The notes under the pieces: generated by a model
Database searches by the model: none
The model's input: the letters and a program-made list of their open reading frames with translations, nothing else
Told to the model about the DNA's origin: nothing
NCBI RefSeq assembly: GCF_058153355.1
Contig: NZ_CM177019.1
DNA: 64,000 bases
Reading direction: 5' to 3' (one strand)
Position numbers and translations under genes: made by a program
Shown: positions 1 through 64,000 of the stretch, in pieces
How positions within the stretch are numbered: the first letter of the stretch is position 1
Layout: every line of letters begins with the position of its first letter

Positions 1-791
1 TCAGGAACTGCACCGCTTCACGTACTTCAACCGCGTTACCGGCACTGGAGGCCAGCACCTGATTCATGTCGGTGAGTAGCGCGGTGGTGCGCACGCCAGC
101 GCCGTTAGCCACGCCAACAATCGCTTCGGCAAGGGCTTCAGAGAGTTCGTAGGTCGGCATAAATGCACCGCTACCGACTTTCACGTCCATCACCAGTGCA
201 TCCAGACCTTCCGCCAGTTTCTTCGCCAGGATCGAGGCAGTGATCAGCGGGATGGAATCCACGGTTGCGGTAATATCGCGGGTCGCATAGAAACGTTTAT
301 CCGCCGGAGCCAGTGAACTGGTCTGGCCAATAATCGCCACGCCGACGTCTTTAATAATTTCGCGGAAACGGTTGTCATCTGGGAAGATGTCGAAGCCAGG
401 GATGGATTCCAGTTTGTCGAGCGTACCACCAGTATGGCCGAGGCCGCGACCGGAGATCATCGGAATATAGCCGCCGCAGGCAGCGACCATTGGCCCCAAC
501 ATCAGCGAAGTCACATCGCCGACGCCGCCGGTCGAGTGTTTATCAACAATCGGGCCATTCAGATGCAGGCTTTTCCAGTCGAGAACGGTTCCTGAATCTC
601 GCATCGCCATCGTCAGCGAGACACGCTCCGGCATTGTCATATCGTGGAAGAAAATGGTCATCGCGAGGGCGGCAATCTGCCCTTCGGAGATAGTGTTGTC
701 GCGAATGCCGTTGATAAAGAAGCGAATTTCTTCATCGCTCAGCGCATGACCATCACGTTTTTTACGAATAATTTCTTGTGCGAGAAACAAG
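1..791 (-). CDS. deoA: thymidine phosphorylase, N-terminal ~263 codons (3' end lies before window start)
   Basis: Minus-strand translation from a TTG at 789-791 reads [24 protein letters not shown]..., and bases 1-200 translate to ...[45 protein letters not shown], both matching DeoA as remembered. Sits directly downstream of deoC as in the deoCABD operon. Confidence 0.9.
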
Positions 792-957
792 GTAACCTCC
801 CGTGGAATAAGTTTGAAGGCGTTGTTGCCAGATGGCGGATGTTGTTATTGCCTGATGCGATGCTGACGCATCTTACAAGGCCTACACGGCACTCGACCCG
901 TAGGCCGGATAAGGCGTTCGCGCCGCATCCGGAATCCACCCTCTGGCAAAAGGCAGC

Positions 958-1737
958 TTAGTAGCTGCTGGCGCTCTTACCGTCGCCGTGGCCCAGCGCT
1001 TTCAGCAGGCTTGCCAGCAGGCTGGAAGCACCAAAGCGGTAGTGACGCGCATCTGCCCAGTCAGCACCGAACAGTTCATCTGCAATCGCGAGATATTTCT
1101 GCGCATCTTCCGCAGTACGCACGCCGCCCGCCGGTTTGAAACCAACGGTTTTCTCTACGCCCATATCACGGATCACTTCCATCATGATGCGCGCGCTTTC
1201 CGGCGTCGCGTTCACTGCTACTTTACCGGTAGAGGTTTTGATGAAATCAGCACCCGCTTTGATGGAGATTTCAGACGCTTTGCGGATCAGCGCTTCGTCT
1301 TTCAGTTCGCCGGTTTCAATAATCACTTTCAGCAGTACGTTCGCTGCTGCGCAAGCCTCTTTACAGGCTTTCACCAGATCAAAACCAACCTGCTCGTTAC
1401 CCGCCATCAGCGCACGGTACGGGAACACCACATCAACTTCATCGGCACCGTAGGCGATTGCCGCGCGGGTTTCGGCCAGCGCGATTTCGATATCGTCGTT
1501 ACCGTGTGGGAAGTTGGTTACCGTAGCGATACGGATTTCCGGGGTACCCTGCTCTTTCAGCGTTTTGCGAGCAATCGGGATAAAGCGAGGATAGATACAG
1601 ATAGCGGCGGTATTACCTACCGGAGTTTTGGCCTGATGACACAGGGCGATCACTTTCTCGTCGGTATCGTCGTCATTCAGGGTGGTCAGGTCCATCAATT
1701 TCAGTGCACGCAGGCTGCTTGCTTTCAGATCAGTCAT
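958..1737 (-). CDS. deoC: deoxyribose-phosphate aldolase
   Basis: ORF 958..1761; internal ATG at 1735-1737 gives the 259-aa DeoC sequence ([35 protein letters not shown]...). Confidence 0.95.
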
Positions 1738-1781
1738 TTCATTCTCCTGGCTTGTCGCCAATAAAATTCACCTTGCGAGTT

Positions 1782-1797
1782 TGTTAGTATTCTAACA
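1782..1797. promoter_or_regulatory. DeoR operator-like 16-bp palindrome TGTTAGTATTCTAACA (deoP2 region)
   Basis: Near-perfect match to the DeoR operator consensus TGTTAGAA/TTCTAACA, 45 bp upstream of the deoC start. Confidence 0.7.
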
Positions 1798-1995
1798 TCG
1801 ACTCCGCAACACACTTCGATATACATCACAATTAAGGAAATCTACTTACAAAATTGCATTACTGTAATGCGATCTGGTTCAAATAATTCACTTTCAAATG
1901 AATGCGTCAGTGGTGGCAAACGCATCAGGATCAAAGTGAACATCACGAAACTTCTTACAATGGCGCATCACCTTCGGCATAAAAAGGAACAGAAG

Positions 1996-3546
1996 ATGCC
2001 CACTTCTCATGAAAATGCACTGCAACAACGTTGCCAGCAAATTGTCACCAGTCCGGTACTTAGCCCGGAGCAGAAGCGCCATTTTCTGGCGCTGGAAGCA
2101 GAAAACAATCTGCCTTACCCACAGCTTCCTGCCGAAGCCCGCCGCGCGCTGGATGAAGGTGTAATCTGCGATATGTTTGAAGGTCATGCGCCGTATAAAC
2201 CGCGCTATGTCTTACCCGATTACGCCCGTTTTTTGGCCAACGGTTCCGAATGGCTGGAGCTGGAAGGCGCAAAAGATCTTGATGACGCACTCTCTCTGCT
2301 GACCATTCTTTACCACCACGTTCCTTCGGTCACATCGATGCCGGTCTACCTGGGGCAACTGGATGCGTTGTTGCAACCGTATGTTAGAATTCTAACACAA
2401 AACGAGATCGATATTCGAATAAAACGTTTCTGGCGTTACCTCGACAGAACCCTGCCAGACGCCTTTATGCACGCCAATATTGGCCCATCTGATTCACCCA
2501 TTACCCGTGCGATTTTACGCGCAGACGCAGAGCTGAAGCAGGTTTCACCGAACCTGACTTTTATCTACGATCCTGAAATCACCCCTGATGACCTGCTGCT
2601 GGAAGTGGCGAAAAACATCTGTGAATGTAGCAAACCGCACATCGCCAACGGTCCCGTGCATGATAAAATTTTCACAAAAGGGGGCTACGGGATTGTGAGC
2701 TGTTACAACTCACTGCCGTTAGCGGGTGGTGGCAGTACGCTGGTACGCCTTAACCTGAAAGCCATTGCCGAGCGCAGTGAATCGCTGGATGATTTCTTTA
2801 CGCGCACTCTACCGCACTACTGCCAGCAGCAAATCGCCATCATCGATGCGCGGTGTGAATTCCTCTATCAACAATCACACTTCTTTGAGAATAGCTTCCT
2901 GGTGAAAGAAGGGCTGATTAACCCTGAACGTTTTGTGCCAATGTTTGGCATGTACGGACTGGCAGAAGCGGTTAACTTGTTGTGTGAGAAAGAAGGAATT
3001 GCCGCACGTTACGGTAAAGAAGCCGCTGCGAATGAAGTGGGTTATCGCATTAGCGCGCAACTGGCGGAGTTTGTCGCCAATACCCCCGTGAAATATGGCT
3101 GGCAAAATCGCGCCATGCTACACGCACAGTCGGGGATAAGTTCCGATATCGGCACCACGCCGGGCGCGCGTTTGCCGTATGGCGATGAGCCAGATCCGAT
3201 CACCCATCTGCAAACTGTCGCCCCGCATCATGCTTATTATTATTCCGGCATCAGCGACATTTTGACGCTCGACGAAACCATCAAACGTAATCCGCAGGCG
3301 CTGGTACAGCTTTGCCTCGGTGCCTTTAAAGCCGGAATGCGTGAATTTACCGCCAATGTCAGCGGTAACGATCTGGTTCGCGTTACCGGTTATATGGTGC
3401 GTTTGTCGGATTTAGAAAAATATCGTGCCGAAGGTTCACGTACCAATACCACCTGGCTGGGAGAAGAAGCCGCACGCAACACTCGTATTCTGGAACGCCA
3501 GCCGCGCGTGATAAGCCATGAACAGCAGATGCGCTTTAGTCAGTAA
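1996..3546 (+). CDS. yjjI: glycyl-radical-enzyme-like protein YjjI
   Basis: ORF 1867..3546; start at the [15 protein letters not shown] Met gives 516 aa as remembered for YjjI; followed by an overlapping radical-SAM activase gene. Confidence 0.85.
2382..2397. promoter_or_regulatory. DeoR operator-like perfect palindrome TGTTAGAATTCTAACA (deoP1 region)
   Basis: Perfect 16-bp palindrome exactly 600 bp from the 1782..1797 site, matching the known ~599 bp spacing of deo O1/O2; lies inside the yjjI reading frame. Confidence 0.7.
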
Positions 3547-4381
3547 GATTATCCCCTTCTCCTGCGTTGACGGGCCAGGCAGTCGTCTGGCTCTGTTTTT
3601 ACAGGGCTGTAATCTGCGCTGCAAAAACTGTCACAATCCGTGGACAATGGGGCGCTGTAATGATTGCGGGGAGTGCGTGCCACAGTGTCCGCATCAGGCG
3701 TTGCAGATTGTTAACAGCAAAGTAGTGTGGAACGCAGCCGTCTGCGAGCAGTGTGATACCTGCCTGAAGATGTGTCCACAACACGCTACGCCGATGGCGC
3801 AATCCATGAACGTGGACGAGGTGCTTAGTCACGTCCGCAAAGCGGTGCTGTTTATTGAAGGGATAACGGTAAGCGGCGGTGAAGCCACGACCCAGTTGCC
3901 GTTTGTGGTGGCGCTGTTTACTGCTATCAAAAATGATCCACAACTGTGTCATCTCACCTGTCTGGTGGACAGTAACGGCATGTTGAGCGAAACCGGCTGG
4001 GAAAAATTACTCCCAGTGTGCGACGGCGCGATGCTCGACCTCAAAGCGTGGGGTGGCGCGTGTCATCAACAGCTAACCGGACGCGATAATCAGCAGATCA
4101 AGCGCAGCATTAGTCTGCTTGCCGAGCGCGGCAAACTGGCAGAACTGCGTTTGCTGGTAATCCCAGGCCACGTGGATTATTTGCAGCATATCGATGAGCT
4201 GGCGGCGTTTATCAAGGGACTTGGCGATGTTCCGGTACGCCTGAACGCGTTTCATGCCCACGGCGTGTATGGCGAGGCGCAAAGCTGGGCGAGCGCCACG
4301 CCGCAAGACGTTGAGCAATTGGCTGATGCGTTACGGGAGCGCGGGGTGAGCCGGTTGATATTTCCGGCGCTGTATTTGTGA
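3518..4381 (+). CDS. yjjW: glycyl-radical enzyme activating protein (radical SAM, ferredoxin-like Cys clusters)
   Basis: 287-aa ORF with CxxxCxxC-type and multiple CxxC clusters; overlaps the yjjI stop; K-12 synteny. Confidence 0.85.
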
Positions 4382-4382
4382 C

Positions 4383-4510
4383 ATGCCGGATGTGGCCTAC
4401 GGTTCGGCACAGACCTGTAGGCATGATAAGACGCGTCAGCGTCGCATCAGGCATTGTGCGCCAACTGCCGGATGCGGCGTGAACGCCTTATCCGGCCTAC
4501 GAAGGGCAGA
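4383..4510. repeat. BIME: two REP palindromic units in the yjjW/yjjV convergent intergenic region
   Basis: Contains GCCGGATGCGGCGTGAACGCCTTATCCGGCCTAC (4467..4500) and a GATAAGACGCGTCAGCGTCGCATCAGGC unit, both canonical E. coli REP sequences. Confidence 0.85.
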
Positions 4511-5293
4511 CTACCCACGAACGTTAAACACCGCATACGTGTTATTAAGCAACACTTCGGCAATCTCATCCGCGGGTTCCGGGCGTAACTCGCACAGCAC
4601 GGCAAACACACGGGCGGCCTGTTCAGGGCGATTAGGCTGCCCCTGAAAACCATTGAGCGGCATATCTGGTGCGTCGGTCTCCAGCAACAACGATGCCAGC
4701 GGCAGCTTTGCGATGACATCGCGGGTTTTACTGGCGCGTGGATAGGTGATAGTACCGCCTACGCCAATTTTGTAGCCCAGCTGCACAAACCGTTCGGCCT
4801 GTTGCAGGCTGCCAGAAAAACCATGAACCACACCAGTGCGTGGCAAATTTTGGCGTTTAAGATGCATCGCCAGTTTGTCGTGCGTGCGCCGTGAATGAAG
4901 GATCACCGGCAGATCGTAGCGTTTCGCCAGTTTCAGTTGTTCATCAAGCAACCACTGCTGCCTCTCAAATTGCGGATCGTCACCAAAGAGATCCAGGCCG
5001 ATCTCCCCCACCGCCACCACCTTCGTCGGACGTCTTCCCAACGCCTGCTGTAACTGATCCAGCGATGCATCGTTATGTTTTTCCAACATCCCCGGATGCA
5101 ACCCTAAAGCGGCATACAGCGGTTGATAATTTTCCGCTAACGCCTGCACGCGGGCAAAATTTGCCGCCTCGGTGGCCGGAACAATGATCTTGCCTACGCC
5201 CGCTTGTGCCGCGCGTTGCAGGCTGGCCTCTTCATCGCCACTAAACGGCGGGAAATCAAAATGGCAGTGGGTGTCGATAAAACGGCAAATCAA
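4511..5293 (-). CDS. yjjV: TatD-family metal-dependent DNase/hydrolase
   Basis: 260-aa ORF (MICRFIDTHCHFDFPPF...), TatD-like HxH motif at the N-terminus; K-12 synteny. Confidence 0.85.
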   Translation of the reverse strand: MICRFIDTHCHFDFPPFSGDEEASLQRAAQAGVGKIIVPATEAANFARVQALAENYQPLYAALGLHPGMLEKHNDASLDQLQQALGRRPTKVVAVGEIGLDLFGDDPQFERQQWLLDEQLKLAKRYDLPVILHSRRTHDKLAMHLKRQNLPRTGVVHGFSGSLQQAERFVQLGYKIGVGGTITYPRASKTRDVIAKLPLASLLLETDAPDMPLNGFQGQPNRPEQAARVFAVLCELRPEPADEIAEVLLNNTYAVFNVRG

Positions 5294-6363
5294 GCCAAAT
5301 CCTCATTGTTAAATGTCGGGTCGTTCGCCTGTGGAGCGTCTATCACCTCGGTAACCAGCGTATCGTTGGCGACGGGTGCAGGCGGAATAACGATCGACTC
5401 CGGCGTCACCACCGGCACCAGATGGCGGCTCAGCGGCGCTTTTTCAGTCAATAACTTACCGACCGTTGCCAGAAAATAACGCCCGCATAAACGCCCAAGT
5501 TTATAGTCTTCACGCAGCGCCGGAATCCGACTGCCGAGCGCGATACTATGTAATGGCTTCGGCGGATAAATTTCGAATATCCTCAACTGGCCCGGTGGTT
5601 TCTCAATAAATTGCTGAATCTCACGATAGCTGGTTTCATGATGCTGCACCAGATTGACCAGCGGCTGCAGGCTACTGTCACCCAGCCAGCGTTCCATGCG
5701 TTTGAACCACTGCGGCGTGTAGTACATTTGTGACGGCACAGTGCGGATGACGACTAACGTTTTTGCGCCCTGCCTTGCTGCCTCTTTAACCGGGATCGCA
5801 TCACTGATCCCGCCATCCAGGTAATTAATGCCTTCCAGCGACACTCCGCTACGATAAAAGCCCGGTATCGCACTGGAGGCGCGAATCACATCCAGCCAGT
5901 TCTGTTTGTTTGGCAAAAAGTAATTCGGCGCATAGTCATCCTGACGACAAGCGCACATATAAAACGATTTGCCGCTGTCAAATAGCCGCGCTGCGGTGTC
6001 CATTTGCAACGGCATCTGGCTTGCGGTGGCCTCCACCAGCCAGTCGAGATCGATAAGATTTCCTCCACGGACAAAGCGCAATGGATCGAAAAATTCGCGT
6101 TTTGTGGTATAGCGCATGATGACTTTGCGCGCGTAACCGGGCTGATTGCAGATATACGCCGAGAGGTTCTGCGCCCCGGCAGATGTGCCGAGATAAAGAT
6201 CGAAAGGATTAAACTGCGCGCGCATAAACTCATCCAGCACGCCAGCTGTGAAAATTCCACGCTGTCCGCCGCCTTCGCACACCAGAGCAATCCGTCCAGG
6301 CTGGAACGGCCTTAGCGACAACGGCGCAATATTACCAAGCGTTACAGGTATTCGCTGCCCCAC
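5290..6363 (-). CDS. yjjU: patatin-like phospholipase
   Basis: ORF 5290..6399; GxGxxG (CEGGGQRGIFTAGVL) and GTSAG serine motif typical of patatin family; start trimmed to the GTG giving ~357 aa. Confidence 0.8.
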   Translation of the reverse strand: MGQRIPVTLGNIAPLSLRPFQPGRIALVCEGGGQRGIFTAGVLDEFMRAQFNPFDLYLGTSAGAQNLSAYICNQPGYARKVIMRYTTKREFFDPLRFVRGGNLIDLDWLVEATASQMPLQMDTAARLFDSGKSFYMCACRQDDYAPNYFLPNKQNWLDVIRASSAIPGFYRSGVSLEGINYLDGGISDAIPVKEAARQGAKTLVVIRTVPSQMYYTPQWFKRMERWLGDSSLQPLVNLVQHHETSYREIQQFIEKPPGQLRIFEIYPPKPLHSIALGSRIPALREDYKLGRLCGRYFLATVGKLLTEKAPLSRHLVPVVTPESIVIPPAPVANDTLVTEVIDAPQANDPTFNNEDLA

Positions 6364-6484
6364 CTCTGCCTTCCTGTTTTTGTTGTGAAAGAATGACAAA
6401 GTAACGCAATTTATTATTCGCTAAAACCACAAAAGCCAGTCCGTTGGACTGGCTTTGGATAAAATTTTCTTAATGGTCTGAAAT

Positions 6485-6646
6485 CTAGGGTCGTTTTCGG
6501 CCCATGAACAAACTCACCAGGAACAGAATAATCCCGACGACAAAGACAATTTTAGCTGCGCCTGCAGCAGTACCGGCCAGACCACCAAACCCAAGTGCGG
6601 CGGCAATTAACGCGATAACCAGAAATATGATGCCCCAACGAAACAT
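6485..6646 (-). CDS. ytjA: small membrane protein (UPF0391)
   Basis: ORF 6485..6676; internal start [22 protein letters not shown] gives the 53-aa hydrophobic protein expected between yjjU and osmY. Confidence 0.7.
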
Positions 6647-6772
6647 AAGCGTCTCCTTTACCATAGTTAATGTCACCGCTTGATATGAGCGTGAAAATCA
6701 CTCAATGCGATATTTTTAGTGTGGTGCACATCGCGCCTCCCGACAAAGTTCGGGAGGTCGAATTACGACGAA

Positions 6773-7378
6773 TTACTTAGTTTTCAGATCATTTTTAACG
6801 CTTTTCACACCATCTACCGCTTTGGCGATACTTTCAGCACGGTCGCTCTGTGCCTGAGAATCTACGGTACCGGAGAGCTGAACCACACCATCGGTGGTTT
6901 CAACTTTCACTTTACGTGAAGGGACGATATCGTCCGCCAGCAGCTTGGCTTTGATTTCACTGGTGGTGGCGGTGTCACCCGCGTAGCCCTTCACAGAGCC
7001 TTCTTTAGCGTCGCGAACGTGCAGTTTGTCGCTGACAGAGGTCACGCCTTCAACGCCTTTCGCCACTTTCACTGCCTCTTCGGCCTGGGCCTGGCTTTCA
7101 ACGAAACCGCTCAGGGTCACGACTTTTTGATCGGTTTTGACAGAGATATCGGTGCTCTTGATGTTGTCATGATCCACCAGGGCCGCCTTCACTTTCGCGG
7201 TGATAGCGCTGTCATCCATGAAATTACCGACTTTATTCATAGAGCTATCGACTTTTTGCCCTGCACTTTCATTGGTTGTCTGCGCGTTGTTTTCTGCGTA
7301 GGCAGAGCCGGTCGCGACGGCAGAGGTCAACATTACAGCCAGCAGAGTTTTCGAAATCTTCAGTCTTGTCATAGTCAT
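6773..7378 (-). CDS. osmY: osmotically inducible periplasmic protein OsmY (two BON domains)
   Basis: ORF 6773..7456; start at [28 protein letters not shown] (signal peptide) gives 201 aa. Confidence 0.9.
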
Positions 7379-7770
7379 CGATTTATTCCTGTATGTTTGC
7401 TCGTAATTTGAGCCTGGCAACACGAGGTTGCATTGCTGAATAGGGAGAGGCTTCACCCTCTACAGAAGTCAATGGTCGCTATCACAAAAGCGATGGCTGA
7501 TGAATAACGACCATTACAGCCTCTGAATCAGTTATTAATATCGGTAGAATGACAATCGACGGCTTTAGATACTGATATCTACGCATTGAACGGTATTTAA
7601 CGCCGTCAGAAATGTCATTACTTTGTTAAATATAGATCACAATTTTGAAACCGCTCGGGATATCCCCTAAAACATAAGCAAAAGTGAATGTTTTAAGAAC
7701 ATTCCGTAAGCGGCTAATAAGGAAGGGAAATTGACAGGGCGCAGCGGCTACCGCGCCCTGGAGGCAAGAA

Positions 7771-9357
7771 TTAATGCTCGCGAGTCTGGTGGAACTGAAC
7801 GTCCGGATAACGTTCCTGCGCCAGGCGCAGGTTGACCATGCTGGTAGCGATGTAAGCGAGGTTATCGCCGCCATCAAGCGCCAGTTGGCTTTCGTTCTTA
7901 CGCTTGAACTCTTCGAATTTCTTCGCGTCCGCACATTCTACCCAGCGTGCAGTGGCAACGTTGACTGACTCATACACTGCTTCAACGTTGTATTCGCTCT
8001 TCAGGCGCGCTACCACCACATCAAACTGCAGCACACCAACCGCACCAACGATCAGGTCGTTGTTGGAGATCGGACGGAACACCTGCACCGCGCCCTCTTC
8101 GGAAAGCTGTACCAGCCCTTTGAGCAGCTGTTTTTGCTTCAGCGGATCTTTCAGGCGGATACGACGGAACAGTTCCGGCGCAAAGTTCGGAATACCGGTG
8201 AACTTCATCATCTCCCCCTGGGTAAAGGTGTCGCCGATCTGAATAGTGCCGTGGTTGTGCAGACCAAGGATGTCGCCCGGATACGCTTCCTCAACATGCG
8301 AACGGTCGCCCGCCATAAAGGTCAGCGCGTCGGAGATCACCACATCTTTCGCGGTGCGCACCTGGCGCAGCTTCATGCCTTTTTCATATTTACCGGATAC
8401 CACGCGCATAAACGCCACGCGGTCGCGGTGTTTCGGGTCCATGTTGGCCTGAATTTTAAATACGAAGCCGGTAAATTTATCTTCGCTCGCCTCTACGGTA
8501 CGGGTATCAGTCTGACGCGGCATCGGCGCAGGTGCCCACTCTACCAGGCCATCCAGCATATGATCGACGCCGAAGTTACCCAGCGCAGTACCAAAGAACA
8601 CTGGAGTAATTTCGCCCGCAAGGAACAATTCTTTGTCGAACTCGTTAGACGCGCCTTTCACCAGTTCCAGTTCGTCACGCAGCTGCTGTGCCAGATCTTC
8701 ACCAACCGCAGCATCGAGATCCGGGTTATTCAGCCCTTTAACAATACGGACTTCCTGAATGGTGTGACCTTTACCGCTCTGATAGAGATAGGTTTCGTCT
8801 TTATAAAGGTGGTAAACGCCTTTAAACAGCTTGCCGCAGCCAATCGGCCAGGTGATCGGCGCACAGCCGATTTTCAGCTCGTTCTCAACTTCATCGAGCA
8901 GCTCCATCGGGTCGCGGATATCACGGTCAAGTTTGTTCATAAAGGTGAGGATCGGCGTGTCGCGCAGACGGGTAACTTCCATCAGCTTGCGGGTACGATC
9001 TTCAACACCTTTTGCGGCGTCGATAACCATCAGGCAGCAGTCCACCGCCGTCAGAGTACGATAGGTATCTTCCGAGAAGTCTTCGTGCCCCGGGGTGTCG
9101 AGCAGGTTAACCAGGCAGTCGTGATACGGAAACTGCATCACAGACGTAGTAATGGAGATCCCACGCTGCTTTTCCATCTCCATCCAGTCCGACTTAGCGT
9201 GCTGGTTGGAACCACGGCCTTTTACTGTACCGGCAGTCTGAATGGCCTGTCCGAACAGCAGCACCTTCTCGGTGATGGTCGTTTTACCGGCGTCCGGGTG
9301 AGAAATAATTGCAAAGGTTCTTCTTTTCGCTACCTCTGCGGCCAAAAGGCTTGTCAT
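7771..9357 (-). CDS. prfC: peptide chain release factor 3 (hybrid: first ~16-21 codons supplied by the prophage)
   Basis: GTPase motifs [20 protein letters not shown] and NKLD; start ATG at 9355-9357 reads [15 protein letters not shown], whereas the displaced host version [16 protein letters not shown] is found at 48839..48913. Confidence 0.9.
9296..9309. repeat. prophage attL core (14-bp identity ATTATTTCTCACCC on the prfC coding strand)
   Basis: Identical 14-mer at 48848..48861; flanking prfC-homologous sequence diverges on one side and phage/host sequence on the other. Confidence 0.7.
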
Positions 9358-9374
9358 AATTGTTGTCTCTTTGA

Positions 9375-9395
9375 TTATGTACAATCATATGTACA
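9375..9395. repeat. integrase arm-type site cluster (TTATGTACAATCATATGTACA)
   Basis: 20/21 identical to 48664..48684; further (A/T)TGTACA copies nearby on both arms; both lie inside the prophage ends. Confidence 0.55.
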
Positions 9396-9517
9396 AAGAA
9401 AAATTCATGCCGCTGATTGTACATTTTGGAGGTATCAGAGCATAGCAGAACATGATCAGTAGGTGTATTTGTAGCCAAAGAACATTTGTATATGCAGCAA
9501 TCTTTGCTCTATTGACA

Positions 9518-9533
9518 CTGTTTATTCATACAG
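9518..9533. promoter_or_regulatory. LexA (SOS) box CTGT-N8-ACAG overlapping a TTGACA -35 element upstream of the dinI-like gene
   Basis: CTGTTTATTCATACAG immediately after TTGACA (9512..9517); a weaker second copy at 9546..9561. Confidence 0.55.
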
Positions 9534-9577
9534 TTAAAAATAATACTGTATAAAAACGCAGTAGAGAGGGGTTTTTT

Positions 9578-9826
9578 ATGCGTATTGAGATCTGCATAGC
9601 CAAAGAGAAAATGACTAAAATGCCAAACGGTGCTGTGGATGCGTTAAAGGAAGAATTAACTCGGCGCATCAGTAAGCGTTATGACGATGTAGAAGTGATC
9701 GTAAAAGCCACCAGCAATGATGGGCTTTCTGTTACACGCACCGCAGATAAGGATTCTGCAAAAACATTTGTTCAGGAGACTCTGAAAGATACCTGGGAGT
9801 CTGCTGACGAGTGGTTTGTTCACTAA
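9578..9826 (+). CDS. DinI-family damage-inducible protein (prophage-encoded)
   Basis: 82-aa [13 protein letters not shown]...[16 protein letters not shown] resembling DinI (conserved C-terminal TWESADxWFV); SD GAGAGGGG upstream. Confidence 0.8.
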
Positions 9827-9856
9827 TTAACACGTAAAATCTGTAACGGCTGGAAA

Positions 9857-10060
9857 TCATTCAATACTCGCACTATCGAAAGTTCGCCAGCCAACCGCAG
9901 CACGTTCTTGCATACGACGTGTCTGCGGTTTTATATAATCCCAGCCGGTCCAGTTTCCAGACAACCAGCGTGTCACCTGCCGATAATGTCCTGTCAACGC
10001 ATTACGTTGTAGATCGATTTTCTGGTCATTTGTTGATACGCAAACATAGCCAATAAGCAT
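9857..10060 (-). pseudogene. Gin/Pin/Hin-family serine DNA invertase, degraded remnant
   Basis: N-terminus MLIGYVCVSTNDQKIDLQRNAL matches the invertase catalytic N-terminus, then the frame breaks; a second frame encodes GDTLVVWKLDRLG (a Gin motif); only ~200 bp of a ~580 bp gene remains. Confidence 0.8.
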
Positions 10061-10126
10061 GGTAGCTCCCTCTGACAAAAGCAGGAATGATGCCATTTAC
10101 TCGTTATTTCTGCATTTTCATAAACA

Positions 10127-10148
10127 TTGGTTTACAGGAAGCGGTAAA
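10127..10148. repeat. gix-like recombination site (right), TTGGTTTACAGGAAGCGGTAAA
   Basis: Inverted repeat of 13182..13203 (21/22 bp); contains the GGTTTACAGGAA half-site characteristic of Gin/Cin/Pin crossover sites. Confidence 0.75.
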
Positions 10149-11085
10149 TCAGGCTTCTGGCGCATTACAGAAAAACCAGAACGGTGCAGATATTCCAGGA
10201 AAAGATACCTTCACCAAAAATATTGGTGCCTGTCGCGCATATAGCGCATGGGTGGATATTGGTGGCGATAGTCAGGTCTGGACAACTGCGCAATTTATTT
10301 CGTGGCTGGAGAGTCAGGGAGCATTTAACCATCCTTACTGGATGTGCAAAGGCTCATGGGCTTATGCAAATAATAAGGTCATTACAGATACAGGTTGCGG
10401 AAATATTTGTCTTGCAGGTGCTGTGGTGGAAGTTATTGGCACCCGCGGCGCAATGACCATACGCGTTACCACGCCGGGCACGTCCAGCGGCGGCGGAATC
10501 ACTAACGCTCAATTCACTTATATTAATCATGGTGATGCTTACGCTCCTGGCTGGCGACGAGACTACAACACGAAAAACCAGCAGCCTGCATTTGCTTTAG
10601 GGCAAACAGGAAATACCGTCGGAAACGACAAAGCCGTTGGCTGGAACTGGAATAGCGGGGTCTATAACGCAAATATTGGTGGCGCAACAACATTAATCCT
10701 CCACTTCAATATGAATACGGGGAGTTGCCCTGCCGTACAGTTCCGTGTGAATTACAGGAACGGCGGTATTTTTTATCGTTCAGCGCGTGATGGTTATGGA
10801 TTTGAGGCTGGCTGGTCAGAGTTTTACACCACAACACGCAAGCCATCAGCGAGAGATGTTGGCGCATATACGCAGGCAGAATGTAACTCAAGGTTTATTA
10901 CAGGTATTCGCCTTGGTGGTCTGTCATCTGTTCAGACATGGAATGGTCCCGGCTGGTCTGACAGGTCAGGTTATGTTGTTACCGGTTCCGTTAACTCAAA
11001 CAGAGATGAACTAATTGATACAACTCAGGCAAGGCCAGTTCAGTATTGCATTAATGGGACGTGGTATAACGCGGGGAGTATTTAA
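10149..11085 (+). CDS. alternative (currently silent) tail-fibre C-terminal cassette, no own start codon
   Basis: Begins at the gix site with GLQEAVNQ, homologous to GLQETVNR in the expressed fibre; ends ...RPVQYCINGTWYNAGSI like the expressed fibre C-terminus. Confidence 0.7.
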
Positions 11086-11087
11086 CG

Positions 11088-21254: not shown

Positions 21255-22730
21255 CTAAAGACGGAACTGGTTAACCACGGCAAAGACACGCAACTGGTTA
21301 ACATAGTCAGGCGGGAACAGCGTGTTCAGGCGGTTCGGATCGCTGGCATCACGCTCCACAACCAGGTACTGCTTAAACAGTTCGTAGTTTTCCACGATCC
21401 CCGCACGCTCAAGCTGACGGTAGGTTGCCAGCAGTTCCCCTTTGATCACCGCCGGGGTGACAATCGCCTGACCGGGACCAAAGCGGGTACCGTCACTGGC
21501 AAGCTTGTGACGCCCGTACTTACTGGTAATGACGGATTTCAGTTTGCGCAGTACATACGCGCTGGTATGCAGCGTCTCACTGTCGAGGTAGCTGTTATCC
21601 GCAACCCCGTAAGCGTTTTTCCTGTACGTGGTGACATCACGCTGAATGCGCAGTACCCCACTTTCGACATACGCCGTTGCCACGCCATGAGACAGCAGGG
21701 TCTGTTGCTCGGTCATCGTGAACCGTTTCCCCTTCGGTGCAGGCAGCATACCCACCAGCTCACCGGTCTGCGTGGGACGTGCCGGATCGTTGCGAATAAA
21801 CACCGCTGCGCGGGCGGTACGGCTTGCCGCCAGCTCGTCGGCTGGCGTCTGAGTGTCTTTTTCGTATCCCGCCAGGGTAATGTGCTGCTGGTTAAACTGG
21901 TCACCTGCGGTCACCAGTTCTGACAGCGTGCCGATCTTTGCCGTATACACATGACCATACAGCTGACGCGCATAGCTCCAGCGACCGCTGGTATCGTTCA
22001 TCTCGGTCACCAGCGTGTTAACGGAGGCCGTGTCGTTGAACGGCAAGCCAATATAATCAAACGGCTCATCCGCCATTGCAGCCACCGCGCCGGTGAGAAC
22101 CGGAGCGCCCGTTCCGGCGCTCCCCGTCGCCACGGCAATCTGTACGCCCGCTGGCAGCACTTCGCCCCCACCAAAGCCGTAGTAATTGAGGCTGACAGGA
22201 ATTTCATTCCCGCAAAGCCCCTTATGACGCGCGGTCAGTGTGACCACGCCTGCCGAAGATGAGGCCGTAAACGGCAGGGCCGGAACGGCATTGATGGCAT
22301 CTTTGATACTGCTGGCAATCGTCGTGACGTTATCGCCGTTGGTCACCGGTGCCTGCACGCGGGTACGTCCCACATAAACATTCACCGTGCCGGTTTCGGT
22401 TGCTGCTCCGGTCACCGTCAGCGTAACCGTTGCCGCCGCGCCTGTGGCTTCCGGAACGGCAATCACATACAGCTCGCCAAACGGGTCGGTCTGGCGATAA
22501 GCCTCGACCATACGCGCCAGCTGACTTCCCACACCACAAATCTGGCGTGCATAGTCTGCCGACGGCATCAGCACCAGACTGTTGGCAACAATCTCTGCAC
22601 CGTTATTGGCGTGACCAATCAGCAACGATGCCCCGCTGTCCTGTGCAGTATTCGCCGCCGAGTTATCCATTTCCGCATAAAACAGCGGAACCAGCGTATT
22701 CGACGGAATGGTGTTAAAGCTTATCGTCAT
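21255..22730 (-). CDS. contractile tail sheath protein
   Basis: 491 aa; size and position typical of myovirus sheath. Confidence 0.8.
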   Translation of the reverse strand: MTISFNTIPSNTLVPLFYAEMDNSAANTAQDSGASLLIGHANNGAEIVANSLVLMPSADYARQICGVGSQLARMVEAYRQTDPFGELYVIAVPEATGAAATVTLTVTGAATETGTVNVYVGRTRVQAPVTNGDNVTTIASSIKDAINAVPALPFTASSSAGVVTLTARHKGLCGNEIPVSLNYYGFGGGEVLPAGVQIAVATGSAGTGAPVLTGAVAAMADEPFDYIGLPFNDTASVNTLVTEMNDTSGRWSYARQLYGHVYTAKIGTLSELVTAGDQFNQQHITLAGYEKDTQTPADELAASRTARAAVFIRNDPARPTQTGELVGMLPAPKGKRFTMTEQQTLLSHGVATAYVESGVLRIQRDVTTYRKNAYGVADNSYLDSETLHTSAYVLRKLKSVITSKYGRHKLASDGTRFGPGQAIVTPAVIKGELLATYRQLERAGIVENYELFKQYLVVERDASDPNRLNTLFPPDYVNQLRVFAVVNQFRL

Positions 22731-22884
22731 CGGTGTTCACCTTTTTATTCACGCGCCGGATATCACCCGCTGCTTCACGGCGCAGCCAGTAGTTGTTCTC
22801 GTCAACATTTCGCCCTTCGGTGGGCAAAAGGTCACCGCGGGCAGGGTCAGGCACTGACCGCCCTTTAACAGGTTTCACAAACAT
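22714..22884 (-). CDS. small tail-associated protein (below the ORF-track length cutoff)
   Basis: 56 codons MFVKPVKGRSVPDPARGDLLPTEGRNVDENNYWLRREAAGDIRRVNKKVNTDDDKL read from the minus strand; its stop overlaps the sheath start. Confidence 0.45.
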   Translation of the reverse strand: MFVKPVKGRSVPDPARGDLLPTEGRNVDENNYWLRREAAGDIRRVNKKVNTDDDKL

Positions 22885-22892
22885 GAAGATTC

Positions 22893-23453
22893 TCAGGAAG
22901 GAAGGGTTATTTCGGTGTGATGTTCGATATCGCCGTCAGGCCCGTTACCGGGATCGAGATAATCAACATCAATCGCCAGCGTTCGCAGTTCATCCAGACT
23001 GTTCAGCTCATCCTGCTGGCGGGTATCGTCTTCGGTCAGCTCGCTGATGACCGAAAAATCGAACTGATAAATCAGCTCATGACGATTCAGATCCAGCAGC
23101 GTGCCGCCGTCATAGGTAATCGGGTTACCGCACGCTTCCGGGTTCCAGCCCAGCAGGGCCTTAAAGAGCATCTGCCGGACATCGTCCACCACATCATACG
23201 AGGCAAACTGACCGCGCTCATCACGCCCGTTACTCAGTATGACAACCACGGAGAAGCCCTCTTTCAGCTCCTGCCAGTAGTCGGTCTGGCTTTTGTTTTC
23301 TCCCGGAGAATCATCCCCCGGTACCACATATGCCGCCGGGAGTTTCAGCTTTCCGACCTCCGGCAGATTTTTGAACTGGGCCGCGCCTGCCACCCGGTTT
23401 TCAAAATACGGGCAGCGGGCACGCAGCGCAGCAATAACAGGCGTCAGTTTCAT
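22893..23453 (-). CDS. tail completion/neck protein (Mu gp37-like)
   Basis: 186 aa; position between head-tail joining genes and the sheath. Confidence 0.5.
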   Translation of the reverse strand: MKLTPVIAALRARCPYFENRVAGAAQFKNLPEVGKLKLPAAYVVPGDDSPGENKSQTDYWQELKEGFSVVVILSNGRDERGQFASYDVVDDVRQMLFKALLGWNPEACGNPITYDGGTLLDLNRHELIYQFDFSVISELTEDDTRQQDELNSLDELRTLAIDVDYLDPGNGPDGDIEHHTEITLPS

Positions 23454-24001
23454 GTTTTTTTCCTTCTTACAGGACGTAATGACCGCTGTAACTCACGGGA
23501 CAGTAACTTTTGTGTCCAGTAACGACGCTGGTCGATGACATCAGCCATAAAGTTATTACGTGGTGCCAGCCGCCAGCGGGATGAATGCTGCTTTTTCTGG
23601 CGCTTATCCTTTTTGCTCATCCCGTATGCGGCATGACGCACACCGTAATACAGAAACGCCGGATAATACGCAGAACCTTCAGGAAAACGCCGGTTACCCT
23701 GCCCGTTTTTCTGGTTAGGGGAAATCCTGACCATCAGGCCAGAACGACGGGAGCTTTTACGGGGGACGTAATAACCTATAGAACGCGCAAGTCGTCCGGT
23801 CTGATAGCCGGGGTTTTCACCTGGAGCAGACCGACCACGTCGCATCACCAGCCGCCGGGCATCACGCATATAGACACGCCCGATTTGAACAAATGCCCTT
23901 CGGAGCCTGGCACGATTAAACTCCATCTCCTCCGGTTGTTTGAAATCAACGTGTAAAAATGCTGTCTGCTCCACTGCGTCCTCCCATTTGTTCTTCGGCA
24001 C
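23450..24001 (-). CDS. neck/tail terminator-like protein
   Basis: 183 aa, basic; overlapping-start arrangement within the structural operon. Confidence 0.45.
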   Translation of the reverse strand: MPKNKWEDAVEQTAFLHVDFKQPEEMEFNRARLRRAFVQIGRVYMRDARRLVMRRGRSAPGENPGYQTGRLARSIGYYVPRKSSRRSGLMVRISPNQKNGQGNRRFPEGSAYYPAFLYYGVRHAAYGMSKKDKRQKKQHSSRWRLAPRNNFMADVIDQRRYWTQKLLSRELQRSLRPVRRKKT

Positions 24002-24356
24002 CCAGTTCCGTACACTCCAGCAGCAGAAAGCGCCGCGCCCCGTTCAGATCACGCTGACGTTTCACCCGGTACACACTGTCATCACAGACCACCTCATAAT
24101 CAGCAGTGATCCCCCGGCGGTAGCGAATGGTGATGTAATGGGTGATGGCGTCTCCGATCTGCGCGGTTTCCTGCCAGGTGGTGGCACTGGTCTGGATAAC
24201 CTTCGCCCATGCCCGGAACGCAACCGGGTATTGAGGCTCCACGCCAAAGTTATCCGCGGGCATATCCACCCGCTGGCGGATCAGGACGCGTTTATTCAGC
24301 TCGCCTGGGTCAGGCAGAATGTAGGTTGCGCTGGTCTGCGCCTGACGAATTTTCAT
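23946..24356 (-). CDS. head-tail adaptor protein
   Basis: 136 aa; position after the connector gene in an HK97-type head module. Confidence 0.5.
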   Translation of the reverse strand: MKIRQAQTSATYILPDPGELNKRVLIRQRVDMPADNFGVEPQYPVAFRAWAKVIQTSATTWQETAQIGDAITHYITIRYRRGITADYEVVCDDSVYRVKRQRDLNGARRFLLLECTELGAEEQMGGRSGADSIFTR

Positions 24357-24721
24357 AGTGGTATAAGGCGATAAGGAGCAACCAACCAGTTAAAGCTCAT
24401 TGGCAACTCCATTTTCTCAACGTCTGTAACCGTTGAGCGGTTTTCGTAGAAATGGCTGACAAGTAGCAGGAGCGCCAGCTTCACATCATCAGATATCACA
24501 AGCCCATCAGGATCATCCGCAGGCCTGTCATCTGCGGTTGCATACAACGTACGGTTAAGGAAGTTTTCCGTCCGACTCTGAGCGGCCTTCCCAAGTAGTT
24601 CAAGCAACTCATCTTCATCAGAGAAATCATCATCCAGACGAAGCTGAAGCTTAATCTCTTCCATTTTTAACAGCATAAAACCTCCTGTGCCCGCCAGAAC
24701 GCGGGCACAAAAAAACCGCAT
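24353..24721 (-). CDS. head-tail connector (gp6-like)
   Basis: 122 aa, acidic; immediately downstream of the major capsid gene. Confidence 0.55.
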   Translation of the reverse strand: MRFFCARVLAGTGGFMLLKMEEIKLQLRLDDDFSDEDELLELLGKAAQSRTENFLNRTLYATADDRPADDPDGLVISDDVKLALLLLVSHFYENRSTVTDVEKMELPMSFNWLVAPYRLIPL

Positions 24722-24754
24722 TACGCGGCGTGCTGTATTACGTAAAAAGACTAA

Positions 24755-25984
24755 TCAACCACCAACGCTACCTTTCCCCACCAGCGCTTTAATGGCAGAG
24801 GTGTCTTCCAGGATACAGTCAAAACGATGGAAGGCCAGAAAACCGGTCTGATCATATTCCGCGTAACGCTCAACCAGACGTTTAAGAATCATGTATCGCA
24901 CACGACGGATAATGAAGCGATCAAAGTCACCACAGAACATGAATTTTTTACCCGCCCCGATATCATCAATTTCCTGATCAATGACATACGGTACATTCAA
25001 CACTGAAGCAGGTGCCACACCAACAATATCCGGCAACCATAAAGGGCGTCCCTGACCGTCTTCCATCTCACTGATCAGTTTCAGCGTATTATCGTTAAAC
25101 GCCAGGCGGAATTTCGGTCCGCGACGATATGCAGGATCAATGCTGTGTTTCAGAGCCAGAATTTCCTGCCACTTCACCGCATTTGCCGCGGCAGTCTGTG
25201 TTGTGCCGGTCACTGATGCTGCCAGCCCTTTGGGTTGTTTAGGCGTACCAGCACCAGTCCCCTGAATCAGATAACGGGCTTCACCACGACCAATACGTTC
25301 AGCAATGCGACGGGCAAGATAAGCTTCCATATCGATCGCGCTGTCCTGCAGCAACTCATTAGACACACGAATGATTTTCGATGTCATTTTGAGCGCCCCA
25401 AGGCTTCCCATACCGAAATCGGTGTCTTCTTCACCGGCTTCTTCATTTTCGCCCAGCAGAACACCAACTTCGGAAGTACCATCAGCTGTTGCCCACTCCA
25501 TAGTGCGACCGTCAGAAGTGGTAAGAATCTGCGCCACACTGGCGATGCCACCGTAGGATTTCATCTTCTCAACAACTTTCGCCAGGAATGTTTCTGGTAC
25601 GGTATATCCGCCCTTTTCATCCTGAGCTACGCCCTGGGCACGAAGTTCACGCAACGCCTTTCGTTCTTCTGATGTCAGCTCACTGGCACCGTGACGCATC
25701 CACTTATCAAAAACCTGAGCTCGTTTCTCATCCTGTTGCGGATTGTTTTCCGGCTCAAGATTCTGACGCTGCTCTTCCTCATTGCTTTCAATGTACGCCT
25801 GATCCTGACGACGCAGTTCTTCTTCGCGTGCAATTCGTTCATCAAGCGCTTCCAGTTCGGATTTTGCTTTGTTCCACTCAGTGCGCTGCTCTTCCGTCCA
25901 TGCGTTATCACCAATTTTTTCATTCAGGGCGCGCATGTCAGTTGCGATAGTATTACGTTTCTGTTTCAGTTCATGCAGTTTCAT
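24755..25984 (-). CDS. major capsid protein, HK97 family, with N-terminal coiled-coil delta domain
   Basis: 409 aa; N-terminal ~100 aa charged coiled coil (MKLHELKQKRNTIATDMRALNEKIG...), then a capsid fold region; follows the prohead protease gene. Confidence 0.8.
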   Translation of the reverse strand: MKLHELKQKRNTIATDMRALNEKIGDNAWTEEQRTEWNKAKSELEALDERIAREEELRRQDQAYIESNEEEQRQNLEPENNPQQDEKRAQVFDKWMRHGASELTSEERKALRELRAQGVAQDEKGGYTVPETFLAKVVEKMKSYGGIASVAQILTTSDGRTMEWATADGTSEVGVLLGENEEAGEEDTDFGMGSLGALKMTSKIIRVSNELLQDSAIDMEAYLARRIAERIGRGEARYLIQGTGAGTPKQPKGLAASVTGTTQTAAANAVKWQEILALKHSIDPAYRRGPKFRLAFNDNTLKLISEMEDGQGRPLWLPDIVGVAPASVLNVPYVIDQEIDDIGAGKKFMFCGDFDRFIIRRVRYMILKRLVERYAEYDQTGFLAFHRFDCILEDTSAIKALVGKGSVGG

Positions 25985-25994
25985 GATGTTTCCT

Positions 25995-26654
25995 TTACGC
26001 GTTAAGAAGGGTCAGGACGCGTTCACGCGCCATACGTTGATTAATGGCTTTCTGTAGCGCGCCGCTGTTGCGCGCCTCCTGCCATGCTTTCATGGAGCGA
26101 ACAGCCGAGTCAGCCTCCTGATAGGCAGGATATGTCACAGGACTGACATCCAGCAGACGGGAAAAGCGGGTTATCTCGCGAATAACAACCCCGTCCTCAT
26201 CCTGATACCACTCCTCGCCGTCACGGGCGACACGGAAAGCAAAAGATGACTGGTTAATATCTCCACGTTGCATCGGGGCCAGCACCAGATCACGAATGGT
26301 CTGTGTCTCCGGAGCCTGGATGTCATAGCGTAATCCGCGCTCATCAACTGAAAGATTCAGCGTGCCTGCTGCACTACGCCCAAGAATAAAATTAGGATCG
26401 TGGTTAAACAGTGCGCGTACATCATCACCAAGCACATCGTCAAAAGCGCCGGGCCGGATGATTTCGCGGAATGAACCAAATATCAGCTCAGAACGACAGT
26501 CAAACACCGATCCATAACCGATAATGTGCGCAGGGTTATCGTCATGCCGCTCAGCACGCACCTCACCGCTGTAACAACGGATTTCACGGTCATTCATTGG
26601 TTTTTCCCTCATCATTTTTTGGGGGCTTAAAATCTCCTGCCGGGTTAGCAGCAT
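25995..26654 (-). CDS. prohead protease, HK97 family
   Basis: 219 aa between the portal and capsid genes. Confidence 0.75.
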   Translation of the reverse strand: MLLTRQEILSPQKMMREKPMNDREIRCYSGEVRAERHDDNPAHIIGYGSVFDCRSELIFGSFREIIRPGAFDDVLGDDVRALFNHDPNFILGRSAAGTLNLSVDERGLRYDIQAPETQTIRDLVLAPMQRGDINQSSFAFRVARDGEEWYQDEDGVVIREITRFSRLLDVSPVTYPAYQEADSAVRSMKAWQEARNSGALQKAINQRMARERVLTLLNA

Positions 26655-27846
26655 TCACGCTTACCAGCATCTCATCCAGCCCTTCAACCGGATTCATATC
26701 CTCGAATGCGCGGGCCTCATTACGGCTCATCCATCCATCGGTAATAGCGAAGTGATAGAATTGCGCGCGCTCCTGCGGAGTTCCGCGTAAAAGCCCCGTC
26801 AGATTGAACCTGACGTAATACCCGGCGGCTAACTCAGCGCGGGTAAACAAGCGACGGTTAAGCTCCTGCTCCCAGTTCGTCACCCACGGCATCATCGTGT
26901 AGCGGACAAACTGAATCGCCTGCGCAGAAATATTGGAGAAGGTGGCTTTTTCGAGGTCATTAATCATGTGCGCAGGAATATTGAAAATACCGGCAATCAT
27001 TGAACGGTTCAGTTTCATCATGTCAATGATCTGAGCGTCAACTGGCGACACAGTCAGTGCCTTGTAATCCAGATCGGCTGGCAACAGCATGGTTTTGTTT
27101 TCCTGGCTGCGTAACGCCTGCGATGCCTTCTGCCACTGATCTTTAAGCCAGCCCCAGCTGTCCTTATTGAGTCCGCTTTTAACGGATACTATCCCCGCCG
27201 GACGGGCATTACCGCTGAAGAAGCTTTCTGTGTATTTCTGACCGCTCATCCCCATGCCTATTGTTTCGGCATGTTGCATAATCGGACTCAGCCCCATCTT
27301 CTGATTATTACCCAGCGCACGAATGTGGATCATATCGTCGGGGCTGATCGCAAACGCCCCATATTCGTTGTACAAACCGTAGGTGTATCGGCCACCAGTA
27401 TTCATCAGCGTCGTTTCCCACGGCATACAGCAATCCAGGGATATGACTTCACCGCGACGATTACGTTTCACCCAGGTATACCCATTCCCCCAGCCAAGGA
27501 TGTGACGTTGCTTCAGTTCGCGCCATTTGTAACTGGTTTGCCAGGTATTGGGCTCATCATGAACCAGATAAAACGCCGGATGATCGCGTGCGGGCTCAAC
27601 CTTCCCATTGTGCCTGCGCATAACATGCAACGGCATCTGGGCAAGGCTGGAAGACAGGACATAGATACAGGAATACACCGCAGCCAGTTTCATCGCAGTT
27701 TCAGGACTGACATAAACGTCTGCCCGGAACAGCCCATCAGTATCAACGGCATCCCCGGTTATCGGGGTGGAAGGATTCTCCAGTGCTTTACTTCTGAACA
27801 GAGCATCAAGCAGCACGCGTCCCCCTTCTGGCCATAGCCAGTGCAC
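26590..27846 (-). CDS. portal protein, HK97 family
   Basis: 418 aa downstream of the terminase large subunit; the true start may be an internal Met. Confidence 0.8.
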   Translation of the reverse strand: MHWLWPEGGRVLLDALFRSKALENPSTPITGDAVDTDGLFRADVYVSPETAMKLAAVYSCIYVLSSSLAQMPLHVMRRHNGKVEPARDHPAFYLVHDEPNTWQTSYKWRELKQRHILGWGNGYTWVKRNRRGEVISLDCCMPWETTLMNTGGRYTYGLYNEYGAFAISPDDMIHIRALGNNQKMGLSPIMQHAETIGMGMSGQKYTESFFSGNARPAGIVSVKSGLNKDSWGWLKDQWQKASQALRSQENKTMLLPADLDYKALTVSPVDAQIIDMMKLNRSMIAGIFNIPAHMINDLEKATFSNISAQAIQFVRYTMMPWVTNWEQELNRRLFTRAELAAGYYVRFNLTGLLRGTPQERAQFYHFAITDGWMSRNEARAFEDMNPVEGLDEMLVSVNAANPAGDFKPPKNDEGKTNE

Positions 27847-27967
27847 CCACCAGCAGTAAACCGCCGGACAGCATCAGAGCCGGAGCCATACCAAACTGCA
27901 GGTAAAACCCGCACGCAAGCAGGCCAAAACCAGCCAGCCCGATAACATCAGCAATTAGTGATTTCAT
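27806..27967 (-). CDS. small hydrophobic protein translationally coupled to the terminase (not in ORF track)
   Basis: 53 codons [53 protein letters not shown]; its ATG overlaps the terminase TGA. Confidence 0.35.
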
Positions 27968-29697
27968 AGAATTAAGAGAGCATCGTCCGGATCAAGAGAT
28001 GAGAGGAAATCGTCGGGTTCTTTGAGCATTGCCCGACCGATCGCCATAATCAGTGCAACCGCACCATCGATTTTGTTTTCCGCCTGCTCCTTGACAGGCT
28101 TCACCACATCATCGTTACCCGGAATAGTTTTGCCGACCACGTTGCCGATACACCAGGTCATGATGGGATTGCCGTCATGATGAAAGCGCCCCGATTCAAT
28201 CGCCGCTTCCAGCTCTTTCATCGGATCGGACATGTTGGTGTAGTTCTGAATGATGGTGATGGGGTTCAGGTCTTCATCAGCAAGGTCATGCGACAGCCCG
28301 GTCGCCCCGAAGGGGTCGATGGGTGACTCACTGACCGGGCTGATTTTGTTCGCCGCTTTGGCCTCCTCGAGGATGTAGCGATAATCCACCTCCGCACCAG
28401 CGGTAACAGTCAGAACGCCCATTTCCACCCATTTCTGAAAGCGTTCGGCTGTCCGGCGATCTTCATTTTTCTCGACGCTGTACACCGTGTCATACGGTAC
28501 CCAGAAACGCGGAGCCACACTGTAGTAATGCGTTTTACCGTCAATCTCGCGGGTATAAAGTCGCGCCATGCTGTTCATATCCAGCTTACGCGCCAGGTCA
28601 AAGGCCAGAATGCACGGCTGCCCCTCGAACTGCTCAAGGGACAGTGATTTATCCTCGCAGCTCTGCCAGCTCACCAGGTTGAAATACGCCGAACGCGCCG
28701 ACACCCAGATATTGAGGTGTTTTGTTTTAAAGACGTTTGCCAGACGGGCGTTATTTTTCGCACGCTGCTGCTGACTTAACAAAAATTCGCGATAAACCGA
28801 CACGCCAATATTCGGGTTAGCTTTTTCCAGCACCTGCGGGTCGGTCCAGTCATCGCCTTCGTCAACGGTATAGATGATCCCGAACAATTCATCGTTGGGT
28901 ACCGACCCGTTGAGCATCTCGATAACTTCCCGCCGCTTGTCGTAGCACGGCCCCTCAATGTTGTACCCGGCGGTGGTGATGGCCCACATCAGTGGCTGAC
29001 GTCGCGCCCCCATCCCGGTAAGCATCGTGGTATAAAGCGCATCGGTGGCGTGCTCGTGATATTCATCCACGACGGCACAGTGGGGTGATGAACCATCACC
29101 GGGGTTACCGATCAGCGGTTCAAACCGCGCGCCATCCTCCGGACGGTTCATGTTTGAGGCGTTAACCTCAATCCCGAACGCTTCCGTCAGCATGGGTGTG
29201 CGTTTACACATCAGTCGAGCCGGGCGAAAGACTTCCCACGCCTGTTTCTCTGTCGTGGCACCGGAATACACTTCCGCGCCAAACTCGTTATCACAGGCAA
29301 AACAATACAGGGCAACACCGGCAGAGATTGCCGATTTGCCGTTCTTACGGGGGATTTCGGTATACACCTCCCTGAAGCGGCGCAGCCGGGAGCCTTTATT
29401 GACCCAGCCAAACGCACAGCAGATCACAAAGAGCTGCCACGGTTCCAGCGTGATGGGCATCCTCTTGAATGCCCACTCCCCCTTGGTGTGTGGCAACAGC
29501 TGAATAAATTTCGCGGCCCGTTCAGCCAGGTCCTTGTCGAAGCGGTAACGAAACGACTTACTTTTTTCCGCCATCAGGTCATCAAGATGGCGCTGGCAGG
29601 CCTGAATCACAAACTGGCAGGCCACAATCTTTCCGCGCACGACATCACGGGCATACTGATTGGCAGCATTTACGTTGGGGTAAGATTTCCGGCTCAT
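27964..29697 (-). CDS. terminase large subunit
   Basis: 577 aa; ATPase/nuclease size and position; overlaps the small subunit gene. Confidence 0.85.
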
Positions 29698-30197
29698 GAT
29701 TCGATGATTTTCAGAAACGGGTTAGTGGCTTTCTTCTGCCCCGCCAGGCCAATCAGACGCTGGCGGCTGCTGGGGTCGAGTCCGAGCATTGCCCCCGTGC
29801 TGCTCATCTCGGACTCCTGTTCTTTTTTGGCTGTCAGCTCCGGATTTTTGACCCTGCCGCCCATTGCGCCGGTGATGGTGTTGCCCTGTATGGCAATATT
29901 TTTCACGGCACGTCGCCAGAACTCATAGGCCACGCACCACCGCTCAAGCACCGCGAGGTCAGTCACGCACAGCAGGCCCTGACCGCAGAGTTCTTTGGTT
30001 GTCAGTTGCCACATGATCGTGGCGAGAGTGAGATCTTCTTCAGCGAACCACTCCGGTGGCTCAACACCTTTGATGGGCGTAAAAACAGGTTCATCTTTGT
30101 TCAGGGCTCGCTTGCCGGGGTTTCCGGCCAGCGCCTTGCGCGCCGTTGGCTTGGGGCGACGCCCGGAACGCCCCGCCGTTCCAGCCATATGCGGCAC
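29694..30197 (-). CDS. terminase small subunit (P27-family-like)
   Basis: 167 aa, basic N-terminus; precedes the large subunit. Confidence 0.7.
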
Positions 30198-30313
30198 TCC
30201 TGGTTAAATTTCATTTTTCGCGGGTATAAAAAAACGATGGGGCGGGCAGTCCGGAAGACGTCAGGTCACAGAGATTTGACCCGCCCCTCCCCTCAGACAG
30301 TTGAGAATTATTA

Positions 30314-30664
30314 TCACTTAAGTCGTTCACGGGCCGTCTTCGCCTTATGACACGGCCAGCACAGACTCTGCAGATTACAGTCGGCATCAGTGCCGCCATG
30401 CGCTTTAGGGATGATGTGGTCAACGGTTTTCGCCTCACGCACCACACCAGCACGCAGACATAACTGACACAGGCCTTTGTCACGCTTCAGGACACGCGCG
30501 CGGATACTGTCCCACTTCGAACCATAGCCGCGCTGATGACGGGACTGACCTGGCTTGTATTGCTTCCAGCCTTCACTTTTGTGGCTTTCGCAATAGCCTG
30601 ACGGGTCAGTGGTTGTAGAGCTGCAGCCGCGAATACGGCAGGCCTTTGGGATTCGTGGTGGCAT
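30314..30664 (-). CDS. HNH endonuclease (terminase-associated)
   Basis: 116 aa with CQLCLRAG...DHIIPKAHGGTD...CWPCHKAK (HNH with zinc-binding Cys pairs); sits upstream of the terminase genes as in HK97-type phages. Confidence 0.85.
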   Translation of the reverse strand: MPPRIPKACRIRGCSSTTTDPSGYCESHKSEGWKQYKPGQSRHQRGYGSKWDSIRARVLKRDKGLCQLCLRAGVVREAKTVDHIIPKAHGGTDADCNLQSLCWPCHKAKTARERLK

Positions 30665-30689
30665 TTATCAATCTCCACTCAATTCCTTT

Positions 30690-31214
30690 CTACTTCGTCA
30701 TCATTTTACTAAGTTCCTGAGGAGTCAATTCCCATGTAATAAACCGAGAAGACTCCAAAACATCATCTTCTCCGAGCAAGTATTTACGTATATTCTTCAT
30801 GAAGACCCTATAATCTGGGGCATCATTCTTGTGCGACAGAATTTTAGACAATTCCGTTGCTAGATCAGCTGGTAACCATAAAAAAGCCTCATTTGTTAAT
30901 TGTCTTAATCTTTTTCTGTCATAGGGATTTGTCATCCATTCAGACATAAGCTCGGCAATTAATGCCGACTTCATTCTTATCTCATGTTGCCTTTTTTGCT
31001 TATCCAGAATAACAGTGTTTGCTGTTTTTATTGTTTCAAGCATAACATCGTATTCATGCTTGACTGCATTCTGCACAGTGCTTTGTAGCCAAGTTCTCCC
31101 AATAAAAAACATTAAAGGGAGTATTACAACCCAAGCGATTACATTTGCTATCCAACCAGCGTCCATATCTATCCTCATGAAAATAAAAATGATTAACACA
31201 CAAGCTGTTAGCAT
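30690..31214 (-). CDS. hypothetical membrane-anchored protein, AT-rich cargo gene
   Basis: 174 aa; two N-terminal hydrophobic helices followed by a charged soluble domain; clearly lower GC than neighbours; no family recognised. Confidence 0.6.
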   Translation of the reverse strand: MLTACVLIIFIFMRIDMDAGWIANVIAWVVILPLMFFIGRTWLQSTVQNAVKHEYDVMLETIKTANTVILDKQKRQHEIRMKSALIAELMSEWMTNPYDRKRLRQLTNEAFLWLPADLATELSKILSHKNDAPDYRVFMKNIRKYLLGEDDVLESSRFITWELTPQELSKMMTK

Positions 31215-31225
31215 ATAACATTATT

Positions 31226-31483
31226 TCAATGATTACTTCTTTTGCTTTCTATTTTGCGGATTGCAACTTTATCTTGATTACATTGATTTAATGCTGATAA
31301 CAAATTCACATTCAAATCAAGACTTGCACCATACGTCAGTGGGTTGGGTATAAACGGTACAGGAGTATCAGAAGTCAAGCTGACTGGTAGTGGTGTCTTC
31401 GGAATGCTCACGTAAACTGTTCGCGTACTTCCGCAACCTGTCAGCAGCGGCAGCAGGTACAGGACGGGCAGCACAATCATCAT
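31226..31483 (-). CDS. o-spanin Rz1 (outer-membrane lipoprotein), embedded in the Rz gene in another frame
   Basis: MMIVLPVLYLLPLLTGC lipobox; Pro-rich mature part; lies within/overlapping 31368..31760. Confidence 0.65.
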   Translation of the reverse strand: MMIVLPVLYLLPLLTGCGSTRTVYVSIPKTPLPVSLTSDTPVPFIPNPLTYGASLDLNVNLLSALNQCNQDKVAIRKIESKRSNH

Positions 31484-31760
31484 CCGCAACAGCCACTTTA
31501 ATATCTTCCTGGGTTCTCTGTGACTCCAGTGCGATCTGCTGTTTTGCATGCTGGTTAGCCTCCAGAACTGTATTGACGATTTGCATTGATTGCAGGACGT
31601 TATTGGTAATGGCAGTTGCTGATTCAGCATTTTGTACAGCCTCATCAGCACGTTTCTTTTCGTACTGATATTTGCTGTAGTAGTAGTTGGCTGACCAGAT
31701 GAAAGAACCAATGGCAGTAACGAAAAAAGCAGCGATAATCAGCTTATAACTCAACTTCAT
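31368..31760 (-). CDS. i-spanin Rz
   Basis: 130 aa; N-terminal transmembrane segment plus coiled coil; follows the endolysin gene. Confidence 0.7.
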   Translation of the reverse strand: MKLSYKLIIAAFFVTAIGSFIWSANYYYSKYQYEKKRADEAVQNAESATAITNNVLQSMQIVNTVLEANQHAKQQIALESQRTQEDIKVAVADDDCAARPVPAAAADRLRKYANSLREHSEDTTTSQLDF

Positions 31761-32220
31761 TTACCACCCCACCAGCCTCTTTAAATCGGGCAATCAGGTC
31801 ACCGATTTTATGTTCATACTGACCGTAACCTGCGCCCGGCAGTGAAGCCCAGATATTGCTGCAACGATCGATAGCCTGACGGATATCACCGCGATCAATC
31901 ATCGGTAAAGCGCCACGCTCTTTAATCTGCTGCAATGCCACTGCGTCCTGGCTTTTGGGGGAGAAGTCTTTCAGACCAAGCTGTTTACGGTAAGCATCCC
32001 ACCATCGGGAAAGAATCTGGTAGCGTCCAGCAGCCGTTGATTTAAGTTTTGGGTTTAGCGTGACAAGTTTGCGAGGGTGGTCGGAGTAATCAGTGAAGAG
32101 TTCACCACCGACAATAACGTCATAACCGTGGTTACATGTCGGTTGCCGTCCATTATCCGTTCCTTCTGACCATGCCACCATATCGAGGAAAGCTTTACGC
32201 TGGGAATTTAGTACCTGCAT
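31744..32220 (-). CDS. endolysin (lambda R-type lytic transglycosylase)
   Basis: 158 aa; near-identical over long stretches to lambda R as remembered (NQRKAFLDM.AWSEGTDNGRQ...NHGYDVIVGGELFTDYSDHPRKLVTLNPKLKST). Confidence 0.9.
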   Translation of the reverse strand: MQVLNSQRKAFLDMVAWSEGTDNGRQPTCNHGYDVIVGGELFTDYSDHPRKLVTLNPKLKSTAAGRYQILSRWWDAYRKQLGLKDFSPKSQDAVALQQIKERGALPMIDRGDIRQAIDRCSNIWASLPGAGYGQYEHKIGDLIARFKEAGGVVNEVEL

Positions 32221-32223
32221 AAA

Positions 32224-32559
32224 TTACTCCTTAGAGCCACCAAACTTGTTACCGATTACTCTCATTGCAGCCCCACGAATTGCATCGACCCCAATCAGCC
32301 CCACCCCACCACCAATGGCAACAGAAAGCGATTTAGGCCATCCGACATACTCAAGCGCGGATGCAAAGGTCAGCGTCAGAGCGCCACAGAGCAAAATTTC
32401 GAGTGTTTTTCGTTTCCAGCCGCCACCACCACCAAAATAGGCAATACGCAAACCAGCCATAACAATCGACATAATCACTGCGCCCAGCGGCGTATCTCCA
32501 CGCCACCAGCTCTGGAACAACTCCAGCCAGTCCGGCCAGGTATTTGGGTTATGAGGCAT
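32224..32559 (-). CDS. putative holin
   Basis: 111 aa with 2-3 hydrophobic helices and a charged C-terminus, immediately upstream of the endolysin. Confidence 0.6.
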   Translation of the reverse strand: MPHNPNTWPDWLELFQSWWRGDTPLGAVIMSIVMAGLRIAYFGGGGGWKRKTLEILLCGALTLTFASALEYVGWPKSLSVAIGGGVGLIGVDAIRGAAMRVIGNKFGGSKE

Positions 32560-32636
32560 TTAGTCATCTCTCACCTCGCGATTATTTGCGGGTGCTGTGT
32601 TGGAAATAAAAAGGCCAAGCAACGTGGCCACCAGAA

Positions 32637-33689
32637 TTATTTCCCCACCAGTTCACTTACCTCTTTCACCGTCTGGTTAAACCGATCTGACTCAAACTCA
32701 ACACCTAACGCCCGACGCCCCAGCGCCATTGCTGCTTTTATTGTGGAACCGGATCCCATAAAGAAATCAGCAACCAGATCGCCTGGTCGACTACTGGCAT
32801 TGATTATTTGCCGGAGCATATCCGCAGGCTTCTCACACGGATGTTTACCCGGGTAGAACTGAACGGGTTTATGCGTCCAGACGTCGGTATAAGGCACGGA
32901 AACTGATACGGAGAAATAGCGCCGGAGAGTTTTAAACTCATCCAGCAATTCAGAATATTTGCGATTCAGTGAATCATAAGATGCCACCAGCTGGTGGTGT
33001 GTGTGTTCCAGTTGTTGTTCCTGAAACTTCTCTGCCGCTATACGGGAAAACAGTGCCTGCAACTTTCGGTAGTCAGCCTCGTTCGGCAACTGCCACTGAC
33101 TGGCACCAAACCAGTGGGAAACCATATTTTTCTTACCAGTGGCTTCGGCAATCTGTTTTGCCGTTATCCCCAGTTCGGCACGAGCATCCCTGAAATACGA
33201 AATCAGCGGTGCCATTATGTGCTGTTTGAGTTCCCTTTCTTTTGCCGCATAGCCGTCACTTTTGCCGCGATATGGCCCCTGGTAATGTTCAGCAAACAGA
33301 ACGCGCTCTGTTGCGGGAAAATATGCGCGCAGACTTTCTTTATTACACCCGTTCCATCGTCCGGACGGCTTCGCCCAGATGATATGGTTAAGCACGTTGA
33401 AACGTTCACGCATCATGATCTCGATATCAGATGCGAGGCGATGTCCACAGAACAGGTAAAGGCTTCCGGCAGGTTTCAACACCCGCCAGAACTGGGCCAG
33501 ACAATGGTCCAGCCACTTAAGGTAATCTTCGTCCCCTTTCCACTGATTGTCCCAGCCGTTGGGTTTCACCTTGAAGTACGGCGGATCGGTAACAATCAGG
33601 TCAATGGAATCATCAGGCAGGGACTGAATAAAATACAGGCAATCAGCGTTGATTAAATCAGCACTGTTTATTTTTACAGTATTTTTCAT
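32637..33689 (-). CDS. DNA methyltransferase (N6-adenine or N4-cytosine, beta-class)
   Basis: 350 aa; motif IV TDPPYF near the N-terminus and AdoMet motif FFMGSGST near the C-terminus. Confidence 0.8.
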   Translation of the reverse strand: MKNTVKINSADLINADCLYFIQSLPDDSIDLIVTDPPYFKVKPNGWDNQWKGDEDYLKWLDHCLAQFWRVLKPAGSLYLFCGHRLASDIEIMMRERFNVLNHIIWAKPSGRWNGCNKESLRAYFPATERVLFAEHYQGPYRGKSDGYAAKERELKQHIMAPLISYFRDARAELGITAKQIAEATGKKNMVSHWFGASQWQLPNEADYRKLQALFSRIAAEKFQEQQLEHTHHQLVASYDSLNRKYSELLDEFKTLRRYFSVSVSVPYTDVWTHKPVQFYPGKHPCEKPADMLRQIINASSRPGDLVADFFMGSGSTIKAAMALGRRALGVEFESDRFNQTVKEVSELVGK

Positions 33690-33838
33690 GGATCAGTAAG
33701 CGTAACTCTGGTAGGCTCACTCTGCTTTTGCGCTAAAGCAGTGGGCCGAGGTTCGCTTGTGACCAGTAAGCATGAGCGAATGGCTGGCAGGTGCTACCAA
33801 CACCCACCAGCCGCCCATTTTCACAAATTAAAAGCCCT

Positions 33839-34057
33839 TCATTGCTGAAGGCGTCTGTAACAGCCGAACTGGTAATCTGCCAGCCCCGCCATAACCAGCT
33901 GGGTCAGTATTAACTGACAGCGTTCGCGTGAAAGGTATGTGTTTTGTGCTATCTCCCCGACTGTTGCCGGTTCGACGCTTAATTCATTAAAAACAACTTT
34001 CGCCGTTTCTGTCATATCTAGCTGTTTTAGCATGTCTTTTTTCCTTCTGGTTAACAT
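33839..34057 (-). CDS. small hypothetical protein, possible winged-helix DNA-binding fold
   Basis: 72-aa ORF first downstream of the late promoter/terminator; SD present; no family recognised. Confidence 0.45.
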   Translation of the reverse strand: MLTRRKKDMLKQLDMTETAKVVFNELSVEPATVGEIAQNTYLSRERCQLILTQLVMAGLADYQFGCYRRLQQ

Positions 34058-34156
34058 GACATACCAATAACTCTTGTCTAAAAAGCCAGCAAGATAAAAA
34101 GTCAGTATTCACGACCACCAGCGTGTTTACCGTACTGCCAACATCAAGGCACAAAA

Positions 34157-34180
34157 AAACCCGCTCAGCGGCGGGTTCTT
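34157..34180 (-). terminator. intrinsic terminator (tR'-like) downstream of the late promoter
   Basis: Minus-strand CCCGCCGCTGAGCGGG hairpin followed by a T7 run. Confidence 0.65.
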
Positions 34181-34223
34181 AAATCTTATCAACGGTAGAC
34201 ATACAAAGCCCATCGTTGGGACA

Positions 34224-34252
34224 ATCTTATCCATATTTTTTGAAAAATGCAA
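34224..34252 (-). promoter_or_regulatory. late promoter (PR'-like): -35 TTGCAT, 17-bp spacer, -10 TAAGAT
   Basis: Sigma70-like elements on the minus strand immediately downstream of the Q-like gene and ~45-60 nt upstream of the terminator. Confidence 0.5.
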
Positions 34253-34283
34253 GAATTATGTCGTCATCTTCGGCGAAAATCAT

Positions 34284-35036
34284 TTATCTCGTCACTTTTC
34301 TTAATTGCGTCTCAGCATATGCTTCTTCCTGCCAGCACTTTGTCACCAGTTTATCAATGACATCTGCATATCCTTTGTACCACTGATAATCCGTCAAATC
34401 TGGTACCAGTTTCTGTACATGACACCGCGCCAGTGTCGTTGGTAAACGGCTAAACCGGTTTCCATTGCAACGTCCACAAATCTTATAAACAGGCCTGCCA
34501 TGAAGCCGGGTCCTTTTTTCATCCAGGACAATACCTTTACCCTTACACCCTCTGCACGCTGTGCTGACTTCTCCCTTACCATGGCAATGCTGACACAGTT
34601 CCTTTACCCACTCTTCCTTGATAACAGATTCCCCGCTTCTGGAGTGTTTCACCACTTCGCGCAATACATTATGAAATCCAGTACCAGCACAATGCTCACA
34701 GCAAGCCTTACTTGCCGCAGACCTGGAATAATCAGCAAAGGCAAAATTCACAAGGTAAGGAATGATCTGTAGCCGGGTTTCTTCACTCAATTTGTTCAAT
34801 GTCGGGTTATCCAGTGCCATCGCGTAATTGAGCAGACCTTCAATCGCAAACTGAGGATCCTGAATACCAAGTTTTGCCAGGAATAAGGCAAACCCAAGCG
34901 GTGCTTTCGACTGCACCATCCCCTGCGCAGCCATTACATCCGTAATTGTTAAACCACCAGAGCCTGTCGCCGGTGCGTCATCGCTCAATATTGGAGATTT
35001 TGGGGAGTAATATTTCGGTAAGGCTTCAAGGTTCAT
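34284..35036 (-). CDS. antitermination protein Q-like (Cys-rich zinc-binding)
   Basis: 250 aa with CEHCAGTG...CQHCHGKGE...CRGCKGKG...CGRCNG motifs; located just upstream of the late promoter/terminator pair. Confidence 0.65.
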   Translation of the reverse strand: MNLEALPKYYSPKSPILSDDAPATGSGGLTITDVMAAQGMVQSKAPLGFALFLAKLGIQDPQFAIEGLLNYAMALDNPTLNKLSEETRLQIIPYLVNFAFADYSRSAASKACCEHCAGTGFHNVLREVVKHSRSGESVIKEEWVKELCQHCHGKGEVSTACRGCKGKGIVLDEKRTRLHGRPVYKICGRCNGNRFSRLPTTLARCHVQKLVPDLTDYQWYKGYADVIDKLVTKCWQEEAYAETQLRKVTR

Positions 35037-35049
35037 GCTCGTTCTCCAC

Positions 35050-36045
35050 TTACGCCAGTACGCCTATTGCCAGCGCACGATCGATAAAACGAAATATCAG
35101 CTCCAGCTGGGAGCCATACTTCTCTTCAAATGCCGCGGTATCCGCATGCAACTCGTCGTGATGCTTTCTGCACAAAGGCAACACAAAGAGGTCATGCGCT
35201 TTTGTACCCATTCCGCCCTGACCGTGGCCTATCAGGTGGTGGGGATCATCAGCAGGCTTTCCACAACATGCACACGGCTGTGTCTTAACCCAGCGCGTGT
35301 ACTTTTCGTTAACCCAGCGGCGACGTTTTGGGCGTAACATAAAAGACTCCGGCGACTCCGGATCCACTTTCAGCGCCAGCACCTTTTTCACTTTATCCTG
35401 GATGATGCTGGTGGCAGGAACCGAAGGAACAAGGTCACTTTCCCGGGTGACAGACGGCACAACAGGCTTCGGTAATCTCAGTGCCTTACGGGCTGCACTT
35501 TCCGGCAAGGCACCCGCCAGGTCATTACGAACCAGCCACCAGCACAGTTCCGGCATTGTCACAACGTGACTATCATCAAAACCGAGATCCCGACGCACGA
35601 CAGACAACACCCAGCGGGCACAGTTATCCGTTGCCATTGATTCCAGCCGTTCCGTGAACTGATCGCGCAGCTGGTTATCGCAGTGCCAGCACAGACGGAT
35701 TGCGCCCGGCGCGTGTCGCATTGTGGTCATGTTCTCGCTGTGCCAGTCGGAATGAGGCCACTGACAGCCATTTTCACGAAGTAACCAGCTTTCAAGACAT
35801 TCCACGCCACCAGCACGACGGATCACTGCCTCATTGCGGAACACGCCCCGAACGGCAGGATCATCCGCCAGCGGTTGTGATACCGCCGGAACGGCACCAC
35901 TGGCGAAAGATGAATAACGTTCCGGCTCAGGCTCCAGCAGGACACGCCCCTGCATAAACAGGGGCATCAGCTCTGAACCTGGTCTGAACAATACGATCCC
36001 CATACGCGGGGCAATTTCAGGGGTCAGTAATGCTCTCACGGTCAC
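35050..36045 (-). CDS. DUF968-like prophage protein (HNH-like C-terminus)
   Basis: 331 aa; C-terminal CACCGKPADDPHHLIGHGQGGMGTKAHDLFVLPLCRKHHDELH. Confidence 0.6.
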   Translation of the reverse strand: MTVRALLTPEIAPRMGIVLFRPGSELMPLFMQGRVLLEPEPERYSSFASGAVPAVSQPLADDPAVRGVFRNEAVIRRAGGVECLESWLLRENGCQWPHSDWHSENMTTMRHAPGAIRLCWHCDNQLRDQFTERLESMATDNCARWVLSVVRRDLGFDDSHVVTMPELCWWLVRNDLAGALPESAARKALRLPKPVVPSVTRESDLVPSVPATSIIQDKVKKVLALKVDPESPESFMLRPKRRRWVNEKYTRWVKTQPCACCGKPADDPHHLIGHGQGGMGTKAHDLFVLPLCRKHHDELHADTAAFEEKYGSQLELIFRFIDRALAIGVLA

Positions 36046-36046
36046 C

Positions 36047-36874
36047 TCAATGAACGGTATCGAGCAGCTTTAACAGCTCAGGGAATCGGGATTCGAAGAA
36101 ATGCGGCTGCGTCTCGCGCGGATTTGCGGGACTGGTGATGTTCTTGCCGAACATGCAGCCTTTCGCTGTCAGCGACCAGAATTTTTTGATGTTGTTAATC
36201 GCGGTACGGCTGTATCGTTCGCGTTGTTCGACGATCCCCAGCTTCGCCATCTGGTGATATGCCTGATTAGCCGTCAGGCGGATACCATACTGTTTCAGCA
36301 GTGCACTCAGCGACAGCGTAGGGCGGCTTGAACCATCTGGCGCATCAGCAGGGGCATCAATGGCATAGATCGGCATAAGTTCAGGAAGACCAGCTACCTT
36401 TGATAATTTCTGGTATGCACCAAGTTTCGAGGAGTTTGACAGATTTAGAGTCTTTGCTGCTGATTCAAGCAGAATGACCCCGGATTTGATTTTGTCGGAT
36501 ATGGTTTCTTCTGGTGATGAATTATGAAGCGCATCAAAAGTACGTATCACTTTTAAGCTGAATGCCGGGCTGATCCACATTGCATATGCATAGACCAGCT
36601 CTTTACAGACATACGTCCCACCATTGCGCCCCTGAATGGTGATGACAGGAATACTACGGGAATCTCCCGTAGTTTCTTCTTCCAATAATTCCACAAGAGC
36701 CTTCGTTTCAGGACGACGCATAAACTCGTGAACTTCCAGCGAACGGGAGGAGCGATTCTCACCAGCAGCAAGAAGAGCAGCTTTCTGAAGGTCGTTAAGA
36801 CAGTAGTTAGATTCGAAGTACTGGCGCACAGAAACGCCATCAATTACAAGCAACTGATTCATTGGTTTCTCCAC
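36047..36874 (-). CDS. KilA-N domain protein (putative antirepressor)
   Basis: 275 aa; N-terminal region with ELVYAYAMWISPAFSLKVIRTF resembles KilA-N/Bro-N; preceded by a consensus SOS box. Confidence 0.6.
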   Translation of the reverse strand: MEKPMNQLLVIDGVSVRQYFESNYCLNDLQKAALLAAGENRSSRSLEVHEFMRRPETKALVELLEEETTGDSRSIPVITIQGRNGGTYVCKELVYAYAMWISPAFSLKVIRTFDALHNSSPEETISDKIKSGVILLESAAKTLNLSNSSKLGAYQKLSKVAGLPELMPIYAIDAPADAPDGSSRPTLSLSALLKQYGIRLTANQAYHQMAKLGIVEQRERYSRTAINNIKKFWSLTAKGCMFGKNITSPANPRETQPHFFESRFPELLKLLDTVH

Positions 36875-36959
36875 AAATTTTTATCCACGAGCGGGACTGC
36901 ACTCCCTTTTCGTTGATGCAGGATGCACTTACTGCGATTTTTAATAGTTATCAAGGGCA

Positions 36960-36979
36960 TACTGTTCATAAATACAGTA
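36960..36979. promoter_or_regulatory. LexA (SOS) box TACTGTTCATAAATACAGTA
   Basis: 20-bp palindrome matching TACTGT-N8-ACAGTA at both ends; ~85 bp upstream of the KilA-N gene start, in the RusA/KilA-N intergenic region. Confidence 0.6.
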
Positions 36980-37024
36980 TCTTTAACGAGGTAATACCCA
37001 AATTTAGGGTGTTGCTCAATTCCG

Positions 37025-37420
37025 TTACCGAGTTGCTAATTTGCAACTCGCTTTTTCGTACTTACTGATAGTGATCTCGACCTTCCCTTCCGGGATAACC
37101 GGTCCCCACTCCACCAGCATTCTTTTCACCTGACTGTCGTCTTCCCACACACCCGCGTGGGTCAGAGCGTCAAACAGCGCCTTGTTATAGTTGTCCAGAT
37201 CGCGGATCCGGTTATCCGGAGGAAACAACACGATCTCCACTGAAGCAGGTGCCGACGTTGGTTTCGGCAGACGACGTAACTGCTCAACTATTGCTGCGCA
37301 CGCCGCGCTCTGGAATTTGCGCCCCGCCGCGCTTATCAGGCTTTTACCAGCAAACGCCCCTTTGTTAGGGTGTCGCCAGTACGTATTCACGCTGGGCGGG
37401 AAAGGCAGGATCAGTTTCAT
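37025..37420 (-). CDS. Holliday junction resolvase RusA-like
   Basis: 131 aa; conserved RusA pattern (PPSVNTYWRH..., DLDNYNKALFDALTHAGVWEDDSQV). Confidence 0.8.
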   Translation of the reverse strand: MKLILPFPPSVNTYWRHPNKGAFAGKSLISAAGRKFQSAACAAIVEQLRRLPKPTSAPASVEIVLFPPDNRIRDLDNYNKALFDALTHAGVWEDDSQVKRMLVEWGPVIPEGKVEITISKYEKASCKLATR

Positions 37421-37743
37421 ACTTTCAGGCCTCTCTCATGTAACCAGTGGGTTGCACGCAGCCTTGCGTTTTCCTCACCGGCAAGCAGTGAGCGGATAAT
37501 CCCGACAGCCTCGCTGTCGTCGTCCTTCACCGCGGTATGAAGCGTTATCCCCCGGGCCACGCCACGCTTTATCGTGATGACGCCTTTTTTCTCCAGTGCG
37601 CGAAGATGCTCCACCGCTGCATTCACTGAACGGTATCCCAGCATGGTTGCCACCTCCTGATTGGTTGGCGGGAAGCCACGTTCTTTCTGGTAAGAAATCA
37701 GCATATCCAGCACCTGCTGCTGGCATTGAGTTAATGTCGTCAT
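37417..37743 (-). CDS. LexA N-terminal DNA-binding-domain homologue (no peptidase domain)
   Basis: 108 aa; LTQCQQQVLDMLISYQKERGFPPTNQEVATMLGYRSVNAAVEHLRALEKKGVITIKRGVARGITL aligns with the E. coli LexA N-domain at roughly half identity; there is no S24 peptidase region. Confidence 0.7.
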   Translation of the reverse strand: MTTLTQCQQQVLDMLISYQKERGFPPTNQEVATMLGYRSVNAAVEHLRALEKKGVITIKRGVARGITLHTAVKDDDSEAVGIIRSLLAGEENARLRATHWLHERGLKV

Positions 37744-38393
37744 GCCGCCATCTCCCTGACCAGTTTTTCCGCCTGCTGGCGAACCTGCGCCAGAAAGGCC
37801 TCACCACATGCCTCAAGTTCATCGCGCCCGATGTAGCTGATTGCCGGTCCCTTCCAGGTCTTGTCGAAAACAACAATAGCACCAGCGAAGAAAGCGCCTG
37901 TCGGCACCTGCTTCTCGTCCTTCGGTATAAACCAGGCAGGCAGTTCAAAACCAATACGCCCGCGAATAAAAGCAATATGATCTGCATCTTCCGGCCACCA
38001 CACTTCGCTGGTGGCAGCTTTGATCAGGAAAACATAGCGCCCGCCTTTATCACGCATGGCACTGGCATGTTTCATGATGTAACGCATGCCGGTGATGTAT
38101 TGCCCCTCATGCTGACTGGCGCGGCTGTATGGGGGATTACCAAAGGCAGCACCTTTAAGCTCCGCAAGACGTTCTGACCAGTCATGCGCCAGCGCGTTGT
38201 CTTCCGCCGTGTAATACGCGGCACATTTGGCGTTATCACCGTCAGTGAACAGATCCAGAACAAACGGACCAAACAAGGTGTTAATTCCCCAGAAAATGTT
38301 GTCCGGCGTGCGCCACTGATCGCCCACTTCCTTCAGTTCATGGGCTGGTTTGTTCCGCAGTTCTACCAGCGCCTGGCAATATTTATTACTCAT
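37740..38393 (-). CDS. phage N6-adenine DNA methyltransferase (Dam-like)
   Basis: 217 aa with FGNPPYS catalytic motif; typical lambdoid nin-region methylase. Confidence 0.8.
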   Translation of the reverse strand: MSNKYCQALVELRNKPAHELKEVGDQWRTPDNIFWGINTLFGPFVLDLFTDGDNAKCAAYYTAEDNALAHDWSERLAELKGAAFGNPPYSRASQHEGQYITGMRYIMKHASAMRDKGGRYVFLIKAATSEVWWPEDADHIAFIRGRIGFELPAWFIPKDEKQVPTGAFFAGAIVVFDKTWKGPAISYIGRDELEACGEAFLAQVRQQAEKLVREMAA

Positions 38394-38487
38394 TAAGCCC
38401 CCACGTAAAAAGCATCCGCAATGTCTCCGGAAGTACAGCCCGGATGGGCTTCAATGAATTTCTGAACGTCATTTAACAGACTCATGA

Positions 38488-39480
38488 TCACCCCCTGAAT
38501 CCTGCCGGGATCTGGCTGTAGTCCACGTTGTCGTAACTGGCTTTGAAGTACGGGTCTTCACGTTTTTCTGTGTGCGTGCTGACGGACGGCGATAAGCGCA
38601 GGGAAAGCTCATCCCATTTTTCCCGCAACTTCGACGGGCTGAGCACGTTACGGCACCAGAACGGATCGCGGCTGACGCGGCTGTACATCTCGCAGATTTG
38701 TTTGTGAGTACGACCATCCTGCACACACATCAGGCGAATTTCGTTTGCCCATGCTGTCCAGTTCGGTTCTTTGGGACGAACCACCTCGCCGTCACATTCG
38801 GCGGCCTGCTCGTACAGGGCGATGATTTTTTTCCAGAGCCACTGTGCGCAGGTCAAATCATCCTGCGTTCCCCACTGGCGCTTTTTAGGGCTGAATACAA
38901 CCGCATCAGGATGGCGAGTTAAAAACTCCTGTTCAGCCGTTTGCGTGTCCGGTTGCGAAGCGTCCGGACGAGAAGAGGTTTTATTCTCTGTAGTAATCTC
39001 TGTTGTATTCTCTGTAAGATCATTGGGCCATTTTGACCCGATGACAGCGTGTCGTTTTGAACCAATGGATCGTGTCATTTTGCGCCCATCCATCAGGTCA
39101 CTTTGACCCGATGGAGAAGTGCATTTTGACCTGATGGATTCGTTCACTTTGACCTCTTCTAAAAGCTCACTTTCATAGTTGATCGTGTAGAAGTTGGTCA
39201 TGTCACGCTTCGATTTATTGAGTTGCTCGCGACGCAAAACCCCAAGTGATTTCAAGCTTGCAAATGTGCGTTTCAGAGTGGACTCTGACCAGAACGGAAA
39301 CTGCTCCAGCCACTGTTCTGTCGTGTTATAAACCCAGCGAATTCCGCCATGCTCTGTGCCTGAATTCGTTTCATTCAGCCAGTAATGAAGCTGCTGCAAC
39401 ACAATTGCCTCATTCAGACCAATACGGCATGCAAGATCACGATTTATCACAATGGGCTGGGATGTCATTAACAGGCTCAT
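38488..39480 (-). CDS. replication initiator/replisome organiser with DnaT-like C-terminus; origin iterons embedded
   Basis: 330 aa; internal iterons; C-terminus ...NVDYSQIPAGFRG mirrors the host DnaT C-terminus ...[10 protein letters not shown] present in this window. Confidence 0.7.
   Translation of the reverse strand: MSLLMTSQPIVINRDLACRIGLNEAIVLQQLHYWLNETNSGTEHGGIRWVYNTTEQWLEQFPFWSESTLKRTFASLKSLGVLRREQLNKSKRDMTNFYTINYESELLEEVKVNESIRSKCTSPSGQSDLMDGRKMTRSIGSKRHAVIGSKWPNDLTENTTEITTENKTSSRPDASQPDTQTAEQEFLTRHPDAVVFSPKKRQWGTQDDLTCAQWLWKKIIALYEQAAECDGEVVRPKEPNWTAWANEIRLMCVQDGRTHKQICEMYSRVSRDPFWCRNVLSPSKLREKWDELSLRLSPSVSTHTEKREDPYFKASYDNVDYSQIPAGFRG
39028..39157. repeat. phage replication origin iterons: six direct repeats, core TTTGACC(C/T)GATGG, ~23.5 bp period
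   Basis: Repeat cores start near 39031, 39055, 39078, 39101, 39125 and 39148; located inside the initiator gene as lambda ori is inside O. Confidence 0.7.
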
Positions 39481-39489
39481 GACCGACCT

Positions 39490-39828
39490 CTATTTCCCTG
39501 AATTTACGACGAAACTGTTCGAGCGGACTGAAGCATTCATGTTCATAGCCTTCACGGAGGTAGATAACCCGTTGTGTTTCCGGCTCCCAACGAATGACTC
39601 TGACGGGCACTCCGTAGTGATCTTTGAACCAGCGGTTAACTTGTCGCAAAGGACTGTCTCCTTCTGCCGGTTGAAATCACCCACAGCCCACTCTGCAAAG
39701 CTGTGGGTTACAATTTCCCTGTCACCTGGTACATTCACTGCATAGCAATACTCCACCTTCGCTTTTCCACCCGGTACAGGAAGCGCAATCAGTTGCGAGC
39801 GACGGTAGTGTGTTGTTAAACTGTTCAT
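39490..39828 (-). CDS. hypothetical early protein
   Basis: 112 aa; ATG overlaps the stop of the upstream gene (ATGA coupling) and the stop lies 9 bp before the initiator start. Confidence 0.5.
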
Positions 39829-40409
39829 GCGTTAGTTTCTCCACAGACACAAAACGCCACGACGCCCGGAGCTGCACACTCGCGGGCGTCACTCTTTTCT
39901 GGAGCGCAAAAGATTTTGTAGACCAGTGCTGCATGCTCCTGGAGCTTCGAAATTGACAGATACAACTCATCATTAATTACTGTCTGCTCGTGTGGCTCCA
40001 CTACCCCATCTTCGATTGCCGAACGAATCTGCTTTGAGTAACTCCCGATCTGTTCGATGACTTCCAGCAGACGCTGGTTTATATCGGCGTTCTCTACTTC
40101 CTCAATTTCAGGAAGCGATACAAACACCCCACCAGCAGACTGTGCGACAGCATCCGCAATGTAGTGAGTGCCAGCCGCGCGCTGTAAAATCATTGCCCAT
40201 CCCAGCGGGAAAATCTGATCGCCATCTGCACGAAGGCGGTTGAATAAAGCGTTCTCTGTTACATCCAGCCACTCAGCAGCTTCAGCGTAACCTCCCGGCA
40301 ACGCCGCGATAGTTTTTCTGACAGCTTTCACGTACCACTCAGGCTGTTTTTCTACTTTCCAGTGATGCTTACCCACGGCTATCTCCTTAAAACTGTGGTT
40401 ACTTTCCAT
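39825..40409 (-). CDS. early regulatory protein (YdaT/CII-like position)
   Basis: 194 aa directly downstream of the Cro-like gene; resembles Rac-type YdaT as far as memory allows. Confidence 0.5.
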
Positions 40410-40647
40410 CAGATAAGTCTTTAATCTTTTGAAAAATATCTGGACGTAATTTTTCTTTTGATACGCCAGTGGTCATTTCAATGAATATCGAGAGCTTTGC
40501 AGGGGGACGCTTTTCTCTGTTCAACCAGTTCCAGACATGTTGTTGCTTTACTAAACGACCACTGCTGGCTGTGAGCTTCCGAGCCAATTCTGATTGACCA
40601 CCAGCCAGAGCGATTGCCTCTGATAAGGCTAATTGCTCAGGTGTCAT
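40399..40647 (-). CDS. Cro-like HTH regulator (YdaS-like)
   Basis: 82 aa, divergent from the CI-like repressor across an operator region. Confidence 0.7.
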   Translation of the reverse strand: MTPEQLALSEAIALAGGQSELARKLTASSGRLVKQQHVWNWLNREKRPPAKLSIFIEMTTGVSKEKLRPDIFQKIKDLSDGK

Positions 40648-40650
40648 AGC

Positions 40651-40784
40651 TTTCTCCTATCTGTAAGTAGTAAAGTTGTTGATAACTTCGATTATACAAC
40701 TACAACAACTTTTATTACAACTTTTAGATGTTGGAAAGCTAAAACATAAAGTTGTAACCTCAATAAAAACGAGGGGGATATGTT
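40651..40784. promoter_or_regulatory. OR-like operator/promoter region with repeated AAGTTGT / ACAACTT half-sites
   Basis: Divergent intergenic region between cro-like and cI-like genes with at least four copies of the heptamer in both orientations; the same motif recurs at 41650..41700. Confidence 0.55.
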
Positions 40785-41471
40785 GTGAAAACATTGGCAG
40801 AAAGACTAAAAAGCGAAAGAGAAAAAGCAGGAATGAGTCAGGCGCAACTAGCTGAAAAAATTGGACTTTCACAACAATCCGTAGCGAAAATCGAGAATGG
40901 AGAAACTCAACAGCCTCGGAAAATTAAAGAGATTGCTAAAGTGTTAGGGGTTTCTCAAAAGTGGTTGCAATTGGGCATTGAGGATAACGCGTCTTTCCCA
41001 AACCTTGTTGTAAAGGAGGCTGAAAGTACAACATTAGATCCTGACATTTTTGCAAACATTCCTGTCCTAGATGTCGAATTATCAGCGGGTAATGGATGTT
41101 TGGCTGAAATAGTTGAATCAACTGTAGACTGGTTCCCGCTAAGAAGGATTGATTTAAGGAAAGCTGGTGTATGTGTCTCCAATGCAAAGATCGTAAAAAT
41201 TTGGGGTAATAGTTTACTACCTGTACTTAACAATGGAGATTTTGTTGCTGTTGATGTTTCCCAAACAGTTCCTATTCGTGATGGGGATCTTTATGCTATA
41301 CGTGATGGCGTATTACTTAGAGTTAAAATATTGATCAATTTACCTGACGGTGGTCTGATTCTAAGAAGTTTCAATAAAGATGAGTATCCAGATGAAATAC
41401 TCACCTTCGAAGATAGGCGTTCCAGAATTCACGTTATAGGTAGAGTATTCTGGTCATCGCGCACTTGGTAA
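40785..41471 (+). CDS. CI-like repressor (HTH_XRE N-domain + S24 LexA-type peptidase C-domain)
   Basis: 228 aa; GMSQAQLAEKIGLSQQSVAKIENG HTH; C-terminal domain with Ser (GNSLLP) and Lys (RVKIL) typical of autocleaving repressors; GTG start with SD GAGGGGG. Confidence 0.85.
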   Translation: MKTLAERLKSEREKAGMSQAQLAEKIGLSQQSVAKIENGETQQPRKIKEIAKVLGVSQKWLQLGIEDNASFPNLVVKEAESTTLDPDIFANIPVLDVELSAGNGCLAEIVESTVDWFPLRRIDLRKAGVCVSNAKIVKIWGNSLLPVLNNGDFVAVDVSQTVPIRDGDLYAIRDGVLLRVKILINLPDGGLILRSFNKDEYPDEILTFEDRRSRIHVIGRVFWSSRTW

Positions 41472-41649
41472 TGCATCAAAAACATTCCTTCAGAAATTTA
41501 GTTACCATTATTACCCGCCTTTTCAATCTTCCTCCCGTGATTTGAGAGTTTCCAATCACGGAAGGAAAGTGTCCATTGTGTAATTAAAAGCGCATCGTCC
41601 ATACAACCTCCTTTTTTGATAACCCTAGCCCCCATTTAACATCCGTCAA

Positions 41650-41700
41650 AACCACATAAAGTTGTTGACAACAACCAAAACAACAACTAGATTACAACTT
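41650..41700. promoter_or_regulatory. OL-like operator region (AAGTTGTTGACAACAACC palindrome and further ACAACTT copies)
   Basis: Same heptamer family as the OR region, located downstream of cI and upstream of the plus-strand early-left genes. Confidence 0.5.
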
Positions 41701-41803
41701 AAAGATGTTGCAGTAACGAACAGGCAGGACGCCCACGAAGTAGCCGCCGGTGGCGTATGAATGACCGGATGATTCGTTAAATACTATGTGTAAGAGAGCG
41801 CAA

Positions 41804-42006
41804 ATGAACCGTTATTTCACATGCTCGTTTTGTGGCGCAAACGAGCTGCAGGCAAAAAAATCATCGCCAAAGGCGGAAAAGATGAAGTTGCTATCTGCTC
41901 TGAGTGCGTAGTCTTGTGTGTTGGGGCATTAATCAATATCAGCACAACTATTCAGTTCACACCAAATGAGAATGCGCCTTTAGATGCGCGGAAATCTGGA
42001 GGTTAA
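41804..42006 (+). pseudogene. ClpX-N-type C4 zinc-ribbon protein, reading frame split at an A7 tract (41854..41860)
   Basis: Frame A: MNRYFTCSFCGANELQAKK...; frame B continues ...IIAKGGKDEVAICSECVVLCVGALI. The joined sequence has CxxC-N18-CxxC; a -1 shift at A_AAA_AAA connects the frames. Confidence 0.5.
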
Positions 42007-42098
42007 AGAACAAAATGAAAGTCCAGATTTTAAACAATAACTGTGAAGTCGTTTGGGCGTAAAACATGACCGCGCGTAGACCAAGGGAGGAAAAAGTG

Positions 42099-42272
42099 GG
42101 AATAGTTAGAAATCAAGCAGATATATTGAAAATCAGCTCTGAATTGCTTGGAGTTTTGAAAAGTGAGCTCACCGCACATGGCATCGAGCCCACTGACGAA
42201 AATTTAAGTTGGGTTTTGTCGATTATTCAACAATCACTCAAGCCCAGCCTCAGCAAACTTTTTATCGAGTAG
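42099..42272 (+). CDS. small hypothetical early protein
   Basis: GTG start with strong SD AAGGGAGG; 57 aa; 3' end overlaps a convergent minus-strand ORF. Confidence 0.4.
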   Translation, partial: GIVRNQADILKISSELLGVLKSELTAHGIEPTDENLSWVLSIIQQSLKPSLSKLFIE

Positions 42273-42425
42273 TGCTTCGAACTTATCGTAAAGCTTGCTT
42301 ATGTCGTCTATCGGGTTTTCTGACGTACTGTAATTTTTATCTGATGTCATGGCAGCAGTCTGATATGCAGTGTGAGTCTTAACCGATAGTTGGAATAAAT
42401 AAAGAATTTTTTCTTCTTTGGTCAT
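42234..42425 (-). CDS. small hypothetical acidic protein, convergent and 3'-overlapping
   Basis: 63 aa (MTKEEKILYLFQLSVKTHTAYQ...), SD AAGGAA, low GC. Confidence 0.45.
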   Translation of the reverse strand: MTKEEKILYLFQLSVKTHTAYQTAAMTSDKNYSTSENPIDDISKLYDKFEALLDKKFAEAGLE

Positions 42426-42863
42426 AACTATTTCCTTCTTGGCTATATGAAAACACCAAGATACCACCGAGCCTGAAGTGGTGAAAAGACAGGCACATAA
42501 CAGCTAAGTATTTTCAACCAGAGAGAATCCTTAGCGTTGTGGTGAATGCGGCTCAGCGCACGCGGGTTAAGGTTGAGGTTGACAGTCGACCTTCTGTGGA
42601 TACCCACCCGCCTGGTGTGCAACCTTCGCCAGGCACCGGGAGGCACCCGGCACCACAACTTTATGCTGTGTGTAGTCCTCGCGGTACCAGTTTGTACACT
42701 TGCTTCCGGCTGGTACCGCTCTTTTTACAAAACAGAGAAGGGCATCACCGGACGACGGGCTCATAACCCAATCCATCCGGGCGGCTGCCACCGCAGGTGT
42801 TCTTCTCTGTTTTGTGGAGAAACCAACCGACCTTGCAGGGTCGATATGATGAGGAGCAGCAAA

Positions 42864-43226
42864 ATGGCTAGCGAACGCAGTACTGATGTGCAGGCATTTA
42901 TCGGGGAGCTGGACGGCGGCGTATTTGAAACCAAAATCGGCGCAGTTCTCAGTGAAGTCGCTTCCGGTGTGATGAACACGAAAACCAAAGGTAAGGTCTC
43001 GCTCAACCTGGAAATCGAACCATTTGATGAGAACCGTGTGAAAATCAAACACAAACTCTCATATGTTCGCCCGACTAACCGCGGGAAAATTTCCGAAGAA
43101 GACACCACCGAAACACCGATGTATGTCAATCGCGGTGGTCGCCTGACTATTCTGCAGGAAGACCAGGGACAATTACTGACTCTTGCCGGTGAACCTGACG
43201 GAAAACTACGCGCAGCAGGTCATTAA
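42864..43226 (+). CDS. hypothetical early protein (YfdP-like size and position)
   Basis: ATG at 42864 with SD GAGGAG; 120 aa MASERSTDVQAFIGELDGG...; the upstream part of the track ORF is judged non-coding. Confidence 0.6.
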   Translation: MASERSTDVQAFIGELDGGVFETKIGAVLSEVASGVMNTKTKGKVSLNLEIEPFDENRVKIKHKLSYVRPTNRGKISEEDTTETPMYVNRGGRLTILQEDQGQLLTLAGEPDGKLRAAGH

Positions 43227-43291
43227 TATCGTTCTTAATTAACTGATTATTTATCTCATCACTGAATATCTTTATATAGTGAGGACTTATT

Positions 43292-44116
43292 ATGTCTCAG
43301 AACTTAGACGCAACCGCAATTAATCAAATCCATGCCCTTATTTCTGCTCAGGGTGTTAATGAAATTATTAGTAAGATTGGTGCCGATGCTGTGGCATTGC
43401 CTGAGAATTTCCGCATTCATGATCTGGAAAAATTTAATTTAAATCGCTTCCGTTTCCGTGGTGCGCTTTCCACTGCCAGCATCGATGACTTTACCCGTTA
43501 TTCTAAAGATCTTGCAGATGAAGGCACCCGCTGCTTTATCGATGCCGATAATATGCGTGCCGTCAGTGTGCTTAACCTGGGTACTATTGATGAACCAGGT
43601 CACGCAGATAACACCGCCACTCTCAAACTGAAAAAGACAGCACCGTTCTCTGCTCTGTTGTCTGTTAATGGCGAGCGTAACTCCCAAAAGTCACTGGCAG
43701 AATGGATTGAAGACTGGGCCGACTACCTTGTGGGCTTTGATGCTAATGGTGACGCCATTCAGGCAACCAAAGCGGCTGCGGCGATCCGTAAAATCACAAT
43801 TGAAGCGAACCAGACCGCTGATTTTGAAGACAATGACTTCAGCGGCAAACGCTCCCTGATGGAGTCTGTCGAAGCGAAGACCAAAGACATTATGCCAGTG
43901 GCATTTGAATTTAAATGCGTTCCGTTTGAAGGCCTGAAAGAACGTCCGTTTAAATTACGCCTCAGCATTATCACTGGCGATCGTCCTGTACTGGTTCTGC
44001 GCATTATTCAGCTGGAAGCGGTGCAGGAAGAAATGGCTAACGAATTTCGTGATCTGCTTGTTGAGAAATTTAAAGACAGCAAAGTAGAAACCTTTATTGG
44101 TACTTTCACCGCCTGA
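43292..44116 (+). CDS. YfdQ-family protein (DUF2303-like)
   Basis: 274 aa, the same length as CPS-53 YfdQ; part of a YfdP/Q/R/S-like gene set. Confidence 0.6.
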
Positions 44117-44243
44117 TTTCATTACTGCAAATGCCCCTGCGGGGGCATTTATGGAAACATAATTTACTCAATAATCGCCGGATGGTGAGGGCTTCCTTTT
44201 ACCAGAATTCAGCGCGGTGCAGCGCATATACGTGGAGAACAAA

Positions 44244-44780
44244 ATGTCATTTATTAAAACTTTTTCCGGGAAGCATTTTTATTATGACAAGATAAATAAA
44301 GACGACATCGTTATTAACGATATCGCGGTTTCCCTTTCAAATATCTGTCGCTTTGCAGGGCATCTTTCACACTTCTACAGCGTCGCCCAACATGCGGTGC
44401 TTTGCAGCCAGCTGGTACCGCAGGAATTTGCTTTTGAAGCGTTAATGCATGATGCAACAGAAGCATATTGCCAGGACATCCCCGCACCACTGAAACGACT
44501 TCTTCCTGACTATAAACGGATGGAAGAAAAAATAGACGCCGCAATCCGTGAGAAATACGGGTTACCCCCAGTTGTGAGTACGCCCGTGAAATATGCCGAT
44601 CTCATCATGCTGGCAACCGAACGCCGCGATCTCGGGCTTGATGATGGCTCTTTCTGGCCTGTACTGGAAGGCATCCCGGCAACAGAGATGTTCAACGTGA
44701 TTCCACTGGCACCGGGTCATGCCTACGGGATGTTTATGGAACGTTTTAACGATTTATCGGAGTTACGCAAATGCGCATGA
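44244..44780 (+). CDS. HD-domain 5'-deoxynucleotidase (YfdR-like)
   Basis: ORF 44217..44780; start MSFIKTFSGKHFYYD gives 178 aa; HD-like residues (HAVLCSQ...MHDATEAYCQD). Confidence 0.7.
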   Translation: MSFIKTFSGKHFYYDKINKDDIVINDIAVSLSNICRFAGHLSHFYSVAQHAVLCSQLVPQEFAFEALMHDATEAYCQDIPAPLKRLLPDYKRMEEKIDAAIREKYGLPPVVSTPVKYADLIMLATERRDLGLDDGSFWPVLEGIPATEMFNVIPLAPGHAYGMFMERFNDLSELRKCA

Positions 44781-45133
44781 ATGTTTTCGAAATGGAAGGG
44801 TTTCTTCGCGGGAAATGTGTACCGCGAGATCTGAAAGTGAACGAAACAAATGCTGAGTACCTGGTACGTAAATTCGACGCGCTTGAAGCTAAATGTGCGG
44901 CACTGGAAAACAAAATAATACCAGTGTCAGCTGAACTGCCACCAGCAAATGAAAGTGTTCTGTTATTTGATGCTAATGGAGAAGGCTGGCTGATTGGCTG
45001 GCGTTCTCTCTGGTACACCTGGGGACAAAAAGAAACCGGAGAATGGCAGTGGACATTTCAGGTCGGGGACCTTGAAAACGTCAATATCACTCACTGGGCA
45101 GTAATGCCAAAAGCACCGGAGGCTGGAGCATAA
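44771..45133 (+). CDS. hypothetical protein (YfdS-like)
   Basis: 120 aa; overlaps the upstream stop. Confidence 0.5.
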   Translation: MRMNVFEMEGFLRGKCVPRDLKVNETNAEYLVRKFDALEAKCAALENKIIPVSAELPPANESVLLFDANGEGWLIGWRSLWYTWGQKETGEWQWTFQVGDLENVNITHWAVMPKAPEAGA

Positions 45134-45912
45134 TGACCACATTTACCAATAAAGAACTGATTAAAGAAATCAAAGAACGAATCAGCAGCCTAGAGGTTCG
45201 AGACGATATTGAGCGCCGTGCTTATGAAATTGCTCTGGCATCGCTAGAAGAGGAGCCGGTGGCATGGCTGCATTCAGAAAATGGCTTAGGTATTCCGGCA
45301 ATAACGAGGTGTAAAAACATTGCTGACAGTTGGTTATCAAAGGGCTGGTATGTTCAGCCGCTATATATAGCCAAGCCAGTGCCGGTAGTGCCAGATGCTC
45401 GTCCGTCTTTAAATAATGGCATAGTCGGTTTTGATGAAGGCTGGAACGCCTGCCGCGCCGCCATGCTTCATGGTGCCGAACCTGTAAACCAAACTTACAA
45501 GTCACCACACACGCAGTTTGAACAAGTTGCTGACCTCTACGAAATGCAATTTGATGACGGTCGCACTTGTGCCTTTCACACTGATGCGCAAAAGGCTGCG
45601 CAATGGCTTCAGGTGTGCGACGGAAACAGGGTTCAGGAATACGTTAAGCTGGAACGGCTGCAGAACGCGCTGTCTGGCAACTCTCCGGTAAGTCCGGGTG
45701 GTTGGATAAGCTGTAGTGAGCGAATGCCGAATGATAAACAGTATGTTTGGTGTTGGGGGAAGTCTTACGGCTGGACTGAGTGCGATACCTTCGAAGGGTA
45801 TTATGATTGGTCGAGAAACAAATGGTGGGCAGTTACTGACAATGAGGAAGAACAGGCATCGAAAGTAACCCACTGGATGCCACTACCGGAGCCGCCGCAG
45901 GAGGTGAAGTAA
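45133..45912 (+). CDS. hypothetical protein with Trp-rich C-terminal domain (DUF551-like)
   Basis: 259 aa; C-terminus WISCSERMPNDKQYVWCWGKSYGWTECDTFEGYYDWSRNKWWAVTD. Confidence 0.5.
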   Translation: MTTFTNKELIKEIKERISSLEVRDDIERRAYEIALASLEEEPVAWLHSENGLGIPAITRCKNIADSWLSKGWYVQPLYIAKPVPVVPDARPSLNNGIVGFDEGWNACRAAMLHGAEPVNQTYKSPHTQFEQVADLYEMQFDDGRTCAFHTDAQKAAQWLQVCDGNRVQEYVKLERLQNALSGNSPVSPGGWISCSERMPNDKQYVWCWGKSYGWTECDTFEGYYDWSRNKWWAVTDNEEEQASKVTHWMPLPEPPQEVK

Positions 45913-46106
45913 TGAACAACTTAATGACAACTAAACAAGTCGCCGATTTCTGTGGTGTTTCAGTATCGACAGTTCTTCGCTGGAACAGCGTAAACAGGAG
46001 AACTGGTCAGAAATATAGGCCTGACTTTCCAGATCCTGATATTAAATCCTGCCCAAATAAATGGGCATCACACAAGATTTACAGATTTGCGGGAGTGATT
46101 GAGTAA
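45912..46106 (+). CDS. excisionase/AlpA-like HTH protein
   Basis: 64 aa; TTKQVADFCGVSVSTVLRW helix-turn-helix; located near the integrase. Confidence 0.6.
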   Translation: MNNLMTTKQVADFCGVSVSTVLRWNSVNRRTGQKYRPDFPDPDIKSCPNKWASHKIYRFAGVIE

Positions 46107-46388
46107 TATGTATTAGCTTAGATGTGAGCTGACACATCTATGCTTAGATGCCAAACCTAATCTGAGCGTCCACTCTTTACCAAGAGCGGACGTTACCAAT
46201 GACCATATGACATGAATCGATAAGATCAAAACATTATCACCAAGAAATGTCATACCATTGATACAAATAAAATTGATTACCCCCTTACTCTTGTTGAAAA
46301 GTTAGTCGTAGAGTACCTATCGCAATGTAATCAGCTTTAATCATCTTAAAATTACTCCTTAAAAATTAGCTTTTATATACTGAACAAA

Positions 46389-47108
46389 TTAAATCTCTGT
46401 TTCTTTTCCTGCTCGGCTCAACCAATACTCCATTGTTTGAGTATGAATCTTTTCAGCGTATATTTTATCAATTAATTTATCTTGTTTTTCTTTAATGACT
46501 TCACGCAGTGAATCATATAACATAAAAAAACGTTCATCATCTTCCTCATTATTACCGTAATTTATTTGATTGAGCTCTGAAAAAATATGATAGTACCTTT
46601 TCTTCTTGGTCCCCGGCAATATTAAAACCAAGCCACATTGATCATATTCGAATTCACCTTTATGGGCAGCAAAGTTATGTCTAACATTCATAATAGAATC
46701 ATGTAAATCTCTGTATTTTTCTGGCACATGCTTTCTCTGCAATGTGAATCGACGCCCTTTCGCCTCTGTAAAACACTTACCGTAAGTAACAACTTTTGAT
46801 ATAAATAAAGACTTTAATATTAGATTCTTTTCTAAATCCGGATAAATAAAGTGTTGTTCTTTATTAATGTTATTACAAATGTTTTTTATTATATTCTCCC
46901 AACCAATAACATTCCGAAGATCTTTATCAAGCAACTGTAAGGCCACATATTGTTCTACAAAGCGGCCTTTTAAAGGTATTCGTGGTAATATTACACCTTT
47001 CTGCTTATAAATTCTTTCTATCGTATTATCTGGATATTGGATCTTCCTTATTTCTATTCCGTCTTCTTCTGATACCCTTACTAATGGTTCATTTTTTAAC
47101 TTTGACAT
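46389..47108 (-). CDS. hypothetical protein, AT-rich cargo gene between xis and int
   Basis: 239 aa; markedly AT-rich relative to flanks; own intergenic regions on both sides; no family recognised. Confidence 0.6.
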   Translation of the reverse strand: MSKLKNEPLVRVSEEDGIEIRKIQYPDNTIERIYKQKGVILPRIPLKGRFVEQYVALQLLDKDLRNVIGWENIIKNICNNINKEQHFIYPDLEKNLILKSLFISKVVTYGKCFTEAKGRRFTLQRKHVPEKYRDLHDSIMNVRHNFAAHKGEFEYDQCGLVLILPGTKKKRYYHIFSELNQINYGNNEEDDERFFMLYDSLREVIKEKQDKLIDKIYAEKIHTQTMEYWLSRAGKETEI

Positions 47109-47394
47109 GTTAACCCTCTTAAATAAAAAACTAACTTTATCCAGATAGTGTCCGTTAAGAAGTTTTCGTTACAACTAAGTTTCTAGGTAAATCATGAATC
47201 GACCTATAGTATCAAAAACATTTGGTGGTAAACATCTGCATTTATCAAATGGCAGGAGCGATTTAGGGGCATAGGGATAGTGATGATATCGATACTCGCC
47301 CCCCTCTTATGTCAACACAATGGCGTAAACTTAACGCTCACATCTCGCTCAAAGTGTGCTAGGAGATTTGGTTATGTTCAGGTGATACAAACCG

Positions 47395-48618
47395 TCAGTT
47401 TGAATCAGAGATAGTACAATTAACAATCGATTCAACCCTCTTCCACCATGCCAGGTAAGCTTTACGCTGTTCTTCTAGATAATCGCTCTTATCATAAACT
47501 TGCCATACCCCTGGCAGCTTATGACCAAGCATAATTTCTGCGATATGAGGCGCAGTAAGATCAGAAAAATTTGTTCGAGCTGTACGTCTCAAGTCATGAA
47601 GAGACCAATGAGGGAATTGATATCCTAAACACCGCCATGCGTACTGCATTAAATTGTAAGGCAGCGACTGCAATGATGTCCGACCAACGGGTTCCCTGCT
47701 TCCTTCCTTAGTAAAAAGCATATCGGAACCATTGTTCATAGAGATAGCGTACTTTATAAGCTCTTCAACCGGTTCAATAATGGGCCGCTTTAGCGGTTCG
47801 CCTGTTATCTCCCCTGTCTTATGTCGTTCTGGTGGTACAGTCCATACTTTATTAATGAAATCAAAATCGTCCACCCGGGCGGTAATTAGCTCTGAACTAC
47901 GGCAACCAAAATGCAGCAATAGTTTAATGAAGGCCCGGTATTTAGGAACCATTCGAGAACCATCGATCGCAGCATAAAGGATTTTAATTTCATCATGTGT
48001 CAGAAACCGTTTCTTCTGACCTTTACGGATATCCATATCTTTACCCGTGATATCCGACAGCGGGCGAGTTTCAATGAGCTTTCTCTTATACGCCCAGACA
48101 TGGGCCTGCTTTGCGTTAATTAGCAATCGGTCTGCTATTGCTGGAGTCTTAGTGCTAAGAGGCTCCAGGACTTCTAACCAATCATGCAATGTAGCTGCAT
48201 CGTGAGGGATATTCCCGATTTTAGAGAACAGGTGCAGCTCAAACGAGCGAAGTATCTGTTCAGAACCTTTTTTATTTTTTACACAATATGCTTCATACCA
48301 AGCACGGATCACAGACTCTACCGTCATGGCTTCAGTAGCTTTTCGTTTTTCAGCCTGCTTGACCAATCGTGGATTACGGTTTGACTCGAGTTCACCACGA
48401 AGACGGATAACTTCTTCTCTGGCCTCTTTTAATCCAGTTGCCGGGTAAGTTCCGATATCAAGACGCTCACCTTTCCCTGCCCATTGATAACGATATTGGA
48501 ACACTACGCGACCTTTCGGTGATACTCTGACAGACAGACCATCACGATCGGATTTAACCAAAACCTTATCACGTTCCTTTCCAACGACTGAACGCAACCA
48601 CGCATCAGACAGCGCCAT
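47395..48618 (-). CDS. tyrosine integrase (P4-type)
   Basis: 407 aa; C-terminal catalytic region with HDLRRTARTNF and a downstream Tyr; adjacent to attR and the arm-type sites. Confidence 0.9.
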   Translation of the reverse strand: MALSDAWLRSVVGKERDKVLVKSDRDGLSVRVSPKGRVVFQYRYQWAGKGERLDIGTYPATGLKEAREEVIRLRGELESNRNPRLVKQAEKRKATEAMTVESVIRAWYEAYCVKNKKGSEQILRSFELHLFSKIGNIPHDAATLHDWLEVLEPLSTKTPAIADRLLINAKQAHVWAYKRKLIETRPLSDITGKDMDIRKGQKKRFLTHDEIKILYAAIDGSRMVPKYRAFIKLLLHFGCRSSELITARVDDFDFINKVWTVPPERHKTGEITGEPLKRPIIEPVEELIKYAISMNNGSDMLFTKEGSREPVGRTSLQSLPYNLMQYAWRCLGYQFPHWSLHDLRRTARTNFSDLTAPHIAEIMLGHKLPGVWQVYDKSDYLEEQRKAYLAWWKRVESIVNCTISDSN

Positions 48619-48663
48619 TACTCACCTTGTACAAATCGCAAAACACCTCTGCTGTTTTGTACA

Positions 48664-48684
48664 TTATGTACAAGCATATGTACA
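48664..48684. repeat. integrase arm-type site cluster (TTATGTACAAGCATATGTACA)
   Basis: Pairs with 9375..9395; additional TTGTACA copies at ~48626 and ~48655. Confidence 0.55.
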
Positions 48685-48838
48685 GATTTTTGATGAAAGC
48701 AAGCTGATCGATTTAAAGTTACATGAAAGAGTTTTCAATTAAAGAAGCTACATAAGCAAATGTATTTAAATGAGTTATATAGCTCAACTTCAATTAACTG
48801 AAAGGATTTTGAAAGAGTAAAAGAGCTTTAATTTGGAC

Positions 48839-48913
48839 TTAATTATTGGGGTGAGAAATAATGGCAAAAGTGCGGCGCTTCGCCACCTCTTGCAAATAAG
48901 GAGACAACGTCAT
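48839..48913 (-). pseudogene. prfC: orphaned original 5' end of prfC (24 codons) displaced by prophage integration
   Basis: Minus strand reads ATG ACG TTG TCT CCT TAT TTG CAA GAG GTG GCG AAG CGC CGC ACT TTT GCC ATT ATT TCT CAC CCC AAT AAT TAA = [24 protein letters not shown]. Confidence 0.85.
48848..48861. repeat. prophage attR core (ATTATTTCTCACCC)
   Basis: Identical to 9296..9309. Confidence 0.7.
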
Positions 48914-49003
48914 AATTCTTTCTTCTTGAGTAAGCGGCATCGCGCCGCGCTTGTTGAAAACGAAAAATTGCGGCTATTTTACCCATCAACGGGGGGGAGG
49001 CAA

Positions 49004-49681
49004 TCAGTGTTTACACAGGAGCTGCTCCAGTTCGTGCAACGAAGAAACGGTCCAGGTAGGCGCGATGCCTTCTGGTTGCTCGCGATTGTGCGCATTCAGC
49101 CAGCAGGTCGCAAGCCCGGCGTTGATGCCACCGAGAATATCGGACTCGGCAGTGTCGCCAACCATCAGCACGCGTGAACGGTCAGGATTGCCCGCCTGTT
49201 CCAGCGCATAATCGAAAATTTTCTTATTCGGTTTGGCTACGCCAACTTCTTCGGAAATCACCAACAAATCGAAATAATCACGCAGGCCCGTGCGTTCCAG
49301 ACGCACTTGCTGCAAGGCGCTAAAGCCGTTGGTGATGATGCCGATTTTGGCGTTGCCGCGAATGGCATTAAGCAGGGAAACCGCGCCCGGCAGCGGTGTG
49401 CAAATTTCCGCCATCGCATTAATGAAGGCCTCGTTGAGTTTACCTGGCTCGACGTTCAGCCGTTCGGCCCAGCTCTCAAAACGCCCGTGCTGAAGCTGTA
49501 ATGAAGTGATCGCACCGTTTTGATAATCTACCCACAGGGGCTTGTTAACGGCCTGATAGTCCTGAAAATCTTCAGCGGTAAAAGTGACGCTGTAATCAAG
49601 AAACATCCGCTGCAGGCCGGTGAATGAGTCAAAGGTAAACAGCGTTTCATCGGCATCAAAGAAAATCCAGTCCCACTTCAT
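49004..49681 (-). CDS. yjjG: HAD-family pyrimidine 5'-nucleotidase
   Basis: 225 aa, DxD HAD motif (IFFDADETL); K-12 synteny. Confidence 0.9.
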
Positions 49682-49695
49682 TATTCCACCTTGTC

Positions 49696-50142
49696 TTACA
49701 TACTGATTGGCAACGCCATGATGATGGCGTCTTCGCGACCGTCCTTGGTGGGGTAGTAATTGCGGCGAATCGTCGCCTCGTTAAAGCCTAAACTTTCGTA
49801 CAGGGCAATGGCGGCAGCGTTTGAGGCACGGACTTCCAGCCATAGCGTCGCCACGCCGCGTTTTTCCAGTTCGTCGATCAGATGTTCCAGCAGCGCCCTT
49901 CCCAGTCCCTGACGCTGATAGTCAGGATCGACCGCAATATTGAACAATGTAGCTTCATCCAGCACCACTTGCGTAATCGCAAACGCCGCCATTTTGCCGT
50001 TTTGCGTTAACTGAAAGTTGAGATAACGCTCGCCCTGATTACTGGCAAAGGTTTTTTCACTCCACGGAAAGGCGTGGGCGCGTTGTTCAATGTGGAAAGC
50101 CGTTGGTAAATCAGTCGTTTCGAGGGAAGAAATCGTGTTCAT
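49696..50142 (-). CDS. rimI: ribosomal protein S18 alanine N-acetyltransferase
   Basis: 148 aa GNAT fold ([13 protein letters not shown]); K-12 synteny. Confidence 0.9.
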
Positions 50143-50524
50143 ATGTGCAAATTTGTTGCCATAACGCGGCGCGTGCCGTTGGGTTTGCCCGTAATTCGGT
50201 GAGCGCCGGTGATGCCACCTGAGCGCCTTCCAGTGATAGCGGTTCGTCAGTACCCAACCGCCAGCTGTTGCAGCGACTGCCTTGCGGCAGCATCGCGATT
50301 TTTTCTGGCGTCAGTTGCAGCACTTGATCGGGGCTGACGGTTAATGCACGCAGAACATCGCTCACCAGAGGATCGGTCAGGGCGGGAAGATCGTTTGCCA
50401 CCATCACCAGACGGACGTGTGCCGGGATCGCAATGGCAATCTCCCCCTGCAACGCGCCAGGGCGACGCAGCGACCACTGGGTAATGCCCAGTTGCTGTAA
50501 CTGCCAGTCTCGTCGGGATGTCAT
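50111..50524 (-). CDS. holD: DNA polymerase III psi subunit
   Basis: 137 aa MTSRRDWQLQQLGITQW...; overlaps rimI as in K-12. Confidence 0.9.
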   Translation of the reverse strand: MTSRRDWQLQQLGITQWSLRRPGALQGEIAIAIPAHVRLVMVANDLPALTDPLVSDVLRALTVSPDQVLQLTPEKIAMLPQGSRCNSWRLGTDEPLSLEGAQVASPALTELRANPTARAALWQQICTYEHDFFPRND

Positions 50525-50626
50525 AGCGAATCGCTCCTGTTGTCAGGGGCGCAAATATAGCAAATTCGTCGATACCGCGCCAACATATGGCTATAATCGC
50601 CGCCAGTATCAATTGAGGAGCATTCC

Positions 50627-51658
50627 ATGTCTGCATTTACCCCGGCAAGTGAAGTCTTGCTGCGTCACAGTGATGATTTCGAACAAAGCCGTATTCTTTT
50701 TGCCGGAGACTTACAGGATGACCTGCCCGCGCGTTTAGATACCGCGGCCAGCCGTGCTCATACCCAGCAGTTCCACCACTGGCAGGTATTAAGCCGCCAA
50801 ATGGGTGATAACGCCCGTTTTAGTCTGGTCGCCACGGCGGATGACGTCGCAGATTGCGATACGCTGATTTACTACTGGCCGAAGAACAAACCGGAAGCCC
50901 AGTTTCAGTTGATGAATTTACTTTCTCTGCTGCCGGTGGGAACGGATATTTTTGTCGTTGGCGAGAACCGAAGCGGCGTGCGCAGCGCCGAGCAGATGCT
51001 GGCAGATTATGCACCGTTGAATAAGGTGGACAGCGCCCGTCGCTGTGGCCTCTATTTTGGTCGTCTGGAAAAACAGCCGGTATTTGATGCCGATAAATTC
51101 TGGGGCGAATACAGCGTCGATGGCCTGACGGTCAAAACGTTGCCGGGCGTGTTTAGCCGCGACGGTCTGGATGTCGGTAGCCAGTTGCTGCTTTCGACGT
51201 TAACCCCGCACACGAAAGGTAAAGTGCTGGATGTCGGCTGCGGTGCAGGCGTTCTTTCAGTTGCCTTTGCACGCCACTCACCGAAGATTCGTCTCACGTT
51301 GTGCGATGTTTCTGCGCCAGCAGTTGAAGCCAGCCGTGCAACACTTGCGGCCAACGGTATTGAAGGTGAAGTCTTTGCCAGCAACGTCTTTTCTGAGGTG
51401 AAAGGTCGTTTTGATATGATCATCTCCAATCCGCCGTTCCACGATGGGATGCAAACCAGTCTGGATGCAGCACAAACGCTGATTCGCGGCGCGGTGCGTC
51501 ATCTTAACAGCGGCGGCGAGCTGCGAATTGTAGCGAACGCCTTCCTGCCTTACCCGGACGTGCTGGATGAGACATTTGGCTTCCACGAAGTGATCGCGCA
51601 AACCGGGCGCTTCAAGGTGTATCGCGCCATTATGACCCGCCAGGCGAAGAAAGGTTAA
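50627..51658 (+). CDS. rsmC: 16S rRNA (guanine1207-N2)-methyltransferase
   Basis: 343 aa with AdoMet motif VLDVGCGAG and NPPFH. Confidence 0.9.
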
Positions 51659-51677
51659 GTATCCCGCCGCAAGCCTT

Positions 51678-51711
51678 GCCGGATGCGGCGTGCTTGCCTT
51701 ATACAACCTAC
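51678..51711. repeat. REP-like palindromic unit with conserved tail
   Basis: GCCGGATGCGGCGTGCTTGCCTTAT...; a paralogous copy with the same downstream tail (CCTA.AAAACCTGCA.GTTAG) occurs at 54148..54189. Confidence 0.6.
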
Positions 51712-51727
51712 AAAACCTGCAAGTTAG

Positions 51728-54090
51728 CCCTGTCGGGTAGCAGCGATTCATTACTGTCTCGCCGCCCCCTAAGAACGGTACGTGCGAGTTTCCCCGCATA
51801 CCGCTCAAGCCTTTATAAGCCTCCACCTTGTGGGAGACCAGCGTCATTACTATGTAGTTGTCGATGGCAGTTGGGATGGAGTAGGACTAAATTGCTCACA
51901 TCATCGCTACCGCCAAGAGATTTCTTGAGCAAATGATGAACATTCCATCCTGTATCGCGATTAATCGGTTGCTCACATAAAGGGCAGCGCGATCCTTGCC
52001 TTTTCCATATAGCGAGAATCCTTTTCTGCCCCTGTTGGGATTTCTTCCATGAGTAGTCCAGCCTTCTTTCGAAGTATGTTTCCCACTCGGGATCATATGG
52101 ATTTGCCGTTCCCTTTATTTTTATATAGCGATTAATATGGATGTCGCTGGCCCGGGACAGAACATATTTCCTACCCTCCGGATCGACTCCATAAAATCGA
52201 CCATGACACATTTTTATTGTCGTGTGGTACTTTCGGAAGATCCATCTCCGGCCTTTGCCGGGATGTCTCCTTCTGCACCACTGCCAGATTTTGCGCCAGA
52301 TTTGGTTGTCGACATAGTTAAATGTCTCTGCCGATGCTACATGTTGGTGATAGTTTGCCCACCCGGTGATGATTGGATTAAGCAGATTTATTAGCACCCA
52401 TGCAGGAACCGTTCGGTTACCTTCAATAGTCTCTCTGATCTTGCTAAGAAATTGTTTAACGTTTTTCTTGGCTGGTCTGATTATGAGTTTTCTACCGAAG
52501 CGTCGGACGTGCTGCCCAAGGAAATCAAATCCGTCAGTAATGTGAGTGATGACCGTTTTCTCTTCGGATAACGTCAGCCCTCTTTCTGCAAGAAATGATT
52601 TCACCAACGGAAGAACATTCTCCTCCAGAAGTTCTTTCGACTTTCCGGAAATGATGAAATCATCAGCATACCGGACGAAGTGAACCTGATGTTTCCTGAA
52701 TGTTTTTGAGCGTTTCGGACCAAAGCGATTTTGCAGCAGTCTTTCCAGTCCATCCAGGGCCATGTTTGCCAGAACTGGAGATATGATTCCTCCCTGGGGT
52801 GTACCCGAGAGAGTTTTGCTGAATATGCTTTTTTCGATGATCCCGGCTTTCAACCAATTACGGAGTATTTGCTTGTCCATAGGAATATTTTCAAGCAGCC
52901 ACTCGTGGCTAATGTGTTCAAAGCATCCTTTAATATCGCCTTCCAGAACCCATTTCGAGGCGTTCCGGGAACTATACATATTACATACCTGTTGAATGGC
53001 GTCAGCCGTACATCGCGCTGGTCTGAAACCATAACTGTTGTGATCTGCATTAGTTTCCGATACAGGCTCCAATCCCAGCAGATGCAGGGCCTGCATTGCC
53101 CTGTCAAGCATGACGGGGATTCCTAATGGTCTTTTCTTGCCATTAGATTTGGGTATAAAAACTCTTTTTAGCGGTAGGGGCTTGTACCCTTTTCGCCTGA
53201 GTTTGAATATCGCTTCCCATTTTGATTCTGGAGTACTCCAGATTTGACCATCAACTCCGGGGGTTTTACGCCCGCTATTTTCCGTAACTCGTTTCACCGC
53301 CAGTGCTCTGGCGCTGAATGAGCGAACCAGCAATCGTTGCAATCTACCGACTGTACGCCATTGCTGGTTACATGCCGCCTTTGCGATTCTTGTCTGTATG
53401 GTTTTAACGTGTTGATGGCATTTCTTCCAGTTAATGGAATGCCAACCTTTTCCGTTGATGACCGCAGTTACATTGTTAGATGTAATTTTCATACATGTCA
53501 TCCAAAGAAACCTTCGCAGATGTTTCGCAATTAAAGACCAGATGGAAGTCAGCACGGTTTCCCGTTAAGGCAAATATTGAACCTCTATCCGCACGATTAC
53601 AGTCCGGCTTTCGCTTTTTCCATCCTCCTTTACCCGCATTCTCATCAGTTTGCCTTACGGTGCCCCTGCCACTAGGGCGAGAATTCGGGCTTACCAAGTT
53701 CCGACCAACATACAAAGAACGGGTTAGGTTCTGTCTATCCGCCGGGGGAGTTATTGTCCATGTATTCCCACTACGAACAGGAATAGCCTTACCCCTTACC
53801 TTTTGGTGCAAGCCTATCAGCATCTTTGGCTCGTTCTCTGTTACGACGTTTAACGACAGTTCACTATGTTAACCATACCGCCCAGCCTAGCGCTCTCGCC
53901 GCATGATGCTTGTAGCGATCAGGTTTTCTCACGATTAACTGAAGCAATATTTGCTAAGCTACATTGTCCCAAGGGCTTCAGACAGAGCCGTTACCAGCTT
54001 TGCCTGCCTCAGTAGGCTACAACTAATGGAATAGTTGGTTTTATATAAATAATTTATCAAAACAATATGTTGGACGACTTCTTGTCGCAC
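51728..54090 (-). mobile_element. group II intron (~2.36 kb), boundaries approximate at the 3' end
   Basis: 5' end GTGCGACAAG (reverse complement of 54081..54090); RT/maturase/HNH ORF; canonical domain V GAGCGGTATGCGGGGAAACTCGCACGTACCGTTC (reverse complement of 51773..51806) 7 nt after the ORF stop. Confidence 0.75.
51813..53492 (-). CDS. group II intron reverse transcriptase/maturase with C-terminal HNH endonuclease domain
   Basis: ORF 51813..53555; RT motifs including YADDFII; maturase (X) region; C-terminal CPLCEQ...HH...NCHRQLH; likely start at MKITSNNVT. Confidence 0.85.
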   Translation of the reverse strand: MKITSNNVTAVINGKGWHSINWKKCHQHVKTIQTRIAKAACNQQWRTVGRLQRLLVRSFSARALAVKRVTENSGRKTPGVDGQIWSTPESKWEAIFKLRRKGYKPLPLKRVFIPKSNGKKRPLGIPVMLDRAMQALHLLGLEPVSETNADHNSYGFRPARCTADAIQQVCNMYSSRNASKWVLEGDIKGCFEHISHEWLLENIPMDKQILRNWLKAGIIEKSIFSKTLSGTPQGGIISPVLANMALDGLERLLQNRFGPKRSKTFRKHQVHFVRYADDFIISGKSKELLEENVLPLVKSFLAERGLTLSEEKTVITHITDGFDFLGQHVRRFGRKLIIRPAKKNVKQFLSKIRETIEGNRTVPAWVLINLLNPIITGWANYHQHVASAETFNYVDNQIWRKIWQWCRRRHPGKGRRWIFRKYHTTIKMCHGRFYGVDPEGRKYVLSRASDIHINRYIKIKGTANPYDPEWETYFERRLDYSWKKSQQGQKRILAIWKRQGSRCPLCEQPINRDTGWNVHHLLKKSLGGSDDVSNLVLLHPNCHRQLHSNDAGLPQGGGL

Positions 54091-54093
54091 TCG

Positions 54094-54181
54094 TAGGCCA
54101 GATAAGACGCGCCCGCGTCGCATCTGGCATCTGCACCCAAATACCGTGTCGGATGCGGCATGAACGCCTTATCCGACCTAT
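54094..54181. repeat. BIME: two REP units abutting the intron 5' end
   Basis: TAGGCCAGATAAGACGCGCCCGCGTCGCATCTGGCA and GTCGGATGCGGCATGAACGCCTTATCCGACCTAT. Confidence 0.7.
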
Positions 54182-54248
54182 AAAACCTGCACGTTAGTTT
54201 CCTGATGGACATTTTTCCAGCAATTACACCTCCGTCGATAATTAACTA

Positions 54249-54276
54249 TTGACGAAAAGCTGAAAACCACTAGAAT
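54249..54276 (+). promoter_or_regulatory. leu tRNA operon promoter (-35 TTGACG, 16-bp spacer, -10 TAGAAT)
   Basis: Strong sigma70 elements ~40 bp upstream of the first tRNA. Confidence 0.6.
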
Positions 54277-54317
54277 GCGCCTCCGTGGTAGCAATTCTTT
54301 TTAAGAATTGATGGTAT

Positions 54318-54404
54318 GCGAAGGTGGCGGAATTGGTAGACGCGCTAGCTTCAGGTGTTAGTGTCCTTACGGACGTGGGGGTTCAAGTCCCCCCCCTCGC
54401 ACCA
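54318..54404 (+). tRNA. leuQ: tRNA-Leu (anticodon CAG), copy 1
   Basis: 87-nt sequence GCGAAGGTGGCGGAATTGGTAGACGCGCTAGCTTCAGGTGTTAGTGTCCTTACGGACGTGGGGGTTCAAGTCCCCCCCCTCGCACCA, matching E. coli tRNA-Leu1 with encoded CCA. Confidence 0.95.
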
Positions 54405-54432
54405 AAAACCACGTTGATATTGCTCGCACTGG

Positions 54433-54519
54433 GCGAAGGTGGCGGAATTGGTAGACGCGCTAGCTTCAGGTGTTAGTGTTCTTACGGACGTGGGGGTTCA
54501 AGTCCCCCCCCTCGCACCA
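54433..54519 (+). tRNA. leuP: tRNA-Leu (CAG), copy 2 (one C to T difference in the variable arm)
   Basis: Same 87-nt sequence except GTGTTCTTACGG instead of GTGTCCTTACGG. Confidence 0.95.
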
Positions 54520-54552
54520 AACGAGGCGATATCAAAAAAGTAAGATGACTGT

Positions 54553-54639
54553 GCGAAGGTGGCGGAATTGGTAGACGCGCTAGCTTCAGGTGTTAGTGTC
54601 CTTACGGACGTGGGGGTTCAAGTCCCCCCCCTCGCACCA
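54553..54639 (+). tRNA. leuV: tRNA-Leu (CAG), copy 3
   Basis: Identical to copy 1. Confidence 0.95.
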
Positions 54640-54677
54640 ATTATCTTTACTTCCTTTCTTGTTTCTTCCCTGTTTTG

Positions 54678-54914
54678 TCATCCCTGATTCAAATTCATTA
54701 TCATCAGCATGATGCCAGCAATAAGCGCCAGGCATGATGGTAGCAAAATGTAATGCCGTAACTGTTTGTGATACAACATCACTGGCGTCATCACCAATCC
54801 CATCAGAATGACAATCCGCCACTGATCCGGCGATAAATCCGCATACATCAGCCCTGCAATCAGCAATCCCGGCAGCAACACTCCCCAACCACTGCCCAGC
54901 ATACGTTGCAACAT
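54678..54914 (-). CDS. yjjZ: small inner-membrane protein
   Basis: ORF 54678..55025; start MLQRMLGSGWGVLLPGLLIAGL gives 78 aa; divergent from fhuF. Confidence 0.7.
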   Translation of the reverse strand: MLQRMLGSGWGVLLPGLLIAGLMYADLSPDQWRIVILMGLVMTPVMLYHKQLRHYILLPSCLALIAGIMLMIMNLNQG

Positions 54915-54932
54915 GGTTTCATCTCTTTTATT

Positions 54933-55040
54933 GATAATGATAACTAATATCATATGATAATTTTTATCATTTGCAAGCCAGAGAAATCCCTTGCTATCGG
55001 GTAAACCTATCGTTAGGATTAGCAATCATTATCATTTAGA
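54933..55040. promoter_or_regulatory. Fur-box-rich regulatory region between yjjZ and fhuF
   Basis: GATAATGATAACTAATATCATATGATAAT (54933..54961) and GCAATCATTATCATTT (55022..55037) match the Fur consensus GATAATGATAATCATTATC. Confidence 0.7.
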
Positions 55041-55054
55041 TTACTATCACGATT

Positions 55055-55843
55055 ATGGCCTATCGTTCCGCACCGCTCTATGAAGATGTTATCTGGCGAA
55101 CGCATCTCCAGCCGCAGGATCCTGGACTTGCAGAAGCAGTACGGTCGACGATCGCAGAAAATCGTGAACATTTGCTGGAGTTTATCCGCCTGGATGAACC
55201 CGCCCCATTTAGTGCCCTGACGCTGGCGCAATGGTCATCACCGAATGCGTTAAGTTCTCTGTTAGCTGTTTATTCCGATCATATCTACCGCAATCAACCA
55301 ACGATGATCCGCGAGAATAAGCCGCTGATCTCCCTGTGGGCGCAATGGTACATCGGCCTGATGGTGCCGCCATTAATGCTGGCCCTGTTAACGCAGGAAA
55401 AAGCATTAGATGTGTCGCCGGAACATTTCCACGTTGAGTTTCACGAAACCGGACGCGCCGCCTGTTTCTGGGTCGATGTGTATGAAGATAAAAACGCAAC
55501 ACCACATTCACCGCAGCAGCGAATGGAAACGTTAATTAGCAAGGCGCTTGTTCCGGTTGTGCAAGCATTAGAAGCGACTGGAGAAATTAACGGTAAACTT
55601 ATCTGGAGTAATACCGGTTATTTGATCAACTGGTATCTGACTGAGATGAAACAGTTGCTCGGCGAGGCGACAGTTGAATCGCTGCGCCATGCCCTCTTTT
55701 TTGAGAAAACGCTCACTACCGGTGAAGATAATCCACTCTGGCGTACCGTGGTGCTGCGCGACGGCCTGCTGGTGCGCCGCACTTGCTGCCAGCGTTATCG
55801 CTTGCCGGATGTGCAGCAATGTGGTGACTGTACGCTGAAATAG
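55055..55843 (+). CDS. fhuF: ferric-siderophore reductase (2Fe-2S)
   Basis: 262 aa, C-terminal CCQRYRLPDVQQCGDC cluster motif. Confidence 0.9.
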   Translation: MAYRSAPLYEDVIWRTHLQPQDPGLAEAVRSTIAENREHLLEFIRLDEPAPFSALTLAQWSSPNALSSLLAVYSDHIYRNQPTMIRENKPLISLWAQWYIGLMVPPLMLALLTQEKALDVSPEHFHVEFHETGRAACFWVDVYEDKNATPHSPQQRMETLISKALVPVVQALEATGEINGKLIWSNTGYLINWYLTEMKQLLGEATVESLRHALFFEKTLTTGEDNPLWRTVVLRDGLLVRRTCCQRYRLPDVQQCGDCTLK

Positions 55844-55881
55844 AAAAATTTGCCGGGGAAGTAAACCCGGCATTAAGCGTA

Positions 55882-56559
55882 TTAATAGGGGTGCAACACG
55901 TTACTTGCTTCGCAATGACGCATACATAACAGAATGTCTGCGGCCTCCAACAACCCTGCATCAGAACTGACGCCCAGTTTCGACATTACATTAAATTTAT
56001 GCGCGCGGATCGTTTTGATATTGCGTTTAAGCTGCTCGGCAATTTGTGTCATTGAGTAGCCACGCGACATAAAGCGCAATATTTCTCTCTCCGTCGGGCT
56101 TAGCGTCCGGCTTTGGTTAATGTACCACTGATTGTTCAATCGGTCGGTCGCCTGACGCACACCATTTAATGACAAAAAGAGTTCCTGATGAAAAATCTCC
56201 AGCGTCGACGCTTTACTTAATACACCGTCCAGCGGTGATGGCGACAATGAACCAATCAGCCGAGCTTCAATATCATCATCCGCAATAACTAAACGGCGAG
56301 TACGCGGAAACTTAATCGCCAGTTCAGTCAGGCAAGATAATCCCTCTCTGCGTTTACTTCTCATGGCAGAAAAAGAAAAAATGACCGCCGCAAATGAGAT
56401 CCGCGACATGGCATCCTGAAATGACTCCTGACTGGTATAGATATGGAGCTTATAAGGGTTACCTGCAAACCTTCTGAATAAACTCTCAATACCGATACTG
56501 CTCATGACGCATTTTTCTATGAGTGCGACATTTCTCTTCTTAATTCGGCTGTGTTCCAT
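55882..56559 (-). CDS. bglJ: LuxR-family transcriptional activator
   Basis: 225 aa, C-terminal LuxR-type HTH ([25 protein letters not shown]); downstream of and overlapping yjjQ. Confidence 0.85.
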
Positions 56560-57242
56560 TCTGCGGCATCTCCATAAACAGAAGGCAAGTTAAGTTCTCT
56601 TGCACCCTGCGCGCTATTTATCCATGCATACATTTCAGCGTTGCTGTGAATTGCCAGTCGACGCATCGCACTGTTTTTTTGGGCGCTGATAGTTTTATTA
56701 CTTTTCTTAAGCAATGAAGCTATCTGGTTGATGCCCCATCCTTTACCTAATAGCCGCAGCACTTTGCGCTCTGAAAGAGTGAGAATGACGGAGCGATAGC
56801 TAAAATCATGCGTTTCAGTCATTGCCGGAGAGGTCAGCATGGCGCTGATACGCTCTGCGTGCGTATTGCCAGAACGCACGGTCTTAACCAGATTCTCAAT
56901 GGGTTCAACATCAGACAATAATGTCGCCGTAGGGCACATGAGAAGTTCTACCGCCTGGGAATACCAGGAGCGTGACACCATGAAAACCCAGTGAATTTCC
57001 CGATATTGTGAGATTAAAGAATAATAATGTTCACAAACAAAACGTGGATCTTCACTTTCACCGGCTAAATCAGCAATGACTAATCCGGAACGACGTAATT
57101 GTAATAAAGTAAGGTCCTCCGCAGAGGCGCTGGATATTATTTTATATTCAGGGAAGTGAGTCCTCATGACCTCTTTTAACCCTGCTTGCATAACAGGTAT
57201 TTTACTGATAACAATTCCATTTTTGCAGCATCCTGGCAACAT
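56517..57242 (-). CDS. yjjQ: LuxR-family transcriptional regulator
   Basis: 241 aa, LuxR HTH ([23 protein letters not shown]). Confidence 0.85.
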
Positions 57243-57860
57243 ATTTCCTCCACATCCACTGTCTAAAAATCATGATGGTCTATTCAGGATATTCATTCCT
57301 TAAATGTTTCCAGCAAATTAATAGATTAAGCGAATAAATTATCCTTTGCATTCACTTTCATATCAGCATACTCCTGCTGCACAATAACTCCACTGCATGT
57401 GTCAGAAGGTTAGCATCAAATGATAACCTGGTGAAATAGCCTGGAGACATTTAAAATATCTACATTAAGTTGTTAGAAATACTTAATGAAAAACAGAATC
57501 TTCATTCATTTAATTTATAATTAACTGATATCCCTTCCCGCAGGATGCAAAATCACACAATCAATATTTATTCAATAAAATCTGATAGTTTTAACTTGTT
57601 AAAATTAAAAAACGCGCCCAGTTATCTTTTATCCTGATTCGTAAGGGCTAAACAATAAATTCATTATAGTGATAATATTCATGCGATAATTTGTTTGCGG
57701 CGAGAGATAATTCGCTTTTTAACACCGAGCTTCTCCCGATAACCAGGATTAATCAGCGCAATTTTGATCTTAACCTGCCGCAAAACAACCGCGCTTCATG
57801 ATACAAATGGATTCTCATTATCTGAACAATACGCAGCACGTCTATGACAAAGGGCGAATT

Positions 57861-59095
<1,235 letters not shown>

Positions 59096-59202
59096 AATTG
59101 CCTCACTTAAAGCACGCGGATGAGAGACAGCCTCCTCTCCTCCGTGTGTTACTATAAAAGTTATCTCCCTTCTCGTTCATCGTTCCATATTTGAGAAACA
59201 GT

Positions 59203-59742
59203 ATGTCTTCCAGAGTTTTGACCCCGGACGTCGTTGGTATTGACGCCCTGGTACACGATCACCAAACCGTTCTGGCAAAAGCTGAAGGCGGTGTGGTTGC
59301 CGTATTTGCTAACAATGCCCCGGCGTTTTATGCCGTCACGCCTGCGCGCCTGGCTGAACTGCTGGCGCTGGAAGAAAAGCTGGCGCGTCCAGGAAGCGAT
59401 GTCGCTCTGGACGATCAACTCTATCAGGAACCGCAAGCCGCTCCCGTTGCTGTACCCATGGGGAAATTCGCCATGTATCCGGACTGGCAACCCGATGCCG
59501 ACTTTATCCGCCTGGCGGCGCTATGGGGCGTGGCGCTAAAAGAGCCGGTGACCACCGAAGAACTGGCCTCATTCATTGCCTACTGGCAGGCGGAAGGTAA
59601 AGTCTTTCACCATGTACAGTGGCAACAAAAACTGGCGCGCAGCCTGCAAATCGGCCGTGCCAGCAACGGCGGACTGCCGAAACGAGATGTGAATACGGTC
59701 AGCGAACCTGACAGCCAAATTCCACCAGGATTCAGAGGGTAA
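59203..59742 (+). CDS. dnaT: primosomal protein DnaT
   Basis: ORF 59191..59742; start [17 protein letters not shown] gives 179 aa; directly upstream of dnaC. Confidence 0.9.
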
Positions 59743-59744
59743 CG

Positions 59745-60482
59745 ATGAAAAACGTTGGCGACCTGATGCAACGCCTGCAAAAAATGATGCCTGCCCATAT
59801 CAAACCCGCATTCAAAACGGGCGAAGAACTGCTGGCCTGGCAGAAAGAACAAGGGGCAATCCGCTCCGCCGCTCTCGAACGTGAAAACCGGGCGATGAAA
59901 ATGCAGCGCACCTTTAACCGCTCCGGTATTCGTCCACTGCATCAGAACTGCTCCTTTGAGAACTATCGCGTTGAGTGTGAAGGGCAGATGAATGCGTTAA
60001 GCAAAGCGCGCCAGTATGTCGAAGAGTTTGACGGCAACATCGCCAGCTTCATCTTTTCTGGCAAGCCAGGAACCGGCAAAAACCATCTGGCGGCGGCAAT
60101 CTGCAACGAGCTACTGCTACGCGGTAAATCCGTATTGATCATCACCGTGGCCGATATTATGTCGGCGATGAAAGATACCTTCAGGAATAGCGGTACCAGC
60201 GAAGAACAACTGCTTAACGATCTGAGCAACGTTGATCTGCTGGTGATCGATGAGATCGGTGTGCAGACCGAATCGAAATACGAAAAAGTGATCATCAACC
60301 AGATCGTCGATCGCCGCTCTTCTTCCAAACGCCCAACCGGAATGCTGACCAACAGTAATATGGAAGAGATGACCAAGTTGCTGGGCGAACGCGTGATGGA
60401 TCGTATGCGCCTGGGTAACAGTTTGTGGGTGATCTTCAACTGGGATAGCTACCGTAGCCGGGTAACGGGTAAAGAGTATTAA
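59745..60482 (+). CDS. dnaC: helicase loader DnaC
   Basis: 245 aa; Walker A GKPGTGKNHLAAA; AAA+ loader. Confidence 0.95.
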   Translation: MKNVGDLMQRLQKMMPAHIKPAFKTGEELLAWQKEQGAIRSAALERENRAMKMQRTFNRSGIRPLHQNCSFENYRVECEGQMNALSKARQYVEEFDGNIASFIFSGKPGTGKNHLAAAICNELLLRGKSVLIITVADIMSAMKDTFRNSGTSEEQLLNDLSNVDLLVIDEIGVQTESKYEKVIINQIVDRRSSSKRPTGMLTNSNMEEMTKLLGERVMDRMRLGNSLWVIFNWDSYRSRVTGKEY

Positions 60483-60520
60483 TCCCCGTTTCTGGCGGTA
60501 TACTGCGACACAATTCCACA

Positions 60521-61024
60521 TTGAGTAATAATGATAAAACTGTTAAACACCTTCTGTGCTGTGCCCTTGCCGCCAGCGCATTAATTTCCACCGGGGTGCA
60601 TGCTGCATCCTGGAAAGATGCGCTCTCCAGCGCCGCCAGCGAACTTGGCAACCAAAACAGCACGACACAAGAAGGCGGTTGGTCGCTCGCTTCATTAACT
60701 AGCTTGCTTAGCAGCGGGAACCAGGCCTTAAGCGCAGATAACATGAACAATGCCGCAGGCATACTGCAATACTGCGCCAAGCAAAAGCTAGCTTCGGTAA
60801 CCGATGCCGAAAACATCAAGAACCAGGTGCTGGAAAAGCTGGGCCTGAACAGTGAAGAGCAAAAAGAAGACACCAACTATCTGGATGGCATTCAGGGTTT
60901 GCTGAAAACCAAAGATGGTCAGCAACTCAATCTGGATAACATCGGAACGACTCCGCTGGCAGAAAAGGTGAAAACCAAAGCCTGCGATCTGGTGTTAAAG
61001 CAGGGGCTAAACTTCATTTCCTGA
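60521..61024 (+). CDS. yjjA: secreted hypothetical protein (DUF2501)
   Basis: 167 aa with signal peptide; K-12 synteny. Confidence 0.8.
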   Translation: MSNNDKTVKHLLCCALAASALISTGVHAASWKDALSSAASELGNQNSTTQEGGWSLASLTSLLSSGNQALSADNMNNAAGILQYCAKQKLASVTDAENIKNQVLEKLGLNSEEQKEDTNYLDGIQGLLKTKDGQQLNLDNIGTTPLAEKVKTKACDLVLKQGLNFIS

Positions 61025-61277
61025 TCCGCGAAACGCCGCGTTTTAGCTGTTACCCGGCTGACGCGGCTCTCTCCTGCCCTTTTCCCTGCTCCTGGACGGT
61101 TTTCCCCCTGTTACACGGGAAGCGACCGTAATCAAAAAAGTCTGTTTATAAACTAATTCCTAACAACATCGCATTTTTTTGACACTAGAATTGCAGCAAT
61201 ATGGCGACGCCATTACATTGTGCTTCTCAAAAAGCTTAAACGTTGGCTAAACGGCCCGGTTTAGTGAGGATCGCCCG

Positions 61278-63569
61278 TTGTCAGAACTACTCTCTTTCGC
61301 CCTTTTTCTCGCCTCTGTGCTGATTTACGCATGGAAAGCGGGACGTAACACCTGGTGGTTTGCAGCCACGTTAACGGTGCTGGGGCTATTTGTCGTTTTA
61401 AATATCACCCTGTTTGCCAGCGACTATTTTACTGGTGATGGTATTAACGACGCGGTTCTCTATACCTTAACCAACAGCCTGACCGGTGCTGGCGTCAGCA
61501 AATACATCCTGCCGGGTATCGGCATTGTGCTGGGGCTGACGGCGGTGTTCGGTGCGCTGGGCTGGATCCTGCGCCGTCGTCGTCATCATCCGCACCATTT
61601 TGGTTACAGCCTGCTGGCGCTCTTACTGGCGCTGGGTTCGGTGGACGCCAGCCCGGCATTTCGTCAGATAACAGAACTGGTGAAATCCCAGTCACGCGAC
61701 GGCGACCCGGACTTCGCGGCTTATTATAAAGAGCCGTCGAAAACTATCCCTGACCCGAAACTCAACCTGGTTTATATCTACGGCGAAAGCCTCGAGCGGA
61801 CCTATTTTGATAACGAGGCTTTCCCGGATCTCACACCTGAACTGGGCGCGTTGAAAAATGAAGGACTGGATTTCAGCCATACGCAGCAGCTGCCGGGAAC
61901 GGATTACACGATTGCTGGCATGGTGGCTTCTCAGTGCGGCATTCCGCTGTTTGCTCCCTTTGAAGGCAACGCCTCCGCTTCTGTTTCCAGCTTCTTCCCA
62001 CAGAACATCTGTCTGGGCGATATCCTGAAAAACTCGGGTTATCAGAACTATTTCGTGCAGGGCGCGAATCTGCGTTTTGCCGGTAAAGATGTGTTCCTGA
62101 AGTCGCACGGCTTCGACCATTTATATGGCTCAGAAGAGCTGAAAAGCGTGGTGGCAGACCCACACTATCGCAACGACTGGGGATTCTACGACGATACCGT
62201 GCTGGATGAAGCGTGGAAAAAGTTTGAAGAGCTTTCCCGCTCTGGCCAGCGATTCTCACTGTTTACCCTGACGGTCGATACCCATCACCCGGATGGTTTT
62301 ATCTCGCGCACCTGTAACCGCAAAAAATATGATTTTGACGGTAAGCCAAATCAGTCATTCAGTGCGGTAAGTTGCAGCCAGGAGAACATCGCAACGTTTA
62401 TCAACAAAATCAAAGCGTCACCGTGGTTTAAAGATACCGTTATCGTCGTCTCGTCTGACCATTTAGCGATGAACAACACGGCGTGGAAATACCTCAATAA
62501 GCAAGATCGCAATAATCTGTTTTTCGTCATTCGTGGCGACAAGCCGCAGCAAGAAACGCTGGCGGTGAAGCGTAATACGATGGATAACGGCGCGACGGTG
62601 CTGGACATTCTCGGTGGCGATAACTATCTCGGACTTGGTCGTAGCAGTTTATCCGGGCAGTCAATGTCGGAAATCTTCCTCAATATCAAAGAGAAAACGT
62701 TGGCGTGGAAGCCGGATATCATCCGCCTGTGGAAATTCCCTAAAGAGATGAAAGAGTTCACCATCGACCAGCAGAAAAACATGATTGCCTTCTCAGGTAG
62801 CCATTTCCGTTTGCCGCTGCTGTTGCGGGTTTCAGACAAACGCGTGGAACCGCTGCCGGAAAGTGAATACTCAGCACCGCTGCGTTTCCAGTTGGCCGAT
62901 TTTGCTCCACGCGACAATTTCGTCTGGGTTGACCGTTGCTATAAGATGGCACAACTCTGGGCTCCGGAACTGGCACTTTCCACCGACTGGTGTGTCTCGC
63001 AAGGGCAGCTTGGCGGTCAGCAAATTGTCCAGCATGTTGATAAAACAACATGGAAGGGCAAAACGGCATTTAAAGATACGGTCATCGACATGGCGCGTTA
63101 CAAAGGCAATGTCGATACGCTGAAGATTATTGATAACGATATTCGCTACAAAGCCGACAGTTTCATCTTTAACGTCGCCGGTGCGCCAGAAGAGGTGAAA
63201 CAGTTTAGCGGGATTTCTCGTCCGGAGTCGTGGGGCCGCTGGTCCAACGCACAGCTGGGCGACGAAGTAAAAATCGAGTACAAGCATCCGCTGCCGAAGA
63301 AATTTGACCTGGTGATTACCGCCAAAGCATACGGCAATAACGCCAGCCGTCCTATTCCGGTACGCGTAGGCAATGAAGAACAAACCCTTGTGCTGGGCAA
63401 TGAAGTAACCACCACCACGCTGCATTTCGATAACCCAACCGATGCCAACACGCTGGTGATTGTGCCACCTGAACCCGTCTCAACCAACGAAGGGAATATC
63501 CTCGGACACTCGCCGCGTAAGCTTGGTATCGGCATGGTGGAAATTAAAGTGGTGGAACGTGAAGGGTAA
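61278..63569 (+). CDS. opgB: phosphoglycerol transferase I (osmoregulated periplasmic glucan biosynthesis)
   Basis: 763 aa, TTG start, N-terminal transmembrane helices plus sulfatase-like domain. Confidence 0.9.
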
Positions 63570-63703
63570 TTCCTGACTGATTTGTAGGTCGCATAAGGTG
63601 CGACCTACACACCTTCTCCGGCTCACAACACATTATTAAGAAACAAAAAAAACAGCGCCCAACACTTCCCCGGACGCTGCATGGCAACTTTAATAATCTC
63701 GCC

Positions 63704-64000
63704 TTATAAGAAAGTAATTACACCCTTAATCAACTCACGATTGTTAATCACATCGCGCTCATAGGTTTCTGCCAGCGTGGCGAACGGATAGCGATGGGTT
63801 AACATCATGTAGGCAGTGATTTTTCCTTCCGCCATCAGTCGACCGACTTTAGCGAAATCTTCCGGCGTGGCGTTGCGGCTGCCCATCATCGTCGTTTCTT
63901 TTTTATGGAATTCCGGATCGGAGAACTGCAACTCACCTTTAAACAGACCGACAAATACCACCGTGCCGCCGTGACGAATCAGATTCACGGTGTTATTCAT
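63704..64000 (-). CDS. lgoD: zinc-type alcohol dehydrogenase, C-terminal part only (5' end beyond window)
   Basis: C-terminal 98 aa of an MDR-family dehydrogenase (GGTVVFVGLFKGELQ...); K-12 neighbour yjjN/lgoD. Confidence 0.7.
   Translation of the reverse strand: MNNTVNLIRHGGTVVFVGLFKGELQFSDPEFHKKETTMMGSRNATPEDFAKVGRLMAEGKITAYMMLTHRYPFATLAETYERDVINNRELIKGVITFL

Follow-up and report, generated by a model that had tools for sequence, protein, structure and literature searches.

A phage early-left leader composed of an STnc100-type RNA core, an intrinsic terminator and a tRNA-like junction

What is encoded by the GC-rich stretch that precedes yfdP in the early-left operon of a lambdoid prophage? 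We analysed this stretch, positions 42470-42860, within a window of 64,000 nt from contig NZ_CM177019.1 (assembly GCF_058153355.1). The first-pass annotation had treated it as one element, either a structured RNA (an sRNA, an antitermination element or a processing site) or a protein-binding recombination site. The results showed that it consists of three plus-strand RNA modules: an STnc100-type core, a terminator, and a second hairpin region that is tRNA-like.

The stretch lies about 800 nt 3' of a cI-controlled, pL-like promoter, and yfdP is directly downstream. The features on its two sides are listed below.

41665-41693, plus strand: pL-like sigma-70 promoter, TTGACA-17-TAGATT, a 10/12 match in the promoter scan.
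42816-42843, plus strand: conserved block GGAGAAAC(C/U)AAC, then the small hairpin CGACC-UUGCAG-GGUCG at 42828-42843.
42851-43226, plus strand: Shine-Dalgarno sequence GAGGAG (42851-42856) and yfdP (ATG 42864; 120 aa; phrog_204).

Repressor-operator repeats (AAAGTTGT/ACAACTT), shared with the cro-cI intergenic region, flank the promoter, from which the transcripts crossing 42470-42860 probably arise; cI and a CII-like protein were both identified. The early-left operon yfdP-yfdQ-yfdR...xis-int has yfdP as its first conserved gene, and the order from pL through the leader to xis-int is syntenic in SfV, ST64B, mEp460 and Stx2a_1447. The left bound had been described as convergent small ORFs; the minus-strand ORF 42234-42425 starts there and diverges from yfdP. 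In the small hairpin at 42828-42843, the stem differs among leader types and the loop retains a GCAG/GCAA motif, as judged by eye. The 16-nt TTTGTGGAGAAACCAA is repeated at 36862-36877 on the minus strand and serves there as ribosome-binding site for a pR-operon gene. The sRNA svsR of the SfV-like prophage NC-SV is a different element, located at the cI 3' end.

The GC content was 0.555-0.595 across 42500-42800, compared with 0.38-0.44 in the flanking sequence. The minimum free energy was -93.4 kcal/mol for 42500-42730 (z -3.7) and -60.5 kcal/mol for 42720-42870 (z -5.1), and neither value was equalled by any of 200 dinucleotide shuffles. Composition and folding thus agreed with the earlier description of the stretch as GC-rich, non-coding and structured, well beyond chance level. 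The leader folded at -162.7 kcal/mol on the plus strand versus -146.8 kcal/mol on the minus strand, many of its plus-strand G-U pairs become A-C mismatches on the opposite strand, and its U-tract is found exclusively on the plus strand. Because G-U pairs, U-tract and folding energy all favour this strand, the RNA is read on the plus strand.

The first module is a compact core, preceded by a predicted hairpin.

42503-42535, plus strand: predicted hairpin P0, GCTAAGTATTTTC / GAGAATCCTTAGC (folding prediction only).
42536-42659, plus strand: STnc100/PasD-family core, 124 nt, from the Rfam RF02076 match and covariation.
42536-42544 / 42651-42659, plus strand: helix P1, GTTGTGGTG pairing with CACCACAAC.
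42545-42547, plus strand: AAU.
42547-42552 / 42558-42564, plus strand: helix P2, with A 42560 bulged.
42569-42575 / 42620-42626, plus strand: pseudoknot of AAGGUUG with CAACCUU in the P4 loop, from covariation.
42610-42617 / 42627-42634, plus strand: helix P4, from covariation.
42636-42650, plus strand: hairpin P5, CCGGG-AGGCA-CCCGG, from compensatory change.

The core matched the full Rfam STnc100 model (RF02076, model positions 1-206) with 49.8 bits and an E value of 7.6e-9, a borderline score with respect to the gathering score of 47, and the SfV and ST64B copies (39.5 and 35.1 bits) were below this threshold. P1, P2, P4, P5 and the conserved GGUGAAU and AGGCA motifs are all within 42536-42659; the P1 pair was not among the repeats noticed in the first reading. 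P1 and P2 covaried in RNAalifold, with both sides altered in 5 of 18 pairs. P4 and the pseudoknot were tested sequence by sequence, since loop-length differences between subtypes shift the register in the MAFFT alignment; in 36 clusters, about 18 distinct complementary sequences occupied the same position, and the pairing was individually significant (p<=0.05 versus loop shuffles) in 23 of the 36. In Kp4866-6, P5 is changed to GGUGG/CCACC around an unchanged AGGCA loop. The covarying pseudoknot is missing from the structure line of the RF02076 model. The P0 position is taken in relatives by a hairpin or by a conserved CAGUGCUCUCUUC block. The invariant unpaired GGUGAAU and AGGCA, in a set of relatives that carries ascertainment bias because it was collected via conserved motifs, and the elaborate pseudoknotted fold exceed what a base-pairing sRNA normally needs, which hints at a protein or enzyme partner.

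The core is followed by a linker and a terminator.

42660-42680, plus strand: conserved linker UUUAUGCUGUGUGUAGUCCUC, between core and terminator.
42681-42726, plus strand: intrinsic terminator, a 10-12 bp GC-rich stem and then UCUUUUU at 42720-42726.

The linker is kept as GCUGUGUGWAGUCYUGGCGG in many leaders that bear other cores, and the terminator begins 21 nt after P1. Its stem, in which GCGGTACCAG (42681-42690) pairs with CTGGTACCGC (42710-42719) at 100%, corresponds to the repeat noted before around 42690..42724, and the hairpin folds at -19.1 kcal/mol. The hairpin sequence varies among leaders, and a hairpin with CUUUUU(U)AC is kept in ST64B, Kp4866-6 and 20+ other leader types. Three other candidate elements were rejected here. 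At the terminator foot of relatives, GGCGGTAC looked like an ops/RfaH site by eye, and the window has CGCGGTACC, in which key positions differ. A riboswitch-type antiterminator was dropped as no convincing conserved alternative pairing of core or linker with the terminator 5' arm was seen by eye. An internal promoter 3' of the terminator would consist of TATGAT (42845-42850) alone, without a -35 element, and would leave no ribosome-binding site.

The third module is a three-way junction.

42727-42815, plus strand: tRNA-like three-way junction, from minimum free energy and covariation.
42727-42746 / 42796-42815, plus strand: closing stem.
42748-42780, plus strand: hairpin A.
42756-42769, plus strand: initiator-type anticodon arm CGGGCUCAUAACCC, three G-C pairs and a CUCAUAA loop.
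42781-42794, plus strand: hairpin B.

In the closing stem, ACAAAACAGAGAAG (42727-42740) pairs with CTTCTCTGTTTTGT (42802-42815). This pairing had been recognised before, with the 3' arm placed one base too high (42803..42816). The arms can be traced over 25 nt with 80% complementarity, and the stem can be extended to 42722-42820, where the U-tract pairs with GUGGAGA. Among 17 cluster representatives, 96.4% of cells were paired, compared with 37-51% when the arms were slid; 7 pairs showed compensatory changes, and double changes were found in 30 cells versus 10.4 in shuffles (0/500). The Rfam scan gave no matching family for the junction. A processing site at the 20-25 bp stem, one of the options raised at the outset, is possible.

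Of 5426 complete E. coli genomes, 2780 contained sequence matching the stretch, with at least 80% covered in 1822; such sequence also occurs in phages of Shigella, Salmonella, Klebsiella, Cronobacter and Citrobacter. The distribution is mosaic. Joints fall at module edges, and only 42681-42870 is common to many Stx2, mEp460 and cdtI phages. Among phages with identical YfdP, the same slot holds three different P1-closed cassettes or none, and some leaders are without the core entirely. The core is thus dispensable for the leader as such.

These comparisons bear directly on whether the stretch could be a protein-coding gene. The one RefSeq record inspected carries a frameshifted pseudogene ("hypothetical protein, frameshifted"), a PGAP CDS over the equivalent of 42539-42849; several phage records list hypothetical proteins here, and open frames of 75 and 49 aa are present. 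The homologues, however, which had been proposed as a check for an uninterrupted conserved gene, showed stops in most frames and no frame common to SfV, ST64B, mEp460 and Kp4866-6. There were 1-2 nt indels relative to ST64B, and the variable sites fell on the three codon positions in a 21/20/14 split. Furthermore, unrelated cassettes replace the core between the same P1 arms in phages whose YfdP is identical, and the substitutions in the RNA helices are compensatory. The ORF 42546..43226 was correctly taken for read-through, as it runs into yfdP, whose true start is ATG 42864 behind GAGGAG. On this sequence evidence a coding reading appears largely refuted, and we give it almost no weight.

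The inverted repeats might instead act in DNA, as a site bound by a recombinase or a regulator, or as a recombination hotspot at a mosaic joint. Such a role would fit the coincidence of mosaic joints with module edges, the exchange of cassettes between constant P1 arms, and the exact 16-nt repeat shared with the start of a pR-operon gene. But mosaicism at module borders is expected in any lambdoid region, the fold is strand-asymmetric, the hairpin has a U-tract behind it on just one strand, and an RNA family model matches. In the paired repeats, whose conservation had been named as a check, G-U wobbles and compensatory changes preserve pairing and not sequence identity. Selection thus acts on RNA pairing, and a DNA-level site, including the recombination site suggested earlier, is highly improbable. 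All these results, namely the Rfam match, covariation in every testable helix (the Rfam scan and covariance analysis had both been suggested as tests), the strand-specific G-U pairs and U-tract, and the lack of codon periodicity, provide good support for a structured RNA rather than a protein.

How would such a leader work? We propose that this non-coding stretch forms the 5' leader of the early-left operon, transcribed from pL, and that it acts as an attenuator releasing an STnc100-type sRNA. Attenuation is the most likely mechanism, and we put the chance of the whole proposal at about even. The core is closed by P1 and locked by the pseudoknot that joins the strand after P2 to the P4 loop. 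Polymerases halting at 42720-42726 would release a stable RNA of about 190-220 nt that comprises the core, the terminator hairpin and a U-tail, with the architecture of the free-standing, Hfq-binding, trans-acting STnc100/PasD sRNAs. Polymerases reading through would produce the yfdP...xis-int mRNA with a tRNA-like 5' UTR, in which the closing stem of the junction, 20-25 bp long, may take up the terminator U-tract. The junction is shaped like a tRNA lacking the D arm, with a long arm tipped by a copy of the initiator anticodon stem-loop, and is followed by the small hairpin and the yfdP ribosome-binding site; in the mRNA it may serve as a 5' UTR stabiliser or a processing site. A point against the proposal is that pL should be repressed in the lysogen, so that, without a promoter inside the leader, synthesis of the sRNA would have to await induction, in contrast to PasD.

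In this family, only PasD1/2, which are relatives of STnc100, were shown to be Hfq-dependent, trans-acting sRNAs, by Northern blot and RIL-seq (PMC8550237; bioRxiv 10.64898/2026.05.13.724894). The window core shares with STnc100 and PasD the elements P1, GGUGAAU, P2, P4 and the CCGGG-AGGCA-CCCGG hairpin, with an intrinsic terminator next, and is likewise encoded in a lambdoid prophage. It differs in a flipped P2 sequence (GC-GGC versus CC-CCC) and in its place, the pL leader before yfdP and not the late region beside lysis, esterase or stx genes. An own promoter, TTGAC(T/C/G)-18-TA(A/C)(A/T)TT, ending 8 nt 5' of P1, was present in about 20 of 29 late-region clusters, and in the cluster comparison no such promoter was found for the window core type and its 5 nearest cluster types. 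Most late-region relatives combine such a promoter with a terminator 20-35 nt 3' of the core, and the window type shares the terminator. By eye, a weak promoter candidate, AAGACA-17-TATTTT, is seen at 42486-42514; it is not conserved in ST64B. The sRNA option of the first-pass annotation fits the first half of the stretch, a member of the STnc100/PasD family with a terminator at its end.

Two classical leader systems offer parallels. C4 RNA of P1/P7 and CI RNA of P4 are leader-embedded regulatory RNAs processed by RNase P; like the window core, they are promoter-less structured RNAs in a phage operon leader, with allelic variants among related phages. They differ in that no cassette-specific complementary target was seen downstream in the window: the downstream leader is constant whereas the cassettes differ. 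C4/IsrK elements are present in SfV, ST64B and mEp460 at another site, and Rfam gave no C4 match in the window leader. In lambda, a long near-perfect hairpin, the RNase III site of the N leader, separates an early-left regulatory RNA element from the ribosome-binding site of the first gene. The window junction, also a long near-perfect hairpin, takes the corresponding place after the core and before the yfdP ribosome-binding site. Rather than a simple stem, it is a three-way junction whose loop of 21 nt is conserved.

An efficient terminator implies that something must permit read-through to xis-int. The interval from cI to yfdP showed no N gene and no gene annotated as an antiterminator, yet the terminator is kept between pL and xis-int. 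The sole candidate seen for promoting read-through is an invariant 62-nt block just after pL (41717-41778), so the leader with this block is a concrete place to seek antitermination. Could the core itself do this, as a cis-acting processive antiterminator RNA of the put or EAR kind, whose nascent fold binds RNA polymerase, carries it past the adjacent and later terminators and replaces the missing N? The core does lie 3' of pL and directly 5' of a conserved terminator, where transcription of the operon has to continue as far as xis-int; its compact pseudoknotted fold has invariant unpaired nucleotides, and the window type is without its own promoter. The HK022 put RNA, which occurs in two copies, putL and putR (PMC9378689), is likewise a folded RNA after an early promoter and before terminators, in a lambdoid phage without an evident N-type antiterminator. 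However, put consists of two stem-loops with a triplex and the window core is a pseudoknotted multi-helix RNA; comparison of the HK022 immunity region with the leader gave chance blastn matches only and no common Rfam family. The window has one copy, about 800 nt from the promoter, and neither the motif scan on both strands nor Rfam revealed a second copy as a putR analogue, on the pR side or elsewhere in the window. Moreover, most late-region relatives have constitutive-looking promoters just 5' of holin or lysozyme genes, where an autonomous antiterminator would switch lysis genes on in lysogens; these relatives are observed as discrete terminated sRNAs, and the core is absent from some leaders. 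The antitermination option raised earlier, lacking put similarity and a second copy, is thus unlikely for the core, and attenuation with sRNA release is preferred.

The junction raises another question. Over 14 nt, its 42756-42769 segment is identical to the E. coli tRNA-fMet anticodon arm (metZ, MG1655), and the three G-C pairs are part of that identity. The junction homologues of Klebsiella phage GZ7 and of related viral contigs are free-standing and lie directly after the last tRNA of an array, with a 6-bp acceptor-like stem and a 3' RCCA in 7 of 8 clusters; the window copy sits in an mRNA leader, where a 20-25 bp stem without a CCA end replaces the acceptor end. T-arm-like hairpins are seen in related leaders. 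The arm could thus be an initiator-tRNA mimic, a decoy or ligand for a VapC-type anticodon nuclease, for MetRS, or for the 30S P site with IF3, which would protect phage gene expression or tune it. The arm lengths of the junction appear to match both limbs of an L-shaped tRNA. VapC from Shigella and Salmonella reportedly cuts initiator tRNA, as Winther and Gerdes are said to have described in 2011. Against this, the junction lacks both a D arm and a canonical T loop, ARAGORN found no tRNA in 42300-43000, and the Rfam tRNA model had no match at E<=10 in the window copy or the GZ7 copy, so that a tRNA gene in the second hairpin was rejected; the tRNA-Arg/Asn labels in blast tables stem from adjacent genes, whose overlap with the match is about 2 nt. 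ST64B-type copies have a CUCAUUA loop, and the GGG/CCC pairs are invariant and hence beyond covariation testing. The apparent loop conservation is inflated, as most junction sequences were retrieved with a loop-containing pattern; in a yfdP-anchored sample 42756-42769 was invariant, among closely related loci. We consider a mimic function doubtful, although somewhat more probable than an antiterminator core. Equally tentative is the broader idea that 42727-42815 represents an undescribed class of phage tRNA-like RNA imitating the anticodon limb of initiator tRNA, as decoy or ligand for a factor that recognises it, and that the whole pL leader is a modular tRNA-mimicking RNA. Such a class would have two forms, one free-standing and CCA-ended in Klebsiella-type arrays, the other embedded in the early-left leader of SfV/ST64B/mEp460-type prophages.

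Taken together, the STnc100/PasD family emerges as a wider class of P1-closed pseudoknotted cassettes, found both in late regions, as sRNA genes of their own, and in early leaders, as inserts without a promoter, and its conserved pseudoknotted fold argues for roles beyond base-pairing with targets. A candidate for a new kind of phage tRNA mimic, and one that can be tested, is the initiator-tRNA-like junction. If this is true, the pL leader, with its swappable pseudoknotted cassettes and T-arm-like hairpins, would be more than a simple UTR.

The leader occupies 42470-42860 on the plus strand, in the early-left region of the prophage. It and its surroundings comprise the following features:

40399-40647, minus strand: Cro-like gene
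40785-41471, plus strand: cI-like repressor gene
41665-41693, plus strand: promoter TTGACA-17-TAGATT, ringed by the same AAAGTTGT/ACAACTT repeats as the operator region between the cI-like and Cro-like genes
42536-42659, plus strand: core (module 1)
42681-42726, plus strand: intrinsic terminator GCGGUACCAG...CUGGUACCGC (module 2), -19.1 kcal/mol, then UCUUUUU at 42720-42726
42727-42815, plus strand: junction (module 3)
42828-42843, plus strand: small hairpin CGACC-UUGCAG-GGUCG

The promoter is the pL analogue. On the same strand 3' of it lie two small phage ORFs, with one opposed small ORF, all three belonging to PHROG families of unknown function. The leader comes after them and precedes yfdP-yfdQ-yfdR, beyond which relatives have xis-int; cI > leader > yfdP-yfdQ-yfdR...xis-int is the arrangement common to SfV, ST64B, mEp460 and Stx2a_1447. 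A small ORF (41804-42006, plus strand), with a ClpX-zinc-finger-like CxxC...CxxC arrangement, is frameshifted at a run of seven A (41854-41860). Adding one A yields a 67-aa product with a full-length match to phrog_5259 (E 2e-31); the break marks a pseudogene, an error in the sequencing or a site of slippage. A published co293-like sRNA, svsR, is assigned to the 3' end of cI in NC-SV, an SfV-like prophage (PMC12803456); the corresponding position here is about 41400-41471, the 3' end of cI.

The first-pass annotation had described a GC-rich, structured, non-coding stretch, and this description held. GC content was 0.56-0.60 in 42500-42800 versus 0.38-0.44 in both flanks, and all its inverted repeats were found no more than one base from where it had placed them. 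An additional 9-bp pair, GTTGTGGTG (42536-42544) with CACCACAAC (42651-42659), encloses the first half of the leader. Folded as RNA, 42500-42730 reached -93.4 kcal/mol (z -3.7) and 42720-42870 reached -60.5 kcal/mol (z -5.1), and none of 200 dinucleotide shuffles was as stable in either case. The ORF 42546..43226, suspected of being read-through, indeed runs into yfdP, whose true start is ATG 42864, preceded by GAGGAG at 42851-42856, giving a 120-aa product that agrees with SfV and the RefSeq annotation. A protein-coding leader was rejected: SfV, ST64B, mEp460 and Kp4866-6 share no common frame and differ by 1-2 nt indels, the three codon positions hold 21, 20 and 14 variable sites, and the insert inside the P1 arms is exchanged as a complete cassette. 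The PGAP/RefSeq 'hypothetical protein, frameshifted' at 2270-2580 of the E. coli HH107 locus (L249), equivalent to 42539-42849 here, is best read as an artefact. The mEp460 record has two minus-strand hypothetical proteins annotated across the structured leader, and the protein annotations in both HH107 and mEp460 are probably mistaken. Roughly half of the complete E. coli genomes contain matching sequence, and the single RefSeq record inspected annotates the leader as a pseudogene.

As for the first half, an Rfam scan, which had been suggested as a check, matched the STnc100 model (RF02076) over its full length at 42506-42728 on the plus strand (49.8 bits against a gathering threshold of 47, E 7.6e-9). 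Viral contigs were then scanned for the invariant CCGGGAGGCACCCGGCACCA, which gave 120 loci, whose cores form 36 clusters at 93% identity. The proposed covariance was borne out in homologues, with paired positions co-changing in P1, P2, P4, the pseudoknot and the junction. In the 36 clusters, both sides change in the outer pairs of P1 and in five pairs of P2, and the arms of P4 take many distinct complementary sequences. The strand right after P2, at constant core positions 29-33, pairs over 5-10 bp with the P4 loop to form a pseudoknot, which the structure line of the STnc100 model lacks. About 18 sequence versions of it occur, including AAGGUUG/CAACCUU in the window and CCAGUC/GACUGG, AUCAGC/GCUGGU, CAGUUA/UAACUG, GAGCUG/CAGCUC and AGACUGACA/UGUCAGUCU elsewhere, and 23 of the 36 clusters reach p<=0.05 individually against loop shuffles. 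P5 is invariant in this sample through the retrieval pattern itself; in Kp4866-6 it reads GGUGG-AGGCA-CCACC, a compensatory stem change with the loop retained. Within the STnc100 family the core is a newly seen form that has no promoter of its own, sits inside a leader and represents one allele of an exchangeable cassette.

In leaders retrieved via module 3 or via YfdP, constant P1 arms (GUUGUGG.../...CCACAAC) surround differing inserts. Among 80 loci with 100% identical YfdP (L250-L329), about 28 carry the STnc100-like 124-nt cassette, about 31 a 115-nt cassette and about 19 a 135-nt cassette of mEp460 type, while 2 have none. The three cassettes look unrelated to each other and occupy one slot (equivalent to 42536-42659), and all retain P1, a GGU(G)AAU-like start and the P2 hairpin. 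The 115-nt form also keeps a pseudoknot, GUAUGG/CCAUAC (by eye), and the mEp460-type cassette had no Rfam detection at E<=0.1. Additional inserts, some about 58 nt long, are found in other leaders. Since the terminator and everything 3' of it stay near-constant across cassette types, the cassette is an exchangeable piece of a constant leader. Cassette type does not obviously track immunity type, as ST64B and mEp460 have similar operators and different cassettes.

The terminator hairpin differs in sequence in ST64B, Kp4866-6 and about twenty more leader types, each still with a hairpin and, 3' of it, C/A-UUUUU(U)-AC. The linker from P1 to this hairpin, GCUGUGUGWAGUCYUGGCGG, is also conserved.

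The second half folds into a three-way junction with a 20-bp closing stem (extendable to 25 bp by pairing of the U-tract with GUGGAGA), hairpin A, CCGGA[...]UCCGG, and hairpin B, GCGG[CUGCCA]CCGC. In 17 cluster representatives, 96.4% of cells were paired versus 37-51% with slid partners, compensatory changes occurred at seven pairs, and the covariation score was 0.190 against 0.105 in shuffles (0/500). About 28 junction cells are G-U, and therefore the plus-strand RNA is the object of selection; the plus strand also folds more stably than the minus strand throughout the leader. This wobble-tolerant, one-strand selection argues against the protein-binding recombination site that had been offered as an alternative. 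The junction matched no family in Rfam 15 (none at E<=10 beyond chance hairpin matches), and a limited literature search found no description of it.

The tip of hairpin A, CGGGCUCAUAACCC, is a CUCAUAA loop closed by three G-C pairs, and its 14 nt are identical to the anticodon arm of E. coli initiator tRNA-fMet (from metZ). In Klebsiella phage GZ7, found via blastn, a homologous 21-nt loop and hairpins are found downstream of Q with tRNA-Asn and tRNA-Arg directly before them; in GZ7 and seven more viral-contig cluster types the unit is immediately 3' of the last tRNA of an array. In these free-standing units hairpin B covaries, a 6-bp stem (GGCCUG/CAGGCC) resembles an acceptor stem, and 7/8 types carry a 3' RCCA. 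We call the element tRNA-like and not a tRNA because neither ARAGORN nor Rfam calls one and, in contrast to a canonical tRNA, the D arm and T loop are absent. Most copies were retrieved by a loop-containing pattern, which exaggerates loop conservation; in the yfdP-anchored sample, whose loci are close relatives, variation falls in stems and other loops and spares 42750-42766 altogether. Related leaders (Kp4866-6, L127, at 2195-2275; L136, L150, L166, L193) carry one or two canonical T-loop hairpins (CUGGUUCGAUUCCAG, GUCCGUUCGAUUCGGAC) upstream of the core, where the window leader has ORFs; they are additional tRNA-like pieces of the same RNA.

Beyond the junction lie a conserved GGAGAAAC(C/U)AAC block, the small hairpin and then the yfdP ribosome-binding site. 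Across leader types the hairpin stem varies and its loop retains GCAG/GCAA (U/G-K-GCAG; by eye), a layout reminiscent of boxA plus boxB. A 16-nt exact repeat, TTTGTGGAGAAACCAA, occurs at 42811-42826 (plus strand) and 36862-36877 (minus strand); chance alone would give an estimated 0.01 or so such matches in 8.3 kb. The pR-side copy forms the Shine-Dalgarno and spacer right before an ATG, where the leader has ACC. The repeat could be left over from a mosaic joint or act as a shared signal.

Other RNA elements in the window were detected by Rfam:

4420-4497 and 54096-54178, minus strand: two naRNA4 (REP-type) elements
51732-54038, minus strand: group II intron domains
54318-54636, plus strand: three tandem tRNA matches, 84 nt each, with equal scores

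C4 antisense RNA and IsrK, located in the pR-operon antirepressor region (about 190-600, minus strand) of the SfV, ST64B, mEp460 and Stx2a_1447 loci (L002-L005), were not detected in the window at the Rfam gathering threshold.

Window-type cores are always located in a pL leader. Most late-region STnc100/PasD members share the terminator, 20-35 nt 3' of the core, but differ in having a strong promoter of their own, TTGAC(T/C/G)-18-TA(A/C)(A/T)TT, which was found in about 20/29 late-region clusters with its -10 ending 8 nt 5' of P1. Holin/lysozyme or nanS-p esterase genes follow on the same strand, consistent with the published siting of STnc100 and PasD between Q, stx and lysis genes (bioRxiv 10.64898/2026.05.13.724894). 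PasD1/2 are experimentally shown Hfq-dependent sRNAs (PMC8550237), and their relationship to STnc100 is a recent proposal (bioRxiv 10.64898/2026.05.13.724894).

Among the structured-RNA options first raised, the sRNA agrees with an STnc100-family first half bearing its own terminator, whereas an antitermination element of put type does not: the leader has no similarity to HK022 put, and its core is single-copy in the window. Promoter-bearing relatives, observed as discrete sRNAs, lie right upstream of lysis genes, where acting as autonomous antiterminators would kill lysogens. No N-type antiterminator was recognized by annotation or resemblance among the cI-to-yfdP genes of the window, SfV, ST64B, mEp460 or Stx2a_1447. 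About 10-20 nt past the -10 element of the pL-like promoter there is a 62-nt block, CGAACAGGCAGGACGCCCACGAAGTAGCCGCCGGTGGCRTAYGAATRACCGGATGATTCG (41717-41778, plus strand), invariant in 32 loci with at least 8 upstream operator/promoter types (typed by eye); it folds no more stably than shuffled sequence (z +0.86). The block is a candidate site for recruitment or antitermination close to the promoter.

Taken together, a conserved plus-strand RNA leader of three folded modules, with a terminator at its centre, separates the first gene of the early-left operon from a promoter under repressor control, and we are highly confident that it is a non-coding RNA containing an STnc100-family member. Whether it serves as an attenuator combined with an sRNA is to us an evenly balanced question. 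On that reading, the leader would attenuate pL transcription, and terminated transcripts, which would have STnc100/PasD sRNA anatomy (core, terminator hairpin and U-tail), probably act in trans. Read-through transcripts would carry the junction as a 5' UTR structure, and its long stem may plausibly be cut by RNase III or serve to stabilise the RNA; the best lead to how read-through comes about is the 62-nt block. The initiator-tRNA resemblance and the CCA-ended free-standing relatives suggest that a tRNA-mimic function is worth testing.

Follow-up and report, generated by a model that had tools for sequence, protein, structure and literature searches.

A single-gene cargo between the excisionase and integrase genes of a lambdoid prophage is a candidate HEPN-type abortive-infection RNase

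The 239-residue protein encoded between the excisionase and integrase genes of a lambdoid prophage, termed here ORF239, very likely possesses a HEPN-type fold and active site and, by analogy to HepS, Tha, and AbiV, is probably a prophage-borne solo HEPN abortive-infection RNase. The gene was analyzed within a 64,000-nucleotide stretch of DNA, referred to below as the window. Anti-phage defense is the most likely role because the HEPN fold and motif are found in a product whose cargo slot holds AbiU in sister prophages. The original prediction, which had been made from the letters of the sequence, proposed the gene as candidate defense or moron cargo; this proposal is supported by the foreign base composition of the gene, its exchange with AbiU, and the HEPN motif of its product, from which we infer the defense role itself.

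The ORF239 coding sequence (46389..47108, minus strand) begins with the ATG codon assigned in the ORF list, encodes the protein deposited as WP_000040218.1 and A0A0B1N468, and is preceded by a Shine-Dalgarno-like AAGAGGG that, as read from the sequence, ends five bases 5′ of the start codon (47114..47120, minus strand). Its position is as had been described, a 239-aa frame opposite the early-left operon and between excisionase and integrase. The excisionase gene, xis (45912..46106, plus strand; 64 aa; phrog_1553, E 4e-36), is the final gene of the plus-strand early-gene block (43292..46106), converges on ORF239, and forms the conserved left anchor of the slot. The tyrosine integrase gene, int (47395..48618, minus strand; 407 aa; phrog_1, E 8e-74), lies upstream of ORF239 on the same strand and forms the conserved right anchor. 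The host genes yjjG, rimI, holD, and rsmC lie beyond int. When positions 48601-49010 were compared with the first 20 kb of the window, the longest exact repeat was the 14-bp GGGTGAGAAATAAT, a candidate att core located at the right prophage end beside yjjG (48849..48862, plus strand) with a second copy at 9296-9309. The direct repeat at 9296 and 48849 suggests a prophage extending from approximately 9.3 to 48.9 kb. The resident prophage is lambdoid and Glaedevirus-like, with 98% identity to phage 2H10.

Flanking intergenic regions of about 280 bp had been noted for this gene, and the spacers measure 282 and 286 bp, the latter on the upstream side. The gene had also been described as far more AT-rich than the prophage backbone, and the computed values bear this out: ORF239 has a GC content of 0.315 and a GC3 of 0.271, versus means of 0.509 (SD 0.053) and 0.530 (SD 0.089), respectively, for the other prophage ORFs (n = 44), corresponding to z scores of approximately -3.7 for GC and -2.9 for GC3. 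Thus, its composition is strongly deviant rather than indistinguishable from that of its neighbors. Only 0.5% of 720-bp segments across the 64 kb are equally AT-rich, and the window-wide GC minimum falls in the ORF239 locus. We consider it reasonably likely that ORF239, acquired horizontally, is a single-gene cargo (a "moron") carried by a temperate phage whose integration site is prfC/yjjG.

To compare the alleles present at the xis-int junction of related prophages, as had been proposed, the 3.6-kb interval that starts at the DUF551 gene and extends to int was used as a query against complete E. coli genomes, and loci were sought in which the flanks match and the middle does not. Five E. coli prophages at the same yjjG site (L007-L011) were obtained in this way, and six alleles were sampled. 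The same int and xis genes were found with different cargo; at the protein level, the five loci match the window at 96.5 to 98.8% identity for int and 95 to 100% for xis. Homology stops on the left at 46165-46200 and resumes on the right at 47344-47413, and these breakpoints delimit a variable cargo cassette of approximately 1.2 kb (46200..47390; GC ∼0.32) that comprises ORF239, its own ∼286 bp of upstream DNA, and ∼190 bp of downstream DNA, and that holds this one ORF only. The alternative cargo consists of a 566-aa AIPR protein identified by PADLOC as AbiU (E 5.8e-111) in L007, a 331-aa uncharacterized protein encoded on the other strand in L008 and L009, a 413-aa uncharacterized protein in L010, and a restriction-endonuclease-like protein together with a 313-aa protein having a weak HEPN-type match in L011. 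The 313-aa protein was considered as a relative of ORF239 and was rejected (hhalign probability ∼0.2%). We conclude that the xis-int slot is a cargo hotspot, i.e., a small locus with gene turnover between conserved phage genes that includes a known defense system, and that ORF239 is interchangeable with the known abortive-infection gene AbiU. The int-proximal position had been put forward as a hotspot for accessory and anti-phage genes, and AbiU, the restriction-endonuclease-like pair, and the two uncharacterized proteins show it to be one. Because the sister prophages keep int and xis while swapping the cassette, ORF239 is dispensable for integration and excision. Insertions of IS3 (L020) and of IS1 close to the 3′ end (L018) or frameshifts (L043) have inactivated some copies of ORF239. 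The last of these had the appearance of a diverged allele in the same slot (63% identity); this interpretation was rejected, since the locus carries this very allele, shifted out of frame in its central part.

ORF239 is a real, conserved gene. Among the complete genomes of E. coli, 70 of 5426 (∼1.3%) contain the allele; the exact protein is encoded on 885 contigs, where every source labels it hypothetical; and a search of a 90%-identity database gave 25 clusters. The DNA is also found at ≥98% identity in Escherichia phage 2H10 (Glaedevirus), where the gene product is gp29, "hypothetical protein." A HMMER search of a 50%-identity library of 1.84 billion cluster representatives returned at least 500 relatives at E ≤ 1e-3, with 159 at E ≤ 1e-10; almost all are 220 to 260 aa in length. 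Members of the family were seen in Enterobacterales, Acinetobacter, and Vibrio. Among PHROGs, the protein matches phrog_8440 only, which has no assigned function there. In Pfam, ORF239 gave no significant match (E ≤ 0.001) and none below E 0.03, and alignments of 24 and 121 members likewise gave nothing significant. No match at E ≤ 1 was obtained to NCBIfam or to PADLOC-DB v2 (including ApeA and the HEC/PDC candidates), either for ORF239 or for 10 distant relatives. A word-indexed homologue search with the 121-sequence profile retrieved 30 proteins, none carrying a Pfam label, and thus provided no bridge to named HEPN families. The second AT-rich orphan of the window (30690..31214) was evaluated for kinship with the ORF239 family, and this was rejected (hhalign probability ∼0.2%).

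An AlphaFold2 model of ORF239, generated with the family alignment as input (pLDDT 87, pTM 0.76), contains three N-terminal β strands (residues 9-36) and a four-helix bundle formed by helices 49-79, 92-111, 130-148, and 188-221, with a β hairpin (residues 157-180) inserted ahead of helix 4. Conservation was computed on alignments of 121 to 148 relatives, in which the mean column identity is 21%. Conservation is highest across helix 2, helix 3, and the loop connecting them (column entropy ∼2.0 bits); variability is greater in the N-terminal strands, hairpin, fourth helix, and C-terminus (∼3.0 bits). Tyr109, His136, and Arg143 are invariant in these alignments, and Asp63, Lys111, Phe113, Arg119, Ala148, His149, and Gly151 are at least 90% conserved, with Asp63, Arg119, and His149 reaching approximately 99%. 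On the basis of this conservation and the model, the predicted HEPN Rx5H catalytic motif is R143-H-N-F-A-A-H149-K-G151 at the C-terminal end of helix 3 (codons at 46656..46682, minus strand). The family motif is R-[H/N]-x-x-x-A-H-x-G, with variants such as RHNFAAHSG, RNNFAAHSG, and RNTIVAHAG, and residue 144 is His or Asn in all 25 of the commonest variants. The original prediction had recognized no motif in the protein; that statement requires amendment, as ORF239 contains an invariant HEPN-type motif (Rx5H) together with a HEPN-like fold.

HEPN domains are defined as four-helix up-down bundles with the catalytic motif at helix 3's end and a polar residue, mostly Asn, Asp, or His, after the Arg (PMC3710099). 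Each of these features is found in ORF239: the model is a four-helix up-down bundle, the R…H motif (R143-x5-H149) lies at the C-terminal end of the third helix (130-148), and a polar residue follows the conserved Arg. An additional HEPN feature is an upstream conserved acidic residue, typically within Ex3[KR], that is spatially near the motif (PMC3710099). The family consensus IEKDLR contains a candidate Ex3R sequence (E61-x3-R65), which is situated in the first long helix of the model rather than in "helix 2." HEPN proteins act as metal-independent RNases and are usually dimeric (PMC3710099). The structure prediction and structural search that had been suggested for this protein yielded a HEPN-like model and no housekeeping phage function. 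When the model was compared with AFDB50 using Foldseek, the hits were to unnamed family members and, at full length and with a probability of 1.00, to Cthe-2314-like HEPN (E 1e-17, 32% identity), Apea-like HEPN (E 4e-10), HEPN AbiU2-like (E 9e-9 to 6e-7), and AbiV family abortive infection (E 5e-7) proteins, these HEPN names being automatic annotations. At the sequence level, 3 of 121 relatives match the HEPN_AbiU2 Pfam model at E ≤ 0.1 (best E 5.6e-3) and none do so at E ≤ 0.001; ORF239 itself has no significant match to Pfam HEPN_AbiU2 (PF18734), HEPN_Cthe2314 (PF18730), HEPN_Apea, or HEPN_AbiV. Foldseek found nothing in the PDB at E ≤ 0.001, and family profiles searched against PDB sequences gave chance matches only (bacterioferritin and uteroglobin fusions), so there is no close relative with a solved structure. 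Because the motif and modeled fold match the HEPN definition, and in light of the Foldseek neighbors and the weak HEPN_AbiU2 matches, we assign ORF239 and its relatives to the HEPN superfamily, close to the Abi-type clades, as a separate sequence family related to them by fold only.

The relatives of ORF239 are lone accessory cargo genes in several phage slots. P2-like prophages in Enterobacter, Yersinia, and Citrobacter have the homologue (38-41% identity) as their terminal gene, located directly after int on the repressor-int strand and adjoining host DNA; it overlaps int by 17 to 20 nt in two cases or is positioned 35 nt away. The same after-int arrangement is seen in four IMG/VR contigs. 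A Providencia P2-like prophage carries the homologue between the portal/ogr genes and gpA, i.e., in the gpQ-gpA interval that is the old/tin defense hotspot of P2-like phages (Rousset et al., PMC9122126). Elsewhere, an E. coli plasmid record includes a lambdoid phage in which the homologue is situated between Rz and the HNH/terminase genes, and a filamentous phage (inovirus) of Vibrio, 10.9 kb in length, carries another. Further homologues are found downstream of umuDC in four viral contigs, adjoining umuC remnants in Pantoea, near an integrase of another mobile region, and, in Acinetobacter, within a cluster of four unannotated genes. A neighboring gene in the Acinetobacter cluster was considered as a further ORF239 relative and was rejected (hhalign probability ∼0.2%). 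The neighbors differ each time, and no shared partner gene was found across the contexts examined. The homologue is much more AT-rich than its surroundings in all six of the viral contigs that were measured.

Expression signals were sought around the gene. A consensus-site scan revealed no convincing σ70 promoter upstream of ORF239, and no intrinsic terminator was found on either side of it, including between xis and ORF239. Folding of positions 46107-46395 (minus strand; z -3.27) identified a 10- to 11-bp hairpin without a U-tract at the left cassette boundary (46167..46190; GTCCGCTCTT-GGTA-AAGAGTGGAC as read on the minus strand); the upstream spacer exhibits no unusual structure (z -0.59), and no Rfam families were detected in 45800-49100. 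A conserved antisense gene resembling those of the Tha/Ith type was not found over the ORF239 homologues. One antisense frame is open for 40 to 140 codons in most of them, and we regard it as a shadow ORF because its starts and lengths are not conserved.

Independent support for a defense role comes from the DefensePredictor survey of 3,000 E. coli strains, in which Table S10 lists WP_000040218.1 with a mean log-odds of 9.62 (range 6.3-11.6) and in which its class is given as "predicted novel defense gene," known systems having yielded no remote homologue (PMC13092281). The protein does not appear in the examined tables of tested and validated systems of that paper (PMC13092281). Counting against a defense role is the fact that hotspots carry non-defense cargo too (PMC9122126). 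If ORF239 does function in defense, its expression in the lysogen would rely on the gene's own upstream DNA or on transcription continuing from int; in P2-like phages the homologue belongs to the repressor-int transcription unit, and here ORF239 is located downstream of int and has 286 bp of upstream DNA of its own. The protein would presumably be catalytically silent until infection, when a trigger from the infecting phage would activate it, by analogy to the structural proteins that fulfill this function for HepS and Tha. A plausible docking site for the trigger would be the hairpin or the variable strands of the N-terminal region. The activated R143/H149 site would then act as a metal-independent RNase that cuts tRNA, mRNA, or rRNA, and this cleavage would arrest the cell and abort the infection, with protection of the lysogen population and the resident prophage. 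On prophage induction, one can speculate that early-left transcription could run antisense through ORF239 and lower its expression, a read-through that is possible because no terminator was found between xis and ORF239. A more elaborate version of this scheme can be envisioned in which the family acts as a solo sensor-effector: the N-terminal strands and hairpin would serve as a phage-protein receptor that gates a HEPN RNase with an unusual, extended active site (Tyr109, Arg119, His136, Arg143, and His149), and the prophage would escape its own nuclease by early-left transcription that, on induction, continues through xis in antisense to ORF239, a protein-free counterpart of Tha/Ith. We offer this version tentatively and regard it as rather improbable in its entirety.

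Several other explanations for the gene must be weighed. ORF239 could be a HEPN-type RNase with a non-defense role, either an addiction toxin that stabilizes the prophage or an RNase that serves the phage by tuning its RNA or that of the host in lysogeny or upon induction. The same fold and motif evidence applies to this explanation as to the defense reading, HEPN proteins in many cases act as the toxins of toxin-antitoxin systems (PMC3710099), and the inactivation of copies by IS3, IS1, and frameshifts fits a costly or toxic gene. A toxin would call for an antitoxin, however, and none is present because the single-ORF cassette has no second frame and no partner is conserved across the contexts examined; a HEPN-MNT or other two-gene toxin-antitoxin module was rejected for the same reason, the cassette being one ORF that lacks a conserved adjacent partner. 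A phage-serving role is opposed by the sister prophages, which swap ORF239 for AbiU or other cargo; this exchange indicates that ORF239 serves no core phage need. Overall, a HEPN RNase acting outside of defense seems unlikely, if worth keeping in mind.

We view as still more doubtful the idea that the protein is a non-catalytic helical bundle, such as an anti-defense protein, a regulator, or a lysogenic-conversion or host-fitness factor, in which the R/H motif binds a ligand or protein. Against this stand the invariance of the Arg and His, their fixed spacing and exact HEPN position, the Asn or His that follows the Arg, the specificity of the full-length Foldseek matches for HEPN-annotated Abi-type families, and the high DefensePredictor score. 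Finally, the location of the gene between xis and int, and of its P2-like relatives directly after int with two overlapping it by 17 to 20 nt, might suggest an accessory factor for integration or excision, i.e., a recombination directionality factor or an Int cofactor. This possibility is highly improbable: position is the one argument for it, whereas a bona fide excisionase is already present, unrelated cargo takes the place of ORF239 in prophages whose int (≥96.5%) and xis (≥95%) are the same, relatives are found far from any integrase, and ORF239 displays neither a DNA-binding fold nor homology to DNA-binding proteins. No homology was detected to a recombination directionality factor or Int accessory protein, which had been named as one of the findings that would overturn the cargo proposal.

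We therefore return to the solo HEPN abortive-infection RNase as the favored reading. If confirmed, it would establish a compact 239-aa, single-gene family of anti-phage RNases that lies outside the searched Pfam, NCBIfam, and PADLOC profiles, and ORF239 is a well-defined defense candidate that is inexpensive to test. The analysis also defines the xis-int slot of prfC/yjjG prophages, the 331-aa and 413-aa alleles of which are candidates too. No new principle is involved, as solo HEPN prophage defenses are already established by HepS and Tha. On balance we lean toward describing the ORF239 family as an uncharacterized sequence family among the prophage-borne solo HEPN abortive-infection nucleases, one already flagged by a machine-learning screen.

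Comparison with known systems places ORF239 in familiar company. The closest structural neighbors, AbiU2 (PF18734), Cthe_2314 (PF18730), ApeA, and AbiV (E 1e-17 to 5e-7), are Abi-type HEPN families that resemble ORF239 in their length (∼190-260 aa), standalone nature, and Rx4-6H motif. AbiV usually lacks the canonical motif His (PMC3710099), whereas this residue is 99% conserved in the ORF239 family; HEPN-AbiV has been reported to be an RNase (bioRxiv 2024.05.05.592566). The xis-int slot resembles the P2 old/tin hotspot and other prophage defense hotspots, which are small (∼1-5 kb) and are characterized by high gene turnover between two conserved phage genes and by known defense systems (PMC9122126). 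The anchors here are xis and int, one allele is AbiU, and the Providencia relative resides within the gpQ-gpA hotspot itself; the xis-int slot of a prfC/yjjG lambdoid phage is not among the hotspots described in that work (PMC9122126).

HepS, Tha, and HEPN-AbiV are the experimentally supported prophage or Abi HEPN defenses with which ORF239 can be compared (PMC13043305, PMC11087260, bioRxiv 2024.05.05.592566). Tha-1 and Tha-2 of S. aureus prophages are int-proximal HEPN RNases that are activated by tail proteins and, on induction, held in check by ith, an overlapping antisense gene once annotated as xis (PMC11087260). Tha contains 301 aa with a C-terminal HEPN domain and the motif RNSIMH (Rx4H), whereas ORF239 contains 239 aa and an Rx5H motif; in addition, the ORF239 family has no conserved antisense gene comparable to ith, and the hosts of Tha belong to a different phylum. 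HepS (STM14_3211), encoded by the Gifsy-1 prophage of Salmonella, is a solo HEPN abortive-infection protein with a solved structure (PMC13043305). Its tetramer is inactive by default; a siphovirus tail-tip protein activates HepS, which thereupon cleaves tRNAs in their anticodon loops (PMC13043305). The two proteins differ in the spacing of their motifs, Rx4H (R100-H105) in HepS versus Rx5H (R143-H149) in ORF239, and no sequence link between them was obtained: no PDB chain matched at E ≤ 10, and HepS was absent from the structural hits that were listed, although its entry may be missing from the copies of the databases that were searched. HepS nevertheless resembles ORF239 in being a single HEPN protein with a canonical R…H motif that is carried as accessory cargo by a temperate enterobacterial phage with no partner or inhibitor gene. 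By this analogy, HepS provides the best working model for ORF239.

A 14-bp direct repeat, GGGTGAGAAATAAT, at window positions 9296..9309 and 48849..48862 is a candidate att core and implies a prophage of ∼39.5 kb. The insertion would fall in the 5′ end of a minus-strand ORF (7771..9384), a putative prfC on the basis of its gene neighborhood, and yjjG adjoins the opposite prophage end. Upstream of xis, the DUF551 gene (45133..45912) encodes 259 aa in the window versus 206 aa in the close relative phage 2H10 and the sister prophages, all of which are missing ∼160 bp of the window gene (45503..45662). For the spacer between xis and the gene for the 239-aa cargo protein (46107..46395), the predicted fold is more stable than those of shuffled controls (z = −3.27). 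The spacer includes a hairpin of 10-11 bp on the cassette boundary (46167-46190) and a longer hairpin at about 46195-46257; neither a U-tract nor an Rfam match was found in the spacer. The folded region could be a site of RNA processing or retroregulation for the xis transcript.

The xis-int slot carries other cargo in sister E. coli prophages. Strain 4114 has an AbiU/AIPR gene there (L007:1554-3254, minus strand; PADLOC E = 5.8e-111), and strain A1_181 has a restriction-endonuclease-like gene together with a 313-aa protein (L011:883-2748, plus strand), the latter with a weak match to RTasHEPN (E = 5.8e-4). Proteins annotated as hypothetical occupy the slot in other E. coli genomes: one of 331 aa (L008:1689-2684 and L009:1690-2685, plus strand) and one of 413 aa (L010:1286-2527, minus strand). 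PADLOC matched nothing for either protein, and we consider both to be additional defence candidates.

In four IMG/VR viral contigs (L039, L041, L044, and L045) and in Pantoea (L026), umuD-umuC-like genes are followed at a distance of 40-400 bp, in the same orientation, by relatives of the 239-aa protein with 46-86% identity, a placement that is recurrent. An Acinetobacter relative, common in the collection (291 blocks list it), ends a row of four genes on one strand (L023:3773-6735). None of the four has a Pfam match, and the cluster could be a multi-gene system; the adjoining 220-aa gene was considered as a paralogue of the relative and rejected. A second AT-rich orphan in the window, a 174-aa ORF at 30690..31214 (minus strand, GC 0.37), is flanked by lysis genes on one side and HNH/terminase genes on the other and has no PHROG match. 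The equivalent slot of a lambdoid phage in an E. coli plasmid record (L022) is occupied by a relative of the 239-aa protein (27% identity). Membership of the 174-aa ORF in this family was rejected (hhalign probability of 0.2%).

Several copies of the cargo gene are disrupted. An IS3 element lies within the copy in NZ_CP182374, an IS1 lies at the 3′ end of that in NZ_CP116067, and the middle section is out of frame in one IMG/VR contig (L043); the copy in NZ_CP151000 is intact, with an IS1 immediately downstream. The gene may be costly, or its AT-rich DNA may simply draw IS elements.

Because an antisense gene controls Tha, a HEPN defence of S. aureus prophages, the antisense strand of the cargo gene (46389..47108) was also examined. 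In most homologues one frame, facing the 5′ half of the gene, is open for 40-140 codons. Its start positions and lengths differ between homologues, and on the basis of this variation the frame is probably a shadow ORF.

Follow-up and report, generated by a model that had tools for sequence, protein, structure and literature searches.

A group II intron of plasmid hok-family toxin genes in a chromosomal REP tail between rsmC and leuQPV of Escherichia coli

Introduction

In the window analysed here (the whole stretch of 64,000 nt from contig NZ_CM177019.1, assembly GCF_058153355.1), a reverse transcriptase (RT) gene lies among REP palindromes between rsmC and the leuQPV tRNA genes. This raises the question of what the element is and how it came to enter a chromosomal repeat. 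A preliminary description, made from the sequence, had read it as a full-length, intact group II intron that might have homed into a dispersed repeat. We asked whether the intron is complete, what it recognizes at this site, and where else its family is found.

Results

A complete group II intron in the rsmC-leuQPV intergenic region

Because an intron-less E. coli allele exists (ABW_A32, plus strand AGCCCT/TCGTAGG; a slash marks the insertion point here and below), both junctions of the intron are placed to the single base (Table 1). Relative to this allele the placement is without ambiguity and the insertion is precise, with no target duplication. The 5' end is at 54090 (GTGCGAC), its GTGCG, already recognized in the preliminary description, lying at 54086-54090 in agreement with the GUGYG rule; the 3' end is at 51732 (...CTACCCGAC), where the closing GAC conforms to the expected AY. 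The range first given for the element, 51678-54189, does hold the intron but also spans flanking REPs. The reconstructed empty site aligns in one piece to E. coli chromosomes with 99.2% identity and is covered to at least 80% in 4,320 of 5,426 E. coli genomes. Insertions of this intron are marked by the junction k-mers CTGGCCTACGAGTGCGACAAG, CTACCCGACAGGGCTAAC and CTACCCGACACCGACGAT.

Table 1. Coordinates of the intron, its parts and the neighbouring features in the window.
Feature	Position	Strand	Details
Group II intron, complete	51732..54090	-	2,359 nt, full length; 5' GUGCGAC ... CUACCCGAC 3'; from intron-less allele junctions and Rfam RF02012, RF00029
Domain I	53695..54084	-	Approximate limits (RNAalifold); Rfam D1D4-7 match 53891-54038
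Domains II and III	53533..53690	-	Approximate, predicted; RNAalifold consensus with compensatory pairs
Intron-encoded protein, in domain IV	51813..53492	-	559 aa plus stop; RVT_N, RT (YADD), maturase X, HNH
Domain V	51773..51806	-	34-nt hairpin, AGC triad, 2-nt bulge; RF00029
Domain VI	51735..51769	-	Bulged branch-point A at 51738, 7 nt from 3' splice site
EBS2	53836..53840	-	5'-CAGAG, intron 251-255; pairs and co-varies with IBS2
EBS1	53771..53776	-	5'-UCGUAG, intron 315-320; loop of hairpin AUUCC...GGAAU
5' exon target	54091..54103	-	IBS1 CUACGA 54091-54096 (-1..-6); IBS2 AUCUG 54099-54103 (-9..-13)
First 3' exon base	51731..51731	-	A, presumed IBS3
Target REP, Z-type palindromic unit	54093..54128	-	GCCAGAUGCGACGCGGGCGCGUCUUAUCUGGCCUAC on minus strand; GGCCUAC tail
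Native REP, Y-type (~51678-51711), plus linker	51674..51727	+	Copy 1 of 54-nt direct repeat; in empty alleles
Native REP, Y-type (~54148-54181), plus linker	54144..54197	+	Copy 2 of 54-nt direct repeat; in empty alleles
rsmC	50627..51658	+	Convergent with intron; stop codon 73 nt from intron 3' end
leuQPV	54249..54639	+	-35 TTGACG at 54249, -10 TAGAAT ending 54276; three tRNA-Leu(CAG); divergent from intron

The location among REPs, in neither a gene nor an insertion sequence, is as first described, and the estimate of about 160 bp to the leuQPV promoter was accurate: 159 bp separate the 5' end of the intron from the leuQ -35 hexamer, on opposite strands. A search upstream of the intron on its own strand found no promoter-like site; read-through from yjjZ is one conceivable source of transcription, and the predicted product of splicing would read CCTACGA/AGGGCT. 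The rsmC allele of the window is unusual, with only one genome matching it at 99% or more.

The REP that was entered is a third, inverted one, and the intron starts 3 nt 3' of its GGCCTAC tail. Intron-less alleles, that of K-12 among them, contain this REP too, and its tail recurs at other REPs; the Rfam match to the REP-derived naRNA4 (66.5 bits, 54096-54178) takes in part of it. A further REP of the window, at 4482-4508, has TCCGG where the target has TCTGG. The preliminary description had instead pointed to the two paralogous REP-plus-tail copies on either side of the intron, which form the 54-nt direct repeat (81% identity). Both are native to empty alleles, K-12 included, so neither is the target or a product of insertion, and the pair is not a target-site duplication.

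[quoted passage not shown] It has the Pfam-type domains RVT_N, RVT_1 and GIIM, and thus both RT and maturase, followed by a C-terminal HNH endonuclease (PF01844, residues 503-548, E = 8e-10), and it passes TIGR04416 (369.5 bits against a cut-off of 300). The best relative in the PDB is the IEP of T.el4h (PDB 6ME0; 627 bits), compared with 138 bits for LtrA (IIA), 130 bits for GsI-IIC, and 130 bits or less for IIC RTs generally. T.el4h is a IIB1/CL1 intron (PMC8643678). Since the IEP is closest to T.el4h, the intron appears to be of the IIB1, chloroplast-like 1 (CL1) type, an assignment made by best PDB similarity and not by phylogeny. Weak, sub-threshold similarity of the RT to retron and Drt RT models is compatible with a retron or another non-intron retroelement, but retron St85 reaches only 50.6 bits against its cut-off of 235 while TIGR04416 is exceeded, there is no retron ncRNA among the Rfam matches, and covariance-model matches to domains I, V and VI lie on both sides of the ORF. 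We therefore dismiss a retron outright.

The ribozyme domains are recognized as well. On the minus strand, Rfam RF02012 (domain I) matches 53891-54038 with 112.5 bits (gathering score 34) and RF00029 (domains V/VI) matches 51732-51808 with 65.5 bits (gathering score 40), bearing out the canonical domain V of the preliminary description. Domain V, with its AGC triad, is invariant across seven copies, and the domain VI helix that carries the bulged A is backed by G-C/A-U and G-U changes. An RNAalifold consensus of the seven copies recovers domains I, II and III and the start of domain IV, with 180 predicted pairs in domains I-III, 11 of them showing compensatory changes. One base counts against intactness: at intron position 178 a G to A change converts a domain I G-C pair to A-C. 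An identical plasmid-borne copy also has A at this position. More generally, we considered and rejected decay as the meaning of seemingly window-specific substitutions, given that this plasmid copy (L066) has the same bases. With both ribozyme domains and an RT-maturase-HNH protein present, the claim of a full-length, intact intron stands.

Pairing between the intron and its target

At the window site all six EBS1-IBS1 positions and four of five EBS2-IBS2 positions are paired. The two interactions co-vary across copies, which fall into two sub-lineages: EBS2/IBS2 is CAGAG/CTCTG in one and CATGA/TCATG in the other, and EBS1/IBS1 is UCGUAG/CUACGA versus UCGUAA/UUACGA. RNAalifold pairs the EBS1 loop in another way; we set this pairing aside in favor of the conserved AUUCC/GGAAU hairpin and the covariation with the exon. 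Position +1 is A in every copy examined, and IBS3 is therefore without covariation. An additional pair, EBS2a-IBS2a at position -14, is required by EcI5 (PMC8643678). In our lineage position -14 is A in the srnB-like plasmid site described below and T in both REP sites, and of the candidate EBS2a bases, U248 and A249, neither suits more than one of the two site types; hence, whichever of the two is used, this pair is not Watson-Crick at both.

The home of the intron family in plasmid toxin genes

We find that this intron family normally resides in type I toxin genes of the hok family on plasmids, within their last codons. In PLSDB there are about 20 full-length relatives (77-99.6% identity); with few exceptions, these and the metagenome matches sit in genes of the hok family. 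Joined as after splicing, the exons at the cognate site code for a Hok/Gef protein (PF01848, E = 3e-10). For the sub-lineage of the window (EBS2 CAGAG, EBS1 UCGUAG) the homing site is TCTGGCCTACGA/A in an srnB-like gene, the longer context of the cognate site reading ...CTCTGGCCTACGA/AG. In another assembly, a contig of plasmid-type context (L066) carries in this cognate site an intron 100% identical to that of the window over 2,333 nt. An intron family living inside hok-family type I toxin genes is thus documented. In such a gene, splicing would be needed for the toxin C-terminus and for mRNA continuity. The literature we searched held no relevant description of a group II intron in hok-family genes or in REP; the one paper with both hok and an intron concerns a different intron, downstream of ycjA.

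The chromosomal site repeats the plasmid one. The REP tail CTTATCTGGCCTACGA/A carries the same sequence as the plasmid homing site CTCTGGCCTACGA/A: the tail of this REP subfamily, CTTATCTGGCCTAC, plus the next bases GA/A make up target positions -12 to +1. From -12 to +2 the site in the window has the same bases as the srnB-like site; compared as site types, srnB-like and REP sites differ at -13 to -16 and from +2 onward.

A second REP, between ybaL and gsk, is occupied in other strains by the same lineage at the same tail 17-mer, and K-12 carries at least these two target loci, rsmC-leuQ and ybaL-gsk. Additionally, the rsmC-leuQ REP is occupied by the same lineage in a second E. coli background. 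There the intron differs by 1 nt, and the flank, which first departs from that of the window at +10, matches it to 95% over 662 nt; the case is known from a Logan contig of 3 kb that extends just 12 nt into the 5' flank. Between them, the two loci show landing in REP in at least three or four strains. The hok lineage (EBS CATGA/UCGUAA) has copies only within hok itself or at ectopic sites that lie outside REPs and fit the EBS of that lineage.

These observations bear on the suggestion that the target was a repeated REP-associated element. The suggestion is partly right, in that a REP tail mimics the plasmid site and the ybaL-gsk REP is also occupied; the reasoning from the two flanking copies is not. 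Homing into a widely dispersed exact target is not what we find: a scan for the 17-nt target gave 37 matches, about the chance expectation, and in the Escherichia and Citrobacter representatives the count per genome was 0-2. The intron is absent from all 5,426 complete E. coli chromosomes, though the empty target is nearly universal. Its first 28 nt have no match in 100,044 species-representative genomes, a scan that carries no information on context because the family is absent from the representatives. In metagenome contigs the same 28-mer gave five matches, four of them in hok and the fifth at an ectopic site; none of the five lies in a REP.

Discussion

How the intron reached the chromosome

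Based on these data, we propose that the insertion very probably arose by ectopic retrohoming through target mimicry, in which a IIB1 intron of a plasmid hok-family gene entered a REP tail that matches its srnB-like site. The intron RNP, expressed from a plasmid copy, would have reverse-spliced into the window's minus strand at the REP tail between rsmC and leuQ; a nick in the opposite strand by the HNH domain, and copying of the intron by target-primed reverse transcription, would have followed. Reverse splicing with target-primed copying would give precise insertion without duplication. We infer this biochemical pathway, the plasmid-to-chromosome direction and any present-day activity from sequence comparison. 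As no gene is interrupted, splicing is not required here, and the chromosomal copy is probably neutral.

The same precise insertion could have been acquired by homologous recombination from an E. coli that already carried it, after a single original event and later spread. Recombination is frequent in E. coli, the rsmC-leuQ insertion recurs in a second background with an intron 1 nt different, and the rsmC allele of the window is rare, all of which fit such a transfer. However, the flanks of the occupied alleles diverge from +10, at 95% identity over 662 nt, and a shared recombination tract is therefore not visible; moreover, with the ybaL-gsk REP also occupied, retromobility is needed anyway. 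We regard acquisition by recombination as quite unlikely.

A different route to the same site would dispense with the endonuclease, the intron reverse splicing into transient single-stranded DNA at a fork or an extruded REP hairpin, with a nascent strand priming cDNA synthesis. Endonuclease-independent, nascent-strand-primed retrotransposition has reportedly been described for Ll.LtrB and RmInt1. REPs are able to fold into hairpins, the bases beyond the EBS-paired core vary from site to site, and at rsmC-leuQ the sense strand of the intron is the leading-strand sequence (GC skew; K-12 map), which fits lagging-strand priming. Yet the ybaL-gsk insertion has the opposite orientation relative to replication, and the HNH domain of the IEP is intact. 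Furthermore, IBS2 pairing is kept at both REP sites, whereas retrotransposition into single-stranded DNA does not need it (PMC8643678). On this evidence the endonuclease-independent route seems unlikely.

At both REP loci a GC-rich hairpin lies a few nucleotides 5' of the intron, and the hairpin itself might be what is recognized, as in class C (IIC) introns, whose insertions follow terminator or attC stem-loops. We consider this very improbable. The cognate hok and srnB-like sites are without a REP hairpin, base pairing alone explains the site, and the intron has both EBS2 and an En domain, with a 559-aa IEP that is CL1-like, not IIC-like. Class C identity for the intron was rejected on the same grounds, EBS2 being present and co-varying and HNH being present.

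Returning to retrohoming by target mimicry, it is possible, though doubtful, that tails of the CTTATCTGGCCTACGA/A subfamily are genuine secondary homing sites, through which an intron lineage of plasmid toxin genes could enter chromosomes again and again. If so, these sites, conserved in nearly all E. coli, would not be accidental matches, and the change of EBS1 and EBS2 from hok-type to srnB-type would have opened the REP niche. Chromosomal copies could then form a reserve of the intron and offer stretches of homology through which plasmid and chromosome recombine; in one contig (L059, assembly GCA_042204225.1) the 5' side of the intron apparently adjoins plasmid sequence and its 3' side chromosomal sequence.

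The element is of a known kind, and knowledge of the group II intron mechanism is unchanged by it. It illustrates cleanly, in a natural setting, how a plasmid retroelement gains a chromosomal foothold through RNA-guided choice of target, a 13-nt coincidence between a codon stretch of a toxin gene and the tail of a host repeat being enough. The two intergenic sites, conserved across E. coli including K-12, naturally tolerate insertion and could suit engineering of the targetron type.

Comparison with known systems

T.el4h (Th.e.I3), the IIB1 intron of Thermosynechococcus elongatus with a CL1 RT (PDB 6ME0/6MEC), aligns with our IEP end to end (residues 15-551). Both have the RT-X-D-En architecture, and both read the target with EBS1, with an EBS2 in an internal loop and through one base of the 3' exon. 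T.el4h differs in its cyanobacterial host, in its target and in a ribozyme too distant for nucleotide alignment; it also has the -14 pairing (EBS2a-IBS2a), for which our candidate bases each fit one site type. A second example is EcI5, a IIB1/CL1 intron of the E. coli plasmid pO157 (PMC8643678), which like ours is plasmid-borne in E. coli and En-positive, with a target set by about 12-14 RNA-DNA base pairs and a few protein contacts. EcI5, compared here by description, needs C-18, C-17, A-15, A-14 and T+5 (PMC8643678), whereas in our lineage the srnB-like site and the two REP sites share no conserved flanking positions of this kind.

As in our case, the ectopic sites of Ll.LtrB (IIA) and RmInt1 (IIB3) are like the homing site chiefly in the part that pairs with the EBS. 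Unlike in their retrotransposition, IBS2 pairing is retained here, and instead of scattered weak matches our lineage uses a conserved repeat tail, repeatedly and at two loci. IIC introns are without EBS2 and an En domain, and their IEPs are about 420 aa. Our intron resembles them in its intergenic position immediately 3' of a GC-rich stem-loop and differs in having EBS2, En and the longer IEP. Lastly, REP/BIME elements also serve as chromosomal landing sites for the REP-targeting insertion sequences IS1397, ISKpn1 and ISPpu9/10 (PMC1525189). In those elements DNA transposases recognise REP DNA, whereas the intron described here owes its specificity to pairing of its RNA with a REP tail in which a plasmid gene sequence recurs.

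An intact group II intron among native REP units

The preliminary description of an intact group II intron in the rsmC-leuQPV spacer is borne out by covariance matches to domains I and V/VI together with a complete RT/maturase/HNH intron-encoded protein (IEP). The IEP passes the NCBIfam group II RT/maturase equivalog (369.5 bits; cut-off 300) and falls far below the cut-offs of the retron and Drt models, and we therefore reject a retron identity. A consensus fold built from seven intron copies (77-99.6% identical) covers domains I, II, III and the start of IV with 180 pairs, of which 11 show compensatory changes. The sole helix-weakening base of the window copy, at intron position 178 (G-C to A-C), is also found in an identical plasmid copy. 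As its IEP frame has neither a frameshift nor a premature stop, the window copy looks functional from its sequence. There is no further intron copy within the 64-kb window.

Features of the intron and of the surrounding REP cluster
Feature	Coordinates	Strand	Evidence or remarks
Group II intron, 2,359 nt	54090 to 51732	minus	5' GUGCGAC; 3' end CUACCCGAC
Domain I match, Rfam RF02012	53891-54038	minus	112.5 bits; gathering score 34
Domain V/VI match, Rfam RF00029	51732-51808	minus	65.5 bits; gathering score 40
IEP ORF, 559 aa	51813-53492	minus	RVT_N, RVT_1 (YADD present), maturase domain GIIM, HNH
Domain V, 34 nt	51773-51806	minus	fold of 3' end; invariant in seven copies
Domain VI	51735-51769	minus	bulged A at 51738, 7 nt from 3' splice site
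EBS2	53836-53840	minus	EBS-IBS covariation between lineages
EBS1	53771-53776	minus	EBS-IBS covariation between lineages
Y-type REP unit	about 51678-51711	plus	native cluster
Z-type REP unit	54093-54128	inverted orientation	native cluster; its tail is the insertion target
Y-type REP unit	about 54148-54181	plus	native cluster

An intron-less spacer in E. coli ABW_A32 (plus strand, ...GTTAGCCCT/TCGTAGGCC...; slashes mark insertion points) sets the exact junctions, and comparison with this empty allele reveals neither a target duplication nor boundary ambiguity. With 51732-54090 removed, the window aligns as a single piece to several E. coli chromosomes (99.2%), and the reconstructed empty site is at least 80% covered in 4,320 of 5,426 complete E. 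coli genomes. The spacer is a native cluster of three REP units, in which both Y units and their linkers make up a 54-nt direct repeat (51674-51727 and 54144-54197; 81% identity). These paired REP-plus-tail copies had been taken to point to a repeated REP-associated element as the insertion target. However, intron-less alleles keep all three units, and both the Z unit and the target are also found in K-12; the direct repeat is thus neither product nor target of the insertion. Instead, the intron lies 3 nt past the tail (GGCCTAC) of the Z unit, which is inverted (intron's strand, ...GCGUCUUAUCUGGCCUACGA/intron/AGGGCUAAC).

Plasmid hok-family genes as the home of the intron family

No chromosomal copy is present in 5,426 complete E. 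coli chromosomes, and the same collection has only two plasmid carriers. About 20 full-length relatives (77-99.6% identity) are present in PLSDB, on plasmids of Escherichia, Salmonella, Citrobacter and Enterobacter, almost always where a Hok/Gef toxin is annotated. We read junctions at eight plasmid loci, five metagenome contigs and eight further assemblies; the site census is incomplete, with 40 of the 193 members of the IEP protein cluster read. The intron sits in the sense strand of a hok-family gene, 3-4 codons ahead of the stop, and falls into two lineages. The first occupies hok proper (...FMAYE/SGK; DNA ...TCATGGCTTACGA/ATCC) and has EBS2 CATGA and EBS1 TCGTAA. The second (EBS2 CAGAG, EBS1 TCGTAG) occupies ...TLAYE/ARK (DNA ...CTCTGGCCTACGA/AGCA) in a variant gene that we take to be srnB-like, the spliced product of which matches Pfam HOK_GEF (E=3e-10). 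EBS2/IBS2 and EBS1/IBS1 change in concert between the lineages, which argues directly, by covariation, for both pairings.

Splitting of hok-family type I toxin genes by this intron family is seen at comparison loci L005 (1364-1534 and 3862 onward), L008 and L072-L074. Unspliced mRNA would encode a toxin ending in ...AYECDKKSSNILF rather than ...AYESGK or ...AYEARK, with 2.4 kb between the gene and its 3' UTR, and splicing could therefore gate toxin expression. A 77% identical copy on Enterobacter sp. JBIWA005 plasmids (L009) retains the ribozyme ends and the hok site, and its broken IEP frame (110 aa) marks it as a decaying copy. Close to ssb on the E. coli plasmid pCRST030_1 is a second, different ltrA (group II intron RT; L002:8164-8365), about 3 kb away from the intron in hok. 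Intron-only contigs recur in many short-read assemblies (L063, 2,330 nt, 18 samples; L055, L064, L065, L071), the expected assembler output when one sample has the intron at more than one site.

A REP tail as a look-alike of the plasmid target

The window intron is one of the srnB-like lineage, with 10 differences in 2,359 nt from the copy on plasmid pRHB33-C08_2. Its REP site equals the srnB-like homing site over -12 to +2 (TCTGGCCTACGA/AG), and pairing of the EBS elements with the flank gives 6/6 for IBS1 and 4/5 for IBS2, with A at +1 as in the srnB-like site. With this identity, the pairings and the shared +1 A, the REP tail reproduces the plasmid target. As a control, hok-lineage copies occur only in hok or in non-REP ectopic sites that fit their own EBS (L006, L014, L068). 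The last of these, an ENA ERZ27260105 contig, has its ectopic site (...AATCATGGTTAACGA/AACTCG) beside another RVT_1-containing ORF, and the intron may have inserted within or beside a different retroelement.

Looking up the exact IEP sequence in public assemblies yielded three further observations. First, a donor-type contig (L066) with plasmid-type context (SNase, Hha, DUF2726, Hok/Gef) carries the intron in its cognate site, 100% identical to the window intron across the 2,333 nt available. Second, the rsmC-leuQ insertion of the window recurs in a short Logan contig (12 nt of 5' flank), where the intron is 1 nt different. The rsmC-side flank of this contig is 95% identical to that of the window (629/662; first difference at +10), the two flanks represent different rsmC allele classes, and from these sequences it looks like a second, independent insertion. 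Third, in two draft E. coli genomes the srnB-like lineage occupies a second REP, between ybaL and gsk (5' exon ...GCCTTATCTGGCCTACGA/, 3' exon ACCGACG); the reconstructed empty site is contiguous and 100% identical in many E. coli chromosomes. In K-12 MG1655 the rsmC-leuQ and ybaL-gsk targets are both present and empty. In a further contig, L059 (GCA_042204225.1, ABUXTC010000036.1), the intron has a plasmid srnB-like flank on its 5' side and chromosomal sequence from the gsk side at its 3' end; this may be an assembly artefact, with two copies collapsed into one, or the result of recombination between plasmid and chromosome across the intron.

The srnB-like, rsmC-leuQ and ybaL-gsk sites have only the stretch from -12 to +1 in common. 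Across 100,044 representative genomes there are 37 occurrences of the exact 17-mer CTTATCTGGCCTACGAA, close to chance expectation; Escherichia and Citrobacter genomes have 0-2 each, in every case at a REP. A near-cognate REP in the window (4482-4508, plus strand; ATCCGGCCTACGA/AGGGC) matches the occupied site from -8 to +5, has a single IBS2 mismatch, at -10, and is empty. The scarcity of the 17-mer and the empty near-cognate REP show the target to be a rare variant of a dispersed repeat and not the whole REP family. The idea of a REP-associated dispersed target holds for the REP tail and the second occupied REP locus, but not for wide dispersal of the exact sequence.

Subgroup and route of insertion

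Over its whole length the IEP can be aligned with that of T.el4h (627 bits), and LtrA (IIA) and IIC enzymes score far lower. Both T.el4h and EcI5 belong to the IIB1 introns and encode CL1 reverse transcriptases (PMC8643678). By similarity, rather than phylogeny, the window intron is best classed as a mobile IIB1/CL1 group II intron. A IIC identity was rejected, despite the position just past a hairpin.

In the established IIB1/CL1 pathway, EBS-IBS pairing sets the site at which the lariat RNP enters the top strand by reverse splicing, the bottom strand is nicked by the En domain, and the target DNA primes reverse transcription. The window intron would have followed these steps, and its insertion is best read as ectopic retrohoming into a look-alike site, as the known mechanism allows. 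An alternative is a replication-fork-dependent mechanism; the insertion is co-oriented with replication at rsmC-leuQ and counter-oriented at ybaL-gsk, which argues weakly against it.

One feature is at odds with this picture. EcI5 requires Watson-Crick pairing of EBS2a with position -14 (PMC8643678). At the sites considered here, -14 is A in the srnB-like gene but T at the two REPs, and neither EBS2a candidate (U248, or A249, which is specific to the srnB-like lineage) pairs with both site types. Either the window intron has a looser requirement, or it makes inefficient use of the REP sites; the latter would agree with the rarity of REP insertions.

The window case illustrates known group II intron principles and leaves them unchanged. 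Three aspects appear to be undescribed in the searchable literature: hok-family toxin genes as the family's home, the split into two retargeted sub-lineages, and REP tails serving more than once as sites of chromosomal insertion.

Genomic setting

No gene is interrupted here. The intron and rsmC are convergent, with 73 nt between the intron and the rsmC stop codon. As first described, the intron lies upstream of and antisense to the leuQPV promoter, from which it diverges and whose -35 hexamer is 159 bp off on the opposite strand. No promoter-like site was found upstream of the intron on its own strand, where the sole gene is yjjZ, past the antisense tRNA genes. An effect on leuQPV is unsupported.

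The rsmC allele of the window is unusual: its 3' half (51070-51731) has a match of at least 99% in only 1 of 5,424 complete E. coli genomes and a match of just 90-95% in 5,048, which reflects either striking polymorphism of rsmC or a source strain from a rare lineage. Finally, the segment 40001-48000 has a G+C content of 0.42-0.44, against about 0.51 elsewhere, with a flat GC skew, and may be a horizontally acquired island; an Rfam STnc100 match lies at 42506-42728.

Follow-up and report, generated by a model that had tools for sequence, protein, structure and literature searches.

The middle of the three tandem tRNA-Leu(CAG) genes in the window (the whole 64-kb stretch of DNA that was analysed) is almost certainly leuP, a minor natural isodecoder of tRNA-Leu(CAG) (tRNA-Leu1) that carries an old, tolerated and probably near-neutral polymorphism among the paralogous copies of Enterobacterales, and its single divergent base is neither an error nor a new mutation of this strain. 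As judged by comparison with other E. coli sequences, the array in the window is the majority natural haplotype.

Three tandem tRNA-Leu(CAG) genes and the variant base

Over the full window ARAGORN predicts exactly three tRNA genes, all of them tRNA-Leu(CAG) on the + strand. The genes and the spacers between them are as follows.

54318-54404, + strand: copy 1, leuQ, tRNA-Leu(CAG) with C48 (ARAGORN, alignment, Rfam, identity to K-12)
54405-54432, + strand: leuQ-leuP spacer (spacer 1), 28 nt, identical to K-12
54433-54519, + strand: copy 2, leuP, tRNA-Leu(CAG) isodecoder with T (U) at position 48 (ARAGORN, alignment, Rfam, 100% identity to K-12 MG1655 leuP)
54520-54552, + strand: leuP-leuV spacer (spacer 2), 33 nt, with an A-run at 54534-54539 of 6 A against 7 in K-12
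54553-54639, + strand: copy 3, leuV, C48, same sequence as copy 1 (ARAGORN, alignment, Rfam, comparison with K-12)

Each copy is 87 nt in length, and all three score 48.5 bits with the Rfam tRNA model RF00005, for which the gathering score is 29. In each of them ARAGORN places the anticodon cag at position 35 in a loop of 7 nt. The discriminator A and a genome-encoded CCA are present, all copies ending in GCACCA, and a long variable arm that forms a stem-loop is found in every copy, copy 2 included.

Alignment of the three 87-nt genes reveals position 48 as the sole variable column, with C in copies 1 and 3 and T in copy 2. An earlier reading of the window from its letters alone (the sequence-only reading) had claimed that copies 1 and 3 are identical and that copy 2 differs from them by one base in the variable arm. 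Both claims are borne out by the alignment, and the coordinates and strings given there are right. In the window the T sits within GTGTTCTTACGG against GTGTCCTTACGG. The variant base and its partner in the variable-arm stem are located as follows.

54480, + strand: gene position 48, in the 5' strand of the variable-arm stem; T where copies 1 and 3 have C (alignment)
54487, + strand: G, gene position 55, partner of position 48 (evaluation of the cloverleaf and of the isolated hairpin)

In the acceptor stem of all three copies, A5 faces C79 (54437 and 54511 in copy 2), a mismatch that Rfam marks as non-canonical. A run of eight C is present inside each of the genes (54389-54396, 54504-54511 and 54624-54631), and runs of 7 or 9 C are seen at these genes in some public assemblies and in some other species. 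Such 8-C runs have been reported as the main indel hot spot among the tRNA genes of E. coli in mismatch-repair-defective lines (PMC8510543).

Identity with the leuQ-leuP-leuV operon of K-12

Direct alignment shows that the three tRNA genes and spacer 1 are identical to those of K-12 MG1655. The sequence-only reading had proposed alignment with the reference leuQPV as a check, and in this alignment the T is also present in leuP of K-12 MG1655, with identical sequence around it. From the promoter region to leuV only two differences from K-12 are present, namely one base upstream of the -35 hexamer and the 1-nt indel in the A-run of spacer 2. The base upstream of the hexamer (at about 54234) is C in the window and T in K-12. 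The order of alleles is C-T-C in both the window and K-12, and T48 is confined to the middle copy.

The genes in the window are followed by CCAAAAACC (leuQ), CCAAACGAG (leuP) and CCAATTATC (leuV), the same 3' flanks as reported in PMC2190699. Comparison with the text of that paper and with K-12 finds the published flanks of the tandem triplet in the window, with CCAAUUAUC after leuV. The paper describes a leuQ leuP leuV operon with spacer sequences and gene order as in the window (PMC2190699). The K-12 identity and the matching 3' flanks thus identify copy 1 as leuQ, copy 2 as leuP and copy 3 as leuV.

The chromosomal context is also that of leuQ-leuP-leuV in K-12 MG1655, with rsmC located upstream and yjjZ and fhuF downstream. 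Pfam domains in the flanking open reading frames (MTS and MTS_N for RsmC, DUF1435 for YjjZ, and FhuF) agree with the K-12 annotation. The neighbouring genes and a promoter-like site are located as follows.

50627-51658, + strand: RsmC open reading frame (Pfam)
54249-54276, + strand: promoter-like site of the sigma-70 type, TTGACG, 16-nt spacer, TAGAAT (consensus scan, 10/12)
54678-55025, - strand: YjjZ (DUF1435), within a listed open reading frame (Pfam)
55055-55843, + strand: FhuF open reading frame (Pfam)

The promoter-like site lies 42 nt upstream of leuQ, is followed by GCGCCTCC and is identical to the K-12 sequence. From this sequence we infer that 54249-54276 functions as a promoter. In K-12 the three tRNAs are co-transcribed and are separated by RNase P (PMC2190699). 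Given the sequence identity to K-12, one precursor starting from the promoter at 54249-54276 would carry all three genes in the window, and RNase P would separate them.

A group II intron and REP elements upstream of the array

A complete group II intron is located between the stop codon of rsmC (51658) and the leuQ promoter, in the orientation opposite to both. Its parts are as follows.

51732-54090 (approximate), - strand: complete group II intron (parts found by Rfam and Pfam)
51732-51808, - strand: intron domains V-VI, RF00029 (Rfam)
51813-53555, - strand: intron open reading frame of 580 aa with RVT_N, RVT_1, GIIM and HNH domains (Pfam)
53891-54038, - strand: intron D1-D4, RF02012 (Rfam)
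54090, - strand: 5' end of the intron, GTGCG

Close copies of the intron (97% identity) are present in only 2 of 5,426 complete E. coli genomes, in both cases on a plasmid beside hok, and at the chromosomal site between rsmC and leuQ the intron was found in none of the 5,426. The insertion is flanked by REP-type elements at 54096-54178 (- strand) and 51665-51730 (Rfam naRNA4/CssrE, 66.5 bits). The arrangement of REP elements upstream of the leuQ promoter is unlike that of K-12, where one REP unit is present on the other side.

Structure and expected behaviour of the U48 tRNA

The stem of the variable arm consists of four base pairs, in which positions 46-49 (GUCC) pair with positions 54-57 (GGAC) around a 4-nt loop, UUAC. 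The pair between positions 48 and 55 is C-G in leuQ and leuV and a U.G wobble in leuP, so that pairing is kept at the third position of the stem in copy 2. Unconstrained minimum free energy folding yields a cloverleaf for neither the C48 nor the U48 copy, as is usual for unmodified tRNA sequences. Since unconstrained folding was unusable for the comparison, an explicit cloverleaf and the isolated arm were evaluated instead. When both are constrained to the cloverleaf, C48 comes out at -30.0 kcal/mol and U48 at -27.1 kcal/mol. For the isolated variable arm the same hairpin is predicted for both, at -5.2 kcal/mol (C48) and -2.3 kcal/mol (U48). Replacement of the C-G pair by the wobble would thus retain both hairpin and cloverleaf and lower the predicted stability by about 2.9 kcal/mol.

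In leuP nothing has changed in the anticodon CAG, the D and T loops, the discriminator A or the encoded CCA. The sequence of the long variable arm is not known to serve as an identity element for the LeuRS of E. coli. Because these features are unchanged and the enzyme is not known to read this arm, the U48 tRNA should be charged and should decode normally. Its identity to K-12 leuP likewise leads us to expect that it is charged by LeuRS and reads CUG as its neighbours do. The U48 species would thus be expressed, aminoacylated and used in decoding in the strain of the window.

Distribution of the two alleles within E. coli

For a single base the question is not one of chance but of whether the same base recurs elsewhere, and it does. 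Spacer 1 (54405-54432) was used as the unique context for population counts, in a 91-nt query that joins the spacer to leuP with T. At 99% identity or more, this query matches 4,526 of 5,429 complete E. coli records, with K-12 MG1655 among the exact matches, and every listed full-length match is exact. The same 91-nt query with C in place of T matches 563 records at the same threshold, of which about 453 are partial matches to the tRNA only, in genomes without the spacer. After removal of these partial matches, true C alleles in the leuP context number roughly 110 of the 5,429 records. T is present in the first copy in at most 61 of 5,429 records and in the third copy in at most 62 of 5,429. 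The count for the third copy was made with a query on the 5' side, which replaced a query on the 3' side of leuV whose counts were distorted both by partial matches and because the C-run and the T/C-rich flank were masked as low-complexity sequence.

Individual records illustrate the range of arrays in E. coli:

K-12 MG1655 reference: C-T-C
O111:H- 11128: C-T-C, with an extra C26T in the middle copy
Nissle 1917: C-T-T
FHI_NMBU_03: T-T-C
2015C-4136CT1: T-C, two copies
NZ_CP025268.1 (MG1655-derived record): C-C-C with a 9-C run, possibly an assembly artefact
AVS0744: one copy, C

This polymorphism of the array points to gene conversion and unequal crossing-over, and for some of the records to errors of assembly at homopolymers. 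The shifting of the allele between copies within E. coli fits near-neutral interchangeability of the two forms. In strain 7784, two tRNA-Leu genes are present at the argX-operon site, where leuT is normally alone.

Further C to T changes are seen in the middle copy only, each leading to a G.U pair in the D-stem. These are C26T in leuP of O111:H- 11128 (L002, position 664) and C24T in leuP of E. albertii (L008), and the flanking copies are unaltered in both.

Distribution in other species

The GTDB species representatives were scanned for exact matches to a 30-mer that includes the T, so that the scan covers T-bearing loci only. The 30-mer occurs at no fewer than 120 loci, and among the matches listed all named isolates belong to the Enterobacterales. 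Complete tandem triplets among the matches listed number 34, all of them T-bearing; 31 are C-T-C, two are C-C-T and one is T-T-C. The T-bearing arrays among the matches listed are located between rsmC and yjjZ/fhuF, in synteny with the window (tblastn with RsmC, YjjZ and FhuF of the window). The genera with syntenic arrays include Escherichia, Citrobacter, Salmonella (subsp. arizonae), Enterobacter, Klebsiella, Raoultella, Kosakonia, Phytobacter, Pseudocitrobacter and Intestinirhabdus. In the position-by-position comparison across species, spurious differences arise at the 3' end where the length of the C-run varies, and rows beyond position 48 were ignored for the assignment of alleles.

The single-copy T loci that were checked with ARAGORN represent a leuT-type gene of the argX-hisR-leuT-proM operon. 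They belong to Enterobacter cloacae, Citrobacter sp. R56, Raoultella ornithinolytica, Klebsiella oxytoca and Escherichia whittamii. The Morganellaceae (Xenorhabdus, Proteus, Morganella) have a two-copy array after rsmC, usually with one C and one T. The Morganellaceae copies, both C48 and U48, carry A5G together with C79T (e.g. L015 and L054), which gives G5.U79 where the window copies have A5.C79, both sides of the pair having changed. From these sequences, the C48/U48 dimorphism would be either old or recurrent and well tolerated.

Error, new mutation or maintained variant

The sequence-only reading had left two explanations side by side, a natural isodecoder and a sequencing difference. The presence of the same T in K-12 leuP, in 4,526 of the 5,429 E. 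coli records counted above and in the middle copy of orthologous arrays from many genera supports the first of these and leaves the second without support. An error of sequencing or assembly at 54480, for example through mis-polishing among three near-identical repeats, is one rival explanation. Polishing easily introduces artefacts where identical repeats stand in tandem, and the 7-C and 9-C runs and the all-C array of NZ_CP025268.1 are probable artefacts at this very locus in public records. However, an error in the window would need to recreate exactly a common natural allele, at the same base and in the same copy, and we consider this explanation to have next to no chance of being correct. 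The argument that leads us to reject it is comparative but very strong. It is hardly more credible that the T is a new, strain-specific mutation marking the onset of decay in a redundant middle copy. The additional C to T changes in leuP of O111:H- 11128 and E. albertii could indicate a slightly relaxed constraint on this copy. The change at position 48, however, is not specific to the strain, being common to K-12 and other genera, and this already refutes a new mutation. Moreover, leuP retains every other feature of a tRNA, has the same Rfam score as its neighbours and shows conservation at every base in different genera.

It is also conceivable that U48 is a functionally specialised isodecoder which selection keeps beside C48 for its processing, modification, stability, fragment production or stress behaviour, an explanation that we regard as unlikely. 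Both alleles coexist in the Enterobacteriaceae and in the Morganellaceae, and the Morganellaceae copies differ at position 48 despite their common A5G and C79T. The order C-T-C prevails across genera in the T-bearing triplets listed, and many genera retain U48 in the leuT-type copy as well. This conserved order hints at more than drift. On the other hand, the allele moves or vanishes in E. coli with no obvious consequence, as seen in the C-T-T array of Nissle 1917 and in the T-T-C, T-C, C-C-C and single-copy C arrays, while leuT has C in E. coli and T in other genera. The change itself is the mildest possible at position 48, a transition that keeps the pairing, and the prevalence of C-T-C comes from a scan that took in T-bearing loci only. 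The wider proposal holds that selection rather than drift maintains C48 and U48, that both forms predate the split of Enterobacteriaceae and Morganellaceae, and that the U.G pair gives the minor isodecoder a distinct property. It draws on the fact that U48 holds the middle position in most genera of the Enterobacteriaceae despite visible gene conversion, and we think it improbable as well. A natural, long-lived and probably near-neutral isodecoder is the best-supported reading of leuP in the window.

Prior knowledge and significance

The leuP variant has long been known and is an ordinary natural isodecoder. Two papers already record leuP as the only tRNA-Leu(CAG) gene with a single-nucleotide difference in the variable arm. 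A tRNA-seq preprint lists leuP apart from the identical set of leuQ, leuT and leuV (bioRxiv 10.1101/2020.02.21.958157). For the window, our analysis dispels a possible concern that a tandem repeat was poorly assembled, and it assigns the three genes to leuQ, leuP and leuV. The locus can also be seen as a small natural system for the study of gene conversion versus selection in tRNA isodecoders, because a one-base dimorphism is held in the middle copy across genera and yet is occasionally spread or erased between copies in E. coli.

Comparison with known systems

The closest known counterpart of copy 2 is leuP of K-12, which has the same 87-nt sequence with T48, the same promoter hexamers, the same neighbours yjjZ and fhuF, with rsmC upstream, and the same flanking spacers except for the A-run. 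The K-12 locus differs from the window in having 7 A rather than 6 A in spacer 2 and in the arrangement of the upstream REP region, and the window differs from K-12 in the group II intron present between rsmC and the promoter. None of these differences touches the tRNA genes. Compared with leuQ, leuV and leuT of E. coli, which represent the major isodecoder, leuP has the same anticodon and is identical at 86 of 87 positions, the major form having C48 and leuP having U48; of these genes, leuQ and leuV share a transcript with leuP. The leuT-type copy of Enterobacter, Citrobacter, Klebsiella, Raoultella and E. whittamii has the same U48 isodecoder sequence as copy 2 of the window. However, it belongs to another operon at another chromosomal position, and leuT of E. 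coli itself has C48 (L003).
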